From NCBI GenBank assembly GCA_016198755.1, contig JACQIB010000002.1:59004-123003 (forward strand): a stretch of 64,000 nucleotides of DNA, given 5' to 3'. The position numbers were made by a program, and so were the translations under genes. Within the stretch, counting starts at the first letter, position 1. Each line of letters opens with the position of its first letter. This DNA is from Candidatus Aenigmatarchaeota archaeon (lineage in GTDB: Archaea > Aenigmatarchaeota > Aenigmatarchaeia > Aenigmatarchaeales > JACQIB01). The notes under the pieces are model-generated. The model made no database searches. It was given only the letters and a program-made list of their open reading frames with translations, and was not told the origin of the DNA. Shown one piece after another: positions 1 through 64,000 of the stretch.

Positions 1-277
1 CAGAAACAAAAGAAAACACTCCCTTCAAAAAAGGTGCAAGCCAAAAAAGCGGAAAAGAAAATCCAGCCAAAAGCATAATACCAGCAGCCAAATCTATTCC
101 CCCAAGAATATCAAAGAAAAACCCTGACATAACACTTCCTCCCACCGAAAACAATCCTTTTACAAGCATTAACACAGCCACCCAAAAAACAATTTCCTGC
201 CCGAAAAAATCAGGAAACAAAAATGATAGCCCAGCTAAAATATCCAATATACTTACAATAGGCAGGAAAATTCCCAT
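1..277 (-). CDS. small hydrophobic membrane protein, 3' end outside window
   Basis: ATG at 277, just after the radB stop; reads MGIFLPIVSILDILAGLSFLFPDFFGQEIVFWVAVLMLVKGLFS..., open to the window edge; not in the ORF track. Confidence 0.7.
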   Translation of the reverse strand, partial: MGIFLPIVSILDILAGLSFLFPDFFGQEIVFWVAVLMLVKGLFSVGGSVMSGFFFDILGGIDLAAGIMLLAGFSFPLFWLAPFLKGVFSFVS

Positions 278-279
278 TG

Positions 280-951
280 TTATCCCTTATAATCTCTTAT
301 TCCTTTTGAATAAATCTCAAATTCCACTCCCCTTTCCTCTGGCAGGCTTCTGGCCTTTTTTATAACTGCAAGCCTTCTTCCAGGTTTTCCAACATGAAAC
401 AGTTCTATAATATTCTTGCTCCACCATTTTACAATTGAGCTCCCGCTCATTTCCAGCCTGCCAGTCTTCGGGTTCTCATACACCTGATTTGTTATAATAA
501 CAGGTATTTTGTTTGTTCGCGCTATTTTTGAGAGTACAGATAACTGAGTTGCCAGCTCCCTTATGGCTGTTTTTGCATTCTTTTCCTCTATATGAACTCT
601 CCATAAAGCTGCTATGCTATCCACTATAATAAGTCCTATATCCCTTTTCCTTGAAATAACTTCAGCCTTTTTCACGGCTTCCATTTGTTCCTCCCATGTT
701 TTTGGTTCAAGTAAAATTATCTTTTTTCCAACTTTCCCTCCATCTGCTATCTGATTTAATCTTTCCACTGAAAATCCCCCCTCAGTATCTATAAACAGTA
801 CTTTTTTCCCTCTTCCAACAGCAGAAACAGCACTAAGCATTGAAATCTGGCTCTTCCCAACAGCCGGAGGCCCGAAAAAGTTTGTAACACATCCATCTTC
901 TACCCCACCCCCCAAAAGCCTGTCTATCGGAGTGCATACAGAAAGCCGCAT
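280..951 (-). CDS. radB: DNA repair/recombination protein RadB
   Basis: RecA-fold core only (223 aa): IDRLLGGG, Walker A GPPAVGKS, FIDTEGGF, IIVDSI, ITNQV, basic patch R.A.IKKAR. Confidence 0.9.
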   Translation of the reverse strand: MRLSVCTPIDRLLGGGVEDGCVTNFFGPPAVGKSQISMLSAVSAVGRGKKVLFIDTEGGFSVERLNQIADGGKVGKKIILLEPKTWEEQMEAVKKAEVISRKRDIGLIIVDSIAALWRVHIEEKNAKTAIRELATQLSVLSKIARTNKIPVIITNQVYENPKTGRLEMSGSSIVKWWSKNIIELFHVGKPGRRLAVIKKARSLPEERGVEFEIYSKGIRDYKG

Positions 952-985
952 ACTGCGGATTAGGTTTCAAGAATTTAAATAGACC

Positions 986-1450
986 GTGCAATCTATACCT
1001 ATGGAAAGAGTAACTTATCGTCTTGTTGCAACAGGCATTATAAAGAAAGGAAATAAAGTTCTAATCAGTCTGAAGGGCTCAGAACCACGCCCAATACGCA
1101 ATCAGTGGTACTTTCCAGGAGGCAACGTGGAAGCCGGTGAAAATCCTTTCTATTCTGTGTTGAGAGAAATAAAGGAGGAGACAGGCCTACGCGTAAAAGT
1201 TCTGCGTGTTATAGACTTCTTTCCAGAGTTCCGCGACTTCAATCCCTGGAAGTTCAAAGGCTGGATGATGCATATTGTTTTCGAATGTGAATATACTTCA
1301 GGCAAGCCATTTGCAAAGGACGATATAGTGCAGGTAAAATGGGCTTCTAAAAAAGAAATTTTAGAATATACAAGAAAAAATTCACATACAAGACTTGCAA
1401 AGTTTCTCAAAAACAGCAAAAACCTTAAGTCATTCTTCCAGCGGATTTAA
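986..1450 (+). CDS. NUDIX hydrolase
   Basis: Nudix box GGNVEAGENPFYSVLREIKEETGL. Confidence 0.9.
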   Translation: MQSIPMERVTYRLVATGIIKKGNKVLISLKGSEPRPIRNQWYFPGGNVEAGENPFYSVLREIKEETGLRVKVLRVIDFFPEFRDFNPWKFKGWMMHIVFECEYTSGKPFAKDDIVQVKWASKKEILEYTRKNSHTRLAKFLKNSKNLKSFFQRI

Positions 1451-1465
1451 TCCATAACAGAAAGC

Positions 1466-1512
1466 TTTAAATACTTAGTATGTATAATAACACAAATAGT
1501 TAGTATGTATAA
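1466..1512 (+). promoter_or_regulatory. TATA box followed by a 13-bp direct repeat upstream of the cdc48 operon
   Basis: TTTAAATA at 1466-1473; TTAGTATGTATAA at 1475-1487 and 1500-1512. Confidence 0.55.
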
Positions 1513-1532
1513 GGATACCAAAAGTGAGGAAA

Positions 1533-1880
1533 ATGCAGATTGAAATAAGAAAGAAAGGACCGGAAACTGCCATTCTGATTAGTTTTGACACGAATACTGA
1601 AAGCTTCAAGTCTCCGTATGAAAGGAACAAGTTCTTTTCCGAGCTTCATGGGAGAAAGCAAATTGTTATAAACCAGTCAGGTAGATATGTTTACCATAGA
1701 CCAGGGCTTATGGATGAAATACCGCATATAGACGTGGACAGGTCCGTTTTCATAGTTGCGATGGAACATATGAAAAGAATGGAAGAGTTTTTCCATGACT
1801 GGCAGAAGAATGTAATGTTCAAAACATTCCCCGTTTTACTTAGCAGGGAAGAAGCAGAAGAACTAAAGGAGGAAGAATAA
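1533..1880 (+). CDS. hypothetical protein, possible Cas2/VapD-like ferredoxin fold
   Basis: ILISFD / ERNKFFSELHG / DRSVFIV echoes the Cas2-VapD pattern (hhhYD..R....L..QxSVF); 1 nt before cdc48. Confidence 0.5.
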   Translation: MQIEIRKKGPETAILISFDTNTESFKSPYERNKFFSELHGRKQIVINQSGRYVYHRPGLMDEIPHIDVDRSVFIVAMEHMKRMEEFFHDWQKNVMFKTFPVLLSREEAEELKEEE

Positions 1881-1881
1881 T

Positions 1882-4167
1882 ATGTTAAAAGAACCGCAGC
1901 CAGAGGGAGTGAAGCTAAAGGTAGGAGAATTGACAGGAAGGGAGGATTTTGGAAGGGGTATTGCTAGATTGGATGCTAATACAATGAAAGCCATAAGTGT
2001 AAAAGAAGGGGATGTTATTGAGATTAGAGGAAAGAGAACAACAGCAGCAATAGCTGTGCGTTCTTATCCGGCGGATGTGGGTCTGAATATTGTAAGGATT
2101 GACGGGCTTGTAAGGAAGAATTGCGGAACTTCTATCGGGGAAGGTGTTATTGTTGTCAAGGCAAATGCAAAGGAAGCAAAGAAAATTGTTTTGGCTCCGG
2201 CTGAAAAAGGGTATATACTCAGGGTTTCCCCCAACCTTTTGAAGCAAAATCTTTTCATGAGACCAATGGTAAAGGGAGATCTTATAATTGCAAATCCAGT
2301 TTTCCGCAGCCGCAGGGGAGGAGGAGATGTTTTTGAACAGTTTTTTGGCGTTCCAATGGAGGAAGTTTTCCTTCCTTTAGGAACAGAAACAAGGTTGGCT
2401 GTTGTTAAAACAGTTCCTGAAGGAGCAGTGCAAATAACTGAAATGACAGAGCTTGAGCTTTTGCCGGAAGCAACAGAACTTGAGGAGGGGAAAGTCCAGA
2501 CAGTAACATATGAGGATATTGGAGGACTAGGAGAGATTGTGCCAAAAATCCGCGAGATGATAGAAGTTCCATTGCGTCACCCTGAAGTTTTTGAGCGTTT
2601 AGGAGTAGAACCTCCAAAGGGGGTTTTGCTGCATGGTCCGCCTGGTTCAGGAAAAACTTTGCTTGCAAAAGCAGTTGCAAATGAATCCGGTGCCTATTTT
2701 ATTTCAGTTGCAGGCCCAGAACTGGTGAGCAAATGGTATGGTGGTTCTGAGGAGAATCTTAGGAAAGTATTTGAAGAGGCTGAAAAGAATGCACCCACAA
2801 TTATTTTCTTTGACGAGATTGATGCTATAGCCCCAAAGAGGGAGGAGGTTTCAGGGGAGGTTGAAAGGAGAATGGTTTCTCAGTTACTAACTTTAATGGA
2901 CGGTCTAAAAAGCAGGGGAAGAACAATAGTAATTGCAGCTACTAACAGGCCAAATAGCTTGGATCCAGCTCTGAGAAGGGGAGGGAGGTTTGACAGGGAA
3001 CTGGAGATACCAGTGCCTGATAAAAAGGGCAGGAAAGAGATTTTGCAGATTCACACACGCCATATGCCTATGGATGGAGTGGATCTTGATAAATTAGCTG
3101 AGATAACATATGGTTATGTGGGGGCTGACGTTTCAGCTCTTGTAAAGGAAGCTGCAATGCATGCTTTGCGAAGGGTTTTACCAGAGGTTTCTGCCTTAAA
3201 GGAGGATGAAGCACTTCCAAAAGAATTGCTGGAAAAACTAAAAGTTACAAGTGAGGACTTTGAATTTGCAATGCGCATGGTTCAGCCTTCTGCGATGAGG
3301 GAAGTTCTAATAGAGATACCTAAAGTTAAATGGGCTGATGTTGGAGGATTGGAAAATGTAAAGGAACTTCTGAAGGAAGCTGTTGACTGGCCGCTTAAAA
3401 ATGCGGATGCTTTCAAACGCATTGGGATAAAGCCGCCAAAGGGAATAATGCTTTATGGTCCGCCCGGATGCGGGAAAACATTTATTGTGAAAGCTCTTGC
3501 AAACGAAGCTGGTGCAAACTTTATTTCAGTAAAGGGTCCTGAATTGCTTTCCAAATGGGTTGGGGAAAGTGAACAGCATTTAAGGGATGTTTTCCGCAGA
3601 GCAAAACAAGTCGCTCCATGTATAATTTTCTTTGATGAAATAGATTCTCTAGCTCCAAGAAGGGGGTCTGATGCAGGGAATAGAGTAACAGAACAGGTTG
3701 TTTCCCAGCTGCTTACAGAAATGAATGGAATAGAGAACATGGAAGGTGTAATGGTTATAGCAGCCACAAACAGGCCGGATATTATTGATCCAGCACTCCT
3801 AAGGCCAGGGAGGTTTGACAGGTTAATTTATGTCCCTGCACCAGATGAAAAAACAAGGCTGGAAATTTTAAAGGTTCATACAAAATCAATGCCGCTTTCG
3901 AAAGATTTATCTATGGAGAAACTGGCAAAACAGACAGACGGATACTCAGGAGCGGATTTGGAGGCTGTTGTGAGAGAAGCCGGATTAAATGCTTTGAGGG
4001 AAAATATGAAAGCAAAGGAAATAACGAAAAAACACTTTGACGAATCTCTGAAGGAAATAAAACCATCAATAACAGAAGATATATTCATGAAATACCAGAA
4101 AATAGTTGAAGATGTAAAGAAAACAAAGCTGGAAGAACATGAAAAATCAAGCAGATATATAGGGTGA
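1882..4167 (+). CDS. cdc48: Cdc48/VCP (VAT) AAA+ ATPase
   Basis: N domain plus two AAA modules ([22 protein letters not shown] twice, [25 protein letters not shown]). Confidence 0.97.
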
Positions 4168-4172
4168 TAAAA

Positions 4173-4517
4173 ATGGTAGAAAAAAGAATTAACGTAAGTA
4201 TAGACCACACAGATCCAACATTTTTTTGTGACAGGGTAGTTGTTTCCCATAGTCCCACAAAATTTATACTGGATTTTACTCAAACAAGCCCAAGGTTCGA
4301 TTTCAACGGTGAAAACCTTCAGGAAGCACTGGTTGTAAAACACAGGACCATAATGCTGGATCCCATGGTTGCTAAAGATTTTCTAAATGCTTTACATGAA
4401 AATGTAGCAAAATTCGAGAAAGCTTTTAAGAAAATAGAAGTTCCAAAACAAAAGAAACATTCACATCCAATAAAGGAATTTCAGAGGCCAACAGAACCCA
4501 GCAAATATATAGGATAA
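4173..4517 (+). CDS. DUF3467-like small protein ending in YIG
   Basis: FFCDRVVVSHSPTKFILDF..PR / IMLDP..AKDFLNALHENV.KFEK.F pattern; SD GGGTGA overlaps the cdc48 stop. Confidence 0.65.
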   Translation: MVEKRINVSIDHTDPTFFCDRVVVSHSPTKFILDFTQTSPRFDFNGENLQEALVVKHRTIMLDPMVAKDFLNALHENVAKFEKAFKKIEVPKQKKHSHPIKEFQRPTEPSKYIG

Positions 4518-4520
4518 AAA

Positions 4521-4739
4521 TCAGGCAGCTTTTCTTGCGAGGAGCACATCCTCGCGTTTAATTGTTTTCCTACCGGCGTGCATTGCATACTTTAAGGAAT
4601 CTTTTGCAACTTCCAGCCCCCTTTCCATTAGAATCTCTGAAAGGGCGCGTGCTGCACTATCAGAAACTCTCTGTGCTCCGGCCTGCTTGAAAATATCAAC
4701 CATTGGAGCTGCTGCAATAATACTCCTCTTCCTTGGCAT
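4521..4739 (-). CDS. archaeal histone (HMf-like)
   Basis: AP..DIFKQAGAQRVSDSA...HAGRKTIKREDV histone fold; start taken at MPRKRS. Confidence 0.93.
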   Translation of the reverse strand: MPRKRSIIAAAPMVDIFKQAGAQRVSDSAARALSEILMERGLEVAKDSLKYAMHAGRKTIKREDVLLARKAA

Positions 4740-4788
4740 AACAAATAGTTTCTCAGGCTTGTATATAAACATTTGCTGCGCTCGTTAG

Positions 4789-5685
4789 TCAGAGCAAAGT
4801 TGTAACAAAAGGTTTCTCACCCACAATTATAGTGTGTTCAAACTGAGCAACCATTCCATTTCCTGTTTCTTTCAGTATCTTGTACGGATAAACTGAAACA
4901 ATAGATGAGAGCTCTTTCAGTGCAAGCTCTGTTTTAACAGAGCCAAATAGCTTCTGAAGCCAGCGTTTTGCAAACGGTAACCTTGCAAAGTCTGTTTTTC
5001 CAAGTTCCATTATTTTTCTGGCTTCCATTGTTCTGACAGGCCTGTCCATTATCCAGCGGAATATTGTTGCAGGATCCACTTCCTTAACCATACCAGCCCC
5101 ATTTGTGCAAAAAGGCTCACAAGCATAAACTTTTCCATCATCTATAACACCAGCAGAATTAGTCTTAACATTCTGTATCATAACACCAGCGTGCAGATTA
5201 TACCTTTCAACACCATGCCCAGTCAGGTTTCTAATTGATTTGAACCCAAATTCTTTTGCAACCCCTTCTATTGTCTCTCCAATATCAGCTATCTGAGTTC
5301 CCGGTGTAAACATAGGCAGAGCTGAGGAAAGCATCTTTTTTGCACATACTATTAGTTCATCCTCCCCAGCAGGTCTGACCGTAATGGCAGCATCAGCTAT
5401 AAACCCGTCTACATGAGCACCTATATCCAGCTTTACATAATCCGTTTCTTTAACAAAAATCCCATCTCCAACTAATGGACTGTAGTGAGCTGCAATTTCA
5501 TTTATGGAAATATTTGCCGGAAAAGCAGGCTTCCCACCCATTTCCACCATTTTTTTCTCCACAGCTTCAGCAATATCAAAAATCATAGCACCTTCCTTTA
5601 TCATACCCTTTCCCAATTTCAGAGCTTCAGCAGTTATTCTTCCGGCTTTCTTTAATTTTTCTATCTCTTCAGGCAGCAACACCAT
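4789..5685 (-). CDS. map: methionine aminopeptidase type II
   Basis: FPANISINEIAAHY, KLDIGAHVDGFIADAA, NLTGH, ACEPF, AQFEHT; real start MVLLPEE. Confidence 0.95.
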   Translation of the reverse strand: MVLLPEEIEKLKKAGRITAEALKLGKGMIKEGAMIFDIAEAVEKKMVEMGGKPAFPANISINEIAAHYSPLVGDGIFVKETDYVKLDIGAHVDGFIADAAITVRPAGEDELIVCAKKMLSSALPMFTPGTQIADIGETIEGVAKEFGFKSIRNLTGHGVERYNLHAGVMIQNVKTNSAGVIDDGKVYACEPFCTNGAGMVKEVDPATIFRWIMDRPVRTMEARKIMELGKTDFARLPFAKRWLQKLFGSVKTELALKELSSIVSVYPYKILKETGNGMVAQFEHTIIVGEKPFVTTLL

Positions 5686-5739
5686 AAGCAGAGAATACAA
5701 GAGAGCGGCTATAAATAGGATTATTAACAGAATGAATTC

Positions 5740-6975
5740 ATGGAAAAAGCAAAAACAGACAAATACCCAAGAATAATACTTGATCCCGTTCACGGATTCA
5801 TAGAACTCTCTCCTCTACAAGATGAGCTTTTAGCCCAGCCAGAACTGCAGAGAATGAGATGGGTAAAACAGCTGGGCCTTATAGATCTTATTTTTCCAGG
5901 TGCTCATCATTCAAGAATAGAGCATTGTTTAGGATCCTCTTTCGTTGCCACTAAAATAGCAGAACATCTAAAACTGCCTGAAAAAGAAAGGGAGCTTGTG
6001 CAGGCAGCGGGTATTTTACATGATATAGGGCATACACCCTTCTCCCATGTTCTGGAGCCAGTTCTCCCTAAAGACAGCATGGAGACTACAAGAGACATGA
6101 TAGAAGGAAGAACAGAAATCCCCCTGCCAAATGCAGGACATATACCAGAGATATTGAAAAGGCATGGTATAAACCCGAAAGATGTTTCAGACCTTATCTG
6201 CCATGCCTATAAAGGCAAAAAATATCTGCAGCAGATAATTTTCAGTGAAATAGACTGCGATCAAATAGACTATCTTGCCCGCGATTCTTACTATACTGGC
6301 TCAACTCATGGCCAGATACATGTGCAAAGATTACTCTCTATAATGAGGCTGGTTGATAATGAAATCTGCTTTGTGGAAAAGGGGCTGACAGAAATTGAAG
6401 AATTCCTCGTTGGAAGGGAGCATATGTACACTTCTATCTACCTGCACCATACAGGCAATGCAGCAGCAAAAATGTTGCTCCGTGCTTTTGAAAGCCTGAA
6501 AGACAAAATACCCAACTTCCTTTATATGACAGATGCAGAGGTCATAGCTTCTCTGCTCAACGGAACAAAATACACACGTGACATTATGCAGAGGATCCTT
6601 TATAGGAGGCTGTTTAAACGGGCATTCGAGATAAGCTCAAGAAAGTTTACAAAAGCAGATATAGAACTTGTTAAAAAGGCTTCAAAAATAGGGGAAAAGA
6701 AGCTAGAAGCTGAGCTTACAAAGAAAGCAGGCATACCAGAAGGCTATTTGTTTGTACATTTGCCTGCAAATGCACTCTCCCTATCAGAGCCAAGAATGAA
6801 GAATTTTAATATAAAATTTGTCAGAAAAGACAATTCATCCATAAATGTTACAGAGATATCCACACTTGTGCAGGCATTAGCAAACCGTGTTACTCCAAAA
6901 GAACTTTTTGCTGTCTATACACCTTTAGAATACAGGGAAAAAGCAGCTTCATCAGCACGTGCATTTTTCGCCTAA
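5740..6975 (+). CDS. HD-domain dNTP triphosphohydrolase-like protein (YwfO/SAMHD1-like)
   Basis: DPVHG, LQRMRWVKQLG, HSRIEHCLG, LHDIGHTPFSH, DCDQIDYLARD, MYTSIYLH. Confidence 0.9.
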   Translation: MEKAKTDKYPRIILDPVHGFIELSPLQDELLAQPELQRMRWVKQLGLIDLIFPGAHHSRIEHCLGSSFVATKIAEHLKLPEKERELVQAAGILHDIGHTPFSHVLEPVLPKDSMETTRDMIEGRTEIPLPNAGHIPEILKRHGINPKDVSDLICHAYKGKKYLQQIIFSEIDCDQIDYLARDSYYTGSTHGQIHVQRLLSIMRLVDNEICFVEKGLTEIEEFLVGREHMYTSIYLHHTGNAAAKMLLRAFESLKDKIPNFLYMTDAEVIASLLNGTKYTRDIMQRILYRRLFKRAFEISSRKFTKADIELVKKASKIGEKKLEAELTKKAGIPEGYLFVHLPANALSLSEPRMKNFNIKFVRKDNSSINVTEISTLVQALANRVTPKELFAVYTPLEYREKAASSARAFFA

Positions 6976-7385
6976 GAAATCTTTAAAATAGTTAAACTTT
7001 TCGTGCCTTCAATCCCCTCTATTCCCCTAATCTTTTCTATAATATTGTTGAAGCTTTCAGCACTGTCAGTTGAAATTTCTGTGACCACATCAGTTTCTCC
7101 AGCTGTCTCAAAAACCCTCTTTACTCCAGCAATTCCTAAAATCTTTTTAACAACCCCGTCTGTCTGAACTTTTGGCACCGTATTAATCAAAACCAGTGCA
7201 GAAAAGCCAGCTGAAGTGGATAGTTCAACGGTAAATCTCTTTATTACCCCAATCTTCCTCAGCTTTTCAATTCTCTGCCTGACAGTAGCTTCAGAAACCT
7301 CCAGTTTCTTTCCAATATCAGAATTGGTCTGCCAAGCATCCTTCTCCAGTTCCCTAAGTATTTTCTGATTAAGTTTCTCTACCAT
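6972..7385 (-). CDS. Lrp/AsnC transcriptional regulator
   Basis: ILRELEKDA..NSDIGKKLEVSEATVRQRIEKL HTH plus RAM domain. Confidence 0.92.
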   Translation of the reverse strand: MVEKLNQKILRELEKDAWQTNSDIGKKLEVSEATVRQRIEKLRKIGVIKRFTVELSTSAGFSALVLINTVPKVQTDGVVKKILGIAGVKRVFETAGETDVVTEISTDSAESFNNIIEKIRGIEGIEGTKSLTILKIS

Positions 7386-7508
7386 ATTCGTATTTAGTAT
7401 ACCTTTTTATTTATAAACTTAACTATTTTCTTTTATTTTACACCAAAAATCAACTGAAAACTTATGCTTAAATAAGTTACTCCACACTTCTTGAAAGGTG
7501 ATTTAAAA

Positions 7509-7973
7509 ATGGATTGTGGTAGCATAGGTCCGGATTCTTCTTCTAGCAGCGATTTTCCTACTTTAGTGGCAACTTCTGGAAGAGAAACGAGGATCCCTCG
7601 ATATAATGGCAAGCCAAAAGGACCAGTAATTTATGGAGAAGAAGTAGGAAAAGAACCTTTCAATAGAGATGCTTTCTATGGTATCCGCGGCAGGGGAGGT
7701 TATGGTGTGGTTGTAGTGGCAGGTGGATTCATAGAGGCGATGGCTGAAGGATGCGGTTTAAGTCCCGATGATACTATGCAGAGAATTATGAGAGACGTAG
7801 GAAAGGTTAATCTGGGTGTTGTAGAATATTCACCAGTTGGAACTCCTATGCTAAATGGGAGGCGAACCAGAGAGAGAATAACACTCAAACTTCATGGTAT
7901 GGATAGAAAAATGGTTGTAGCAAGAGTTGTACCGGACTATCTGCCTATGTCTGGAGACGGCGGAGTAATGTAA
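7509..7973 (+). CDS. hypothetical protein (ORFan)
   Basis: TATA near 7469, SD AGGTGA, ATG at 7509; no recognisable motif. Confidence 0.55.
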   Translation: MDCGSIGPDSSSSSDFPTLVATSGRETRIPRYNGKPKGPVIYGEEVGKEPFNRDAFYGIRGRGGYGVVVVAGGFIEAMAEGCGLSPDDTMQRIMRDVGKVNLGVVEYSPVGTPMLNGRRTRERITLKLHGMDRKMVVARVVPDYLPMSGDGGVM

Positions 7974-7981
7974 TTCTAAAC

Positions 7982-8106
7982 TGGTGCGGGGGGAGAGATT
8001 CGAACTCTCGTACGGACTAACCGACCAGATGCCTATATCATCTTAGTTATCAAAACTCAAGAGATTCTTGAGTCTGGCGCCTTTGACCTGGCTGGGCTAC
8101 CCCCGC
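7982..8106 (-). tRNA. tRNA-Leu(CAA) with 36-nt intron at 37/38 (8031-8066)
   Basis: GCGGGGG acceptor, CCAGA-CT-CAA-G|intron|A-TCTGG, long variable arm, GAGAG-TTCGAAT-CTCTC, encoded CCA. Confidence 0.92.
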
Positions 8107-8148
8107 ATCCAAGAATTGTAAGGAGAGAGTTAAAAACCTTCTTTTAGC

Positions 8149-8176
8149 AAAGAAAAAAGTTAGGGGCACGGGCCCC
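8149..8176 (-). terminator. hairpin plus U-tract after the short histone gene
   Basis: minus strand GGGGC-CCGT-GCCCC-TAAC-TTTTTTCTTT. Confidence 0.55.
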
Positions 8177-8183
8177 AAACCAC

Positions 8184-8351
8184 TTAAATATCAGCTGGTC
8201 TTATTGTAGCGCGTCCATTGGCTTTTGCCCTTGAACCCGCATCTTTAACTATTTCTGTAACTTTCTTGTCCAGTGCAGCAAAGAAGTCGCCAGAAAATCT
8301 CCAGCCTTTGCCAACTTGTTTTACCTTTGACCTTACTACTAAAGAGCCCAT
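8184..8351 (-). CDS. short histone-fold protein (55 aa, truncated alpha-3; face-to-face/DUF1931-like variant)
   Basis: manual translation MGSLVVRSKVKQVGKGWRFSGDFFAALDKKVTEIVKDAGSRAKANGRATIRPADI; RxTxxxxD terminus; SD GAGGTGA; below the ORF-track size cutoff. Confidence 0.88.
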   Translation of the reverse strand: MGSLVVRSKVKQVGKGWRFSGDFFAALDKKVTEIVKDAGSRAKANGRATIRPADI

Positions 8352-8511
8352 CTAATCACCTCATTTTTTACAGTGCATTTGTTTATTTTGGAACCGCTTT
8401 TTGATTTGGAATATCAAAGTGCGAATTCCTTCGTATTTTAACGTTTACAGCCTATTTAAAGGCTTCTATACTATGGTTCTATTTGGCTTTAAACCCAGAA
8501 AAAGAGAGGAA

Positions 8512-9237
8512 TTAGGCTTTTGCAAGTTCAGCATCAATTGCAGCCTTGAATGCTGCATATGGCTGTGCACCAACTATTGGCTTTCCATTTACGAAAATTG
8601 TAGGTGTTCCTGTAACACCAGCAGTGTCCCCATCTGAGGCATCTTTCTCAACCTGATTCTTTTTTGTTCCAGAATCCAGGCAAGAGTTGAATGTTGCAGT
8701 ATTCAATCCCATATCAGCAGCATATTTCTTCAGGTCATCTACACCAAGTTTATCCTGATTTTTAAACAAGACATCATGATATTCCCAGAACTTTCCCTGA
8801 TCCTGTGCACATGCTGCAGCTTCAGAAGCTTTCTGTGCATATGGATGTATCTGTGTTAATGGGAAGTGCTTGAAAAATAGTTTTACTTTCCCTGTATCAA
8901 CATAATCCTTTTCTATTTTCACTAAAGCATCTGATGTAAATCTCTCACAGAATGGGCACTGGAAATCCTCGAAAATAACCAATGAAACTTTTGCGTTCTG
9001 GTCTCCTTTCAAAGCTGCCCCTGAAGTATCTAGCTGAACTGGACCCAGTGTTGTAGTTGGATATTGAGGCAGTGTACCTCCAGTATTCCCCAAAACATTG
9101 CCAGTTGCACCAGCAGCAGCGCTTGAACCTGAAAAATAGGATCCTGAGAAGAATCCCATAACAAATACAACAGCAAGAGCAGCTACAACAACAAGATGCT
9201 GCTTTTTTACTGTGAAAGTAACCATATCATCTTCCAT
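8512..9237 (-). CDS. membrane-anchored DsbA-family thiol-disulfide oxidoreductase
   Basis: N-terminal TM, FEDFQCPFC, HFPL..HP.A, GVTGTPT. Confidence 0.92.
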   Translation of the reverse strand: MEDDMVTFTVKKQHLVVVAALAVVFVMGFFSGSYFSGSSAAAGATGNVLGNTGGTLPQYPTTTLGPVQLDTSGAALKGDQNAKVSLVIFEDFQCPFCERFTSDALVKIEKDYVDTGKVKLFFKHFPLTQIHPYAQKASEAAACAQDQGKFWEYHDVLFKNQDKLGVDDLKKYAADMGLNTATFNSCLDSGTKKNQVEKDASDGDTAGVTGTPTIFVNGKPIVGAQPYAAFKAAIDAELAKA

Positions 9238-9327
9238 TAAATTCACATCCTTTACTTAATTAGTAACCTATTTAAACCTGCTGGTTTTTCTTTGTAAGGT
9301 TAATAAATCGCCAACTCCACTAGTAAT

Positions 9328-9936
9328 ATGGTAAAAAAACAGGAAAATTCATTTTCAAAAGATAAAATAATGAATATAGCGCTTCCAATATTGCTGTGGG
9401 GAGTTGTTACAGCAGCCTATGCTTTCAGAAGGCCTCTGGAAATGCTTCTCTTTTCAATTGATCCGTATGTCCTGCTTCTTGTTTGTATTCCAGTAGCACT
9501 TCTCTTGCTCAAAAAAGTCAGTTTTTCTGAAATCGGACTTAAACTTGGAAAACCAATATACGGTATTCCACTTGCCCTTTTCCTGCCTGCCATATTGTTC
9601 ATAAGATTCTTTTTTATGGGAAAATCTTTTGTTTTAACAGGTGATATTTTGCCGCTTATAATAAGTTCAGTAGCAGAAGAGGTTTTTTTCAGGGGTTATT
9701 TACAAAGCCAGTTTGATAAATCCTTTAATGGCAACATTGGACTAAGTTTTGTTCTGACAAACTTGCTATTTGCCTTTGTACATTTAATAAAGGGTTACAA
9801 TATTTTGGGAGTATTATCAGTAGGAGCAGTTGGGCTTTATTTTAGCTTTGTAAAAGACAAGAAAGGCGGGGATTCACTTGGATATTCAGCAGCAGCTCAT
9901 AGCCTCTATAACATAGTGAATATTTCGCTTAGGTAG
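9328..9936 (+). CDS. CPBP (CAAX/Abi family) intramembrane metalloprotease
   Basis: EEVFFRG, FAFVH, AHSLYN in a multi-TM protein. Confidence 0.9.
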   Translation: MVKKQENSFSKDKIMNIALPILLWGVVTAAYAFRRPLEMLLFSIDPYVLLLVCIPVALLLLKKVSFSEIGLKLGKPIYGIPLALFLPAILFIRFFFMGKSFVLTGDILPLIISSVAEEVFFRGYLQSQFDKSFNGNIGLSFVLTNLLFAFVHLIKGYNILGVLSVGAVGLYFSFVKDKKGGDSLGYSAAAHSLYNIVNISLR

Positions 9937-9998
9937 ATAACGATCAAAGTTTCATAAGGTTTTTAAGCTTTAGGTGGGTAAATTTTTACAGGAAAAGG

Positions 9999-10304
9999 GT
10001 GATAAAAATCAGCGGGAATCAATCGATATTGGGGCAGATTTTTGGCAAAAAATGGATAGTTACTATACTATGTTCTCTGAAAGCAGGGGAAAAAAGGTTC
10101 AACCAACTGTTTTCTGAAATAAACGGAGTCAGCACAAAAACTCTTTCAGAACGCTTATCAGAGCTTGTAAGAATGGGTATTGTTGAAAGGAAGAGTTTTA
10201 GGGAAACACCTCCGCATGTTGAGTATTCTTTAACAGAAAAAGGAAAGGAACTTGTAACCAGTTTTAGTATAATAGAAGATATTGTATCAAAATGGAATTC
10301 CTAG
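9999..10304 (+). CDS. HxlR-family winged-helix regulator
   Basis: KKW..IL..L..GEKRF.QL...GVSTKTLSERL..L...PPHVEYSLTEKG. Confidence 0.92.
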   Translation: MIKISGNQSILGQIFGKKWIVTILCSLKAGEKRFNQLFSEINGVSTKTLSERLSELVRMGIVERKSFRETPPHVEYSLTEKGKELVTSFSIIEDIVSKWNS

Positions 10305-10609
10305 AGCTCAACAAAAACCTGTTCCCCCTCAACCTTTACTTTATGCGTTGTCAATGAACGAGTAGCCGGCGGTGTTAAAACAGCTCCAGTTTCTATATCA
10401 AACTGCGCTCCATGCAAAGGGCACATTATACACTTCTCTTCCAAATATCCTTCTTCCAAAGGTCCGCCAGCATGTGTGCATATAGAATCGCAGGAAAAGA
10501 ATTTCCCGCCAGATTTTGCAATAAAAATTCTCTTTCCCTTCAGCGTAAACCCTTTTATTTCCCCTTCCTGGCAATCATTCTCTTTACAAACCTGAACGAA
10601 TTCTCCCAT
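10301..10609 (-). CDS. Rieske-type [2Fe-2S] ferredoxin
   Basis: CTHAGGPL and CPLHGAQFD ligand motifs. Confidence 0.93.
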   Translation of the reverse strand: MGEFVQVCKENDCQEGEIKGFTLKGKRIFIAKSGGKFFSCDSICTHAGGPLEEGYLEEKCIMCPLHGAQFDIETGAVLTPPATRSLTTHKVKVEGEQVFVEL

Positions 10610-10622
10610 TAAATCACAACAC

Positions 10623-10639
10623 GTATAACAGTGTTATAC
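10623..10639. promoter_or_regulatory. palindromic operator, copy 1 (Rieske ferredoxin promoter)
   Basis: GTATAACA-G-TGTTATAC perfect inverted repeat between a minus-strand TATA (TTTTATAA) and the ATG; identical arms at 49043-49059. Confidence 0.75.
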
Positions 10640-10659
10640 TTATAAAAAGCTTTCAGAAC

Positions 10660-10797
10660 TGGTGCCCCCAATGGGATTTGAACCCATGTCCGAAGCTTTC
10701 CTCTCACAGCTTTTGGCTCGATTCCTTCGCAGCGAGCGAAGGGCTTCTATCCTTTTCCGTGTGCGCTTGCGCGCTGACCGGACTAGACGATGGGGGC
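10660..10797 (-). tRNA. tRNA-Glu(TTC) with two introns (D-loop ~10753-10774; 37/38 at 10698-10736)
   Basis: GCCCCCA/TGGGGGC acceptor, GAAGC-CC-TTC-G|intron|A-GCTTC with BHB helix CCUU/GAGG, ATGGG-TTCAAAT-CCCAT, encoded CCA. Confidence 0.85.
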
Positions 10798-10873
10798 AGG
10801 AATTGTTTGCAAGCAGGTAATTTAAGCCTATCCCTGCGGAAACCTTAAAAACTTTAGATACTGTAACTTCGTT

Positions 10874-11461
10874 ATGTTGTTAAAGAAGAAAAAATGCACA
10901 GAGTGCCTCTCCACAATAGAAAATGACTGGGATTTTTGCCCGCGCTGCGGCGAACCTTTGAATGCAGAAAATTCGTTTGAAAATATCTTTGAGGATATGG
11001 AAAAGCTATTTACTTTTCCAGAAGTTAAGTTTTCCGACTACGGAGATTCAGGTGGTATTTCTATTTCCATTGTTTCAGGCACTGGACTTGAGCCAAAAGT
11101 AAGCATTAAAACTTCAGGAAAATTCAAAGAAATGGAACCTGAATTAAGGAAACAACTCGCTGGCTCTGTACCAACACTTAAATCAAAGGAAACAAAACGA
11201 AGAGCAGTAAAATTTGAAAAAACAGAAGAACCTAAAATGGAAGTTAAAAAAAGTAAAAACGAGCTTACTTACAGGATAAAACTCCCAGGAATAGTTTCCC
11301 TGCGTTCAGTTGATGTGAAAAAGCTGCCAAATTCAATTGAGATAAGGGCAGCTGCAGGCAACAAGCTCTACTTTAAGCTTTTCGAAGTTCCAGAAGGTTT
11401 TGAAATAATAGAAAAAAACTTCAAATATGGTATACTTTTCTTGTCGTTGAAGAGGCAATAG
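10874..11461 (+). CDS. zinc-ribbon + Hsp20/alpha-crystallin-like domain protein (paralog 1)
   Basis: CTEC..WDFCPRCG N-terminus; EEP..IKLPG..SIEIRA..KLYFK..GIL.L C-terminal beta sandwich. Confidence 0.75.
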   Translation: MLLKKKKCTECLSTIENDWDFCPRCGEPLNAENSFENIFEDMEKLFTFPEVKFSDYGDSGGISISIVSGTGLEPKVSIKTSGKFKEMEPELRKQLAGSVPTLKSKETKRRAVKFEKTEEPKMEVKKSKNELTYRIKLPGIVSLRSVDVKKLPNSIEIRAAAGNKLYFKLFEVPEGFEIIEKNFKYGILFLSLKRQ

Positions 11462-11497
11462 AGGCAATTTTATAAACAGGCCAAATACAATAAATCC

Positions 11498-12784
11498 ATG
11501 AAATATGTGGTTTTTGCCCTTGCTATAGTTGTTCTGGCAGCAGGCTGCACAGGTCAGGCTTTTCCAAATTTTGGGAACTTCACATCAAATGATGCTAAAA
11601 ACCTTCAAGAAATACAAAAATTCATGGCAGATCATCCAAATGCAGAAATTAAAACATCTGTATACGACAGCGATAGCATAAAGGCAGTTCTTCCAGAATT
11701 CAAGGATGACTGCCCAACTCTTGGAAAAGAAGATAAAACCTATTCAAAAATAACAGCCCGTGATCCTGATACCAATCGTGGAATGATTGTCTGGGTGGAT
11801 GATATGAATAAAGTTATCTGTTCTGTCAGCAAACCTATTATTATAGTCCAAACTACCACAACAGCCCCAATTAAAAAGTCAGACGGGAGCGCGTGTGAAA
11901 TCCATGATGAGTGTGTAAGCGGATTATGCTTAAACAAAGTTTGTTCCACTCCAGGTTCTGTATTACAGACTACAACATCCATAGCATCTACAACTACAAC
12001 AACAGTTCCACCTACAACAACAACTTCAAATGATACAAACGCAGCCGTAACTTCCAGCACAACAACTACACTCGGGCCGATGCCTGATTTATTTGTTTCT
12101 GATATAACCATAACAAAGCCAGTTTACTATCTAGACACTTGGAATTCAAATCAATTTTCCCATAATATTTCATTCCGCGTAACAAACATTGGATCTGCAC
12201 AATCAAACGCAACTTTAGCCCGAATAAAAATTTTAAATGAAAGTGCCGGAAATGTAACTATAACTACAAATTTGAGTTCTGTGAAATCCCTAGCTCCCGG
12301 AGAATCCGTTCTTGTGGATTTCAATGGTCCATACAAGTTAACGCGATCAACAAGAGCACAAGCTATGTATTATCTCTCAGCTGCAGTAGATTTATCTGAC
12401 CAGTTTTCATTTTACAACAATACTGAATCAAGCGAGACTAATAATGAAAAAACAGTCTCATTTCCAGTTCCATATATTTTCCCAACACAGGCAAATTTTG
12501 TGATTAATTACATATCTATTTTATATGGAAATGTAACTTATCAGGTGAAAAATATAGGCAGTGAAACATCTGGTGCCTTTTCCATTAGCATCAATATGTA
12601 TAACAGCCTCAATCAATCTGCAGGAGGATGCGGTGGTAGTGGTCCTGCTCTAGCTCCTGGCATGAAAACAAATCTAACTTGGTGCTGGGTTTCTGGGGCT
12701 GCAAAAGCCAATGCTACAGTAGATGCTTACAACATGACAATTGAAACAAATGAAAACGACAATGTTAATTCAACATTCGCATAA
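11498..12784 (+). CDS. surface lipoprotein with Cys-rich module, Thr-rich linker and two CARDB-like domains
   Basis: lipobox LAAGC; CEIHDECVSGLCLNKVC; PDL.V..V.N.G..ES.E.NN motifs. Confidence 0.8.
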   Translation: MKYVVFALAIVVLAAGCTGQAFPNFGNFTSNDAKNLQEIQKFMADHPNAEIKTSVYDSDSIKAVLPEFKDDCPTLGKEDKTYSKITARDPDTNRGMIVWVDDMNKVICSVSKPIIIVQTTTTAPIKKSDGSACEIHDECVSGLCLNKVCSTPGSVLQTTTSIASTTTTTVPPTTTTSNDTNAAVTSSTTTTLGPMPDLFVSDITITKPVYYLDTWNSNQFSHNISFRVTNIGSAQSNATLARIKILNESAGNVTITTNLSSVKSLAPGESVLVDFNGPYKLTRSTRAQAMYYLSAAVDLSDQFSFYNNTESSETNNEKTVSFPVPYIFPTQANFVINYISILYGNVTYQVKNIGSETSGAFSISINMYNSLNQSAGGCGGSGPALAPGMKTNLTWCWVSGAAKANATVDAYNMTIETNENDNVNSTFA

Positions 12785-12864
12785 AATTTAAGCACTTATT
12801 TTTTTGTGACAATATATACCCCCCATCCTCGGGTTTTAAATATTGGAAACTCAAATTCTTATCA

Positions 12865-13365
12865 ATGTTCTGGAAAAAGGAAAAGTGCAAAGCCTGTTCT
12901 TCCGATGTTAAAGAGAACTGGAACTACTGCCCAACATGCGGACAGGCTACAAAGGAAAGAAATGTTGTAGGCAATGGTAACAGTGTTTCCCTATCCGGAC
13001 CATTTGGGGTTAAAATCAGCTTCCGCTCTGTTGGCGAGGATAATACTTCAGGCGTGGGTTTAGCAGAGTTAAAGGTACGCGAACAGTTAGTTGAACAGGC
13101 AAAGTTGCATGGTTTGGTTGAAAGTCCAAAAGTAACAGAAGAACCCTCTGCTGAAATAAAGAAAGATTCTCTTGGTATAGTTTTCAAAATCAGCCTCCCA
13201 GGTGTGCAGGAAAATTCAATCGAACTCCGCAGGCTCCCAAACAGCCTTGAGCTCAAAGCAATAGCAGGAAACAAGCTCTATTTCAAAGTTTTCGAGGTTC
13301 CGCAGAATTTGGTTGTTGTAGAAAGAAAGTTCGAGCCGCCGCTTTTGATTGTTAGAATGGGATAA
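12865..13365 (+). CDS. zinc-ribbon + Hsp20-like domain protein (paralog 2)
   Basis: CKAC..WNYCPTCG; TEEP..ISLPGV..LPNSLELKAIAGNKLYFKVFEVP, nearly identical to paralog 1. Confidence 0.75.
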   Translation: MFWKKEKCKACSSDVKENWNYCPTCGQATKERNVVGNGNSVSLSGPFGVKISFRSVGEDNTSGVGLAELKVREQLVEQAKLHGLVESPKVTEEPSAEIKKDSLGIVFKISLPGVQENSIELRRLPNSLELKAIAGNKLYFKVFEVPQNLVVVERKFEPPLLIVRMG

Positions 13366-13374
13366 TAACTGAAA

Positions 13375-13668
13375 CTAAATTTTTCCACCATGAACAGCTA
13401 GACTTATCAAGTAATATATAACAATCATTGTTATTAATAATATAATAGATACTATAAGCCATCCATAATAGTATGTGCGCCTGCGGAAGCCAGTTCCAAG
13501 GAATTCTGGTTCTTCTTTCTTGTGTACAAAATATCCAATTATTTGAATTAACCAATATAGCAGACCCAATACACCAAGATAACCTAAGTAGTAGACGATT
13601 CTGCGCCAGCCCACTTTAAACCATTCCTTCTGTATCTTTTGGATTCTTCTCTTCCTTTGTTTTGGCAT
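13375..13668 (-). CDS. small basic two-TM membrane protein
   Basis: basic N-terminus, two hydrophobic segments. Confidence 0.55.
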   Translation of the reverse strand: MPKQRKRRIQKIQKEWFKVGWRRIVYYLGYLGVLGLLYWLIQIIGYFVHKKEEPEFLGTGFRRRTYYYGWLIVSIILLITMIVIYYLISLAVHGGKI

Positions 13669-13725
13669 AAATCATATTGTAGTTTTTTTTATATATATGG
13701 AAATTTTTTTGAATTGAAAACTTAG

Positions 13726-13814
13726 TGGTGGGCCCACCAGGAATTGAACCTGGCCCTTTACCGATTTCAGCAAATGCATGTGAGGGTAATGTCCTACCGA
13801 TAGACCATGGGCCC
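13726..13814 (-). tRNA. tRNA-Val(CAC) with 15-nt intron at 37/38 (13764-13778)
   Basis: GGGCCCA acceptor, TTACC-CT-CAC-A|TGCATTTGCTGAAAT|C-GGTAA, CCAGG-TTCAATT-CCTGG, encoded CCA. Confidence 0.92.
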
Positions 13815-13833
13815 GAATTCTAATTTGAATAAT

Positions 13834-14529
13834 TCACTTAAATAGGTAGCCAGTTTCTTCTCCCCAGAACAAGAGGTCTAAATGGCTCATTGGAATTCCA
13901 GAAAGTTCTGAAAAATCTTTCATTTTTTCTTCTATTTCCAAGTAAAGCTTTGGAGTCAGTGATTTAGGCTCCTCATCTATAACTCCGCACTTTACCAAGT
14001 TTTTTAGTATATGCCTGTCCAAAATAGCAATATTCTCCCCGAATCCAATATTCCTCAGGAAATGGTTTACCTCCTTCCATCCAATACCCTTCACATTTTC
14101 CACAATCCACTCCCTTGTTTTTAGTATGTTTTTGGGGTCTATATGCTTTTTTATGGAAATTTTTCCATTCTCTATAAAAAGTTTCCTTGCCTCCACAATA
14201 TACCTTGATTTATTTTCATTAAACCTGACTTCCCTTAAGTATGGAAGTATCTGTTGGGATGAACCAGTAAACAAAAGATTGTTTTCCAGCAGTTTCTTTA
14301 TTGCTGCATCGCATACAACAGCTTTTGACTGCGGTGTACACAGACAGAAACAAAGCTCAGCAAAAATCCTTTCTTCAGGCAGTTCCCAGACTTTCCTGTA
14401 TTCAGAAAGCCTTTTTAGAATAATTTTGTGCCTTTTCTCGTAAGACTCCAAAACCTTCTGGAAATCCAGCATTCTGTCTATCCCTTTGTCCATCGTTGGG
14501 TTTAGGAATTCGTTTAAGTTTTCCGGCAT
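13834..14529 (-). CDS. ogg: 8-oxoguanine DNA glycosylase/AP lyase (archaeal Ogg2 type)
   Basis: ELCFCLCTPQS, VRF..NK..YI, KGIGWKEVNHFLRNIG, AILDRHIL; start may lie further downstream. Confidence 0.9.
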   Translation of the reverse strand: MPENLNEFLNPTMDKGIDRMLDFQKVLESYEKRHKIILKRLSEYRKVWELPEERIFAELCFCLCTPQSKAVVCDAAIKKLLENNLLFTGSSQQILPYLREVRFNENKSRYIVEARKLFIENGKISIKKHIDPKNILKTREWIVENVKGIGWKEVNHFLRNIGFGENIAILDRHILKNLVKCGVIDEEPKSLTPKLYLEIEEKMKDFSELSGIPMSHLDLLFWGEETGYLFK

Positions 14530-14553
14530 GAACTGAATTGGATAACAGAAGAT

Positions 14554-15111
14554 TTAAGCTTTCGCCAGTCTGATAAACTCCTCTATCTGCCTATAGAAGG
14601 GCTCAAGCTCTTCCTTGCACTGGGGCAGCGACAAGATTTCCCATTTCTCATCTGCCTTTTCTTCTACATAAACAATGGAATCATTAAAGCTCATTTTCCT
14701 GTTCCCCAGAGAATGTAAAAAGCTTAGAAAGCCCCTTGGAGAGAGGAACCTGTAGCAGTCTGCATTTGCACATATCTCAGACTCTATACATGAAAAGCTC
14801 TGTAAGTGGTGCTCCTTTATACATGCTAAAACTTTTCCAAGTTTTTCAGAATCCAGCAAACCATGAAGAAGCTTTTCTGCAGCAGCAACGCTAAGTTCAG
14901 CATGTTCCTCCTTCTTTCTAAGTGAGGTTGCTTCTCCAAGCTTGAAGTCCATTAGAATTGTCCCCAGTTCTACAACAAGCCTGTCAGCTCCCAGCTCTTC
15001 AGCCAACTCTATAGCCTTTGAAAGGGAAAGATCCAAGTGGAGCTGGGATGGTAATCCATGCTTTTTAATCTCAGCAATGGCTGCTGCTTTTGCTATTTCC
15101 ACCGGATCCAT
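14554..15111 (-). CDS. HD-like domain protein (divergent)
   Basis: H..L..A.ELA..GAD..LMD..H..CI.EHH..E.EICANAD pattern; HD appears as MD. Confidence 0.65.
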   Translation of the reverse strand: MDPVEIAKAAAIAEIKKHGLPSQLHLDLSLSKAIELAEELGADRLVVELGTILMDFKLGEATSLRKKEEHAELSVAAAEKLLHGLLDSEKLGKVLACIKEHHLQSFSCIESEICANADCYRFLSPRGFLSFLHSLGNRKMSFNDSIVYVEEKADEKWEILSLPQCKEELEPFYRQIEEFIRLAKA

Positions 15112-15122
15112 TTAATCACAAT

Positions 15123-15265
15123 TGGCGCTGGGGGAGGGATTTTCTCTGCTCTACCTGAGGGGGTAGGGCTGTAGGGGGAAACTTCCCCCTGAGCTTCGAA
15201 CCCTCGCTGGCATTGCTGCCAACCAACTTAGCAGGCTGGCGCCGTAACCGCTTGGCTACCCCAGC
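15123..15265 (-). tRNA. tRNA-Ser(GCT) with 55-nt T-loop intron at 59/60 (15140-15194)
   Basis: GCTGGGG acceptor, CCAGC-CT-GCT-AA-GTTGG, long variable arm, GAGGG-TTCGAA|intron|T-CCCTC, discriminator G, encoded CCA. Confidence 0.9.
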
Positions 15266-15359
15266 ACTATCTATTAGTTGTGAGTAAGTTTTAAAACCCA
15301 CTATCAGCTTTATATTCTTTACATCCCCTTATACTGGTAAGAAAATGAGGGTGATTTGC

Positions 15360-15674
15360 ATGGGAATAACAGTAAAAAACGTTTCAGAAATGTTTGGAAA
15401 AGATGTATTTACAAACAGGGGAGTTTACTGCGGAAGGGTTTCTGATATAAAGGTAAACATGCAGAAGTTCAGGATAAATTCTATTGTTTTGGATGTTGTT
15501 AAGGGAAGCTTCCTATCCGGGGTTATTGGAAATAAGAGAGGAATTATAGTTCCATACCAGTATGTTGATTCTGTTGGAGATGTAATTATAATCAAGCACA
15601 TACAGACTCCACAAGTTCCAGATGAAAGAGCAGTTGGAACAGAGCCAGAAGAGATAACACCAGTGCCATTCTAA
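15360..15674 (+). CDS. PRC-barrel protein (CdpB-like cell-division accessory candidate)
   Basis: GKDVFT..G...G.V.DI..IIVPY..V.SVGDVIII; SD GAGGTGA. Confidence 0.85.
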   Translation: MGITVKNVSEMFGKDVFTNRGVYCGRVSDIKVNMQKFRINSIVLDVVKGSFLSGVIGNKRGIIVPYQYVDSVGDVIIIKHIQTPQVPDERAVGTEPEEITPVPF

Positions 15675-15680
15675 ACAGGC

Positions 15681-16367
15681 TTATTTTTTGGCAAATTTCT
15701 TTATAGCCAAAGCTGCCTCTACAGCAACTCCCCATGCAGTATATCCTTTAAGTCCAATCACTTTAGCTCCAAATCCCCTAACAGCATCTTCCATTGCTGT
15801 CCTGTCTTTTGGTTCTTCCTTAAACTCAAACTGCATTTTTTCCCCATGCTCACCGAAAACAAAAGACTTAATTTTATCAGGATTCTTTTTCAGTTCCTTT
15901 CCAAGCAGGTAACGTAGTCTTGCTGTATCTGTTTCAGTGCCTAAAACAAAAACCCTTTCTTTTGGAAAGCCTGAAGCTTTCCTGAACACTTCTGCAATCT
16001 TGCTGCTCGGGTTTGTTGCAACAAAAACATAAGCTTTAGGAGAAATATCCGGAACAACCTTTGCAATACCCTCTATAATTGATTTGTTCTTCTCAAACAG
16101 CTGTTCCCTTGTCATTGTTGAAGAGCGGGCTAACCCAGCTGTAACAACAATAAAATCACTACTTTCTATAATTTCAAGTTTATCTGAGCCTGAAATAACT
16201 GTACTCGGAGAAACCTGTACAGCAGCTCCAGCCAAATCCAAAGCCTCACCTTCAGCAACTCCAGGCACAATATCCTGCAAAACAAGCTCTTCCGGCTTTA
16301 CAATATTCAGCACAGCAAATCCAACAGCAGCTCCAACCCTCCCAGAACCAACTATACTTATCTTCAT
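15681..16367 (-). CDS. mdh: LDH-like malate dehydrogenase, C-terminally shortened
   Basis: GSGRVG, GEALDL, VVTAGLAR...MTR, DTARLR, GEHG; only 228 aa. Confidence 0.8.
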   Translation of the reverse strand: MKISIVGSGRVGAAVGFAVLNIVKPEELVLQDIVPGVAEGEALDLAGAAVQVSPSTVISGSDKLEIIESSDFIVVTAGLARSSTMTREQLFEKNKSIIEGIAKVVPDISPKAYVFVATNPSSKIAEVFRKASGFPKERVFVLGTETDTARLRYLLGKELKKNPDKIKSFVFGEHGEKMQFEFKEEPKDRTAMEDAVRGFGAKVIGLKGYTAWGVAVEAALAIKKFAKK

Positions 16368-17110
16368 TTTCTCACCTTTACTATTTCAGCTATTGCCCCA
16401 TAAACAGCTTTTCCAGCAATACTTGAATAGAGTTCATCCAATCCCGCGACTCCAATCGGAGTAAACTCAACAAAATCAATTGCACAAAGCTTTCCTGCCA
16501 GTGATTTTACAATTGAAATAAGCTCATTAAATCCCAGCCCTTCAGGCTCAGGATTTCCAACAGCAGGAAGCACAGAAGGATCAAGGCAATCAAAATCAAT
16601 GCTCAAGTAAATAGGGCCAGGCAGATTTTTAACTGCAGAGGCAGAAAGTATTTTTATTTTATTATTTTTAATAAAATTCCCCTCTTTTTTCGAAATAGTT
16701 CTTACCCCATGCAGAAAACAGTTCTTTGCCCCAAGAAATTCTGTCACCTTTCTAAAAACAGCATTATGTCCTTCTCCATCCTCACAGTCAGGATGCGCAT
16801 CCAGACTAAGGAATGTTCTGGGTTTTACAGCTTTAACACAGGGAAATGTTATTGAATGTTCCCCACCCAAAATTATTGGAAATTTCTTTGTTTCTGAGAG
16901 TTTATTTTGCACAATAGCTGAAAGTTCTATGCTATCCTTAGGATAGAAAACACCGAGATCATGAAAAAAAGCCTTTTCGTTCAGATCAACACCGGAAATA
17001 TTTGTTTCCAGTTTTCCAAAAGCAGTTTTAATCATTTCAGGTCCTAAAATACTACCTCTTCTAAATGTCTGAGTTTTATCATAACCAAGCCCTAATAATG
17101 AAAAATCCAT
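16364..17110 (-). CDS. speB: agmatinase/arginase-family ureohydrolase
   Basis: GGEHSIT, DAHPD, SIDFDCLDP..P.VGNPEP.G, DFVEF. Confidence 0.85.
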   Translation of the reverse strand: MDFSLLGLGYDKTQTFRRGSILGPEMIKTAFGKLETNISGVDLNEKAFFHDLGVFYPKDSIELSAIVQNKLSETKKFPIILGGEHSITFPCVKAVKPRTFLSLDAHPDCEDGEGHNAVFRKVTEFLGAKNCFLHGVRTISKKEGNFIKNNKIKILSASAVKNLPGPIYLSIDFDCLDPSVLPAVGNPEPEGLGFNELISIVKSLAGKLCAIDFVEFTPIGVAGLDELYSSIAGKAVYGAIAEIVKVRK

Positions 17111-17159
17111 TGTATCACAAGCGTTTTAAATATAGGCTGCAGTATTTAATAGGTTTGTT

Positions 17160-17954
17160 ATGGCAATAATGAAAAGGTTGTTTGGTATAAAGAAATCTAA
17201 AATAGCTAGTAAACCTACTCCGAAGCCAAAATCTAAACCAAAGGCTAAAATAACGCACAAAACAGCCCCAAAAGCCAAAATAGTACATAAAAAGCCTTCT
17301 ATACCCAGTGTAAAAGTTGAAGTAAAGCAAGCAGCTCCTATATTAGAAGGTATTCCAGATGACAAGGCATTTGAAATGCTAAAAACATCCCATGTGCCAG
17401 TTGTTCCTTTCTTTTCAATTAAAAAAGAGTCTGATATAAAGGAAGCTTTGAAAAAGGTTGGAACTCCAGCCATACTAAAGGTTTATGGTGCGAAAATAGC
17501 CAACAGGACAGAAGTTGGAGGAGTTGTTTCCGTTTCATCCGAAGCTGAGGCAACAGAAGCTTTTAAAAAACTAATGAAAATAAAGGGTGCAGAAAAAGTT
17601 ATTGCACAGAAAGTTCTTACAGGAATAGAAATGATTCTCGGCACAAAATCTGACCAGCAGTTTGGAACAATTGTTTCAGTTGGGTTGGGTGGTGCCTATA
17701 AGGAAATAATAAAGGATGTTGCATTCCGCGTTGTACCTTTTTCAGATTCTGATGCAGAAGCAATGCTAAAAGAATTAAAAGGTTTTGAAGTTATTGCTAG
17801 TGCAGGCAACAAGATCAATGTTCAAAGCTTAAAGGACAATTTAGTTAAGCTCGGAAAGTTTGCAGTGGAAAACAAGCAGATAAAAAGCTCTACAATATTG
17901 TTTTTCTGCAATTCTGATGGGTGCTGGGCTTCTGACGTAGTACTTTCAAAATAA
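17160..17954 (+). CDS. ADP-forming acyl-CoA synthetase beta subunit homolog (degenerate) with Lys/Pro-rich N-terminal extension
   Basis: ATP-grasp pattern P..LKV..TEVGGV, EMILG..D.QFG..GLGG..E..KDV.FR; HK replaced by NR; no DxNP motif. Confidence 0.85.
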   Translation: MAIMKRLFGIKKSKIASKPTPKPKSKPKAKITHKTAPKAKIVHKKPSIPSVKVEVKQAAPILEGIPDDKAFEMLKTSHVPVVPFFSIKKESDIKEALKKVGTPAILKVYGAKIANRTEVGGVVSVSSEAEATEAFKKLMKIKGAEKVIAQKVLTGIEMILGTKSDQQFGTIVSVGLGGAYKEIIKDVAFRVVPFSDSDAEAMLKELKGFEVIASAGNKINVQSLKDNLVKLGKFAVENKQIKSSTILFFCNSDGCWASDVVLSK

Positions 17955-17956
17955 AT

Positions 17957-18193
17957 TTACTGGAAATCCCAGAACTTTTTTTCAAATCCATCAGGCACTA
18001 TACCCAATTCTTCAGAATCTTCCTGCATTTCCCCCTCGCAATTTTGGCAGATTTCATCTGTAACAAGATTTATCCTGAATTTTCCCATATAGGATGCAAA
18101 AACAATTGTTGTTTCTTTCAAAAGAAGCGGATTGTAGAATTGTTGCAGCGGAAAAAGTTCTTTTTGCATAAAGGTATTGTGCTGAAAAAGCAT
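17957..18193 (-). CDS. hypothetical small protein
   Basis: fills the gap between genes; CQNC and acidic tail. Confidence 0.4.
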   Translation of the reverse strand: MLFQHNTFMQKELFPLQQFYNPLLLKETTIVFASYMGKFRINLVTDEICQNCEGEMQEDSEELGIVPDGFEKKFWDFQ

Positions 18194-18276
18194 TTATAAC
18201 AGCAAAAACAGGATAAAGTAATTTCTGTGCAGTAGGAAATCGCGCATTTTTATTCTACCGCACCGAAAAGCTTCAC

Positions 18277-18858
18277 ATGAAAGCAGAATTATTTCTGGAA
18301 TTGCGCAGGCAGGCTGTACATGCCTTTGGAATAGTTGTTGCAATCGGTGTTATGTTCCTTCCACAGGAGGTGTATATAGGAGGGCTTGAATCTGTTCTGA
18401 TATTTTTTGTTTTGCTGTCCGTTTACAAGGCAGGCAAGTTTGTATTCATAGGCAGAATTGGAAAATTATTTCTATTGTTTGCAAAAAAGTTTGAGCGCCC
18501 AGGAGAACTGTTGCTGAGAGGTCCAATAATGTTCTTTGCTGGCGCAACAATAACAGCAATAATTTTTCCGAGTGCTGTTGCAGCAGCCGGAATAGCTGTT
18601 TTAGCACTGGGTGATTCAGCTTCCACTATTATTGGAAAAACTTATGGAAAGCATAAAATTCCATGGGAAGGAAACAGAAGCTGGGAAGGCAGCATAGCTT
18701 TCTTCATTTTTGCATTAGCAGCCTGTTTACTCTTCCAAATTCCAGTGCAAAAAGCATTTGCAGCAGCTGTGCTCTCAGCAATTATTGAGACAATCCCAAT
18801 ATTAGATGATAACCTAACAGTTCCAATAGCTGCTGCTGCAGCAATCCAACTCTTCTAA
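18277..18858 (+). CDS. CTP-dependent dolichol/phytol kinase-like membrane protein
   Basis: ELRRQAVH, LALGDSASTIIG..YG, RSWEGS, DDNLTVP. Confidence 0.88.
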   Translation: MKAELFLELRRQAVHAFGIVVAIGVMFLPQEVYIGGLESVLIFFVLLSVYKAGKFVFIGRIGKLFLLFAKKFERPGELLLRGPIMFFAGATITAIIFPSAVAAAGIAVLALGDSASTIIGKTYGKHKIPWEGNRSWEGSIAFFIFALAACLLFQIPVQKAFAAAVLSAIIETIPILDDNLTVPIAAAAAIQLF

Positions 18859-18907
18859 AGGCAAAAATATATAACACTTAAATAGAAGACCCGCCCATAG
18901 ATTTCTC

Positions 18908-20224
18908 ATGCATGAGCTTGAGAACTTTTTCAATCCAACTTCAGTGGCTGTTATAGGTGCCAGCCATACACCAGGCAAGGTAGGCTATGTTATAGTTGAT
19001 AGCCTTAAAAGCTCTTTTCATGGTAAAATATACCCTATAAACCCTTCTGTTACAGAAATATTGGGTTTACCGGCGTATACATCTGTAAATAACGTTACAG
19101 AGCCAATAGACCTAGCTATAATAGCTGTGCCGGCAGAAACTGTAAATTCTGTTTTAGAAGAGGTTATACAGCACAAAATTAAGTCTGTAATTATAGTTTC
19201 AAGCGGTTTTACAGGCGTTGAAGATAAAGAAAGGTATAAAACACTTGAAAATCTTATTAAGAAGTCAAAAATCCGAGTTATAGGACCTAGCTCCTTGGGG
19301 ACCTTTACAAGTAAGCTAGATATGTTCTTTCTGCCAAGAGAAAGGTTCAAAAGACCTCCTGAAGGTTATATAAGCTTTATAAGCCAGTCCGGATCCGTAG
19401 GAGCAATGCTTTTAGACCTTATTTCTTCAGAAGGTGTTGGTATAAGCAAATTTGCTTCTTTTGGAAGCAGAAGTGATGTGTCTGAAATAGAGCTTTTAGA
19501 CTATTTAGGAAAGGATTTGCAGACCCGTTGTATAGCTCTGTATATAGAATCCCTGAAAGATGGAAAAGCTTTTATTGAAGTTGCAAAGAAAGTTGTAAAG
19601 ACAAAGCCTATTGTTGCACTCAAAGGAGGAAAGGACAGTGCAGAAATATATTCTGCTGCTTTCAAACAAGCCGGAATTATTGAAGCAAAAACAACTGAGG
19701 AATTATTTGATTTTGCAAAGGTTCTTGCAAATCAGCCGCTTCCAGCCTCAAAGAAAATAGCTATTGTAACAGAAGGGAGTGGATTGGGTGTTATTGCTGC
19801 AAATTCTCTTGTTTCCCTTGGGCTTGAGATTGCAGAATTTTCAAAAGAAACAGTAAAACCATTTAAAAATTTAGGATTTACAACACTTCCAAATCCTGTG
19901 GATTTGGGTGGAGAAAGCAATGTTGAGCGCTACCAGAAGGCGTTAGATGCGGTTTTCAAAGACAAGGCTGTCGCAGGAGTTATTTGCATACCTCTTTTCC
20001 AAACACCTTCAATTGAAGATAGTATTGTTGATATTTTAAGAGACTGTAAAATATATGGAAAGCCTCTTATTGTTTGTGCAGCAGGCGGGGAGCACACACA
20101 GAAACTCTCAAGAAAACTGGAAGCTGTTGGTATTCCTGTTTATCAGACTCCTGAAAGGGCAGCAAAAGCAATGTCCATCCTTTCTAAACAGCCTGTACAG
20201 GTTCCAGCTAAAGCCAAAAAGTAA
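18908..20224 (+). CDS. ADP-forming acyl-CoA synthetase alpha subunit homolog lacking the phospho-His loop
   Basis: FFNPTSVAVIGAS..PGKVG, YPINP, ISQSG, KPIVALKGG, NPVDL, PERA; no SHTG segment. Confidence 0.9.
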   Translation: MHELENFFNPTSVAVIGASHTPGKVGYVIVDSLKSSFHGKIYPINPSVTEILGLPAYTSVNNVTEPIDLAIIAVPAETVNSVLEEVIQHKIKSVIIVSSGFTGVEDKERYKTLENLIKKSKIRVIGPSSLGTFTSKLDMFFLPRERFKRPPEGYISFISQSGSVGAMLLDLISSEGVGISKFASFGSRSDVSEIELLDYLGKDLQTRCIALYIESLKDGKAFIEVAKKVVKTKPIVALKGGKDSAEIYSAAFKQAGIIEAKTTEELFDFAKVLANQPLPASKKIAIVTEGSGLGVIAANSLVSLGLEIAEFSKETVKPFKNLGFTTLPNPVDLGGESNVERYQKALDAVFKDKAVAGVICIPLFQTPSIEDSIVDILRDCKIYGKPLIVCAAGGEHTQKLSRKLEAVGIPVYQTPERAAKAMSILSKQPVQVPAKAKK

Positions 20225-20287
20225 GTTCTGCAAAAAGCGAACCCTTAAGTGAAAGAGTTATATACCAGTTTTTTTGAAAGAGAACGA

Positions 20288-21583
20288 ATGCTCCGCTCCA
20301 CATTTTTTGTTTTATTCTCCTCTTTGCTTCTTTTCCCAGCAGTTGTGCAGGCTGTTGTTATAAGTGAAATAATGTATGCTCCCTCAGGTGATTATGGCCC
20401 GTTTTACAATGAATGGGTAGAACTTTACAATCCCTCTGATTCTGAGGAACAGTTAGGAAACTGGATACTTAACGGAACAATAAGCTCTACTTTTATTTTT
20501 CCTAACAATACAAACCTCCCAGCAAAAGGATTTATTATTATATCAAAGAACCTTACCCGCTTTAATGAAGTTTACAGTGCAAGCTGCGAAAAGCTTATAG
20601 ATAATTTTTCTCTGGGAAACAACGGAGACTGGATAGATATATACAGTTTTTCAAACAACTCTTACAAATCCGAGGCTTCAGTAAACTATAAACCTGAATG
20701 GGGAGGCAACAGGACAAACCGTTCTTTGGAAAAGAACAGCACAGGCTATTTTGAAAGCTCTGTTTTAGGCGGAACTCCCTGCTACCAGAACAGCATTATT
20801 CTAACCACAACAACATCTACTACAAACACGGGTTTAACCACAACAACTATTCCCAGCCAAACAACTACTTCCATAAGAGAAACAACAACTACAACTCTTT
20901 CTATACAGGATCAGCAGGATTTTTCAGGCCAGCAGCAAACCTTTGGCAGATGGAAATTTTCCTCTTCTGAGTTTGATAAAGCAGTATTCGGGGATAACAA
21001 AACAATAAGCGGGAGCTTTTACTCTGGTGACGGAAGGTTTGTAAAGCTCTCTTTCGTTTCCTATATTTTCAAGCCAGACTGGATTTCTATTGATAGTAAA
21101 GGCAAAATACTCAGGAGCAACCTTGCAGAAGCTGATACAGCCCAAGTTTTTGAAATGGTTGGCAGAAATGAAACTCTTAATTTTTCTATCCCACTTTTCC
21201 TGTATGAAAACTGCAACTACATATACCCTCCAGGTGAGTATACAGCAAGAGTAAGAGCTTACGAGTATAACAGAACAAGAGATTGGAACCCTGTTGCATG
21301 GAAGGATTTTCCTGTTCTAATAGGAGACAATCCATCCTGCTCAGAGGAGAGGGGCAATATAACAGGAACACCCTTTGCTAAAGAGCAAAATAGAGCCAGT
21401 GGAGCAACAGGATTCTCAATTTTTCCAATAAAAGACTATAATGTGGTAATAGCAGGTGCTGTTATTCTGGTTTCAGCTCTTTTGCTAAAATATAGGAAAA
21501 AATTCACACAGCAACAGTATCGTTCAGGAACTTCTGAAGCAAAATTTCCGCAAGCCCAGAATATTCTCCCCACAACTTTTTAG
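20288..21583 (+). CDS. lamin-tail-domain surface protein with Thr-rich linker and C-terminal TM
   Basis: signal peptide, VVISEIMY.P..NEWVELYN, L.N.GD, GTP. Confidence 0.8.
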   Translation: MLRSTFFVLFSSLLLFPAVVQAVVISEIMYAPSGDYGPFYNEWVELYNPSDSEEQLGNWILNGTISSTFIFPNNTNLPAKGFIIISKNLTRFNEVYSASCEKLIDNFSLGNNGDWIDIYSFSNNSYKSEASVNYKPEWGGNRTNRSLEKNSTGYFESSVLGGTPCYQNSIILTTTTSTTNTGLTTTTIPSQTTTSIRETTTTTLSIQDQQDFSGQQQTFGRWKFSSSEFDKAVFGDNKTISGSFYSGDGRFVKLSFVSYIFKPDWISIDSKGKILRSNLAEADTAQVFEMVGRNETLNFSIPLFLYENCNYIYPPGEYTARVRAYEYNRTRDWNPVAWKDFPVLIGDNPSCSEERGNITGTPFAKEQNRASGATGFSIFPIKDYNVVIAGAVILVSALLLKYRKKFTQQQYRSGTSEAKFPQAQNILPTTF

Positions 21584-22286
21584 CTTCTTCCTTTCCAGAT
21601 TTGTTATCAGCCCTAACTTTATAGTGTTCCCTTAAAATCCTTTCAGTTAGAGTATCCCAATAAAATCCTGAAAAGTCCCTTCTCTGAAAAATGTTAAACA
21701 ATGCAGCACTATACTTTCCAACACCCTTTATTTTTGTCAGCTCTCGTGGTATAGCTCCAGACAGGAAAATTTTTGCCAGCCCGACAATAAAAGGAGCCTT
21801 ATACCCGAGTTTTAGTTTCCTGAGTTTTTCCTGATCCAGATAGTTTTCAGGCACAAAATTCAGTTCTGCGCAAAGCTTTTGCATTGTTTGCAAATAGTTC
21901 CTGAAAGAGTTATTCTGGGAAACAATAGCCCCTACAAGAGCCTCAAAATCAGAGAAAGCTGAAACCATTCTAGTTCCCTTTATCCTTGGCAGCAATTTAT
22001 TAAGAACTATATCCTGCCTGCAAAGTTCATAGAACCTTCCCATGTTTTCATTTACTCCAAGACAGAATGCAACCCTTTCCTTAACAATTTTTTCCTCTTC
22101 CTTTGAAAGTTTTCTATCCACATTAACAGTTAATTTTCCATCTTTTTGTGAAAACCCCAGTTTCGCAGGCTTTCCATTTATAAAAACAACTCTGCTGGGT
22201 TCAGGAGAGTAGAAAAAGTAAAACGGCTTTCCCTGCAGTATTTTTAGAAAATCAAAATCTTCCTGAACATTAAACTCTAATTTCAT
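21504..22286 (-). CDS. HhH-GPD superfamily DNA glycosylase (AlkA/Ogg1-like)
   Basis: DFEALVGAIVSQNN, LGYKA, LTKIKGVGKYSA, DT; start MKLEF; 80-bp convergent overlap with the lamin-tail gene. Confidence 0.8.
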   Translation of the reverse strand: MKLEFNVQEDFDFLKILQGKPFYFFYSPEPSRVVFINGKPAKLGFSQKDGKLTVNVDRKLSKEEEKIVKERVAFCLGVNENMGRFYELCRQDIVLNKLLPRIKGTRMVSAFSDFEALVGAIVSQNNSFRNYLQTMQKLCAELNFVPENYLDQEKLRKLKLGYKAPFIVGLAKIFLSGAIPRELTKIKGVGKYSAALFNIFQRRDFSGFYWDTLTERILREHYKVRADNKSGKEEAKKLWGEYSGLAEILLQKFLNDTVAV

Positions 22287-22353
22287 ACCATATGCTTTGC
22301 AAACTAAATGTTTAAAAGGGTTGGGTTTGCAGTCTGATACAGAAGTGTTGGAA

Positions 22354-25137
22354 GTGGTTAGTGTATTCACCTTACTTAATAATAGGGTAAAAGAGCTAGC
22401 CGTATCTAGATTTTCTGCACCCACTGAAATACAAAAAAATGCTATTCCGCTTGTTTTAGAGGGTAAAAACGTGCTTGTTATAGCCCAGACAGGCTCTGGC
22501 AAAACAGAAAGCCTTATGCTACCTGTTTTCAGCAAAATGCTTGAGCTTGAGAAAATGCCAATAACAACCCTTTACATAACACCTCTCAGAGCACTGAACA
22601 GGAACATGTTCGAAAGGCTTATTTGGTGGTGCAATTCTTTGGGTTTTGAAGCTTCTGTTCGTCACGGAGATACAACCCAGTCAGAAAGAAAGCTCCAGAC
22701 AGAATACCCCCCAGACCTTCTGATAACAACTCCGGAGCAGCTAAATTCAATGATTTTAGGAAAAAGGCTCAGGGAATTCATGAAAAACATAAAGTTTATT
22801 GTTGTGGATGAAGTACATGAGTTAATAGACAGCAAGCGCGGAGTTCAACTGGCTGTTGTTCTTGAAAGAATAAAAGAACTCTGCGGAAAACCCCAGATTT
22901 TAGCTCTCTCAGCTACAGTTGGAAGTCCTGAAGAAGCTGCAAAGTTTATTGGCTGCAGCTCCGTTGTTTCCTCAACTGAAGCAAAATTACTTAATATAAA
23001 AGTTGAAGCTCCGACTCCTGGAGCTGAGGACAAAATACTTGCTGAAAAAGTGTTTATAGGGGATAGTATTGCAGCAAGACTGAGAAGAATAGCAGAGCTG
23101 ACAAAAACCCATCACTCAGTCTTAACTTTTACAAATACAAGGGAAGCTGCTGAAGTCCTCTCTTCCAGATTAAGGTTATTTGAAACAGGACAGAAGCATG
23201 AAGTTCACCATTCCTCCCTCTCGAAAGAAGTAAGAGTTAAGGTAGAAAAAGATTTCAAAGAAGAGGTTTTGAAAAGCATTATATGCACAAGCAGCCTCCA
23301 GCTTGGGATAGATATAGGCAGCATAGACCTTGTTATACAATATCAAAGCCCAAGAGAAGTAACACAGCTAACACAGAGGATTGGCAGGGCAGGGCATTCC
23401 ATTGAAAAGGTTTCTGAGGGCATTATAATATCAGGTGAAGGAGACGATCTCTTTGAATCCACTGTTATAGCAAGGAAGGCTCTGGCAGGCGAACTGGAAC
23501 CAATAAGGTTTTATGAAAATTGTTTTGATGTTTTAACACACCAACTTGTGGGTATAGCTTCTGAAACCTATGGAATTGACATAAAAAAGGCATTATCAAT
23601 TATACAGAGAGCCTATCCATACAGGAACCTTTCAGAAAAAGATTTTTCAGAGCTGATAAAGTTTCTTGAAACAATACATATTCTCTGGAGCAGCAGTGGT
23701 TTGCATAGAGGAAGAAAAGCCCTGCAATATTATTTTGAAAATCTTTCAGTTATACCAGACAACAAATCCTACAAAGTTATAGATATGGCTGCCAACAGCC
23801 CTGTAGGTAGTTTGGACGAGGCATTTGTTGCAGAGCACTGTTTACCCGGAGCAACTTTTATCTTCAAAGGCAGGCCATGGGCTGTTATTTCAGTTGAAAA
23901 GGATAAAGTTTTTGCCCAAGCTTCAGCAGATATAGAATCTTCTGTTCCAGCATGGCAGGGAGAGCTTATTCCAGTTCCTTATTCAATTGCGCAGGAAGTT
24001 GCAGCTCTCAGAAAATTAATAGCAGACAATATTGAAAAGAAGAACTTGACAGAGCTTTTAAAGGAAAAATATCCTATCTCCAGTTCTGTAGCAGAGAAAA
24101 TGACTTCTATTATAAAAAAGCAGGTAAAATTCTTTATACCAGATGAGAAAACCCTTGTTTTTGAAACCTATGGGGACTTTACTGTTCTCCACTCACCATT
24201 TGGCTCTCTCGTTAATGAAACACTGAGCAGGTTTATTTCAGCCCTTATAGCAGCTGAAACAGGCTCTTCAGTTAATACAAAATCAGACCCTTATAGGATA
24301 GTTTTTTCCCAGATTCTACCGGAAGCTATAAAACGTGTTCTTCTCCAATACAAACCAGAGGATATTGGTATTATTCTGGAAAAATCCCTTGTAAACAGCA
24401 GTTTGTTCAAGCACAGGTTCCTGCATGTTGCAAAAAGGTTCGGTGCAGTCAGAAGAGATGCTTCCCTTGAAAAGATAAGTATGGACAGGATTATACGTGC
24501 TTTCGAAGGAACACCTGTAATAAAGGAAACTTTGCGTGAGCTTTTTATTGAAAAGCTTGATTTGTCAGGTGCAGAGTCTGTTCTGCGGGAGCTGCAGAAG
24601 GGAAAGCTAGAAATAAAAGAGTTTGCAGGATTGAGCCCGCTTGGGGAAGAGGGATTAAAATACGAGCTGCATGATATTGCAAAACCTGACAGGCCAGAAG
24701 CTGAGATAATGAGAATATTCAAGCAGCGTCTGCTTGGAACCAAACTCCGGTTGGTTTGTGTAAACTGCGGCAAATATTCTATTACAAAATTTGTAAAGGA
24801 TATAGATGAAGAGCCGCGCTGTTCCAAGTGCAAAAGCAAGCTGCTTGCAGCACTCAGCCCATATGAAACAGAAATGCAGAATATTGTGAAGAAGAGGCTT
24901 TCAGGAAAATCTTTAGTTGCAGATGAGCATAAAAGACTTGAGAGAGCCAAGAGATCTGCAGACATGGTAATTGTCTACGGAAAGAAAGCCTGCATTGCTT
25001 TAGCAGGGAGGGGAGTAGGTCCCCAAACAGCTTCGCGTATCCTTGCCAGAATGCACCGCACTGATCAGGAGTTTTACAAGGATATTTTAAAGGCTGAAAA
25101 GCAGTTCATAGAAACCAAAAAATTCTGGAGCACATGA
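22354..25137 (+). CDS. lhr: Lhr-family SF2 helicase (archaeal, C-terminal Cys motif)
   Basis: PTEIQ, TGSGKT, RHGDT, DEVH, SAT, HHSSL, QRIGRAGH, P.W.GE, CxxC..CxxC, GRGVGP; GTG start approximate. Confidence 0.92.
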   Translation: MVSVFTLLNNRVKELAVSRFSAPTEIQKNAIPLVLEGKNVLVIAQTGSGKTESLMLPVFSKMLELEKMPITTLYITPLRALNRNMFERLIWWCNSLGFEASVRHGDTTQSERKLQTEYPPDLLITTPEQLNSMILGKRLREFMKNIKFIVVDEVHELIDSKRGVQLAVVLERIKELCGKPQILALSATVGSPEEAAKFIGCSSVVSSTEAKLLNIKVEAPTPGAEDKILAEKVFIGDSIAARLRRIAELTKTHHSVLTFTNTREAAEVLSSRLRLFETGQKHEVHHSSLSKEVRVKVEKDFKEEVLKSIICTSSLQLGIDIGSIDLVIQYQSPREVTQLTQRIGRAGHSIEKVSEGIIISGEGDDLFESTVIARKALAGELEPIRFYENCFDVLTHQLVGIASETYGIDIKKALSIIQRAYPYRNLSEKDFSELIKFLETIHILWSSSGLHRGRKALQYYFENLSVIPDNKSYKVIDMAANSPVGSLDEAFVAEHCLPGATFIFKGRPWAVISVEKDKVFAQASADIESSVPAWQGELIPVPYSIAQEVAALRKLIADNIEKKNLTELLKEKYPISSSVAEKMTSIIKKQVKFFIPDEKTLVFETYGDFTVLHSPFGSLVNETLSRFISALIAAETGSSVNTKSDPYRIVFSQILPEAIKRVLLQYKPEDIGIILEKSLVNSSLFKHRFLHVAKRFGAVRRDASLEKISMDRIIRAFEGTPVIKETLRELFIEKLDLSGAESVLRELQKGKLEIKEFAGLSPLGEEGLKYELHDIAKPDRPEAEIMRIFKQRLLGTKLRLVCVNCGKYSITKFVKDIDEEPRCSKCKSKLLAALSPYETEMQNIVKKRLSGKSLVADEHKRLERAKRSADMVIVYGKKACIALAGRGVGPQTASRILARMHRTDQEFYKDILKAEKQFIETKKFWST

Positions 25138-25185
25138 CAAATCTATATAAATTATAGTCTTGCGTATTATACACGGAGATTAAGA

Positions 25186-26157
25186 ATGAATTATCGTAGA
25201 CTAGGCAGAACTGGATTTGAAGTCAGTGAAATTGGGCACGGTCTATGGGGAATGGGATTGTGGAGCGGTTCTGATGATAAGGAATCAAAAACAGCACTTC
25301 AGCTTTCTTTGGATAGCGGCTGCAACTTCTTTGATTCTGCATGGGCATATGGCGACGGCAGAAGTGATAGCCTACTAGGTGAATTAATAAGGAACAATCC
25401 AGACAAGAGAATTCTCACGTCCTCTAAGATACCTCCAAAGAACATGAAGTGGCCAGCTTCTTCAACTGACAAGTATGAAGACGTATACCCACTGGATCAT
25501 GTGCTTAAGTATACAGAACTTATCAAGAAAGCTCTGGGTGTAGAATCCATAGATGTATTGCATCTCCATGTATGGGATGATAGCTGGGCAGATAACAGTG
25601 TTTTTTTGAAGACTGCCCAGAAACTCAAAGATGAGGGGCTTATACGGACTTTTGCCATAAGTCTTAACAGATGGGAGCCGGAAAATGGAATAGAAGCCAT
25701 TAAAACTGGTCTCATTGATGTTGTTCAGGTTATATATAACATTTTTGACCAAGCACCCGAAGATAAACTCTTTCCTCTATGCAAAAAGATGGATGTTGGT
25801 ATAATAGCCCGTGTTCCATTGGATGAAGGAAGCTTGGGTGGTAAGCTTACTATAAATACAAAATTTCCCCCTAGTGATTGGAGAGCTAAATATTTTGGTC
25901 CTGAAAATTTATCTAAAACAATAGAGCGCGTTGAAAACCTAAAATCTATTGTACCGAATGGTATGACATTGCCTGAAATGGCCTTACGGTTTATACTTAC
26001 AAACAAACAGGTTGGCACAACTATAATAGGAATGAGGAAACTCGAACACATAAAATCAAATTTTTCTGCCAGCGATAAGGGCCCGCTAGATGCGAATCTA
26101 ATTGAAATACTGCACAACCATAGATGGGACAGGAAAGTTAAATCGTGGTCCAACTAG
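25186..26157 (+). CDS. aldo/keto reductase
   Basis: YRRLGRTG..VSEIG.G.W, FFDSA..YG.G.SD, QVIYNIFDQ, IARVPL. Confidence 0.93.
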   Translation: MNYRRLGRTGFEVSEIGHGLWGMGLWSGSDDKESKTALQLSLDSGCNFFDSAWAYGDGRSDSLLGELIRNNPDKRILTSSKIPPKNMKWPASSTDKYEDVYPLDHVLKYTELIKKALGVESIDVLHLHVWDDSWADNSVFLKTAQKLKDEGLIRTFAISLNRWEPENGIEAIKTGLIDVVQVIYNIFDQAPEDKLFPLCKKMDVGIIARVPLDEGSLGGKLTINTKFPPSDWRAKYFGPENLSKTIERVENLKSIVPNGMTLPEMALRFILTNKQVGTTIIGMRKLEHIKSNFSASDKGPLDANLIEILHNHRWDRKVKSWSN

Positions 26158-26651
26158 GGCCAATTATCCTCTTCCCAGTTCCTTTTTTTGTTATAAAGCA
26201 AAGCCATACCAAACAGAAGGGAAGATAGCCTGTTAAGGAATTTTTGGATAAGAGTATTACACTTTACTTTCCATGTTTCAATCTCAGCTTTTCTTGCCAG
26301 AGCACGTGCATACTGTAAATGGGAAGCTGGACCTGCAGGCAGTACAAAGTTCTTCAGTTCTTGAGTTTTAGCTCCAATTTTATCTGTTTCTGTCTGCAGC
26401 CATGACATGTCTGTTTCAGTAAGTTTTACATTCCCTCCAGCTAAATCAGAGCCAATAACAAACAGCTTCCTCTGAACTTCTTTCAAAATTGAATCCACTT
26501 CATTATCTTTACAATTTTCCCTGCAAACTCCAATATAGCTGTTAAGTTCATCCACAGTTCCTATAGCTCCTATCAACGGTTCTGTTTTCTTTATTCTACA
26601 GCCGAAAACAGAAGTATCTCCCTTATCCCCAGTTCCAGTATAGAGTTTCAT
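26154..26651 (-). CDS. PduO-type ATP:cob(I)alamin adenosyltransferase
   Basis: YTGTGDKGDT, GTVDELNS, FVLP, AR..ARKAE, LNRLS. Confidence 0.9.
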   Translation of the reverse strand: MKLYTGTGDKGDTSVFGCRIKKTEPLIGAIGTVDELNSYIGVCRENCKDNEVDSILKEVQRKLFVIGSDLAGGNVKLTETDMSWLQTETDKIGAKTQELKNFVLPAGPASHLQYARALARKAEIETWKVKCNTLIQKFLNRLSSLLFGMALLYNKKRNWEEDNWP

Positions 26652-26679
26652 GTGTAAAATTTGCAGTGCCAGCTTAAAT

Positions 26680-27819
26680 CTATAATCCCCGTCCCAACTC
26701 AATAATCCTTGCCCCTTCCAAAGCTTTCTCAACAAGTTTTTCCATATCTATAGAGCTTTCAGCCTGTTTCATGTTTTCAGGCTTTGCGCTTGTTGCAGGG
26801 TGAGGGTCCATTATTGAAATGCAGCAATCTCTATACTTTTCCAGAGATATTTTATAGGTACCAACTTTTTCAGCAAGCTGTATTATCTCCCGTTTATCAA
26901 ATCCAACCAAAGGCCTGAATACAGGCAAATTTATCCCCTCTTCCACAACTCGCATGTTGCTCAATGTTTGTGAGGCAACCTGTCCAACGCTCTCCCCAGT
27001 AACAATTCCCAGCGCCTTTTCTCTATCAGCTATTTTCTCAGCACAGCGCAGCATAAACCTGCGAAAGGAAAGCAAAGCAAACCTTGAGGGTATTTTCAGG
27101 GAACCAAGCTGGAAAGGATAGAAAGGTACAAGATAAACCTTTAATTGAGAAGGGAAATATTCTTTCAGCTTTCCAATAAGTTTTTCTATCTTCCCAAAAT
27201 CTGCCTTATCTTTTGGACCGAAAGGATGGAAATGTACAAATATTGGAGTGCAGCCGCGTTTCATCATTAGCCAGCTTGAAACCGGAGAGTCTATACCTCC
27301 GGAAAGCAGGGAAACAACCTTCCCAGCGCTTCCAGCAGGCAACCCTCCCAATCCCCTGAATTTTCCAAGAAAAACTAAACTCTCCTTTTTATCAGCTTCA
27401 ATATACAAAACCTGCTCAGGTTCCATTGAAACCTTATATTTTTTGTTAAAGAAAACCTCACCAATTTTTGCAGCCAGTTCCTGAGAAGTATAAGGAAGAG
27501 TTTTGTCCACTCTTTTTGCTTCCACTTTAAAGGTTTTTTTCTTATCCATCTTTAGCTTGAGTGCTGTTGACTTTATTGACTTAAAATCACTCTTAGATTT
27601 CAAAGGAAACGAGAACCATTCTATACCAAAAATCTTTTCCATAGCTTCCTTAACTCTTTTTTCAGTTCCAGTAAACTTTATAATTATTTTTCCATGTTCT
27701 CTTTTAACCTTTGCTTTAGGCAGCGCAGCCTTTATGCTCCTTTCCAATAAGCTTTCAAAGTAGGGCCTGTTCCCGCCCTTAAGCGCTATTTCTCCATAAT
27801 GAACTAAAGCCAGTGTCAT
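26680..27819 (-). CDS. thiI: tRNA 4-thiouridine synthase ThiI
   Basis: YGEIALKG.NR, THUMP domain, LLSGGIDSPV, TGESVGQVASQT, DCC. Confidence 0.95.
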   Translation of the reverse strand: MTLALVHYGEIALKGGNRPYFESLLERSIKAALPKAKVKREHGKIIIKFTGTEKRVKEAMEKIFGIEWFSFPLKSKSDFKSIKSTALKLKMDKKKTFKVEAKRVDKTLPYTSQELAAKIGEVFFNKKYKVSMEPEQVLYIEADKKESLVFLGKFRGLGGLPAGSAGKVVSLLSGGIDSPVSSWLMMKRGCTPIFVHFHPFGPKDKADFGKIEKLIGKLKEYFPSQLKVYLVPFYPFQLGSLKIPSRFALLSFRRFMLRCAEKIADREKALGIVTGESVGQVASQTLSNMRVVEEGINLPVFRPLVGFDKREIIQLAEKVGTYKISLEKYRDCCISIMDPHPATSAKPENMKQAESSIDMEKLVEKALEGARIIELGRGL

Positions 27820-27925
27820 GAGAAGAGTTGGATAATAGAGGATATAAATAGAAAGCCCATGTCTCTGCAAAACTTACAATTTTTACTGCTATCTTTATAT
27901 ATGTTATATAAACATAAGTAATTTT

Positions 27926-29107
27926 ATGCGCAATCCGGAGTTAATCAGGTTTCTGCCTATTATTGTCATTGTTATAATAGCTCTCATAGCAGGCTGCACA
28001 GGACAAAAAAGTAACGATCCCGTAACAATTGCAAAAGAAACAACTGCAGTGAAAGCTTATCTTTCTGGCGGCGAAGAAGCTGATATTTCGGTGGTTACGG
28101 TTTCAAAAGATGATATTATAAAGCAAAAGGCAACTCTAGATCAGATTTGCAGCATGCAGTTTGAGGAAAAAAAGTATAAAAAGGTAATATTTACAGGTGG
28201 TAATGGTGATGTTGCCGTATGGATAGATACGGATACAAATACTGCTGTTTGTGTTATTGGAACAGATGCTTCTGGGCAAGTTACAGTTGAAAAGCCATCT
28301 ACAACGCTCCCACCTACAACAACTAGCGGAGCGGCCTCAACTACCATCTCAACAACTACTTTAGGCGATTCTAGCAGCAAGAAAGCAGATGGTTCTGCAT
28401 GCAGCATACACGATGATTGTCAGAGCGGATATTGTTTGAACAGTGTATGTGCAACCCCAGGCGGGGCAACAACCACAACAATTGCAGCCGGGATAACAAC
28501 TACCACTGTTGTTGGGGCAACAACCACAACAGTTGGCCAGACAACAACCACAGGGAACACAACAACCACTTTGGGTGGAACAACCACAACCTCAGGCGGA
28601 ACTACTACAACTTCCGGCGGAACAACCACTTCTACTACAGCCGCTGGAACAACCACAACATCTACAACTACCGCCACTACTACCACTTCTACTACTACAA
28701 CAACCAGCACAACAACTACCACATCCACTACAACAACCACAACAGCGCCAGGGCAGCCTGATATTACTATAGCTTTTGTTTCTGCTGCTGGTACTGATGC
28801 AAATCCAGGAATAGGTCTTGGGGAGTCAATTCTTGTTACTTTTAATGTGAACAATGTTGGTAATGGAAGTGCAGGTCAGTTTACTTCACGGGCATCCTTC
28901 CCTGATGGAGATGGCGGAGGAACAAATTGTCAGGTAGTTATAAATTCTCTAGCAGCTGGTGCGACAACACAACGCAGCTGCACTTTCGGAGGCACAAACA
29001 TTCCAGGGAATCACAACATACAGCTTATGGCTGATACACCGGGCGTAATAACAGAATCCAATGAAGGCAACAATAATGACAACAGCGGTACTGCAAACGT
29101 AATGTAA
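27926..29107 (+). CDS. surface lipoprotein with Cys-rich module, long Thr/Gly linker and CARDB domain
   Basis: lipobox IAGC; CSIHDDCQSGYCLNSVC; PDI.I..V.N.G..ESNEGNN. Confidence 0.82.
   Translation: MRNPELIRFLPIIVIVIIALIAGCTGQKSNDPVTIAKETTAVKAYLSGGEEADISVVTVSKDDIIKQKATLDQICSMQFEEKKYKKVIFTGGNGDVAVWIDTDTNTAVCVIGTDASGQVTVEKPSTTLPPTTTSGAASTTISTTTLGDSSSKKADGSACSIHDDCQSGYCLNSVCATPGGATTTTIAAGITTTTVVGATTTTVGQTTTTGNTTTTLGGTTTTSGGTTTTSGGTTTSTTAAGTTTTSTTTATTTTSTTTTTSTTTTTSTTTTTTAPGQPDITIAFVSAAGTDANPGIGLGESILVTFNVNNVGNGSAGQFTSRASFPDGDGGGTNCQVVINSLAAGATTQRSCTFGGTNIPGNHNIQLMADTPGVITESNEGNNNDNSGTANVM
28465..28745 (+). repeat. low-complexity ACN-codon (poly-Thr) repeat region
   Basis: imperfect GGTTTTS/TTTTS units inside the lipoprotein ORF. 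Confidence 0.8.
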
Positions 29108-29123
29108 TTACAATAGAACATTA

Positions 29124-29315
29124 CTAAAGCTTCTTCCTTGTGGCAACCTTTACAACATAGCCGGCAACCTTATTCCTTATATTCTTGCTTTCTATGAGCT
29201 TCAGGCTAGTAATAAAGACCTTATTTCCATCAAAACTGGCGCTTAATTTATCAGGGTACTTTACAAACAGCTCTTCAGCTATGCTCTTTACCCACGTGGA
29301 TCTTATCCTTCCCAT
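29124..29315 (-). CDS. rps17e: 30S ribosomal protein eS17
   Basis: MGRIR..VK..A.EL..F..NK..SK..RNKVAGY. Confidence 0.95.
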   Translation of the reverse strand: MGRIRSTWVKSIAEELFVKYPDKLSASFDGNKVFITSLKLIESKNIRNKVAGYVVKVATRKKL

Positions 29316-29362
29316 AGGAGAGCTTTATCTATCCACAGGCTTAAAAAGCTTGCGTAGGAGGT

Positions 29363-30364
29363 ATGTTTATGGCAATTTATCTAGCAGCAAATCCTTTGGG
29401 AGTATTTGCTGTCTCAGAAGGCAAAATAGTCTGGAAGCTCCTTTTTGGAAAGGACTCATTGCAGGCAGCCAAAAAGCTGAACAGCTGGAAAACGCTCCCT
29501 GAGGTTATTGAGACTATAAAAAGATTTTCGGCCTTAACTGATCAGCCAAATCCGGCTTCAGAATATTTATCCACACATTTGAGGGAAATTGCTCCGGAAG
29601 CAGGATTCAACCCAGGAGAGCTAGGATTATTTTTATCTGCAACTGGTGCAGAGTTATCAAAACTTTCAATAACCTCTACAGAAAGGAGAGATAAAATTAT
29701 TGTTCAGGCTGTTTCAGCACTGAATGATTTAGATAAAATACTAAACCTAAAAACAGAGAGGCTCAGGGAATGGTTTGGCTTGCATTATCCGGAATTTAGC
29801 ATGAGGGACCATGAGAAATTTGTAACTGAAATAATGGCTAAAGGTTCTAGGGAGAAATTTGATAATTATCATGGTTCCCATGGAATAAGTTTTAAAGCTG
29901 AGGATATTTCAACAGTGCAACTCTATGCCACAGCACTTCGCACAGACTATGAATTAAGGAAAAAGCTCGAAGCATATCTGGCTGTTATGGTAAAAGAAGA
30001 GATGCCAAATACAACAGCACTTTTAGGAACTTTATTGGCTGCGCGTTTACTTGCTCAGGCAGGAGCATTGGAGAAATTGGCAAAGATGAGTTCCAGCACT
30101 ATCCAGCTTTTGGGTGCTGAGAAAGCTTTATTCAGGTTTATGAAAGCGCGGGGGCGCGAGAAGGTAAAAGCTCCGAAATTTGGAATTTTATTTACTCATC
30201 CAGATGTTTCTGGAGCTCCAAGGGATAAACAGGGTAAAATAGCAAGGCTTTTGTCAAGCAAGCTTACAATAGCTGCCCGCGCAGATTTTTATAGTAAGGA
30301 AAATAAAGGGGAAGCTTTGCTGAAAGAGTACAAAGAAAAGGTAGCAGAAGCACTGAGGGAGTGA
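29363..30364 (+). CDS. nop5: C/D box sRNP protein Nop5
   Basis: ERLREWFGLHYPE, STIQLLGAEKALF, PK.G..F.HP, GKIAR.L..K..IAARAD. Confidence 0.93.
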   Translation: MFMAIYLAANPLGVFAVSEGKIVWKLLFGKDSLQAAKKLNSWKTLPEVIETIKRFSALTDQPNPASEYLSTHLREIAPEAGFNPGELGLFLSATGAELSKLSITSTERRDKIIVQAVSALNDLDKILNLKTERLREWFGLHYPEFSMRDHEKFVTEIMAKGSREKFDNYHGSHGISFKAEDISTVQLYATALRTDYELRKKLEAYLAVMVKEEMPNTTALLGTLLAARLLAQAGALEKLAKMSSSTIQLLGAEKALFRFMKARGREKVKAPKFGILFTHPDVSGAPRDKQGKIARLLSSKLTIAARADFYSKENKGEALLKEYKEKVAEALRE

Positions 30365-30365
30365 A

Positions 30366-31010
30366 ATGGGAGCGCAAGAGAAGTTCCCAGGGGTTTCTAT
30401 AGTAAACGGTAGACTGGCTGTTAATGCAAATCACAGTTTTTTCGGGGAGATTGTTGAAAAAGGTTATAGATTCTGGGATCCTAACAGGAGCAAGCTAGGA
30501 GCTGCTCTTATGAAAGGTCTGAAAGAGCTTCCAATAAAGTTTGGCAGTTCTGTTCTCTATCTTGGAGCAGCGCACGGTTTTACAACAAGCTTTATTTCTG
30601 ATATTGTTGGTTCTGCCGGAATAATTTATGCGGTTGAGTTTTCAGAACGCTGCTTTAAAGAATTACTACCAATAGCAGAAAAGCTGAAGAATGTGGTTCC
30701 AATAAAGGGCGATGCGCGCATGCCAGAAACTTATTCATGGATAGAAAAGATGGATGTTGTATACTGTGATATAGCAGACCCTCAGCAGACTGAAGTTGCT
30801 ATCAGAAACTGCTCTGCTTTCCTTAAACCCAAAGGCTATTTGATGATAGCAATAAAAACCCAGAGCATAGATGTGACTGCACAGCCTGCGACAGTTGCAC
30901 AAGCAGAAGCAGATAAACTTAGGAAAGCAGGCTTTGACGTTCTTGAGGTTTTGAATTTAGAGCCTTTTGAAGAGAAGCACTATTTTATTGTGGCACGCTC
31001 CCGTGCCTGA
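30366..31010 (+). CDS. flpA: fibrillarin-like rRNA/tRNA 2'-O-methyltransferase
   Basis: YRFWDPNRSKL.AA, VLYLGAA.G.T.S, YAVEFS, DAR.P, L.PFE..H. Confidence 0.95.
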   Translation: MGAQEKFPGVSIVNGRLAVNANHSFFGEIVEKGYRFWDPNRSKLGAALMKGLKELPIKFGSSVLYLGAAHGFTTSFISDIVGSAGIIYAVEFSERCFKELLPIAEKLKNVVPIKGDARMPETYSWIEKMDVVYCDIADPQQTEVAIRNCSAFLKPKGYLMIAIKTQSIDVTAQPATVAQAEADKLRKAGFDVLEVLNLEPFEEKHYFIVARSRA

Positions 31011-32163
31011 GAAAACTTTTTACAGTTTTCTGCTCCTTCAAAATCCTGAACAGTTTGCTTTCCATTTTCCATTTGTCCTTTGTTAAACACTTTTGTGTAA
31101 TGCTGCTGAAAGCTTTCTCCAGTGTTTCAAATTTCTCTGCAGGCTTTTCAAAAGCCCCCCTTACAATCTCTCTTACTTTCCAAACCCCAACAGGGGCATA
31201 ATATTCCGGAGTTATCTCCCGCACAATTATTATTGAGGCAGATTTCTTGATTTTTTCCAAATATTCCAGCACAGGAAGGCGCGAAGCATAGAACCCGCCT
31301 CCTGTAGAGGATGCATAGGTTTTCCTTCCCCAATAAGGTTCATAGTCTTTTGAAACCGAGATTTTTGTCTTGTCCAAATCATACAGTTCAATAAGTTCAA
31401 ACTGGTAAGTTCCAGGAACCAATAAAATCTGGAACTTGTTCCCAATATACTCGTTCCTGAAAAGCAAAACCTCTTCCAAAGGTTCGTATTGCCTTACATT
31501 AGCTAACATTATCTTCCCAAGAATATCATCCACACCCGTAATAGACCAGCGGGTTGGAACAAGCTTCCTCTCTAGTTTAGAGCCAAGTAGACCAACAGAA
31601 AAAATCTTTTGAATAGAACTTATTGGTATGCTCTTGTAAAGCTCTGAAACAGCCTGCACGGTTTTTAGGTCTGTGTCAGAAACAATATAGTCCACTTTCT
31701 TTTCCACAGACGGATTGCTGGCAAGCCTGACATTTTCCAATGGAGCAGGATTGCCAACAGGTGCAAAATATTCATTGAAAGTAAACTTGAACTCAGGCTT
31801 ACTTTTTAGTTCCACCTCAATATCCACCTGTTTCCTGCTCATTGCAACTTCTTTTACAACATCCATTAGCTTTGTTTCAACCCTTACTGTAGGAACTTTA
31901 AATCTGGAATAAATCATCTGCCCACGAAAATTCAGTATCTGTTCTATACTAACATTCTGTTTATACCAGCTTTCAGGCGAGTCCAGAATATTTGCATCCT
32001 GAAGCTGCTGTGGTGGAGACAGGAGACCAACAAAAACCTTTGGATAGAACGCTTTCCCAACAAAAACACTCGGTGGGCTCGTGCCTGTAAAGTCTTTTAC
32101 ACTTTCAATAGTCTTCTGCCAGAACCTTATCTTATCCATGTACTTAGAATAGTCAACTTGCAT
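30985..32163 (-). CDS. nreA: Nre-family DNA repair protein
   Basis: SPPSVFVG..YPKV, RKLVPTRWSIT.VDD, GG.YA.RL, Y.APVGVW.VRE, C-terminal PIP-like QKTVKSF. Confidence 0.9.
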   Translation of the reverse strand: MQVDYSKYMDKIRFWQKTIESVKDFTGTSPPSVFVGKAFYPKVFVGLLSPPQQLQDANILDSPESWYKQNVSIEQILNFRGQMIYSRFKVPTVRVETKLMDVVKEVAMSRKQVDIEVELKSKPEFKFTFNEYFAPVGNPAPLENVRLASNPSVEKKVDYIVSDTDLKTVQAVSELYKSIPISSIQKIFSVGLLGSKLERKLVPTRWSITGVDDILGKIMLANVRQYEPLEEVLLFRNEYIGNKFQILLVPGTYQFELIELYDLDKTKISVSKDYEPYWGRKTYASSTGGGFYASRLPVLEYLEKIKKSASIIIVREITPEYYAPVGVWKVREIVRGAFEKPAEKFETLEKAFSSITQKCLTKDKWKMESKLFRILKEQKTVKSFLRHGSVPQ

Positions 32164-32188
32164 ACCAGAGCTTTGCTTCCAAACAGCT

Positions 32189-33166
32189 TTAAGCTTTTTC
32201 GTGCTTCACAAGATGTTTCCTGACCCTTTTCAGGAACAGTTCAATATCTGAAACTTTTGCACCGGCTGCAACAGGATGACCACCCCCTTTGCCTATACCG
32301 CGTGCAGCTGACTTGAAAACTTTCCCAAGATCAATATTTTTATTTGGAGCCCGTCCGCTAACCCTATATCCATCCCTGCTTTTGCTGTATAAAATAATAG
32401 CCCTTTTCGGGTACAAATCAGATAGTTTTGTTGAGAGAATAGAAGTTATATGGACTCTGCTCTTTACCTGAAACAGACTTAATTTTGATTCAGGCAGCTG
32501 GGAAAATACAGCTATCTGTTTTTCTATCTCAGCTGAAACCTTCTTTTTCATTTCCATATAGTCTGGATTTTCTATAACATCTTTTGTACCAGAAGCATTA
32601 GAAAGGAAAACGCAAAGATTTATCATTAGTTCAGGATTGTCCATTGCTTTCACAGCATTTATTGTATCCACAGCTTCTATCTCCAACTTCGTTCCTTCAA
32701 TCTCATGATCGCCTATTGCTCCAAGCTTCATCAGCCATTCAAATCCTTCAAAACCTGTAGCTTTTGTAATGTCGTAAATGTTATGTGAAGTGGAAATATA
32801 GGCTTTCTTGTCAAAAAGGCGCGGGTTCCAGAAAACAAATCCCTTTTTGTTAAAATCAATTGCAGGCGGATGATGATCCACAACCAAACATTTCCCCACG
32901 AAAGGCTTAAGGAATTTTAATTCATCAAATGCATAATCCAAGAAAATTGCAAAATCCACCTTCTCCTTCCCATAAGCTTCAAAAACATAGTCATCCTTAT
33001 TTCCAGTATTAAGTGAAAAGTATACTCCTTTCAGTTTTTTAAGGAAAGCAAGTGTTATTGCACCAGAGCAAACGCCATCACAATCCATATCAAAGAAAAT
33101 TCCAACTTTACCCTTTGCATTTTTCAGGAAATTCACAGAATTCTTGAAAATAACGTCTTTATTCAT
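32189..33166 (-). CDS. DHH/DHHA1 phosphoesterase (RecJ-like)
   Basis: DMDCDG, FLD, DHH, GGGHPVAAG. Confidence 0.88.
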   Translation of the reverse strand: MNKDVIFKNSVNFLKNAKGKVGIFFDMDCDGVCSGAITLAFLKKLKGVYFSLNTGNKDDYVFEAYGKEKVDFAIFLDYAFDELKFLKPFVGKCLVVDHHPPAIDFNKKGFVFWNPRLFDKKAYISTSHNIYDITKATGFEGFEWLMKLGAIGDHEIEGTKLEIEAVDTINAVKAMDNPELMINLCVFLSNASGTKDVIENPDYMEMKKKVSAEIEKQIAVFSQLPESKLSLFQVKSRVHITSILSTKLSDLYPKRAIILYSKSRDGYRVSGRAPNKNIDLGKVFKSAARGIGKGGGHPVAAGAKVSDIELFLKRVRKHLVKHEKA

Positions 33167-33764
33167 CCTTTGCCTCCTCCTTTGCTTTCATTAACAGTAC
33201 TTGGAGAGGGTTAGGAGTTCCATGAACATGGCTCTCTACAGCAGAGTCTATAACATCAGCATAGTAAACCAGCATACCCTCTATTGTTCTTGGATTTGCA
33301 GCACTAGATCCCTGATCTCCTCCATGCGCAGCAACTATATGTATAACTTCTTCAGGAAACCCGCGTGCATACAGCTCAGCAGCAGAGAAAAAGCCATGGT
33401 CAAGATTTGTTCCAGTAAATCCCCATCCCTTTGCCTCTTTCTTTATAATAAAACACTTCATTATGTCATGCAGCAAAGCTCCTGAAATTAAATGATCCTT
33501 ATTTACCTTTATTCCATACGTCTTTTCAAAGTGCTCAGCCAAACCCAGAGCAATCCTTACAATACTAACTGTATGATCCAGCTCCCCTCCTGTATACGAA
33601 TGGTGAGAACCTACAGCCCATGCTGGTATTTCATCAAACCTTGCTGCAGGATATGTTATTTCAGGGTTTGAAACCGCAGGTTTTTTTAATAGTTCAGTTG
33701 TTTTCTCCCTCAAATTCTTATCCTTTATTTTTCCAGCCAGCTCAAATAGTTCTTTCATACTCAT
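33159..33764 (-). CDS. HD-domain phosphohydrolase (YhaM-like HD)
   Basis: HHSY.GG..DHT, GALLHDIMK, H..AHG, P.T.E..V.YAD. Confidence 0.85.
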   Translation of the reverse strand: MSMKELFELAGKIKDKNLREKTTELLKKPAVSNPEITYPAARFDEIPAWAVGSHHSYTGGELDHTVSIVRIALGLAEHFEKTYGIKVNKDHLISGALLHDIMKCFIIKKEAKGWGFTGTNLDHGFFSAAELYARGFPEEVIHIVAAHGGDQGSSAANPRTIEGMLVYYADVIDSAVESHVHGTPNPLQVLLMKAKEEAKDE

Positions 33765-36742
33765 TTTCTTACACCAAACCTGTATTTTTTCTCTTCAAAT
33801 TCCAGTTCAAATTCCTTTCCTTCCAGCTTTCCAAACCTAAGTTTACTTCCTGTTGCCTCTTCCAATCTTTTTTCCTGCCCCTTAAATTCCTTCCCCTCTA
33901 TGCTCAGGAAAACTTTATCCCCTATTTTCATTCCCATCTCTTTCCTCGCAGCCTGTACAGCTCTTATGAACTCTCTTATCAGCCACTCTTCCTTTAGCTT
34001 TTCTGAAACTTTTGTTTCAAGGAATATCTTTCCTCCTGGGAAAGAAAAGCCCTCTTCAGAAACTTCCCTGAAAATAACATCTCCCTTATCTACTTCCAAT
34101 CCAGAAACCTTTACCCTTCCTTTTTCCAGTTCTTTCTTTAGTTTTTCGCCATCAATATTCAACAAACCCTCTGCCAGCCTTTTAACATTAGACCCAAACT
34201 TTTTACCTGCAACAGAATAATTCGGCTTAATATCATAAGTTACAGAAGCAGTTCCATACCCTACTTTTTCAACATTAACAAGGCTTTCTATAAATTTCTC
34301 AACAGTTTTTAGTTTCTTTACAACTGCTGGCTGGGCAGCAATCTTTAGCTCAGGAAGCAGATACTTTAATTTAATTCCCTGAGCTGCTCTTGCTTCATTT
34401 GCAGTCTCTACAACATGTAAAGCAAGTTCTATACTCTCCTCAAGTTCTTTGTTTACCTTTCCTGTTTTTGGCCAACCCTCGAAGTGTATACTTCCTTTTT
34501 TTCTGTTTTCCATATAGTAATGTTCTGATATGTGGGGCAGAGCAGGAGCTAAAAGTGTTATAAGAGAATTGTATACAGTATTTAAGACAGCTGAAACAGA
34601 ATCTTTTTCCCTCCCTTTAATTCTGTCTCTTACAAGTTTTATGTAAACTCTGCTAAGATCCTCCAGTGCAAACTTTCTAATTTCCTGCAAAGCTTGAAAT
34701 CCTCTGTAATTTTCCATTATATCAGATGTTCTCAAAATCAGACTATTCAATCTCGAAATAATCCACTCATCCTCAATTTTTAGTCCTTTAAGCTTTTTGT
34801 TCCCAGAGCAATAGGTTTTAATGAATGTGTATAGGTTTTGTATGCTTAGGAAAAAATCCATGGATTTTTCAACTTCTGCCCAGTCAAATTTTATATCTTC
34901 TGCAGGGTCTTTTGAGAGCAGGTAAAATCTTAACACATCCCTTCCATACCTTTCTATAACATCTGCAGGCGAAACAATGTTCCCCAGAGATTTACTCATC
35001 TTTATTCCCTTAGCATCTAAAACCATACCATGATATACAACAGTTTTGAACGGAATATAGCCCAAAGTCATTATTCCAGTGATTGATTCTGCATTCCACC
35101 AGCCTCTAAATTGGTCTGCTCCCTCCAGCTCAAACTCTACCTTTTTTCCAAGCTTTTCAAAAAGTTTCTTATCATTTGGATAATTCAAGCTGGCCCATGG
35201 AGCAACCCCAGCATCAAACCATACATCCAGAACATCCAGAACCCTGTTCATTGTAGAGCCGCATTTACACCTTAATTTTACCTTGTCTATAAACGGTCTG
35301 TGCAAGTCTTTTAGTTTAACAGGCAACTCCTTTGATGAACCTATAATCTTTACTTCAGAACAAACGTTACATGTCCATATTGGCAAAGGTATACCCCAAT
35401 ATCTCTGCCTTGAAACAGGCCAGTCTCCCAATCCATGCAGCCAGTCATCAAACCTTTTTCCTGCCCAGTCAGGCACCCAAGTCACTTCTTTATTCTGTTC
35501 AATTAACTTGTCCCTTATTGCAGAAACCTTAAAAAACCACTGCGGAACTGAAATCAAAATCAACGGGTTTTTGCACCTCCAGCATATTGGATAGCTATGT
35601 TTTATCTTTCCCTGCATAACCAGTGCTCCAGCTCCTTTCAAATCAGCCAGAATCTCATCATCAGCATCTTTAACATATTTTCCCGCATATTTTCCAGAAT
35701 TCTGAACAAACTTTCCATCCAGTCCAACAGGGCATAAAACAGATAATTTATTTTCCTGAGCAACCTTAAAGTCTTCCTTTCCATGCCCAGGAGCTGAATG
35801 AACCAGTCCTGTTCCCTCATCCAATGAAACATATTGCGCAGAGCAAACCACTCTCCTGTCCACACCTTTTTGCTGCGGCACAAATTCTATTAAAGGGCTC
35901 TCGTATCTTAACCCTTCCAATTCCTTTCCTTTAACAGTTTTCAAAACCTTAAAATCAATACTAAACAGCTCTGTTAGTTTTGGAACAAGCTTTTCAGCAA
36001 CAATCCAAACCTCATTGCCAGCTTTTACTTTTGCATAAGAAAACTCTGGGTTAACCATTATACCTGTGTTTGAAGGCAAAGTCCATGGAGTTGTCGTGTA
36101 AATAACCAAATATTCATTCTGTCCCCTAACCCTGAACTTTACATAAACAACAGGGTCCTCCAAATCCGTATATTCTATTTCATTATAGGCAACAGCCGTG
36201 GCACAATGAGAACAGGCATGCACAGGATAAATTCCCTTGTATAATAACCCCTTTTCAAATCCTTTCTTGAAAGTAAACCAAGCACCTTCAATATAACTAT
36301 TATTCAAAGTAAGGTAAGGCTTATTCCAGTCCATCCAAATCCCTAAATTATGGAAATCTTTGTTCATTTTTTCTATATGTTCTGTTACAAAATTTCTGCA
36401 TTCAAAATTGAACTTTTCTATACCAAATTTTTCAATATCCTCCTTTGACTTGAATCCCAATTTCTTTTCAACCTTATTTTCTATTGGAAGACCATGCGTG
36501 TCATACCCAGGCTGGCTCCAAACTGAAAATCCCTGCATTCTCCAGAATCGTATATAGAAATCCTTGAGTACTTTGTTAATTGCTGTACCCATATGTATGG
36601 CTCCTGAAGCATACGGAGGTCCATCAAGAAAATAGAAAGGTTTTCCTTTAGCTTCCAGCGCTTTCTTTTCTATACCTTCTTTTTTCCAGTATTCCCTGAC
36701 CTTTTCTTCCATCTCCCTTATATCCATACCTTTCACTTCCAT
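33761..36742 (-). CDS. ileS: isoleucine--tRNA ligase
   Basis: DGPPYASG.IHMG, GYDTHGLPIE, TTTPWTLP, GTGLVH.APGHG, SRQRYWG.P, DQFRGW, KMSKS. Confidence 0.97.
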   Translation of the reverse strand: MEVKGMDIREMEEKVREYWKKEGIEKKALEAKGKPFYFLDGPPYASGAIHMGTAINKVLKDFYIRFWRMQGFSVWSQPGYDTHGLPIENKVEKKLGFKSKEDIEKFGIEKFNFECRNFVTEHIEKMNKDFHNLGIWMDWNKPYLTLNNSYIEGAWFTFKKGFEKGLLYKGIYPVHACSHCATAVAYNEIEYTDLEDPVVYVKFRVRGQNEYLVIYTTTPWTLPSNTGIMVNPEFSYAKVKAGNEVWIVAEKLVPKLTELFSIDFKVLKTVKGKELEGLRYESPLIEFVPQQKGVDRRVVCSAQYVSLDEGTGLVHSAPGHGKEDFKVAQENKLSVLCPVGLDGKFVQNSGKYAGKYVKDADDEILADLKGAGALVMQGKIKHSYPICWRCKNPLILISVPQWFFKVSAIRDKLIEQNKEVTWVPDWAGKRFDDWLHGLGDWPVSRQRYWGIPLPIWTCNVCSEVKIIGSSKELPVKLKDLHRPFIDKVKLRCKCGSTMNRVLDVLDVWFDAGVAPWASLNYPNDKKLFEKLGKKVEFELEGADQFRGWWNAESITGIMTLGYIPFKTVVYHGMVLDAKGIKMSKSLGNIVSPADVIERYGRDVLRFYLLSKDPAEDIKFDWAEVEKSMDFFLSIQNLYTFIKTYCSGNKKLKGLKIEDEWIISRLNSLILRTSDIMENYRGFQALQEIRKFALEDLSRVYIKLVRDRIKGREKDSVSAVLNTVYNSLITLLAPALPHISEHYYMENRKKGSIHFEGWPKTGKVNKELEESIELALHVVETANEARAAQGIKLKYLLPELKIAAQPAVVKKLKTVEKFIESLVNVEKVGYGTASVTYDIKPNYSVAGKKFGSNVKRLAEGLLNIDGEKLKKELEKGRVKVSGLEVDKGDVIFREVSEEGFSFPGGKIFLETKVSEKLKEEWLIREFIRAVQAARKEMGMKIGDKVFLSIEGKEFKGQEKRLEEATGSKLRFGKLEGKEFELEFEEKKYRFGVRK

Positions 36743-36833
36743 AAACTTTCTATTTTCAGCTTAAAAACCTTCTATACAACAGCTTTGGTGCAAAAGCCTT
36801 AAATTCAAGCTAATACCAAAGATTTTGAAGAAA

Positions 36834-37730
36834 ATGAAGTATGTGATGGTTTCAGACTTGAAAACAAAGGGAAAGTTCAAGCTATTCCCAGCTACAGCCT
36901 ATTCTATATCGCCCTTTGATCATGGTGTTTTGTATGGGGACGGAATTTTTGAAGGTATAAGGATTTACAACGGGAGAATTTTTAAACTAAAGGAACACCT
37001 AAACAGGCTCTGGAAATCATCTGCCTATATTGGAATGAAAGTACCTTTTTCCAAAGAACAGCTCTCAAAAGCCGTAGCAAGTTTAGCAAGAAAAAATAAA
37101 ATCTTGAATGGCTATTGCAGGCTTGTGGTTACAAGAGGAATAGGGGATTTGGGAATAAACCCCAAAAAATGTTCTATACCAACAACCTTTATTGTGGTAG
37201 ACCAAATAGCTCTCTACCCGAAGGAGTTTTATGAACAGGGTTTGCCAGTATCCATATCTAGCATACCAAAGATACCTAGGGAGTGTTTAAATCCAAATGC
37301 AAAGATTTGTCATTATGAAAACAATATATTATCAATGGCAGAAGCGCTAAAGAAGGGGGCGAGAGAGGCTATAATGCTGGATCTCAATGGCAATGTAACA
37401 GAGTGCACAGGAGACAATATTTTCCTTGTTTTCGGAAATACTTTGTACACACCAACAACAAGAAATATATTGGCTGGAATAACAAGGGAGACTGTTATTG
37501 GAATGACAAGGAAAATGGGGCTCAAGGTAAAGGAAAGGGATATTAAGCCCGCGGAGCTTTTCAGGGCAGATGAAGTGTTTTTAACAGGAACTGGAGCTGA
37601 GATTGTTCCTGTAAACAAGATAGACGGCAGGAAAATTGGAAGAGGGAATGCAGGTCCAATAACACTGAAAATACTCCGCAGGTTCAGGGCAGAAACCTTA
37701 AATCCTAAAAACAGCTATCCTATCCAGTGA
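36834..37730 (+). CDS. ilvE: branched-chain amino acid aminotransferase (class IV PLP)
   Basis: DHG.LYGDG.FEG.R, AK..HY, E..G.N.F, LAGITR, ADE.FLTGT.AE. Confidence 0.93.
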   Translation: MKYVMVSDLKTKGKFKLFPATAYSISPFDHGVLYGDGIFEGIRIYNGRIFKLKEHLNRLWKSSAYIGMKVPFSKEQLSKAVASLARKNKILNGYCRLVVTRGIGDLGINPKKCSIPTTFIVVDQIALYPKEFYEQGLPVSISSIPKIPRECLNPNAKICHYENNILSMAEALKKGAREAIMLDLNGNVTECTGDNIFLVFGNTLYTPTTRNILAGITRETVIGMTRKMGLKVKERDIKPAELFRADEVFLTGTGAEIVPVNKIDGRKIGRGNAGPITLKILRRFRAETLNPKNSYPIQ

Positions 37731-38173
37731 TTTATGTGGAATGCGAACTATGCGGGAGGGCAGGTGCTGATAAAAGGGCTGAAGTTGAAGGTGCTGTTCT
37801 GAATGTTTGTGAGCGTTGTTCATCCCTTGGAAAAGACCTTACTCCGGTTCAAATAACACAAGTCAATAAAAAGCCTGTTCCAAAACTACCTGACGAGTTA
37901 GAAGTTTCTGTTATTCCGAATTTTTCTGATATTATAAGGAAAACAAGGGAAAAGAAAAATCTTACACAGCAGCAGCTTGCAGCCAATATAAAGGAAACAA
38001 TGTCTTCCTTAAGAAGAATAGAAGAAGGCTGGGAACCTCCTTTAACTGTTTTACAAAAGATTGAAAGGGAACTGAGCATAAGGTTGTTGGAGCGGGTTTC
38101 AGCAGGCAAATCAACGGCTTTAGCTAAGAAACCCAAGCTAACAATTGGCGATATGATAGAAGTGAAAGTATGA
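37727..38173 (+). CDS. mbf1: archaeal multiprotein bridging factor aMBF1
   Basis: CELCG..VEGA.L.VC..C zinc ribbon, HTH, LTIGD tail. Confidence 0.92.
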   Translation: MIYVECELCGRAGADKRAEVEGAVLNVCERCSSLGKDLTPVQITQVNKKPVPKLPDELEVSVIPNFSDIIRKTREKKNLTQQQLAANIKETMSSLRRIEEGWEPPLTVLQKIERELSIRLLERVSAGKSTALAKKPKLTIGDMIEVKV

Positions 38174-38448
38174 CAACAGTCCATGTTCTTGTTTATGGCA
38201 GGGTGCAGGGAGTGGGATTCCGCAATTTTGTTGAGGGAAAAGCAAAAGACTTTAAAATACAGGGTTGGGTGCGCAACCTTTCCAATGGTTCAGTGGAAGC
38301 TGTTTTACAGGGTTCAGATTCTGCTGTAAACAGGCTTATTGCTGAATGCAAGAAGGGACCTTTCCTTGCTTTAGTAGACAAGATTGTTGCAAGAACAATT
38401 CCTGAAAAGGAACAGTTTTCTAATTTTCAGGTTCTTTCCACAAAGTAA
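38170..38448 (+). CDS. acyP: acylphosphatase
   Basis: GRVQGVGFR, GWVRN..GSVE. Confidence 0.95.
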   Translation: MTTVHVLVYGRVQGVGFRNFVEGKAKDFKIQGWVRNLSNGSVEAVLQGSDSAVNRLIAECKKGPFLALVDKIVARTIPEKEQFSNFQVLSTK

Positions 38449-38495
38449 GTTGGGGGTTCAATAACTTTAAAAGCTTGCTGACTAAAGCCTTTTCC

Positions 38496-38798
38496 ATGGC
38501 AATGCACACGGTTGTAGAAGCAATGTTATCAGCACTGCCGCGCGAGCTGCGAGAAGGAATACTCATAACAACAGGCACAATGCACCAGATGTTTCTACAT
38601 AATTCCACTTTAAACAGGCAAAACAATGGAAGATATGCTGATGGTTCTGTTTCAAAGCCAAATTATGACACACCAAACGGTGGCTATACTCCGCATGCAG
38701 CACCGCAAGAAGTAAGAGATTATGCAATCCGCGGCTTAGGTATGGGTCCCCCCAATTCCAGAATACACAGAGTTCGCTCAAATTCAGCGTTTCACTGA
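38496..38798 (+). CDS. hypothetical protein (ORFan)
   Basis: TATA near 38466, ATG at 38496 or 38502; no motif. Confidence 0.4.
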   Translation: MAMHTVVEAMLSALPRELREGILITTGTMHQMFLHNSTLNRQNNGRYADGSVSKPNYDTPNGGYTPHAAPQEVRDYAIRGLGMGPPNSRIHRVRSNSAFH

Positions 38799-38903
38799 TA
38801 AGTTTTTTCCTGTGCAAACGCGTCCCACATAGCTTTAAATAACTTGTTTTGCAAAGTAGGTTTAGGTGTAAAAGGTGAACCAGATGGAAGATGGTCTACT
38901 TCA

Positions 38904-39227
38904 TTGCAGGGGAATTACTTCACTTCGGGCAGCTTCAGCTCTAAGATTGACAGGAAAGGCAGGGCAATAATAACAGCTGAGATAAGGAAATTGTTAAGTT
39001 TGCGTTTCTCTTCAGAAGTTTTGATTACTATAGAAAGAAATAGCTTTCCAGTAAGGCTGGATGAGAGGGGAAGGTTTTCAATACCATCTGAAATAAGAAA
39101 GAATTTTAACGGGGAAATAGAAGGAAAAATAAGGTGTATTATGAGGCAGGGTGTACAGCCACCCCCTCGCTGGTTAAGGCTAAACCAGCTTTCTGCTCCA
39201 AATTTAGAGGTGAAAAGATATGGGTGA
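38904..39227 (+). CDS. tandem AbrB/MraZ-like DNA-binding protein (start uncertain)
   Basis: two repeats, KIDRKGR..I.AEIRK and RLDERGRFSIPSEIRK. Confidence 0.7.
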   Translation: MQGNYFTSGSFSSKIDRKGRAIITAEIRKLLSLRFSSEVLITIERNSFPVRLDERGRFSIPSEIRKNFNGEIEGKIRCIMRQGVQPPPRWLRLNQLSAPNLEVKRYG

Positions 39228-39247
39228 ATTACTTCACTGTGGGCAAC
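38912..39247 (+). repeat. imperfect 22-bp direct repeat (38912-38933 and 39226-39247)
   Basis: GAATTACTTCACTtcGGGCAgC vs GAATTACTTCACTgtGGGCAaC, 19/22 identical. Confidence 0.7.
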
Positions 39248-40111
39248 AATGAACTGATAGATGCACTTTTTCAATACTGTAATAATATTGGAACAAACCC
39301 ATCAGATGTATTAAATCTTGCAAAAAAATTTGGGAGATTGGATTATTGGTCTGTAGACGATGATAAAGAACTTTTTCTCAAAACAAATTTCTATGATATC
39401 ACACTATACAGAAACGGGAAAATATCTAATATGAGGTCTTTAGAGGATATAGAAAGAGTAGCCAGACCAGAGACTCCATTCGAGTTCCTATCAAAAGCAT
39501 CTTATATTATGGAAAATAAAGATATGGTAAGAGAACGTGTTTTGAAAGGCCAGTTTTTCCAACCGTTTGGAATATCGACTGATGGCGTTTTTAACAGCAG
39601 ATGCAGGGCAGCAGTAAGACTAACAAAAAATATTCTAAGATATCTGAAAAGATACGGTATTGACGCAGAGCTTCTCATAATGCCTGCTGATTCTTATGCA
39701 ATGGAAGTTAATGGATACTCAAAGGATATTGTAGACAGATTTATCTGCGATATGGAAGGTTTTTGTTCAGGTGGATCAAATCCAAGAACAAACATCGTAA
39801 GATGGTCCAAGATAAGGGAAGATAACAGGGGTAGATACGAGGAATTATCTAGAGGATTTTCCGTTCCCATAGATATTTTACAAAGACTTCAGGAAAGAGC
39901 TCAGCGGTTTTCTTTACTTTCGCCAGTAGCATCTGCTGCAAGGTATGCTTCAGAAAGGTATGCAGAGGCAAGAATCATAAATGAAGTACTAGAACCAATA
40001 AAAATTAGTGCGGCAGATACAGATGTGGATGTATTGGATGGAACTCTTCCAAGGATATACCCTTTTAAAATGTCGAAATTTCCTTGGAAATCTTCTAAAT
40101 GGGGAGATTAG
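39224..40111 (+). CDS. uncharacterised protein, possible Rossmann/HUP-like enzyme
   Basis: GTG overlaps the upstream TGA, SD GAGGTGA; motifs FQPFGIS, LLIMPADSYA.EVNG, YASERYAEA, FPW. Confidence 0.65.
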   Translation: MNYFTVGNNELIDALFQYCNNIGTNPSDVLNLAKKFGRLDYWSVDDDKELFLKTNFYDITLYRNGKISNMRSLEDIERVARPETPFEFLSKASYIMENKDMVRERVLKGQFFQPFGISTDGVFNSRCRAAVRLTKNILRYLKRYGIDAELLIMPADSYAMEVNGYSKDIVDRFICDMEGFCSGGSNPRTNIVRWSKIREDNRGRYEELSRGFSVPIDILQRLQERAQRFSLLSPVASAARYASERYAEARIINEVLEPIKISAADTDVDVLDGTLPRIYPFKMSKFPWKSSKWGD

Positions 40112-40112
40112 C

Positions 40113-40982
40113 ATGAATATTAAAAATATTTTAAAACAATCCATAGACCTGCACGTGCACATAGGTCCAGAGATAATACCAAGGAAGTTTACAGCTGCAA
40201 CTCTAGCTAAGGAAGAAGAGGGAAAACTAAAGGGAGTTGGTATAAAATCTCACTTTTTCCCTACAGTACCTTTTGTAAGGGAAGCAGGAAAAACAAAGCT
40301 GGAGATGATAGGGTCTGTTACCCTAAACAACTATCTTGGGGGCCTTAATCCAGATGTTGTGAAAGCATCGGCAGAGCTCTCAAAAACTCCAATAATAGTC
40401 TGGTTTCCTACAATAAGCTCTGAGAATTTCCTGAGCAAAAGTGAATACGAAATAAGACCTGAGTGGGCTGATAGAAACCTGAAAGCAAGACCTTCCAGTA
40501 TAGTGAAAGGAATATCTGTAATGGAAAATGGAAAACTTAGCGAAGATGCTATACAAGTGCTGAAAATAATAAAGGAATATGGTTGCATACTTGCAACAGG
40601 CCATATATCTCCCGAGGAGTCAGAAGCACTTGTAAAAGAGGCTGGAAAACTTAGTATAGATAAAATAATAGTAACGCACCCAATATACCAGTTGATAAAC
40701 ATGAGCAAAGAAAAGCAAAAAGAACTCGCAGAATTAGGGGCATTTATAGAAGTCTCAGCCTCCATGTATTATATAGACAAAATAAGCATGGAAAAAATAG
40801 TACAGCAGATAAAATTTGTTGGTCCTGAAAATTGCATACTAACTTCAGATTCTGGACAAGAGTTCAGCCAATCCCCCAGCAAAGTATTAGAAGGGTTTAT
40901 GAATAGGCTCGTAGATAACGGCATTATAGAAAAGGAGCTGATGCAAATGTTAATATACAACCCAGCTAAACTGCTTTCATAA
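40113..40982 (+). CDS. amidohydrolase-superfamily protein (DUF6282-like)
   Basis: IDLHVHIGP, KSH..T, W.PT, LATGH, VTHP, LTSDSGQ, NPAKLL. Confidence 0.85.
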   Translation: MNIKNILKQSIDLHVHIGPEIIPRKFTAATLAKEEEGKLKGVGIKSHFFPTVPFVREAGKTKLEMIGSVTLNNYLGGLNPDVVKASAELSKTPIIVWFPTISSENFLSKSEYEIRPEWADRNLKARPSSIVKGISVMENGKLSEDAIQVLKIIKEYGCILATGHISPEESEALVKEAGKLSIDKIIVTHPIYQLINMSKEKQKELAELGAFIEVSASMYYIDKISMEKIVQQIKFVGPENCILTSDSGQEFSQSPSKVLEGFMNRLVDNGIIEKELMQMLIYNPAKLLS

Positions 40983-40995
40983 AAATGGTGTTAAC

Positions 40996-42210
40996 ATGAC
41001 ATTACAACCACCCAAAGGTACAAGAGACTTCCTGCCAGGGCAGCAGAAAGTGCGCAGAACACTTTTTGAGAACATGCGTTCTGTTCTCGAGAGGTATGGA
41101 TATGGGGAGGTTGTAACTCCGGCAATAGAGGATTTTGAGGTTCTGGCTAAGAAAGCAGGGCAAGAGATTGAGAATGAGATTTATGTTTTCACAGACAAGG
41201 GTGGGAGGAAAATCGGGCTGCGCTTTGATTTAACGGTTCCAATAGCAAGGATTGTTTCTTCCGATTCTTCCCTGCCAAAGCCTATTAAGTTCTATGTTAT
41301 AGGTCCAATGTGGAGATATGATAATCCTTCTGCAGGCCGCTGGAGGGAGTTTTATCAGGTTAGTTTTGAGCTTATAGGATCCGGGTCAGCTAAAGCAGAT
41401 GCTGAAGTTTTGGGTGTTGTTTCTGAATGTCTGAAAGCTGCAGGTGTAAAGAAATTTTCCTTTTCAGTAAACAGCAGGGGACTTGTGGAGGAATTAGTGA
41501 AAGAAGCTGGCGTTCCTGAGAAAAAGAAAACAGAAGCTTTCAGGGCGATTGATAAGCTGGGAAAAATAGGTGAGGATGGGGTTTTGAAGGAGTTTATTAG
41601 ATATGATATACCAGCTGAAGCCGGAAAGAAACTCTTAAAGCTGTTAAAGAAAAGCAGAACAAACAAGGAACTGGATGAGCTGCTGAAAATTGCAAAGAAA
41701 ATGGGAGTGGACAATATAGAAGTTGATAACAGCATTGTCAGGGGAATAGATTACTATACAGGATTTGTTTTTGAAACCTTTATTGAGGGAAAGGAAAGTT
41801 TAGGTTCTGTGGCAAGCGGTGGAAGGTATGATACCTTAATTGGATTGTATGGGGGGCAAAACTTGCCTGCTGTTGGGTGTGGGATTGGGTTTGATAGAAT
41901 GCTGGAGTGTTTGGATATACCAGAAGACAAACAGCAGATAAAGGTTTTTGTTGCAAATGTAAACGAGTGGGTTTGGGACGATGGGCTGAAAATTGTTATT
42001 GATTTGAGAGCTAAAGGAATAGCTACAGAGCTGGATTTAATGGGTAGGGACTTGAGGAAGCAGATTGATTATGCGGTTGCAAAGGGAGCTGAGTTTTTGG
42101 TTATTGTGGGACCGAAAGAATTGAAGGAAGGAAAGATTGTTCTCCGCAACCTAGAAACAGGAAAGGAAAGTGCAGTGAAAATTGCAGAGTTGGGAAAGAA
42201 AATTGCATAA
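40996..42210 (+). CDS. hisS: histidine--tRNA ligase
   Basis: PKGTRD, LRFDLT, WRY..P..GR.REFYQ, RGIDYYTG, GGRYD. Confidence 0.97.
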   Translation: MTLQPPKGTRDFLPGQQKVRRTLFENMRSVLERYGYGEVVTPAIEDFEVLAKKAGQEIENEIYVFTDKGGRKIGLRFDLTVPIARIVSSDSSLPKPIKFYVIGPMWRYDNPSAGRWREFYQVSFELIGSGSAKADAEVLGVVSECLKAAGVKKFSFSVNSRGLVEELVKEAGVPEKKKTEAFRAIDKLGKIGEDGVLKEFIRYDIPAEAGKKLLKLLKKSRTNKELDELLKIAKKMGVDNIEVDNSIVRGIDYYTGFVFETFIEGKESLGSVASGGRYDTLIGLYGGQNLPAVGCGIGFDRMLECLDIPEDKQQIKVFVANVNEWVWDDGLKIVIDLRAKGIATELDLMGRDLRKQIDYAVAKGAEFLVIVGPKELKEGKIVLRNLETGKESAVKIAELGKKIA

Positions 42211-42261
42211 AATTATACAGCAAGGTCTCTAAAAAAGTTAAGTCTATTTTGTTTTTATGTC

Positions 42262-42378
42262 CTAACTTCCTTGGAAGAGAGCTTCCTCCATAACAAATCC
42301 GCAGCTTTTGCAAAATCTTTCGCTGAGCTTTGCGGAAATTTTCGGAGAGCCGCACTCTGGACACATTTTTTTATCCAT
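42262..42378 (-). CDS. stand-alone TFIIB-type zinc-ribbon microprotein (38 aa)
   Basis: manual translation MDKKMCPECGSPKISAKLSERFCKSCGFVMEEALFQGS; upstream TATA (minus strand TTATATA near 42416-42422); absent from ORF track. Confidence 0.8.
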   Translation of the reverse strand: MDKKMCPECGSPKISAKLSERFCKSCGFVMEEALFQGS

Positions 42379-42532
42379 ACTTGCGTGCAACATAATTATT
42401 TTTTGTTTTTACCTGTATATAAGCATTATGCAACTCCAATACAACTATTGCAATTGTCGAGTACTCGCTCAAGCGAGTAAAATTCCCCTGCTTTTTTCTT
42501 TAACACGTTAAAAATTTTTATTATCAGTTAGT

Positions 42533-43024
42533 TTATGTCCATTTACAGCCAATTCCATTCTCCATTGCCTTTTTTTCAGCCCTGATTATCTCTTCTTTAT
42601 ATTTTATATCTTCAGGAGAAAAACGTGCAATTGCAAAACCTTCCTGTACTAATTTCAGGTTTATATTTTTCCCGTCCAGAGTCAAATAGCCCAGATACCT
42701 TTTATACTGGTCTTCTTTATCTGCTTCCAAATAGACCTTTTTATTTAAAACCAGTTCTTCCAGTCTTTTTTTTGCAGGAGAATAACAAGGATATCCCTTT
42801 TCATCGGCATCTATACCAAGCAATCTTACAGACCGTCCACCTTCTATAATAACAGTATCGCCGTCAATAACTTTAGTAATCATTTTTTCGCCGTTTATTC
42901 CATTTATTGCGTAGCCTGTTGTAGAAGGATTATTGTTGAGAGAAAATGAAAGAAAAATATAAAATAGTATTGTTGCAGCAAATATTATTGCAAAGAATAA
43001 TTTATTTTCACTTAAATTCAGCAT
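42533..43024 (-). CDS. membrane-anchored thermonuclease (SNase family)
   Basis: N-terminal TM; VIDGDT, VRLLGIDADE, DQYKRYLGY, N..LV..G.A, A.....G.W. Confidence 0.9.
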   Translation of the reverse strand: MLNLSENKLFFAIIFAATILFYIFLSFSLNNNPSTTGYAINGINGEKMITKVIDGDTVIIEGGRSVRLLGIDADEKGYPCYSPAKKRLEELVLNKKVYLEADKEDQYKRYLGYLTLDGKNINLKLVQEGFAIARFSPEDIKYKEEIIRAEKKAMENGIGCKWT

Positions 43025-43173
43025 TATAATTATTGTTTTTGTAAGTAAATAAATATTAAAACTGGGCAGAAAACATAGCTTTATAAAGTTTGCTTTACCA
43101 TTGTTTTTTGGAAGCTTCTTCTGACTTGAGTAAAGTTTAATGGAAGTTTAAAGAAAAAATAAAAGGTGATAAA

Positions 43174-45015
43174 ATGAGAAGGAAACTTAATAAACCAAAA
43201 GAGATAGAGCACTCTCTCTCAAAAGTAGTGCCTGACACTTCTGCGCTTATAGCAGGGAATGTCACAAGAATGGTACAGGAAGGAAAGCTTGACGGATCTG
43301 AAATTATAATCCCAAAGATTGTGATGGGCGAACTGCAGGCACAGGCTGCCAGAGGAAAGGAGTCTGGGTTCCTGGGACTAGAAGAAATAAAAAAGATAAG
43401 GGAGCTTTCAGAGAGCAAGAAAATAATCCTCAAGCTAATAGGCGAATTGCCAAGCTATGATGATATTATGCTTGCAAAATCCGGAAGGATTGATGCCCTT
43501 ATACAGGATATAGCAAGAAAAGAGAAAGGAGTTCTTATAACTTCTGACCTGCCGCAGGCTTTAGTGGCAGAAGCTGAAGGAATACCAGTAAAGTATTTTG
43601 AAAGCTACAAGAAGGTAAAAATAAGGATAGAAGATTTTCTAACCCCAGATACAATGAGTTTACACTTAAAAGAAGGTGTTGTACCTTTAGCAAAGAGAGG
43701 AAAGCCAGGGGCTTTCAAGCTAACAGAAATAAGAAAAGAGCTTCTTACAGGAGAAGAGATGGAAGCTATATCAAAGGAGATATTCGAGGCTGCAAGGCAC
43801 GAAGAGAATTCCTTTATAGAGTATGGGGAAGTTGGGGCCAGTGTTATACAATTAGGAAACTTAAGAGTTGCTATAGCAAGGCCTCCTTTCGCGGATGGGG
43901 TTGAGATAACTGTTGTACGTCCAATAATAAAGCTAAAACTAGAGGATTATACCCTATCAGATAAGCTAAAAAACAGACTTGAAGAGAGGGCTGAGGGTAT
44001 AATAATCGCTGGACCTCCAGGTTCAGGTAAAAGTACTTTAGCAGCTGGAATGGCAGAATTTTATGCTGGAAAAGGAAAAATAGTAAAAACCATGGAAAGT
44101 CCAAGGGATTTACAGGTTCCAGCAGGAATTACACAATATGCTCCGCTGGATGGAAGCTTTGCAAAGACAGCAGATATACTTCTGCTTGTCCGCCCAGACT
44201 ATACAGTCTTTGATGAAGTCAGAAAAACAAGGGATTTCGAAGTTTTTGCTGACATGAGAATGGCTGGTATAGGAATGATTGGAGTTGTACATGCTTCAGA
44301 TCCTGTGGATGCTGTACAGAGGTTCTTAGGCAGAGTTGACCTTGGAATTATACCGCATATACTGGACACGATTATTTTCGTGAAAGCAGGGGAAGTGAAG
44401 AAAGTTTATTCACTAGAATTGGTTGTAAGAACACCAACAGGAATGACTGAAGATGATTTAGCAAGGCCTTTGGTTGAAGTGAAAGACTTTGAAACAAACA
44501 AACTTGAGTATGAGATATATAGCTATGGAGACCAGAAAGTTGTTGTTCCAGTGCAGGCTTCTTCAGGAAAGCAAACGGGTGCAAAAAAACTGGCTGCAGA
44601 GAAAATAAGGGAAGAGCTGAGAAAGTTTGACAGAGATATTCAGGTAGAAGTTGTTTCAGATAACAAAGCAATAGTCAGGGTTAGAAATGATGTGATTCCA
44701 AGGATTATTGGGAAAGAAGGGAGCACAGTAAAAGAACTCGAAGAAAGATTAGGAATAGGCATAGATGTGGAGCCTGTTGCAAGAAGTCTAGGAAAAACAG
44801 TAAGTTTTGATATAGGAGAGACGGGAGCCTATTTTGTCCTGAACTTTGGGAAAAAGCTGCATGGAAAGAATGCCAATATCCATATAGAGGGGGAGTATTT
44901 GTTCACTGCTACTGTAGGGAGGGCAGGAGAAATAAAGGTTAACAAAAATTCAGATATAGGGAAAGCTTTGCTTCGTGCAGTTACATCTGACAGGAGAGTA
45001 GAGGCGTTTGTTTAA
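43174..45015 (+). CDS. PINA ATPase (PIN + P-loop ATPase + KH), Holliday-junction branch migration
   Basis: VPDTSALI PIN domain, TMSLHLK, EITVVRP, GPPGSGKST, ESPRDL, RPDYT.FDE.R, IIGKEG KH. Confidence 0.92.
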   Translation: MRRKLNKPKEIEHSLSKVVPDTSALIAGNVTRMVQEGKLDGSEIIIPKIVMGELQAQAARGKESGFLGLEEIKKIRELSESKKIILKLIGELPSYDDIMLAKSGRIDALIQDIARKEKGVLITSDLPQALVAEAEGIPVKYFESYKKVKIRIEDFLTPDTMSLHLKEGVVPLAKRGKPGAFKLTEIRKELLTGEEMEAISKEIFEAARHEENSFIEYGEVGASVIQLGNLRVAIARPPFADGVEITVVRPIIKLKLEDYTLSDKLKNRLEERAEGIIIAGPPGSGKSTLAAGMAEFYAGKGKIVKTMESPRDLQVPAGITQYAPLDGSFAKTADILLLVRPDYTVFDEVRKTRDFEVFADMRMAGIGMIGVVHASDPVDAVQRFLGRVDLGIIPHILDTIIFVKAGEVKKVYSLELVVRTPTGMTEDDLARPLVEVKDFETNKLEYEIYSYGDQKVVVPVQASSGKQTGAKKLAAEKIREELRKFDRDIQVEVVSDNKAIVRVRNDVIPRIIGKEGSTVKELEERLGIGIDVEPVARSLGKTVSFDIGETGAYFVLNFGKKLHGKNANIHIEGEYLFTATVGRAGEIKVNKNSDIGKALLRAVTSDRRVEAFV

Positions 45016-45053
45016 GGACAAGCCTTTATAATACTGTGTAGGGAATTGTAAAT

Positions 45054-45219
45054 GGGCCCGTAGCATAGCTTCCTGCGGATCCTGAGTCTATCCGCCAGCT
45101 AGAATGGATAGTGCGTCAGTTTCCTAAACTGGTGACCAGGGTTCAAAGGAGGAGAAACTACGTATCTCCTTCCAACCTCTCCCTTGAGGGGTGGACTGAA
45201 AATCCCTGCGGGCTCACCA
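45054..45219 (+). tRNA. tRNA-Arg(CCT) with D-loop intron (~45070-45104) and 55-nt T-loop intron at 59/60 (45148-45202)
   Basis: GGGCCCG/CGGGCTC acceptor, TCAGT-TT-CCT-AA-ACTGG, CAGGG-TTCAAA|intron|T-CCCTG with BHB helix UUCA/UGAA, encoded CCA. Confidence 0.9.
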
Positions 45220-45258
45220 CTTTTAATACTATTTATATTCCATAAAATAGATTTTATT

Positions 45259-45720
45259 ATGATAGTTTTCACAAAAGAGGAACAGAGAATAATTGAACAT
45301 GCAAAGAAAGCAGTAGTAGCTTATAACAAAAGAAGGAAAGCAAAAGGAGGAATAGATACTATCTATGCTTTTGTCATGTCTGATATTGGAAATATATATG
45401 ATGGAGCTTGTCTTGAAACGGGCATTGGCAGTGGCAGCGTATGTGCAGAAAGGCATGCAATAGCAAACATGGTTCTGGAAGAAACATACAAAGCCAAATT
45501 AAAAATTGTTGTTGTAGATCCAGTGCCCAAAATACAGAAAGTTAGTACAACTCCCTGCGGAACATGCAGGCATGTTATCTGGGAACGTGGAACTCAGAAT
45601 ACAGCTATTATTTGCATTCAGTATATAAGACAAAAAACAGGATGGATATTTCCTAAAATAGAAAAACATACTATAAAGGAACTTTATCCACATCCCTATA
45701 CACCAGTTAAATGGGATTAA
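45259..45720 (+). CDS. cytidine deaminase-family protein
   Basis: CAERHAI and PCGTCR zinc motifs; start MIVF. Confidence 0.85.
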   Translation: MIVFTKEEQRIIEHAKKAVVAYNKRRKAKGGIDTIYAFVMSDIGNIYDGACLETGIGSGSVCAERHAIANMVLEETYKAKLKIVVVDPVPKIQKVSTTPCGTCRHVIWERGTQNTAIICIQYIRQKTGWIFPKIEKHTIKELYPHPYTPVKWD

Positions 45721-45756
45721 ACTTCATTTTTATTCTAAGAATTACAATAAGGAAGA

Positions 45757-46323
45757 ATGAAACCTGCGGTTATTGTAGTGGATATGCAGAAAGATATTGT
45801 GCTTGGAGGGCCTTACCACAGCAAAATGGCGCTGGGTATTGTGCCGAAAATAAAAGAATTGCTTGAGTTTGCAAGGGAAAGGAAAATACCGGTTGTTTTT
45901 CTTAGGTATGTTATAAAGGCAGACAGGAGCAATGCTGAAAGGTTCGAGCCGAAAACTGTTAGGGCTTGCTCAGAAGGGACTGAGGGAGCAGAGATTATAG
46001 AGGAGCTTAAACCTGAAAGGGGGGAGTTTGTGGTTGACAGGAACAGGCATAATGGGTTTCTTAATTCAAATCTTGGGAAAATTCTGGAAAAGCTAAAGGC
46101 CGATTGTCTGGTTTTTGCAGGTGTTAATACAAACATTTGTGTCAGAGCCACAGCAATGGAAGGGTATTATAGGGATTATGAGACTGTTATTGTAAAAGAC
46201 TGCACAGGGACTTCAAACAAAAAAACACATGAATTTACTTTAAAAGATATGGAAAACATTACTTATGGCATGAAGGTTTTTACGGAAAAGGAGTTTGAGA
46301 GGTGGTATAATGGAAAAATCTGA
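45757..46323 (+). CDS. isochorismatase-family cysteine hydrolase
   Basis: VVDMQ.D, GTEGAEI..EL.P, GVNTNICVRATA. Confidence 0.9.
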   Translation: MKPAVIVVDMQKDIVLGGPYHSKMALGIVPKIKELLEFARERKIPVVFLRYVIKADRSNAERFEPKTVRACSEGTEGAEIIEELKPERGEFVVDRNRHNGFLNSNLGKILEKLKADCLVFAGVNTNICVRATAMEGYYRDYETVIVKDCTGTSNKKTHEFTLKDMENITYGMKVFTEKEFERWYNGKI

Positions 46324-46777
46324 GATTTTTCTTGTTGCAGCAGGTGTTCTAATAATGATTGGGATAGTTGTGGTTGCGCAGTATTACAATGTAGATGCTT
46401 ACATAAAGGCAGATAAAATAGAGGTTCAGGGGCAGACCGTTACAGTTGGGGCAAACTGCAAGGGAATAGTTGCAGATACTTCAGAGGAGAGGGCACAGTC
46501 TATAAAAGATGGGATAGACGGGAAAATAAGCGACAGGCCAAATTCACACGATATTTATGTTGAAACTCTAAAGAGCTTTAACATTACAATAGAAAACCTT
46601 TTGTTCGAGGATTTTGACGGAACAACCTATAAATCTTTCATAACCGTAAAAAACAATGAAAAAGTTCTAAAAATAGACAGCAGGCCTTCTGATGGGATAG
46701 CAATAGCATTAAGGGCAAAAGCACCTATTTTGGTGAAAAAACAACTGCTGGAAAAGTACGGGAAGGATATATGCTAG
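46310..46777 (+). CDS. DUF151/bifunctional-nuclease-like protein with N-terminal TM
   Basis: RPNSHD, IDSRPSDGIAIALR..API; hydrophobic N-terminus. Confidence 0.8.
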   Translation: MEKSEIFLVAAGVLIMIGIVVVAQYYNVDAYIKADKIEVQGQTVTVGANCKGIVADTSEERAQSIKDGIDGKISDRPNSHDIYVETLKSFNITIENLLFEDFDGTTYKSFITVKNNEKVLKIDSRPSDGIAIALRAKAPILVKKQLLEKYGKDIC

Positions 46778-46801
46778 CTATAATATGTGTAAGTGAGCAG
46801 A

Positions 46802-47152
46802 ATGGAAAACGTATATAAGAGGGTAAAGGAAAGGTTTGAGGCAGCCAAAAAAGACAAATCTTTCATGGGAGATATAGGAAGCCTTCTTAAGGGACTGGAA
46901 AGGGTTTTTCAGGTTAGAATAACAGATCAGGGGAGCTTTTATTTTGTTGTTAAAAACAAAAATATAGAGCTGGAAAAGGGAGAAGCCAAAAATCCAAACG
47001 CGACAATAGAACTTAGCTCAGAAACATTCGAGGCTCTGGAAAAGAATGAGGCAGATCCAATGGGAGCTTTTCTGGCAGGAAACATTGCTGTGCAGGGGGA
47101 TATAGGAGAGTTGTTAAGGTTTGTTCCTTTGATAGAAAAACTAAAAGGTTAG
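46802..47152 (+). CDS. SCP2 sterol/lipid-binding domain protein
   Basis: P.ATI..F..DPM.AFL.G.I.V.GD. Confidence 0.85.
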   Translation: MENVYKRVKERFEAAKKDKSFMGDIGSLLKGLERVFQVRITDQGSFYFVVKNKNIELEKGEAKNPNATIELSSETFEALEKNEADPMGAFLAGNIAVQGDIGELLRFVPLIEKLKG

Positions 47153-47153
47153 G

Positions 47154-47729
47154 TTAATCGAACTTTGCCCTTACTGTTTCGCGTGTTTCGCCCTCGGCTT
47201 TGAAGAATTCCATCTCTGGAGGGAAGCCAAGTACTCTAGCGAAAAGTGTATTCGGGAAGCTCTGGGCTGTTACATTGTAAATCAGAACAGCATCGTTGTA
47301 AAATTGCCTTGTGAATGAAACCCTGTTTTCAGTATCATTCAAATCCTCTCTCAAAGTCTGGAAAGATTCTATAGCCCTTAGCTGAGGATACTGTTCAGCA
47401 ACAGCAAATAAAGTTTTCAAAGCTCCTGATAGCATATTGTCTGCAGCAGCTTTCTGTCCCGGTGTTTGGGCGCGCATGAAAGCTGTTCTGGCTTCTATTA
47501 CTTCCTTCAAAGTTCCCTTTTCATGTTTCATGTAACCTTTTACAACTTCAATCAAGTTAGGTATAAGATCATACCTCCTTCTCAATTGTACATCTATCTG
47601 TGCCCATGCGTTGTTTACATTATTCTTGAGCCTGATAAGTTTGTTAAACAGGAATACTATATAGGCAACAATTATAAGGACAAGGACTATTGCCCCTATT
47701 TCCATGAGTGATAAAAAGGCTGTAACCAT
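47154..47729 (-). CDS. lemA: LemA family protein
   Basis: AWAQIDVQL.RR.DLIPNL, AVAE.YP.L, E.R..RQFYN, FP. Confidence 0.95.
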   Translation of the reverse strand: MVTAFLSLMEIGAIVLVLIIVAYIVFLFNKLIRLKNNVNNAWAQIDVQLRRRYDLIPNLIEVVKGYMKHEKGTLKEVIEARTAFMRAQTPGQKAAADNMLSGALKTLFAVAEQYPQLRAIESFQTLREDLNDTENRVSFTRQFYNDAVLIYNVTAQSFPNTLFARVLGFPPEMEFFKAEGETRETVRAKFD

Positions 47730-47819
47730 GTACTCACTATATAATAGCCGATTTAAAAGGTTAACCCCCTCTTTGGATAAGCTTTTATATCTATCTTAAC
47801 AGAGTTTTGATAGGTAAGT

Positions 47820-48656
47820 ATGAGGGCATTGTTAACAGTTTTGGCAGGGCTTTTTGTTGTATCTGGTGTAGCATTCGCTTCGGTATTTTCAGCATTTTTA
47901 TTAAATACACAGCAGACAGCTGAACAGGGATTAACAGCAACCTATACAATAATATTTGAAAACACAGGGTCTGATGTAATAGCACCAAACAACAACTTTA
48001 TTTCAGTAAGCGGAATACCAGTTGACTGGCTTGCATGGTCTAGCAAAATAAAAATCCTCCCTGGGGAGAGCACAGAAATAAAGGCAGTAATAAACGTGCC
48101 ATCAGATGCAAGGCCTGATGTTTATCATTTTAAATTCATTGTTTCAACTGATATGCAGGATCAGGAGCTTGGTGCAGAACTTACTGTTACACCGGCTTCT
48201 AAAACAACTCAATCCACTTCTGACAAGCTGAAGTCACTTGAGCAGGAGTATAATAGTATAACAGGGAGAGTTATACGTGCAGGAGAGTCTGGAGCTGACA
48301 CTGCTTTGGTTTCAAATATTCTTGGAAAGGCAGGAACTTTGATAGAAAAGGCTAAAGCAGCCTTTACAATAGATCATTGGCTGGAAGCATACCAGATAAC
48401 AGAACAGATAGAGCCTGTTCTGAATGTTGCAGAAAATGAACTGGAACAGAAAGTTCTGGAAGCTGACCAAAAAAGGAACCAGACAGCACTTTCAGTTGGA
48501 GTTGCTGTCTCACTTATAGTTGTTTTGGCTGGTTTGGTTTATTCAGTTCTTCCAAGAAGGCATGGTTATCATGGTGGCCAGTATAAAACAGGCGGAGAAA
48601 CCCCCCTTAGAAAGTTGCACAGGAAAATAAAAGAAAGAATAGGAAAGAAATATTAG
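47820..48656 (+). CDS. exported Ig-like + helical protein with C-terminal TM
   Basis: signal peptide, ENTG..ILPGES..VP.DA.P beta-sandwich pattern, TM plus basic tail. Confidence 0.65.
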   Translation: MRALLTVLAGLFVVSGVAFASVFSAFLLNTQQTAEQGLTATYTIIFENTGSDVIAPNNNFISVSGIPVDWLAWSSKIKILPGESTEIKAVINVPSDARPDVYHFKFIVSTDMQDQELGAELTVTPASKTTQSTSDKLKSLEQEYNSITGRVIRAGESGADTALVSNILGKAGTLIEKAKAAFTIDHWLEAYQITEQIEPVLNVAENELEQKVLEADQKRNQTALSVGVAVSLIVVLAGLVYSVLPRRHGYHGGQYKTGGETPLRKLHRKIKERIGKKY

Positions 48657-49027
48657 GATTTCTCAAAAACAGTGCAGAGTTCAGTGCTGGCACCAATTTC
48701 CTTATATATCGTTTTCAGTGTATCCCTCTTTCTCATACCATCGCATATTCCACAAATTTCCGAAGAAAATCCAGTTCCAGCAGAGCCTGATGCCAGCTTT
48801 TTTGCAAGTTCTTCCAGTTTTTCCATTGATTTTTCATCCTTCTGTAGCAGCTTTACTTTATACCCTCTCAATTCCCTTAAGTACTGGGAAACAGCAGCCT
48901 GTGTGCACCCCATTTTTTCTGCAGCCTGTTTCTGTGTTAACCCATATTTATGAGTTAATTCCTTTGCAAGCAAAGCTTTCATTGCTGGAAGAACATCCTG
49001 CACTATAACCTCGCATAAAAATTTCAT
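48653..49027 (-). CDS. HTH transcriptional regulator (COG2522-like) with Cys residues
   Basis: CEVIV..VLPA.KA.LAKEL..YGLTQ..AA..MG.TQAAVSQY; C-terminal CGIC..C; start MKFLCE. Confidence 0.85.
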   Translation of the reverse strand: MKFLCEVIVQDVLPAMKALLAKELTHKYGLTQKQAAEKMGCTQAAVSQYLRELRGYKVKLLQKDEKSMEKLEELAKKLASGSAGTGFSSEICGICDGMRKRDTLKTIYKEIGASTELCTVFEKS

Positions 49028-49041
49028 TCTAAACCCCACCA

Positions 49042-49060
49042 AGTATAACACTGTTATACT
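49042..49060. promoter_or_regulatory. palindromic operator, copy 2 (HTH regulator promoter)
   Basis: AGTATAACA-C-TGTTATACT perfect inverted repeat between a minus-strand TATA (TTTATAAG) and the ATG at 49027. Confidence 0.75.
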
Positions 49061-49068
49061 TTACACCC

Positions 49069-49545
49069 TTATAAACCTGAGCCCTGTTGTTCACGTCCCA
49101 ATATTTTATAGAATTCAGATTCTTTATCTAAAGTTAGTGCAGGATCGCACTGACTGAATCCATGTTTATTTACAAGAAAGCTCCTCATGGATTCTGAGGG
49201 ACCACGGGCATATATGGTTCTGGCACCTCTTTTAACAGAGTCTTTTCTCAACCTCTCTAAAATATTTGTACCAACACCTAAACGCATATGACTTGTACTG
49301 GTTTCATGATTATAGTGCGGATAGAAATAGGTAATTTGAGCTATTACATGATCCTGTTCCAAACCTTCTGCATCAATTAATCTGCCATAGATTCTATTCC
49401 TAGGATCTCTATAATGTCTTAAAGGATTAAACTCAACTCTAGCATTTCCAGCTCCCCAGTCACTGCCGGGAAAAAGTACACAGTACCAGATCCAATTATC
49501 CCCCCTCTCAGCACTTATGTCCATTCTAGGAACTTTTATTTCCAT
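49069..49545 (-). CDS. GNAT-like acetyltransferase (divergent)
   Basis: MRLGVGTNIL (motif A), F..KHGF. Confidence 0.55.
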   Translation of the reverse strand: MEIKVPRMDISAERGDNWIWYCVLFPGSDWGAGNARVEFNPLRHYRDPRNRIYGRLIDAEGLEQDHVIAQITYFYPHYNHETSTSHMRLGVGTNILERLRKDSVKRGARTIYARGPSESMRSFLVNKHGFSQCDPALTLDKESEFYKILGREQQGSGL

Positions 49546-49577
49546 TACAAAACCAAATCAGCAAAACCTTAAGAAGC

Positions 49578-50237
49578 CTATCCTCCCTTATCATCCGGAG
49601 GGAAGTTTGTATACAGAACCGGAGTTGGGTATGGTGGACCATAAGCAACAGTAATAGACTGCTTCGTGTGAAGAACAATTCCTCTCGGGTCTCCTGTAAA
49701 CTCTTTACTATCAACCCATACTTTTACGGTTTTGTTCTGTTCTATAATTTTGTTCATAAAGTGTGTTGAATTGAAACCCTTCTCCCAAATATCAAAAAAG
49801 CTCCCAAGCTTAAAGTCTCTTACAGTTGGGCTTTCAACATGTATTATTCCTGACTGGTCATGTGTATGAACCCAGTACATACAGTATCCTTTATTCCCAA
49901 CATCCGCAGGCAAAATTTGCGGCACTCCATCTATAAACAAGTCCAAATGCGGATGGAAATGTTGTGCAGTTCCTTCCATGGTCTGGCATTCTATCCCGTC
50001 TATAACAGCAGGTCCCTGATTTTTTGGAATCATGGAAAATACTGCCCAGGTCCCACCTATAAGCCCAACAAGAACAACAGCAAAAACAGCATACATCAAG
50101 TATTGCTTCCTTTGCATTTTTCCAATCTTATCCTCTTCAGTCTTTTTCTTCTGTTCTTCCCACTCTTTCCTTCTCTGTTCCCTTCTCTCATCCCTGCTGA
50201 GTTCATCCTTCTTTTCAGCGGGTTGTTCCCCTTCCAT
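49578..50237 (-). CDS. membrane-anchored His-rich hypothetical protein
   Basis: charged N-terminus, TM, HFHPHL and VHTHDQSGIIHVES motifs. Confidence 0.7.
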   Translation of the reverse strand: MEGEQPAEKKDELSRDERREQRRKEWEEQKKKTEEDKIGKMQRKQYLMYAVFAVVLVGLIGGTWAVFSMIPKNQGPAVIDGIECQTMEGTAQHFHPHLDLFIDGVPQILPADVGNKGYCMYWVHTHDQSGIIHVESPTVRDFKLGSFFDIWEKGFNSTHFMNKIIEQNKTVKVWVDSKEFTGDPRGIVLHTKQSITVAYGPPYPTPVLYTNFPPDDKGG

Positions 50238-50329
50238 ACTAAAACAAAAGCCAACACAGCTATATAAAACTCTACCACCTGTTGCAGTGGTGTTTAAATC
50301 TTTTACTTTTCCTTTTGTTTTTGAGGAAA

Positions 50330-51106
50330 ATGGTTGTATTTGAGGCAAGGCTTAACGGTAGAAGAGTTGCAGAACTTACCAGTGGGCACGCTAATGTGAG
50401 AAGTAGGATGGGAGCATATGCTGAAAAGGAGATGGTTGTAACAGTGTTGCCAAGGGAAGAATGGGCTGCAGGGGAGCGGGATAAGTTTCCAGGCCCAATA
50501 TATCTCACGCTCTTCGAAACTCAAACAAGATATTCACCGGAGTTTTCCGGTGTACAGGCACAGGCCTCAAAGATGTGGAACAGAAGGTCTAAAACTCACA
50601 TTGGAGGACTGCCGCATTTAGTTTCTTATGGCCAACGAAGGCTATCGATACCATTAAAGTCAGGCCATTTCTATGATGTTTTTGGTATAGGTGAAGACAA
50701 TGAAGAGAGAGGTGTTGTTGCAGGTATTATGAGAGTTGGTTCTGTTAGGTCCGAGGATTATTGCCTGACATTAGAACAGGCAAAGTTCCTTGCCGGTGTG
50801 GATATTCTTCTTACTCCAAAAGAAATGCTGGGGATTGAAGCTGATGTAAATGTTGCAGCTTTCAACTATAATGACGGCCTAACTGCGCCAGGAATGGTTT
50901 TTGATTTCGGTTCTTTAGAGCCTGCAAATCCAGCATCTAACAACCTTCAAATTGGAGTTTGCCTGAACCTGGGGTCATTTTCTTCAGGTCAATCCGTAAG
51001 GGACCTCATGATACGCCAGCCAGATCTGCCAACAGGAATTATAAGGGAGCATGTGAATAGGCCATATAATCAACCAGCTAGAAAGCACATTCTTGTAGAA
51101 AGATAA
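50330..51106 (+). CDS. hypothetical protein, possible degenerate nitrilase fold
   Basis: VTVLPRE, SKTHI, GSVRSED, GVDILLTP in the order seen in C-N hydrolases. Confidence 0.45.
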   Translation: MVVFEARLNGRRVAELTSGHANVRSRMGAYAEKEMVVTVLPREEWAAGERDKFPGPIYLTLFETQTRYSPEFSGVQAQASKMWNRRSKTHIGGLPHLVSYGQRRLSIPLKSGHFYDVFGIGEDNEERGVVAGIMRVGSVRSEDYCLTLEQAKFLAGVDILLTPKEMLGIEADVNVAAFNYNDGLTAPGMVFDFGSLEPANPASNNLQIGVCLNLGSFSSGQSVRDLMIRQPDLPTGIIREHVNRPYNQPARKHILVER

Positions 51107-51121
51107 TTTATTCGGTATATA

Positions 51122-51574
51122 TTAGGTAACAGTTAAAGTCCCTTTCATACCCAAAGCTTTGTGGCTGCCAACAGAACAGTAATACTCAAAAGTTCCAGCC
51201 TTATCTGCTGTAAATTCAATTGTTTCTGCAGCAGCTCCGCTGCTGATAACTTTTGTCTGCCCATATCCGGTTATCATTAAATTGTGTCCAACATCAGCTG
51301 AAACAAACCTTATTTTTACCCTATCCCCCTTCTTTACTGAAATTGTTGAAGGCTCAAACTTGAATGAGCTTCCAGTAACACTCTTTTCAATAACAGTAAC
51401 TTCCTTTGTTGTGCTTGTTGTTCCACCAGTTAAAGAAGTTGTTGTTGCTCCCGTAGTTGCAGTAAGGGTTGTAGTGGTCTCTTTCAGAGTTGTGGTTGTT
51501 GTGTCAGTGCTCTGTCCAGTGCAGCCAGCAACAGCAACCAAACCGATAATTGCAGCCAAAATCATTATTTTCAT
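51122..51574 (-). CDS. cupredoxin (blue copper) lipoprotein
   Basis: lipobox VAGC, Thr linker, GHN..YYCSVGSH...GM type-1 Cu ligands. Confidence 0.9.
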   Translation of the reverse strand: MKIMILAAIIGLVAVAGCTGQSTDTTTTTLKETTTTLTATTGATTTSLTGGTTSTTKEVTVIEKSVTGSSFKFEPSTISVKKGDRVKIRFVSADVGHNLMITGYGQTKVISSGAAAETIEFTADKAGTFEYYCSVGSHKALGMKGTLTVT

Positions 51575-51747
51575 TTTGTATCACACTTTAGCGGGCAGTG
51601 TACGTTTGTATACTCGCACAATATACAACCGTGTTTTGAGCTTATAAGCTTTTTGCATCCTTTGCACTTGTAAAAAGCAAGGCAACTCTTATCAGGTATT
51701 GTTATTTTGTCTATTTTTCCACACTCCGGACATGTAAATATAGCCAT
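51571..51747 (-). CDS. small Cys-rich protein (GDCCVxC-domain-like variant)
   Basis: TCPECG..IP...C..FY.C..C..HGCILC.Y....CP. Confidence 0.7.
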   Translation of the reverse strand: MAIFTCPECGKIDKITIPDKSCLAFYKCKGCKKLISSKHGCILCEYTNVHCPLKCDTK

Positions 51748-51752
51748 TTTCC

Positions 51753-51989
51753 TCACTTCAATTTTAACGCTTTCTTCAGCGCAGGCTGGTCAAATCCAAC
51801 AATAATTTTCCCTCCAATCTCAATAACCGGTACTCCAGTCTGCCCAGACTTTTTAATCATATCTTCTGCAGATTTAGTATCCTTATCCACTCTGATTTCC
51901 CTATACACAATTTTATTTTCCTTAAAGAAAGCTTTCGCAGCCTTACAGAATCCGCACCACTCTGTTGTGTAAATCTTAACTGCAACCAT
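51753..51989 (-). CDS. glutaredoxin/NrdH-like protein
   Basis: IYTTEWCGFC, SGQTGVPVI, IVGFD. Confidence 0.92.
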   Translation of the reverse strand: MVAVKIYTTEWCGFCKAAKAFFKENKIVYREIRVDKDTKSAEDMIKKSGQTGVPVIEIGGKIIVGFDQPALKKALKLK

Positions 51990-52074
51990 TGGAAACTTTT
52001 GTTTTATTAGCTTAAAAATCCCCCATTCCACTTGGTTTAAATCCTTTTCCTTCCAATTGTTTTCAGTGATTTAA

Positions 52075-52734
52075 ATGGGTAGAGCAAAAACACAACCTGC
52101 AGATCAAAAGCCCGTTTTTTATCTGATAGTCGGGGCTCCAGGCAGCAGTCCGTTTTCTTTAGCAGATGCTGACAGAGGTCTGCATGCGAGATATGGCCCA
52201 GCTACTCTGGGATGCGCTGCCATGAAAGCCAGGGCCGCCGCATTTGTGATGGGTCCATCCACCACCTCCGTTACCTATCACCCAGCTACCATGGAACTGG
52301 AAGGTTTTGGAGGTCTTTCAGAGCCTAGGCCAGATAAGGGTTCTGTCAGAAAACCTTTACAGGTTCTTGGTGCAGGTTATGGCAGTAGTGATCTTGTATA
52401 CTCTTTTCCACAACCTATTGTTCCACTTCCTGTTAAGGGGAACTTTTTTGTAGTAGGGAGTCGAGGAAGACTTTTTGTAGATTATAATGATAAGCTGGCA
52501 GATTATGTTGGTGGTGTGGCTGCTTTATTCACTGGAGCAGTAAGGTATGTGGATAGAGGTATTCCAGTTCCTGTAAGGCATGTAGATAGAGATAATCCAC
52601 CCGTAACAGTTTTCCACGCCACCGAAGTTCCTGCAGAGCTGGAAGCAATAGGAGACTTTTCACCACCGTCACATAAATTGGATTCTAAAGGCAAAAAATC
52701 CAGATTCAAGATAGCTGCAGTTGGTTTCACTTAA
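52075..52734 (+). CDS. hypothetical protein (ORFan)
   Basis: 219-aa ORF with upstream TATA (TTTAAA near 52036); no motif. Confidence 0.55.
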   Translation: MGRAKTQPADQKPVFYLIVGAPGSSPFSLADADRGLHARYGPATLGCAAMKARAAAFVMGPSTTSVTYHPATMELEGFGGLSEPRPDKGSVRKPLQVLGAGYGSSDLVYSFPQPIVPLPVKGNFFVVGSRGRLFVDYNDKLADYVGGVAALFTGAVRYVDRGIPVPVRHVDRDNPPVTVFHATEVPAELEAIGDFSPPSHKLDSKGKKSRFKIAAVGFT

Positions 52735-52865
52735 TAAACTTTCTACAAAACATCTTCTGCGCAAACGATATGTTTAAATAACATTCATGCAAGTTATTTT
52801 ATTGATAAGGGGAGAAGCAGTAGCTTCTTTTCGGCGAACATTTCCGCCGGAGGGAAAAGTGTGCT

Positions 52866-53363
52866 GTGTTTCCCTCAGGAGAGTCAAAGACTAAATTGGC
52901 ACAAAAAGAACACAATAAAAAAGAGATTGACCCAGCGGATGCGCTGGATCCGTTTGCTTCTGACAGACCAGACCAGAGAGAACTAAAATGGGACGATGAT
53001 ATTTGCAGGGATTATAGTTTTACAGACTATGTTCAGGAATTTGGAATGAGATCCCTTTATTCTGATCAAGCTGCTGAAGTAGAAATGTTCCTTCCTGTGG
53101 ACGAGGCAGAAACAAGAACTGTTGCCTATTCTGTCTTAACAGCAGCTCTCGGTCTGGCAAAGTACGAGGGACTGATACCTAAAGGATTAGTAATGAGCGA
53201 GGAACATTCTAATGCAGAATACAAGAGTTCTATACAGATAGTGGAACAAACACTACCTCCAGATGTTCCAACAACTGAGGAAATGGAACCTCCACTATTA
53301 CCTCTTTCAATGGGAACACCACTATCTTTTGATAACTCACAGATTGAGCAGCCATTTTTCTAA
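52866..53363 (+). CDS. acidic hypothetical protein (ORFan)
   Basis: 165-aa ORF, GTG start preceded by GGAGG. Confidence 0.5.
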   Translation: MFPSGESKTKLAQKEHNKKEIDPADALDPFASDRPDQRELKWDDDICRDYSFTDYVQEFGMRSLYSDQAAEVEMFLPVDEAETRTVAYSVLTAALGLAKYEGLIPKGLVMSEEHSNAEYKSSIQIVEQTLPPDVPTTEEMEPPLLPLSMGTPLSFDNSQIEQPFF

Positions 53364-53395
53364 AGCTTTTATAACTGTATAAAGTAAGCTTTATT

Positions 53396-53469
53396 GCCGC
53401 GATGGCAGATAGGCTATGCGACCGCCTGCAGAGCGGTTCAGGGGAGTTCGATTCTCTCTCGCGGCTCCA
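53396..53469 (+). tRNA. tRNA-Cys(GCA), no intron
   Basis: GCCGCGA/TCGCGGC acceptor, ACCGC-CT-GCA-GA-GCGGT, TTCGATT, discriminator U, encoded CCA. Confidence 0.95.
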
Positions 53470-53481
53470 ATTGGCGATAAA

Positions 53482-54921
53482 ATGGTTCACATACCCCTAA
53501 AACTGTTCAATACAATGGTAAGGAAAAAGCAGAGCCTCAAAACTATAGAAGACAAGCTAATCAAACTCTATACCTGCGGCCCAACAGTTTATGATTATGC
53601 GCACATAGGCAACCTGAGAGCTTTTGTTTTCTATGATATACTGAAAAGAGCTTTGCTATACAACGACTTCAAAGTTTTCCATGTAATGAACATTACAGAT
53701 GTGGGGCATTTGGTTTCTGATGCTGATATGGGAGAAGACAAAATGGAAAAGGGAGCTGAAAGGGAGAAAAAAACAGTCTGGGAGATTGCAGAGTTCTATA
53801 CAAAAGCCTTTATGGAAGATACAGAAAAACTAAGCATAATATCAGCTGATATAGTCTGCAAAGCCACAGACCATATAAAGGAACAGATAGAGCTAATAGA
53901 AAAACTTGAAGAAAAAGGATTTACCTACATTATTGAAGATGGGGTTTATTTTGACACTTCAAAATTGAAAGATTATGGGAAATTAGCTGGAGTAAAATCA
54001 AAAGAAGGGTTAATACCGGGTGCGAGAGTTGAGGTTGCAGAAGGAAAGAAAAATCCAACAGATTTTGCTCTCTGGAAGTTCTCCCCGAAAGACAAGAAAA
54101 GGCAAATGGAATGGCCATCAAAATGGGGAGTTGGATTCCCTGGATGGCATATAGAGTGCTCAGCAATGGCTATGAAATATTTGGGAGAGCATTTCGATAT
54201 ACACTGCGGAGGAGTAGACCATATACCAATTCACCATACAAACGAGATAGCCCAGTCAGAGGCTGCAACAGGAAAACCTTTTGCAAATTACTGGTTGCAC
54301 TGTGAATTTCTCCAAGTAGATGGGCAAAAAATGTCTAAATCTCTGGGAAATTTTTATACTCTGCGCGGTCTTTTGGAAAAAGGCTTTTCACAAAGAGCAA
54401 TACGCTATTTCCTTTTGTCTGCCCATTACAGAACCCAGCAGAACCTGACTATGGAAGGGCTGAAAAAAGCTGAAGAAACTTTATCTGGACTGACAGATTT
54501 CCTTGACAGGATAACTGGACTTGAGGTGAAAGGAGAGTACAATAAAAAGCTTGGAAAAACAACAAAAAAAGCAAAAGAAGGCTTCCTGAAAGCCCTGAAC
54601 GATGACCTAAACATACCCTCTGTCCTATCTGTTATTTTCAATATTGTAAAAGAAACAAATAAGGCAATTGAACAGAACAAAATAGGCAAAAAAAATGTGG
54701 AAGAAGTTCTGAAAACTATGAAAGATTTTGACAGGGTGTTGGGTGTTCTGGAACATGAAAAAACAGAGGTTCCGCAGTGGGTAAGGACTTTGGTTGAGGA
54801 AAGGGAAAGTGCAAGAAAAGGGAAAAACTTTGCTGAAGCAGACAATATAAGGAAGAAAATACTTGAAGCAGGCTGGATTGTAGAGGATACACCGCGCGGA
54901 CCTAGGCTGAGAAAGGATTGA
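53482..54921 (+). CDS. cysS: cysteine--tRNA ligase
   Basis: YTCGPTVY..HIGN, DFALWK, PGWHIECSAM, DIHCGG.D..HH.NE, KMSKS. Confidence 0.97.
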   Translation: MVHIPLKLFNTMVRKKQSLKTIEDKLIKLYTCGPTVYDYAHIGNLRAFVFYDILKRALLYNDFKVFHVMNITDVGHLVSDADMGEDKMEKGAEREKKTVWEIAEFYTKAFMEDTEKLSIISADIVCKATDHIKEQIELIEKLEEKGFTYIIEDGVYFDTSKLKDYGKLAGVKSKEGLIPGARVEVAEGKKNPTDFALWKFSPKDKKRQMEWPSKWGVGFPGWHIECSAMAMKYLGEHFDIHCGGVDHIPIHHTNEIAQSEAATGKPFANYWLHCEFLQVDGQKMSKSLGNFYTLRGLLEKGFSQRAIRYFLLSAHYRTQQNLTMEGLKKAEETLSGLTDFLDRITGLEVKGEYNKKLGKTTKKAKEGFLKALNDDLNIPSVLSVIFNIVKETNKAIEQNKIGKKNVEEVLKTMKDFDRVLGVLEHEKTEVPQWVRTLVEERESARKGKNFAEADNIRKKILEAGWIVEDTPRGPRLRKD

Positions 54922-54926
54922 CAAAA

Positions 54927-55421
54927 ATGTTCAGAAAACCAGATTGTATAATAATAAGGATAGATTACGGGGCAAATTACAGATCTGTCAGAAACAGAGT
55001 AAGGGAAAAATTAGAGGAAAATAACATTAAATTTAGTATAGAAACCAACCCAAACAGGGTTTTTGTTTTCACAGAGGATATTGAAAATGTAATATCAATT
55101 CTAAAAGAGACTGATGGAATTTCCTCATTTTCTCCTGCATGGTCCTGTTTTTCAGGATTGAATGAAATAAAGCTTTTGGCAACAGATATAGCTGAAAAAA
55201 TCCTTGATTTAGGAGAGAAAAAAACTTTTGCTCTGCGTGTAAGGCGTGCAGGTCGCCATAAATTTACCTCAAAAATAATTGCAGAAGAGGTTGGGGGCGC
55301 TGTAAAGAGGGTTACAGGTGCTTCTGTAAGGCTTAAAAACCCTGATAGAGAGTTGTTTATAGAATGCAGGAGCAGAAAAACTTACATTTTCACTGAAAAA
55401 TTTACCCGCAACAACGAGTAA
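54927..55421 (+). CDS. stand-alone NFLD/THUMP-domain protein
   Basis: GISSFSPA, TFALRVRRAG.H.FTS..A..VG..V.L.NPD..IE.R. Confidence 0.85.
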   Translation: MFRKPDCIIIRIDYGANYRSVRNRVREKLEENNIKFSIETNPNRVFVFTEDIENVISILKETDGISSFSPAWSCFSGLNEIKLLATDIAEKILDLGEKKTFALRVRRAGRHKFTSKIIAEEVGGAVKRVTGASVRLKNPDRELFIECRSRKTYIFTEKFTRNNE

Positions 55422-55616
55422 ATGAAGCAAAAACCTTGTTACCCCCCAGTAGTAAAGCTTTATATACTTGTTCTTACTATCTATTGTTAGCAAAAAGAGC
55501 TCTTGAGAACCACAAGAGAGTGGCAAAAGCTTTAAATACGCATTTACCAATAATTGGTATGTGTTTGCGGAACGAAAATCCCGCTGCACGCATTAATTAT
55601 TGGTTGGTGAGAGTGG

Positions 55617-56417
55617 ATGATAGTGACACAACAAGTATTGGATTCGTTAAAACAGATAGGATTAAACCTATATGAAAGAAGGCTTTGGGTAGCTTTGCTG
55701 TCCAGAGGTACTTCAACAGCTGGTGAGCTATCTTCTCTTGCAAAAGTACCGCACAGCAGGACTTATGATGTTCTTGAATCATTGGCTGAAAAGGGTTTTG
55801 TAATGATACAGAATGCAAAGCCTCTTAGATACGTTTCAATTACTCCATCTGAAGCTTTGGAAAGGGCAAAGAAAAAGCTTGTGGAGGATACAAACATTGC
55901 AACAGAGCGCATTTCTGCTTTGCAGGTTTCATCTACAATAAAAGAACTGGATAAAATGCACAAGGAAGGTGTTCAGCTTGTAGAACCTGGGGAACTCATA
56001 GGTTCTTTGAAAGGAAAACACGCAATGCACCAGCAGCTTGATACAATTTTTAAGGGTGCCCGCAAGAAAATATCTATTGTTACAACTTCAGATGGATTTT
56101 CTGATTTGCAGTCAAAACACGGGGAACTTCTGAAAAAAGCTGCAGGGAAAGGAGTAAAAATAAGGATTGCAGCTCCAGTAGGAAAAGACCATGCTGCTCT
56201 GTCTTCTGTAAAGAGTTATGCTGAAGTCAGGAAGCTTGATAAAAATTCCGGCAGGTTCTGCCTTGTGGATGATAACCATTTGGTTATGAGCCTGACTGAT
56301 GAAAAGAACACACACCCAACACAGGAACTGAGCTTATGGACGCAATCTGATCATGTTGCAGGCGCTGTTTTGGGTCCAATGTTCGATTCTGTCTGGTCAC
56401 GCTTGTCTACAGCATGA
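55617..56417 (+). CDS. TrmB-family transcriptional regulator
   Basis: GLNLYE..WVALL..STAGELS..VPHSRTYDVLESL..KGF, KP.RY, PLD-like C-terminal domain. Confidence 0.92.
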   Translation: MIVTQQVLDSLKQIGLNLYERRLWVALLSRGTSTAGELSSLAKVPHSRTYDVLESLAEKGFVMIQNAKPLRYVSITPSEALERAKKKLVEDTNIATERISALQVSSTIKELDKMHKEGVQLVEPGELIGSLKGKHAMHQQLDTIFKGARKKISIVTTSDGFSDLQSKHGELLKKAAGKGVKIRIAAPVGKDHAALSSVKSYAEVRKLDKNSGRFCLVDDNHLVMSLTDEKNTHPTQELSLWTQSDHVAGAVLGPMFDSVWSRLSTA

Positions 56418-56457
56418 TTCTGAAAGCTTTTTAACCCTTTGTTAACAGCCTTTAGCT

Positions 56458-57087
56458 ATGGTGCTGGAGTTTATTGTAAACTGGGCCTTAGAATCTATAG
56501 CTGCTTCTGGTTATATGGGAGTCTTTCTTTTGATGGTTCTAGAATCTGCGTTGATGCCTGTTCCAAGCGAGGTTGTAATGCCTTTTGCAGGTTTTGCAGC
56601 TTATCAAGGAAAGCTTGACTTCTGGACTGTTGTACTTGCTGGTGGACTGGGAAATTTAATTGGTTCATGGATAGCTTATTGGGCTGGTTTGCATGGCGGC
56701 CGCAGGTTCCTTGGAAAATATGGCCATTATTTCCTTATCAAAATGGATCATTTAGACCTTGCTGAAAACTGGTTCACAAAATATGGAAAAAGCACAGCTT
56801 TCTTTTCAAGGCTAATGCCAGTTGTGCGCACTTTCATTTCTTTGCCCGCAGGTATAGGGAAAATGAATTTTACACAGTTTTCCTTTTATACAGTAACAGG
56901 TTCCATGATTTGGTCAGCTCTGTTAACCTATATAGGCTTTTATCTCGGTCCTTCATGGGAGAGCATACTTTCAATTTTCCATGAGCTGGATATTGTTGTA
57001 GCTGTTGGCGCAGCTGCTGTAATCTCCTATATAATATACAGACATTACAGAAAACGCCAGCACAAACAGCTTAGCCTAATAGGTTAG
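56458..57087 (+). CDS. DedA-family membrane protein
   Basis: LES..P.PSE..MPFAG, F..RLMPVVRTFIS.PAG. Confidence 0.93.
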   Translation: MVLEFIVNWALESIAASGYMGVFLLMVLESALMPVPSEVVMPFAGFAAYQGKLDFWTVVLAGGLGNLIGSWIAYWAGLHGGRRFLGKYGHYFLIKMDHLDLAENWFTKYGKSTAFFSRLMPVVRTFISLPAGIGKMNFTQFSFYTVTGSMIWSALLTYIGFYLGPSWESILSIFHELDIVVAVGAAAVISYIIYRHYRKRQHKQLSLIG

Positions 57088-57803
57088 AGTGAAACCACAA
57101 TATTCTCTATTGCAGTTTTTCTCCCTTTCAAAATTCCAACAACTCCTGCTATTAGGAAAACGGCACTCAATCCCAGAAGAACAGGAACCAAATAGTCGGG
57201 AGCAATATTTATTGCAGAACTTATTTTTGTTGTTGTGGCTGTAACATTTTCCACAGCCTTTTCAGCAGCAGCTTGCAGCGTTGTAGTTGTTGTTTGAATA
57301 ACAGTTGTAGTTACATTAACCGGTCCTCCAGCTGCAGTAACCACACCAGATTGTGTATTAACCTCATGTGCAGGAGATGTGGTTGTTACAATTTTTGCCA
57401 AAGTTGTTGTAGTGCTTTCAACATCAACTCCTTCCAATGCTTTGGCTTTTTCAGCAAACGGTGCTGAAAGTGAAGATAATGAGGAAAAGAACCTTGCAGC
57501 CCCCCCGAATGCAAAAACAACCCCTAATGCAAGAACAATAACAAACTGCGTTGGAAACCTTGGTTTTATCAATGACTGCCCCTTCTCCGTTAATTCATAA
57601 TATACCCACTTATGCCCTGTCTCAACCCTTTTAACAAGGCTGTTCTTTTCAAGTATATTCAAATGCTCTATTATTGTTGATCCTGATAGTCCCAAAGACT
57701 TTTGAAGTTCAGCAGGCATTTTCCTTCTCTCACTCAGATTTTTCAGTATATTCAGCCTGCTCTCAGAAGCAAGGGCCTTTATTGTTTCCCTGTCTATCTC
57801 CAT
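57084..57803 (-). CDS. ArsR-like wHTH regulator with TM, Thr-rich loop and second TM
   Basis: KALASESR..IL..L..EL..LGLS.STI.EHL..L..KWVYYELT.KG, then TM / Thr-rich / TM. Confidence 0.85.
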   Translation of the reverse strand: MEIDRETIKALASESRLNILKNLSERRKMPAELQKSLGLSGSTIIEHLNILEKNSLVKRVETGHKWVYYELTEKGQSLIKPRFPTQFVIVLALGVVFAFGGAARFFSSLSSLSAPFAEKAKALEGVDVESTTTTLAKIVTTTSPAHEVNTQSGVVTAAGGPVNVTTTVIQTTTTTLQAAAEKAVENVTATTTKISSAINIAPDYLVPVLLGLSAVFLIAGVVGILKGRKTAIENIVVSL

Positions 57804-57898
57804 GAAGATTTTATTCGGCCGCAGGCTTATAAAAGGTACCAGAATTGTTCGGGCAAAACCGATTAAAATACAGCCCTTATAAATGGCTTTTCAGAACA

Positions 57899-60067
57899 AT
57901 GAAAAGTATGGAAGAAAAAATCGCAGCTTTATTTGGAATCGTGATTGTAGTATCTGCAATTTTTGTTGCTGCAATCCAGTTAAAGCCGGTTTCAGAGCCC
58001 TCCATAGAGGAGAAGCTCGCAACCTCTTACAATAACCTAATTTCCTTTATTAAAAACGCAGCCAACAAAACAGCAGAGCCTGAAATAAAGGAAGTTACAT
58101 TCGAATCCTACTCAGCACTTGCAACTTTCCTAAAAGACAGAAGGTCAAACTACGGAGGCGGATTTTATCCATTCGCCGGATCCCCATTTGCCAGTGCTAT
58201 GGGTGCTTCAAAGATGGCAATAACTCAAACTTCATCTGTTACAGAATCTTCTGCAGACTACTCCAGAACAAACATACAGGTTGAGGGTGTGGATGAGCCA
58301 GATATTGTAAAGACTGATGGAAAGTACATATACAAAATTTCAGACAACTCAGTCTATATACTGAATTCAAACCCCCTTTCTATTGTTTCAAAAATAGCTG
58401 TTAATGGAAACCCAAACAACATTTTTATAAGTGAAGGAAAGATTTTTGTTTTTGGCAGCAGATCACAGACTAAACCAATGGAAAAGAGAATTGCAGGTGC
58501 TGGGGCAATGATAACCGACTATTGGGTGCCTCAAATATACGAGACTTTCCTGTCAATATACGATGTTTCAAACCCATCAGAGCCAAAACTCCTGAAAGAT
58601 ATATCCCTTCCCGGAAATTATTTTGATGCAAGGATGGCGAAAGGCTACATTTACGCTGTTGTAAACCAACAGGTCCCCTATTCTGATAATCCTAACCTAC
58701 CTGTTATAAGTTCTAACAATGGAAACGAAACAATACAGCCAGATAAGATAGCCTACTTCCCTGAGGATTCCCCCTCTTACAACTATCAATATACTTTCAT
58801 AATTTCCCTAAACACAAATACTCTCGAAGAACAAAAGAGAGTCTTTTTGTTGGGCACAGGCCAAACTCTCTATTCCTCTGAGGAAAACATGTATATTGTT
58901 TCCACAAAGTACATTACAGAGCTTGAAAGGACAAAAGTTATTTTTGAAAAGGCAATATTTCCCACAATACCCTCTCTAAAAGAAAAACTGGAGGAAATTG
59001 ACAATAACAAGAATATATCTGCCTCAGGCAGGTTGGCATCCTACCAGAAGGTTTTCACAGATTACTTATCCAGCCTACTGCCTGAGGATAAAAAAACCAT
59101 TGAAAACCTTATACAAGAGAAAACAAAGGATGTTTTCAATGAGCTGGAAAAACAGAGAGAAAGAACTCTTATAAGGAAAATCTCCCTTGAGAGTGGAGCT
59201 GTAAAACTTGCAGCTGAAGGTGAAGTATCAGGAATAGTACTGAACCAGTTTTCAATGGACGAGTTTGAAGGCAACTTCAGGATAGCAACCACAACAGGGG
59301 ATGCGAGATCTGGCAGTTCTGAGAATCACCTATATGTTTTGGACAGCAAATTAAACATTGTTGGAAAGATTGAAGGGTTAGCACAGGGGGAAAAGATTTA
59401 CTCTACCCGTTTTATGGGAAAGAAAGCCTATCTGGTAACATTCAAGAAAGTGGACCCGCTATTTGTGCTTGACTTAAGCAATCCAACAGATCCAAAGGTT
59501 CTGGGAAAGCTGAAAATCCCAGGCTATTCAGACTACTTACATCCGTATGACGAGAACCATTTGATTGGAATAGGAAAGGATGCTGTTGATTCAGGACAAG
59601 GAAATTTTGCCTGGTACCAAGGACTTAAACTATCTTTGTTTGATGTTTCAGATTTGGAAAATCCAAAGGAGGTTGCAAACTTCAAGATAGGCGACCGCGG
59701 CTCTGAATCAGAGGCTTTGCACGACCATAAAGCCTTCCTTTTTGACAGGCAGAAGAATCTTTTAGTCTTGCCAGTATCAGTTGCCAAAATAAACCCAGAG
59801 GATTATCCAAACTCAGTCCAAGCAAATACATACGGCCACACAGTTTTCACAGGAGCTTATGTTTTCAATCTTACTCCAGAATCTGGTTTTGTTTTGCGCG
59901 GCAGCATATCCCACTTACAAGACCAGATACACCGCTCCCTGTATATTGGAAACACTCTTTACACAGTTTCCAATGACATGGTAAAAGCTAACTCCCTGCT
60001 AGATCTGAAAGAAACCGGCAGCCAAAGGCTTGCAGCAGAAGTATATAATTTACCATACGAAAAATAA
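57899..60067 (+). CDS. secreted beta-propeller protein (COG4880-like)
   Basis: YS.TNIQV.GVDE.DIVKTDG, LNQFSMDE..G.FRIATT, GE.IYS.RF, DPLFV.DL, G.LKIPGYS.YLHP. Confidence 0.9.
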   Translation: MKSMEEKIAALFGIVIVVSAIFVAAIQLKPVSEPSIEEKLATSYNNLISFIKNAANKTAEPEIKEVTFESYSALATFLKDRRSNYGGGFYPFAGSPFASAMGASKMAITQTSSVTESSADYSRTNIQVEGVDEPDIVKTDGKYIYKISDNSVYILNSNPLSIVSKIAVNGNPNNIFISEGKIFVFGSRSQTKPMEKRIAGAGAMITDYWVPQIYETFLSIYDVSNPSEPKLLKDISLPGNYFDARMAKGYIYAVVNQQVPYSDNPNLPVISSNNGNETIQPDKIAYFPEDSPSYNYQYTFIISLNTNTLEEQKRVFLLGTGQTLYSSEENMYIVSTKYITELERTKVIFEKAIFPTIPSLKEKLEEIDNNKNISASGRLASYQKVFTDYLSSLLPEDKKTIENLIQEKTKDVFNELEKQRERTLIRKISLESGAVKLAAEGEVSGIVLNQFSMDEFEGNFRIATTTGDARSGSSENHLYVLDSKLNIVGKIEGLAQGEKIYSTRFMGKKAYLVTFKKVDPLFVLDLSNPTDPKVLGKLKIPGYSDYLHPYDENHLIGIGKDAVDSGQGNFAWYQGLKLSLFDVSDLENPKEVANFKIGDRGSESEALHDHKAFLFDRQKNLLVLPVSVAKINPEDYPNSVQANTYGHTVFTGAYVFNLTPESGFVLRGSISHLQDQIHRSLYIGNTLYTVSNDMVKANSLLDLKETGSQRLAAEVYNLPYEK

Positions 60068-60075
60068 CAAATTAT

Positions 60076-62505
60076 TTATTTGCATTTAATTTCAGGGGTG
60101 GAAGCTGAATAACTAGTGCCTGGCCTCTTGACACTTACAGTTCGTCCCGACCAACTATGATCTGCATCCTGAAACATTGACCACTGAGTAGTTTCAGGGT
60201 CGCCCGGCCTTCTTTTACAGTAAGTTGTCGTGTCTGTGTTAGATTTAGATTCTAATGTTCCCCAAGAATCGCATTTTATTGAAGTTATCCAATATTCTGT
60301 TATAGTATCACCTACTGGCCCGCTTGCAGTACCAGTTGCAGTTAACTCATAGTTTGTGTATTGGCCGGTTGAGGTCTTGAAAGTTTTTGGAGTGCAAGTT
60401 TTGCTTGTTAGGCTAATTTTTTCTACAACAGGTGGTAGTGTTGTAGTTGTAGTGGTTGTTGTCGCATCGAATTTGGCGTGTACTGTCTCATCCTTTGTCA
60501 TGTTACGTATCAAGCACGCTATATCTGTTGGTTTATAGTTTACAAAATCACATGGTCCTGACCAGCGGTCAAACGTTGAGCCATAATCAGGCTTGGCAAC
60601 AAGACTCACTAAATTGGCACCTATACTTTTATCATTGTCATCAAAGGATAATTCAGCTGAACAATCATCGCCGCAGCTTATTTCAAACTTTGGCGGGTTG
60701 GTTACATAGCCTGTACCAGCACCATCCTTTACTACAGTAAGAGTATATTTTCGCAGTTTTCCGAAAGTTGCTGTAACTTGTATGTCCGAGTCCATTGTTA
60801 CTTTACATGCACTGCCAGTTGTAACACATCCGCCTGCCCAATCTGAAAATACAGATCCCTCATCTGCCTTCGAACCCAATCCTACAATTTGACTTTCATT
60901 ATAGGTAAAGACACACGGCGCAGGTCCAGGACATATTTCCGCATTCTCGGCACCGCTTTCTGCAGTCACAAGCGCTACACCTCCAGTTCCGGTGCCAGCA
61001 AAGTTAATTGTCAGAGTACGGGTTTTGATTTTAGCTACTCGATTGGTAGTTGCAGGCCCCTGTCCTGTAGTTGTTGGTTGATCTTTCTGTGTTATAATTA
61101 ATCTAGCAAGTTTGCAATCTGATTCTCCAACAGAATCCACAACACATACTTCAAACACGTAAGTTCCAGCTGTTGTGGATTCACCAATAACTGAACCATC
61201 AAAACTTAGACCCATTCCAAATGGAGGAGTGCTGCTTCTAAAAGATCCAAATCTAAAATAGTATGGTTTTGTCCCACCAGTAGCACTTGCTATATTGGCA
61301 TTACATTTTTCATTTTCCACGCAAGTAACAGTTGAAGTTGTTATGACCGGAGCCTGTCCTCTAATGATTATACGAATCTCAATCTCATGGATTTCTCCTG
61401 TAGAATCTGTGACTACGACAGTAAATGGAGGTGTTATTTTTGATGTAGTTCCACGATCCAAAGCCGGAGCTGTTCCAGAAAGAACGCCGCTTTCACCAAG
61501 TGTAAATCCATTGGGAATTGCTGAGCCTTCTTTTACAGTCCATGTGTAAGGAGGTTTTCCACCCTTAGAAAATAGATGATAAGAATTAAAACTGTTAGCC
61601 ACCCATACATAAGATGATGGTGCATCAATATAGAATTTTGGATCAGCTGAAACAGGTTTTGTAGCAATTGAAAAATCTTTCAGATTTGTTGCATCATTAT
61701 CAGATTTTATGAATTTATCTACTCCATCTTGCAATCTTTCAAGACCAGTTGAAGCAGAAACATCGACCTTCTTGCCCGTAGAATCTTTCATTTCAATATC
61801 CTTATCATTTTCCTTCCCATCTAACGTTCCATCTGACCAGTCATTTACGAGTGCATTTTCCAGATCAAGAGGATTGACATCAAGATCATTTGCCTGTTGT
61901 GATAAACCTGCAAGCAGAACACCGTACTCTCTTTGTTCGCGGCTCCCAAGTAATACACTGTCAGGATCATTAGCAGCCACAGGTGGTGTGTTTACTATAT
62001 CAATACGATACTGTTGGGAAACAATTCTGTTTGCAAAATTAACAGCATCCACTGTTTTTGTACCCTTTTTTATCTTGTTTATTGCAAGCTTTGTTGCCAT
62101 ATTTGTAAATGGTGTAACAGAAGCCTGCGTTAAATTAGAAGTCATAACCGTACTCATCACATCAGTGTCAGATAATTGAACAGTTGAGTTTGTGGCTTCA
62201 TCTCTATAAAATCCTCCTACAGATTCTATCAGTATTATAGGTGGAGAATTCTGTGGCAAAGACATGTAAACATTTCCGTTTGGAGATGAACCGATAGGCC
62301 CGGCAATCAAGCTACCTTTGGTCCCATCATCATTTAACGTATAGGCACTGACAGTTGCATCAAAAATTAGGCCTTTGGCAACTGTAACTATGAGAGATGT
62401 TTGACCAGTGGCAGATGTGGATGTGCTTTGGTTCGTGCAACCAGCAATCAGAACAAGAGAAACTATTGCAGCACCAATGAAAAATTGTGTTGCACCAATT
62501 TTCAT
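60076..62505 (-). CDS. large surface lipoprotein/adhesin with Ig-like and InlB-B-repeat-like domains
   Basis: lipobox IAGC; GG.PPY.W..G.L.GT Ig repeats; GTG.G.V..F..W.G.C..V.A.F repeats. Confidence 0.78.
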   Translation of the reverse strand: MKIGATQFFIGAAIVSLVLIAGCTNQSTSTSATGQTSLIVTVAKGLIFDATVSAYTLNDDGTKGSLIAGPIGSSPNGNVYMSLPQNSPPIILIESVGGFYRDEATNSTVQLSDTDVMSTVMTSNLTQASVTPFTNMATKLAINKIKKGTKTVDAVNFANRIVSQQYRIDIVNTPPVAANDPDSVLLGSREQREYGVLLAGLSQQANDLDVNPLDLENALVNDWSDGTLDGKENDKDIEMKDSTGKKVDVSASTGLERLQDGVDKFIKSDNDATNLKDFSIATKPVSADPKFYIDAPSSYVWVANSFNSYHLFSKGGKPPYTWTVKEGSAIPNGFTLGESGVLSGTAPALDRGTTSKITPPFTVVVTDSTGEIHEIEIRIIIRGQAPVITTSTVTCVENEKCNANIASATGGTKPYYFRFGSFRSSTPPFGMGLSFDGSVIGESTTAGTYVFEVCVVDSVGESDCKLARLIITQKDQPTTTGQGPATTNRVAKIKTRTLTINFAGTGTGGVALVTAESGAENAEICPGPAPCVFTYNESQIVGLGSKADEGSVFSDWAGGCVTTGSACKVTMDSDIQVTATFGKLRKYTLTVVKDGAGTGYVTNPPKFEISCGDDCSAELSFDDNDKSIGANLVSLVAKPDYGSTFDRWSGPCDFVNYKPTDIACLIRNMTKDETVHAKFDATTTTTTTTLPPVVEKISLTSKTCTPKTFKTSTGQYTNYELTATGTASGPVGDTITEYWITSIKCDSWGTLESKSNTDTTTYCKRRPGDPETTQWSMFQDADHSWSGRTVSVKRPGTSYSASTPEIKCK

Positions 62506-62549
62506 AAGTATTGATATGATGGTGGCAATATAAAGGTTTATTCTGTGTG

Positions 62550-64000
62550 TTAGATTTTCCTATTTATTTCATCTTTCAATTGTGATATAAACTCTTCTAC
62601 CTGCACCCCAAACTTAACCTTCCCATCTCTCCCACGCACAGCTATAGAGTTCTTCTCAACTTCCTTATCTCCAACAGTTACAGTATAAGGAACTTTCTGC
62701 ATCTGGCTATCCCTGACCTTATACTCAACAGTTGTGTTAGAATAGTCAGAGTCGACCCTTATCCCAGCTTCCAGCAGCTTTTGCTCTATTCCTTTAGCAA
62801 ATTCCATATGTTTATCAGAAACAGACAAAATTCTTACCTGTATCGGGGAAATCCAGAGCGGGAAAGCTCCAGCATAGTGTTCTATCAGTATCCCAATAAA
62901 CCTTTCCAGAGATCCGTAAATAGCTCTATGTACAACAACCGGAGTCTTTTCCTTCCCGTCCTTATCAGTATACTTTAAACCAAACCTTTTTGGCTGCTGG
63001 AAATCCAACTGTACTGTTCCTGTCTGCCATTCCCTACCTAGAACATCTGTCATGAGTATGTCTATTTTGGGTCCATAGAAAGCTCCATCCCCTTCTGCTA
63101 ATATATAGTTCCCTTTTCCAACTCTCTTTTCCAGTATTCTTTTAATGGAAGCTTCAGCTTTGTTCCAGCTTTCAATATCTCCCATAAACTTTTCAGGCCT
63201 TGTTCCAAGCCTGTATTTGTATTTCAATCCAAAAACTCCATAAAACAGCTCTGCAATCTCGAAAATCCTATCATATTCCTCTTCTATCTGCTCTTCTGTT
63301 ACAAAATTATGAGAGTCATCCTGCCTGAAACCCCTGACCCTAAACAATCCACCAAGAGTTCCAGAGAGTTCATATCTGTGTATTACATCAATATCTGAAA
63401 ATCTCAATGGCAGATCTCTGTAACTTCTTGTCTGAGAGGAGAAAATAATCATTGCATTAGGGCAGCCCATAGCTTTCAGCCCATAAACCTCATTCTTTCC
63501 CATATCAGCAATGAACATATCATTCTTGTAGTGTTCCCAATGTCCAGAGGTTTCCCAGAGCTCTTTCTTGTTTACAATAGGAGCTGAAATTTCCTTATAA
63601 CCCCTCTTTGCATGATCTGTGCGCCAGAATTCCATTAATTGATTGTACAGAATCATTCCATTTGGCAGCCAGTATGGTATACCAGGAGCAGTCTCATGGA
63701 AGAGAAACAATCCAAGCTTTGGACCGATATTGCGGTGGTCTCTTGCTTCAGCCATCTCCCTTATTTTCAAAAATCCATCCAGCTCTTTCTGTGTTCTAAA
63801 ACTAATACCATAAATCCTCTGCAACTGTTGCTTTGAGGAATCTCCCTTCCAATAGGCTGCAGCCAGTTTCAACAGTTTCACAGCCCCCACTCTCCCAGAG
63901 CTTGGAGAGTGCGGCCCTTCACACAAATCATAAAACTCTTTCCCAAGCCAGTAAACAGAAATCTGTCCTTTAATTTCCTTTATCAACTCCAGCTTGTATG
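62550..64000 (-). CDS. thrS: threonine--tRNA ligase, bacterial type (5' end outside window)
   Basis: DLCEGPH, AAYWKGD..LQRIYG, RDHR..G, SGHW.HY, K.M.CP, GAFYGPKID, HRAIYGSLERF. Confidence 0.95.
   Translation of the reverse strand, partial: YKLELIKEIKGQISVYWLGKEFYDLCEGPHSPSSGRVGAVKLLKLAAAYWKGDSSKQQLQRIYGISFRTQKELDGFLKIREMAEARDHRNIGPKLGLFLFHETAPGIPYWLPNGMILYNQLMEFWRTDHAKRGYKEISAPIVNKKELWETSGHWEHYKNDMFIADMGKNEVYGLKAMGCPNAMIIFSSQTRSYRDLPLRFSDIDVIHRYELSGTLGGLFRVRGFRQDDSHNFVTEEQIEEEYDRIFEIAELFYGVFGLKYKYRLGTRPEKFMGDIESWNKAEASIKRILEKRVGKGNYILAEGDGAFYGPKIDILMTDVLGREWQTGTVQLDFQQPKRFGLKYTDKDGKEKTPVVVHRAIYGSLERFIGILIEHYAGAFPLWISPIQVRILSVSDKHMEFAKGIEQKLLEAGIRVDSDYSNTTVEYKVRDSQMQKVPYTVTVGDKEVEKNSIAVRGRDGKVKFGVQVEEFISQLKDEINRKI

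Follow-up and report, generated by a model that had tools for sequence, protein, structure and literature searches.

Do the two subunit genes at this locus still encode an ADP-forming acyl-CoA synthetase (ACD), are they decaying, or have they been kept for another purpose? They lie in a window of 64,000 nucleotides from Candidatus Aenigmatarchaeota archaeon. In the ACD of Pyrococcus furiosus the histidines that relay phosphate are His257 of alpha and His71 of beta. The catalytic role of the swinging-loop phosphohistidine in alpha domain 2 is described in two papers (PMC11494057, PMC13018889). The initial annotation of this window proposed that both subunits had lost these histidines and that selection for a non-catalytic role, rather than decay, had preserved the genes. 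Both ORFs lie where it described them, and their Pfam domains agree with the assignment. The features of the locus are as follows.

17160-17954, plus strand: ACD beta-subunit homolog of 264 aa (Pfam ATP-grasp_5, 113.8 bits, 1e-32), catalytically degenerate
17160-17351, plus strand: N-terminal beta arm rich in Lys and Pro, residues 1-64, an ancestral feature of the phylum
17502-17504, plus strand: codon of Asn115 at the ATP-grasp His position, aligned with the His of 4xyl_B and 8wzu
17883-17900, plus strand: ExDxNP motif position in beta, reading K-S-S-T-I-L (homolog alignment)
17957-18193, minus strand: 78-aa ORF between beta and the kinase-like gene, at most a putative gene (ORF list)
18277-18858, plus strand: dolichol/polyprenol-kinase-like membrane protein of 193 aa (names of homologs)
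18908-20224, plus strand: ACD alpha-subunit homolog of 438 aa with domains 1, 2 and 5 (Pfam), without the phosphohistidine loop
18947-18988, plus strand: Rossmann CoA-binding motif AVIGASHTPGKVGY kept in alpha, with Lys24 aligned to PatZ R26 (9it0)
19283-19300, plus strand: GPSSLG replacing GPNC(I/V)G in alpha (197-homolog alignment)
19550-19669, plus strand: alpha side of the interface with beta predicted by the complex model, residues 215-223 and 244-254
19631-19642, plus strand: junction of the in-frame 16-residue deletion, K242-D243-S244-A245 (residues 242-245; alignments)
19769-19807, plus strand: changed domain-5 site-I motifs TEGSGLG and Asn299 (197-homolog alignment)

A dolichol/phytol-kinase-like gene had been placed between the subunits, and the names that sources give to homologs of the middle gene (dolichol kinase or SEC59/DGK1/VTE5, some with PF01148) agree, while the gene itself (18277-18858) had no Pfam match. 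Its orthologs on the contigs of two relatives are 88% and 77% identical. Its presence between the subunits is a peculiarity of this small clade; two other relatives that were read, both with an intact enzyme, carry a different ORF of ~102 aa in its place. The best Pfam match of the opposite-strand ORF (17957-18193) reached only E 0.12; if this ORF is real, beta and alpha do not form a single operon. A search of the locus against Rfam gave no match. An arginase-family gene adjoins the locus. The link to arginine synthetase that this neighbor prompted was dropped, since the relevant paper mentions ACDs merely among its references.

The closest known enzyme is the two-subunit archaeal ACD (EC 6.2.1.13), solved for Korarchaeum cryptofilum ACD1 (4xyl/4xym) and Pyrococcus PH0766 (2csu). 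As in that enzyme, the protein is split into an alpha subunit with domains 1, 2 and 5 and a beta subunit with the ATP-grasp domains 3 and 4, and contact between the two is predicted. Alpha, whose Pfam domains are CoA_binding_2 and Succ_CoA_lig, is 32-36% identical to the solved alpha chains and 52-60% identical to its counterpart in related Aenigmatarchaeota whose ACD is intact; beta matches 4xyl_B at 1.1e-27. Unlike ACD, the pair has no swinging loop, phosphohistidine, ATP-grasp His or ExDxNP, and its phosphate-site motifs are altered. It also scores beneath the NCBIfam equivalog cut-offs, with 391.7 bits for alpha against TIGR02717 (cut-off 567.15) and 302.6 and 118.9 bits for the pair against NF045494 (cut-off 1200). 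Succinyl- and citryl-CoA synthetases share the CoA-binding and flavodoxin-like domains, and the mechanism of their superfamily is a phosphohistidine one; however, they are split into alpha 1, 2 and beta 3, 4, 5, and the match to SCS alpha has an E value of 4e-12. These synthetases are paralogs, not substitutes for ACD. Judged by its sequence, the pair is a descendant of the ACD family that is not to be filed as the enzyme.

The loss in alpha is a clean one. LKGGKD continues directly into SAEIYSAAFKQAG, and 16-17 residues including SHTG are absent by comparison with 2csu, 4xyl, 9y43 and 8wzu; in the homolog alignment the gap is exactly 16 columns. The solved ACDs and the homologs thus bear out the in-frame deletion of the ~16-aa phosphohistidine loop claimed in the initial annotation, and its reading of GPNxxG as GPSSLG was also correct (19283-19300). 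In GPNC, the Asn is 99% and the Cys 93% conserved across 197 homologs, and each of the three lineages of the clade, which comprises this genome and the two relatives, has Ser at both positions. Elsewhere TDGGGFG has become TEGSGLG, an invariant Asp is Asn299, and LTGDA is LGGES. Gly291 and Asp299 are conserved in 100% of the 197 homologs and replaced in three of three lineages; together with Asn128, Cys129, Thr334 and Asp336 they make up the altered residues that line site I. The CoA-pocket motifs GAS..PGK, YPINP and VPAE are kept in the alignments (G17, A18, S19 and K24 are conserved among homologs), as are Ser161 (SQSGS), Asp332 (NPVDLGG) and Glu214. Overall, 76 of 100 family-conserved alpha columns are kept, with the changes concentrated in active-site motifs. 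Thirty-five alpha residues, including His396, are fixed in the clade yet present in no more than 3% of the 197 homologs. The previously noted PAKAKK tail is present at the C-terminus.

ATP-grasp enzymes use ExDxNP for metal and nucleotide binding. In beta the E-x-D-x-N-P position reads K-S-S-T-I-L (17883-17900). Its Asn and Pro are each conserved at 97% across 29 homologs, and none of the three lineages has either. The segment IANRTEVGGV occupies the columns of vvHKSDVGGV in 4xyl_B and of iiHKSDAGGV in 8wzu. By hand count on the 8wzu alignment, Asn115 falls at the column of H535 of Nmar_0206, the first phosphoryl acceptor according to PMC11494057. Active ACDs conserve this ATP-grasp-subunit His (H535 in Nmar_0206, H69 in Nmar_1309), and it is kept in 28 of 29 other beta homologs, whereas the two relatives have Asn and Ser. 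The earlier claims about beta, that HK(S/T)xxGGV had become NRTEVGGV and that the C-terminal DxNP was missing, therefore both hold. Across the three lineages, 27 of 37 family-conserved beta columns are kept. With these catalytic parts lost from both subunits, the relay acetyl-CoA + Pi + ADP -> acetate + CoA + ATP is impossible as it runs in known ACDs. Outside these parts, alpha and beta are conserved in the way that their working orthologs are.

The window is part of a metagenome-assembled genome, so that the deletion and substitutions could be artefacts of assembly or binning. Logan contigs from four runs, built with an independent assembler, each contain 17100-20300 in single pieces at depths of 10.7-38.8 with 0 differences and 0 gaps, and thus cross the junction gap-free, although the four runs come from one study that is possibly the source of the assembly. 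Two separately assembled relatives, from different sources and contigs, have an identical alpha deletion of 16 residues in differing sequences, with alpha 94% and 86% and beta 83% and 75% identical to the present subunits. The initial annotation had proposed looking in relatives for the deletion together with the beta His change, and both were found in these two assemblies; over the three lineages the His position reads Asn, Asn and Ser. Since two further assemblies show these changes as well and the contigs of the four runs are unchanged, we attribute them to neither chance nor artefact, and an artefact is exceedingly improbable.

In other related loci the His is kept in 165 of 167, the remaining 2 not spanning the site. 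When DNA of the two relatives was sought in a set of genome contigs, in 40 related genomes and in metagenome contigs, the best other match was 50-60% identical and no match carried the deletion. A wider search with a 49-residue junction query against 1.84 billion representatives returned 49 matches, one of which (P0225) spans the junction without the loop. The matches P0213, which keeps SHTG, and P0206, an unrelated protein, are not loop-less alphas. No RNA datasets carrying the stretch were listed.

No second ACD, for which the initial annotation had suggested a search, was found in this genome, which is 89% complete. Searches of it for pyruvate:ferredoxin oxidoreductase (POR_N), AMP-forming synthetase, thiolase and acetate kinase were likewise negative, and classical ACD substrate supply may therefore be gone. 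The latter absences would suit a pair of young pseudogenes that are slowly decaying after loss of the acetate-forming pathway, functionless and still open by chance, and so would the joint loss of function in both subunits. A link between the ACD change and loss of POR was rejected, since within the same family 4 of 6 further genomes also lack POR_N and nonetheless have an alpha match; the absence is not specific to the clade. Among those 6 genomes the His loop could be read in 2, one of which is without POR.

Decay fits poorly with how the proteins have diverged. Neither subunit gene has a broken frame in any of the three lineages. Between alpha and its counterpart in the third lineage (P0002), 2 of 78 consensus-keeping columns differ, whereas 59 of the other 360 do (Fisher test at the protein level, p 0.0005); for beta the corresponding counts are 1 of 27 and 40 of 173 (p 0.019). 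Active alpha pairs of similar divergence differ at 0-2 of 97-99 against 53-81 of 352-359 columns, and conserved columns thus change about six times more slowly than others, as in active pairs. The root-to-tip length of alpha is normal (0.53-0.54, against 0.49 +/- 0.11 for 17 active neighbors), and alpha identity within the clade (86-94%) equals or exceeds that of the kinase-like neighbor gene (77-88%). In addition, DPANN genomes of 0.9 Mb seldom retain 2.1 kb of dead DNA.

Some signs point the other way. Beta has a long stem branch (0.50) and a lower degree of conservation than alpha. In P0002, SGF beside the CoA pocket and the beta GGV have drifted further, which is in keeping with pseudogenes and hints at some relaxation. 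The clade is small, at three lineages with alpha divergence of no more than 14%, and its loss of catalysis may be recent. Contigs matched at 80% likeness yielded just three pieces, 116-150 bases long, of a strain ~88-90% identical; their positions, outside the conserved domains, are the beta arm, the kinase-like gene and the 3' end of alpha, and the few codons they cover include 4 synonymous and 4 non-synonymous changes in the beta arm and 6 and 5 in the middle gene. Taken with the open frames, the column tests support constraint on the pair in all three lineages. Such constraint makes a role other than ACD catalysis likelier than decay, and we consider pseudogenes very unlikely. The earlier reading is thus supported in part, as regards two lost histidines with intact frames and predicted fold and, at the level of protein constraint, as regards selection over decay; the functions it suggested (acyl-CoA sensing, scaffolding or nucleic-acid binding) are conjectural. 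Catalytic residues that are lost from a sequence still constrained at the protein level are the mark of a pseudoenzyme.

Structure prediction is consistent with a maintained complex. The AF2 model of alpha (mean pLDDT 89.9, pTM 0.89) has Foldseek TM-scores of 0.86-0.91 to 2csu, 4xyl and 9y43 and of 0.85 to PatZ, and at the deletion it forms a short turn (240-244) that links strand 235-239 to helix 245-255. When the pair was modeled as a complex, as had been suggested, an alpha-beta interface was predicted with ipSAE 0.64 (best control 0.00); contacts agreed by at least 97% between runs, and partner pLDDT was at least 83. The mark applied is passed by 116 of 157 solved complexes and by 2 of 215 mismatches. 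As the ckcACD1 complex has already been solved, this pass may merely reflect likeness to it. The predicted interface residues of alpha are invariant across the three lineages.

Could the pair still be an enzyme whose chemistry bypasses the phosphohistidine relay? Such chemistry would be, for example, acyl-CoA hydrolysis, CoA transfer or the first half-reaction at alpha site I (acyl-CoA + Pi -> acyl-phosphate + CoA). The CoA-pocket motifs are retained together with Ser161, Asp332 and Glu214, and Ser161 and Asp332 align by hand count with Ser411 and Asp602 of Nmar_1309, which stabilize the loop at the active site (PMC13018889). The 35 clade-fixed rare residues would also fit a new function, and PMC12184503 reports that the dead domain of PatZ still binds phosphate as ACD1 does. 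However, the changes strike the very residues that line site I, no acetate kinase that could use acetyl-phosphate was found in the 89%-complete genome, and beta, useless for such chemistry, has been retained. We therefore regard a relay-free enzyme as doubtful.

The closest parallel is the regulatory ACD-like domain of the type I/II protein lysine acetyltransferases Pat and PatZ/YfiQ (9it0, 9isq), which is likewise derived from ACD, conserved and without its catalytic His. The initial annotation had drawn this comparison, and it is apt, as two papers describe a His-less, inactive domain that binds acetyl-CoA, in PatZ within the CoA-binding domain, and has a sensor role (PMC8556138, PMC12184503). 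GPNC is altered in PatZ too, to GPNS, where alpha has GPSS. The resemblance is not complete. In PatZ the loop is retained and the His replaced (H254 -> L245, PMC12184503), whereas in the present alpha the loop is deleted, and the two are ~26% identical. PatZ is a single bacterial chain fused to GNAT, whereas here there are two separate DPANN-archaeal subunits. Alpha ends at residue 438 without an additional domain, and the two GNAT genes of the genome lie on another contig (C2), neither fused nor adjacent to the pair, which has no other output domain beside it either. Of the three residues that bind acetyl-CoA phosphates in PatZ according to PMC12184503, R26 corresponds to Lys24, and K23 and R81 to Thr21 and Thr78 (9it0 alignment, counted by hand), leaving one of three basic; R81 has no counterpart in CoA-binding ACDs that keep the His either.

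In the N-terminal arm of beta, Lys and Arg together account for 18 of the first 60 residues and Pro for 8, and one residue is acidic. The Lys/Pro-rich arm claimed in the initial annotation, there put at ~55 aa, is confirmed as residues 1-64, but a tie to the loss of catalysis is not, since similar or longer arms occur in His-bearing beta subunits of related Aenigmatarchaeota (P0124-P0140). From this distribution the arm is ancestral and separate from the catalytic loss. An amphipathic helix at the N-terminus was rejected, as the hydrophobic moment of residues 2-13 is not above that of shuffles (reached by 50% of shuffles of the protein itself and by 13-84% across 20 homologs).

We somewhat favor the view that these genes are a stand-alone, catalytically dead derivative of ACD that selection has kept in a small Aenigmatarchaeota-like DPANN clade. 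By analogy with Pat and PatZ, its present role is probably a non-enzymatic one, for instance the sensing of CoA compounds. The alpha-beta complex would still form, CoA or acyl-CoA would still be bound in the kept Rossmann pocket of alpha, and the complex would serve as a regulator or scaffold that responds to its ligand, much as the acetyl-CoA-sensing Pat/PatZ domain does. The ancestral basic arm of beta may hold a second, non-catalytic role that outlived catalysis. A fuller version, which we offer only tentatively, holds that the sole ACD of the clade is a free-standing two-subunit CoA/acyl-CoA sensor or scaffold, perhaps the survivor of an older moonlighting role in which the polybasic arm binds membrane, nucleic acid or a partner. 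Succinyl-CoA and citryl-CoA synthetases are encoded in the genome and seemingly intact (GHAGA motifs), and modulation of these paralogs by the dead subunits is a possibility.

None of the papers searched describes an ACD that lacks the His and stands alone. The pair offers a clean natural case in which both subunits of a hetero-oligomeric enzyme lost their activity jointly and were retained afterwards, an example of a pseudoenzyme in a prokaryote with no output domain fused to it, and a compact system (438 + 264 aa) for asking what an ACD scaffold does free of catalysis. It bears on whether acyl-CoA sensing by such modules predates and extends beyond the bacterial Pat family. If the proposal is true, a sensor or scaffold role so far known solely for dead ACD modules fused to acetyltransferases would also exist in free-standing form, and the working ACDs of the whole phylum would have a second job too, moonlighting through the beta arm. 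Metabolic models built from genomes, for DPANN and other archaea alike, take the presence of an ACD as proof of ATP gain via acetate formation, and close homologs of the pair are called "acetate--CoA ligase family" by their sources. The energy metabolism of this lineage would thus be misread from a pair that is annotated as ACD yet unable to run the reaction.

The source genome comprises 890,842 bases in six contigs at a completeness of 89.46%, the window being C6:59004-123003, and the nearest homologs of the window's ADP-forming acetyl-CoA synthetase (ACD) genes belong, according to their records, to Aenigmatarchaeota, which marks the host as a DPANN-type archaeon. Three genes make up the locus:

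17160-17954, + strand: beta, an ATP-grasp protein of 264 aa (Pfam ATP-grasp_5)
18277-18858, + strand: membrane protein of 193 aa, with homologs named at source dolichol kinase or SEC59/DGK1/VTE5
18908-20224, + strand: alpha, an ACD alpha homolog of 438 aa (Pfam CoA_binding_2 and Succ_CoA_lig)

The top NCBIfam models were the ACD alpha model TIGR02717 (391.7, under its equivalog cut-off of 567) and archaeal acyl-CoA ligase models (118.9 to 318.8, under cut-offs of 1200-1300). Together with the Pfam matches, these models identify the 264-aa and 438-aa products, by family assignment, as true homologs of the ACD beta and alpha subunits. Upstream on the opposite strand lie a short lactate/malate-dehydrogenase homolog (228 aa, 15681-16367), whose C-terminal domain is under the Pfam cut-off, and an arginase/agmatinase-family gene (248 aa, 16364-17110), which it overlaps by 4 bases and which ends 50 bases short of beta. 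Immediately 3' of alpha is a 444-aa protein (20249-21583, + strand) whose N-terminus resembles a signal sequence; it also has a lamin-tail domain (57.8 bits), a linker rich in Thr and, at its C-terminus, a hydrophobic segment.

In the ACD relay, as sections of two papers describe it (PMC11494057, PMC13018889), the ATP-grasp histidine (H535 or H69, in Nmar_0206 and Nmar_1309) accepts the gamma-phosphate and hands it to the swinging-loop histidine (H256 or H503), which ferries it ~30-40 Å to the CoA site. The initial annotation held that both histidines had been lost, and alignment agrees at each point. In alpha, LKGGKD joins SAEIYSAAFKQAG directly, where the solved ACDs 2csu, 4xyl, 9y43 and 8wzu have 16-17 extra residues including SHTG; the gap is exactly 16 columns in a 12-sequence alignment, and GPSS stands in the place of GPNC. 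In beta, IANRTEVGGV aligns to vvHKSDVGGV of 4xyl_B, putting Asn115 at the H535 position (counted on the 8wzu alignment). The E-x-D-x-N-P position reads K-S-S-T-I-L, in line with the DxNP motif noted as absent, and Val replaces a conserved Arg close to the C-terminus. With the two phosphate carriers, the ATP-grasp motif and part of the phosphate site lost, the canonical relay cannot, judging from sequence, run in this pair.

An assembly artefact producing the deletion and substitutions, a concern of the initial annotation, has a negligible probability. Another assembler's contigs from four runs of one groundwater study, possibly the source of the window's DNA, each cover 17100-20300 in one piece, without a difference or a gap. 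Weightier still, two other assemblies carry the same gap: a 31,876-base ENA contig (alpha P0190, beta P0122 and middle gene P0154, at 94%, 83% and 88% identity) and a 116,649-base NCBI contig (alpha P0002, beta P0123 and middle gene P0155, at 86%, 75% and 77%). Both alphas share the identical 16-residue gap and GPSS, and their betas have Asn and Ser at the histidine position and no DxNP. Deeper contigs in the four runs (20-140 vs 11-39) match the window only at 45 bases, 19637-19681; just before this match their translation reads LSHTGSLAG, and they therefore come from a community neighbour with an intact ACD loop.

The kinase-like gene between the subunits, already pointed out in the initial annotation, is an arrangement specific to this clade of three lineages, since two relatives with intact ACD (loci L099 and L103) carry a different conserved ORF of ~102 aa in that slot (L099 9654-9962; L103 5516-5827). 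Both also have a ~230-aa ORF upstream of beta. In the window, a 78-aa ORF on the opposite strand (17957-18193), with one CxxC and no family match, occupies the gap after beta; should it be a genuine gene, the two subunits would be transcribed as separate units.

The changes are concentrated in the catalytic parts. Among 100 alpha columns conserved at >=90% in 197 other homologs, 76 are kept in all three clade lineages and 24 are changed, seven of the latter being columns of the deleted loop. The changed columns also include a second small deletion and substitutions in GPNC (Asn128, Cys129), the SGFxExG stretch, Asn187, Gly291 of TDGGG, an invariant Asp (Asn299) and LTGD (Thr334, Asp336). The CoA-pocket motifs GAS..PGK, YPINP and VPAE are kept, as are SQSGS and NPVDLGG. 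Beta keeps 27 of 37 conserved columns; eight of the ten changed ones fall in the histidine motif, ExDxNP or the C-terminal Arg, and the other two are conservative (Val/Ile, Leu/Ile). That the pair performs an altered chemistry which dispenses with the relay is unlikely.

Selection was judged by three protein-level tests: site classes, branch lengths and a comparison with the neighbouring gene. The clade lineages split after the deletion, and their differences therefore report evolution since the loss. Where our alpha keeps the family consensus (>=90%), 2 of 78 columns differ from P0002, compared with 59 of 360 among the remaining columns (Fisher p 0.0005); for P0190 the counts are 0 of 78 and 26 of 360. 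Fifteen active pairs at 83-89% identity, taken from 552 of this kind, behave alike (0-2 of 97-99 vs 53-81 of 352-359), and in beta 1/27 consensus columns differ vs 40/173 (p 0.019). A FastTree phylogeny of 200 alphas recovers a monophyletic clade (support 1.0, stem 0.30) whose root-to-tip distances, 0.53-0.54, fall within the range of 17 active neighbours (0.49 +/- 0.11); the beta stem is longer, at 0.50. Between genomes, alpha is 86-94% identical vs 77-88% for the kinase-like gene. Both subunits thus look to be kept much like working orthologs. The SGF motif is lost in P0002 and P0123 has EGI for GGV, which suggests that some relaxation continues; even so, slow decay of the two genes is improbable in the face of the three tests.

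The predicted fold is that of an ACD. The AlphaFold2 model of alpha (65-row alignment) has a mean pLDDT of 89.9 and pTM of 0.89 and runs from strand 235-239 through a short turn (240-244) into helix 245-255; its top Foldseek matches are 9y43, 2csu and 4xyl/4xz3 (TM 0.86-0.91), with PatZ, a bacterial lysine acetyltransferase bearing an ACD-like domain, at TM 0.85. Modelling of the complex, proposed in the initial annotation, gave an ipSAE of 0.64 (runs 0.64, 0.62, 0.64) vs 0.00 for the best control, with at least 97% of contacts agreeing and partner pLDDT at least 83. Of 157 solved complexes, 116 pass the mark applied, as do 2 of 215 mismatches; these figures hold only roughly here, since own alignments were supplied to the model. 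As the ckcACD1 alpha-beta complex is solved, the pair may owe its pass to likeness and not to binding. The predicted interface (alpha 215-223 and 244-254; beta 165-171 and 187-201) is invariant in the three alphas and nearly so in the betas.

Such losses are rare. Among the best 120 alpha homologs, a length of 438 aa is confined to P0001 and P0002, the others having at least 451 aa. The histidine is kept in 80 of 80 loci of a first genome scan, and in 85 of 87 from a relatives search and second scan; the remaining two loci do not cover this position, and some contigs occur twice in the set. A 49-residue junction query against 1.84 billion representatives returned one further loop-less alpha, P0225 (locus L196, 52-1323), 423 aa and 35% identical, from an unrelated bacterial MAG; it lies at the end of a 10.7-kb contig, retains GPNC and GGG, and is not followed by a beta gene. 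Its nearest relatives are Nitrospirota (<=43% identical) whose matches are ~35 residues longer, so the loop is probably present in them. A sister-group beta, P0137, also lacks the histidine; the beta site may have started to erode while alpha still had its loop. P0137 reads FASASN--- at the histidine motif and retains LNP; its sister P0128 has the histidine and Val for the Asp of DxNP.

The initial annotation had drawn the Lys/Pro-rich arm of beta into the non-catalytic role, as a possible nucleic-acid binder. The arm is not linked to the loss: it is present, and often longer, in the phylum's histidine-bearing betas, which places its origin, on present alignments, before the catalytic loss. 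The solved ACD betas have no polybasic arm. Aenigmatarchaeota betas, active ones included, begin with a short hydrophobic motif, MA-[ILF]-[LFM]-x-x-[LF]-[FG]-[GK]-K, followed by the arm, with 16-35 Lys and Arg in the first 60 residues; that of P0139 exceeds 150 residues. A test of the beta N-terminus for an amphipathic helix gave nothing. The motif and arm lie at:

17160-17351 in the window, + strand: N-terminal motif and arm of beta
8526-8800 in L099: the same
4172-4400 in L103: the same

A search of the 89% complete genome with Succ_CoA_lig, CoA_binding_2 and ATP-grasp_5 found no second ACD, intact or otherwise, answering a question raised in the initial annotation; the matches are the ACD locus and two loci of succinyl-CoA synthetase (SCS) type. 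One is a succinyl-CoA synthetase pair with GHAGA and the other an SCS-like pair followed by citryl-CoA lyase (contig C5:58960-62385, L002, and C3:102930-106358, L003). A 488-aa ORF after the succinyl-CoA synthetase pair matches HMG-CoA reductase weakly (59.8 bits, cut-off 441.8). No match to POR_N, AMP-binding or Thiolase_N and no acetate kinase turned up in the 89% complete genome. Acetyl-CoA may be supplied by the cleavage of citrate. POR_N is present in 33 of 41 related genomes and in only 2 of 6 others of the same family, and its absence is therefore not peculiar to the clade; all six have an alpha match, with the histidine loop read in two (G001, G005).

On balance we favour a stand-alone pseudoenzyme complex, selected for a non-catalytic role, which probably still binds CoA or an acyl-CoA. 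Of the role first proposed, selection was thus preferred over decay, and the sensor mechanism would follow from likeness to the ACD-like regulatory domain of Pat/PatZ, the nearest precedent. According to PMC8556138 and PMC12184503, that domain lacks the catalytic histidine (ACD1 H254 is PatZ L245); acetyl-CoA binds to its CoA-binding domain, the old phosphate site still takes up phosphate, and the module controls the GNAT domain to which it is fused. In contrast, the present pair consists of two free subunits in a DPANN archaeon, its loop is deleted where PatZ's histidine is substituted, and it has no fused or adjacent output domain. In the papers searched on ADP-forming ACD, Aenigmarchaeota, DPANN and pseudoenzymes we found no histidine-less free-standing ACD described. 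Dead ACD modules are already known, and the pair would be a further form of them. Metabolic reconstructions of the lineage should leave the "ACD" of this window out of their ATP-yielding steps.
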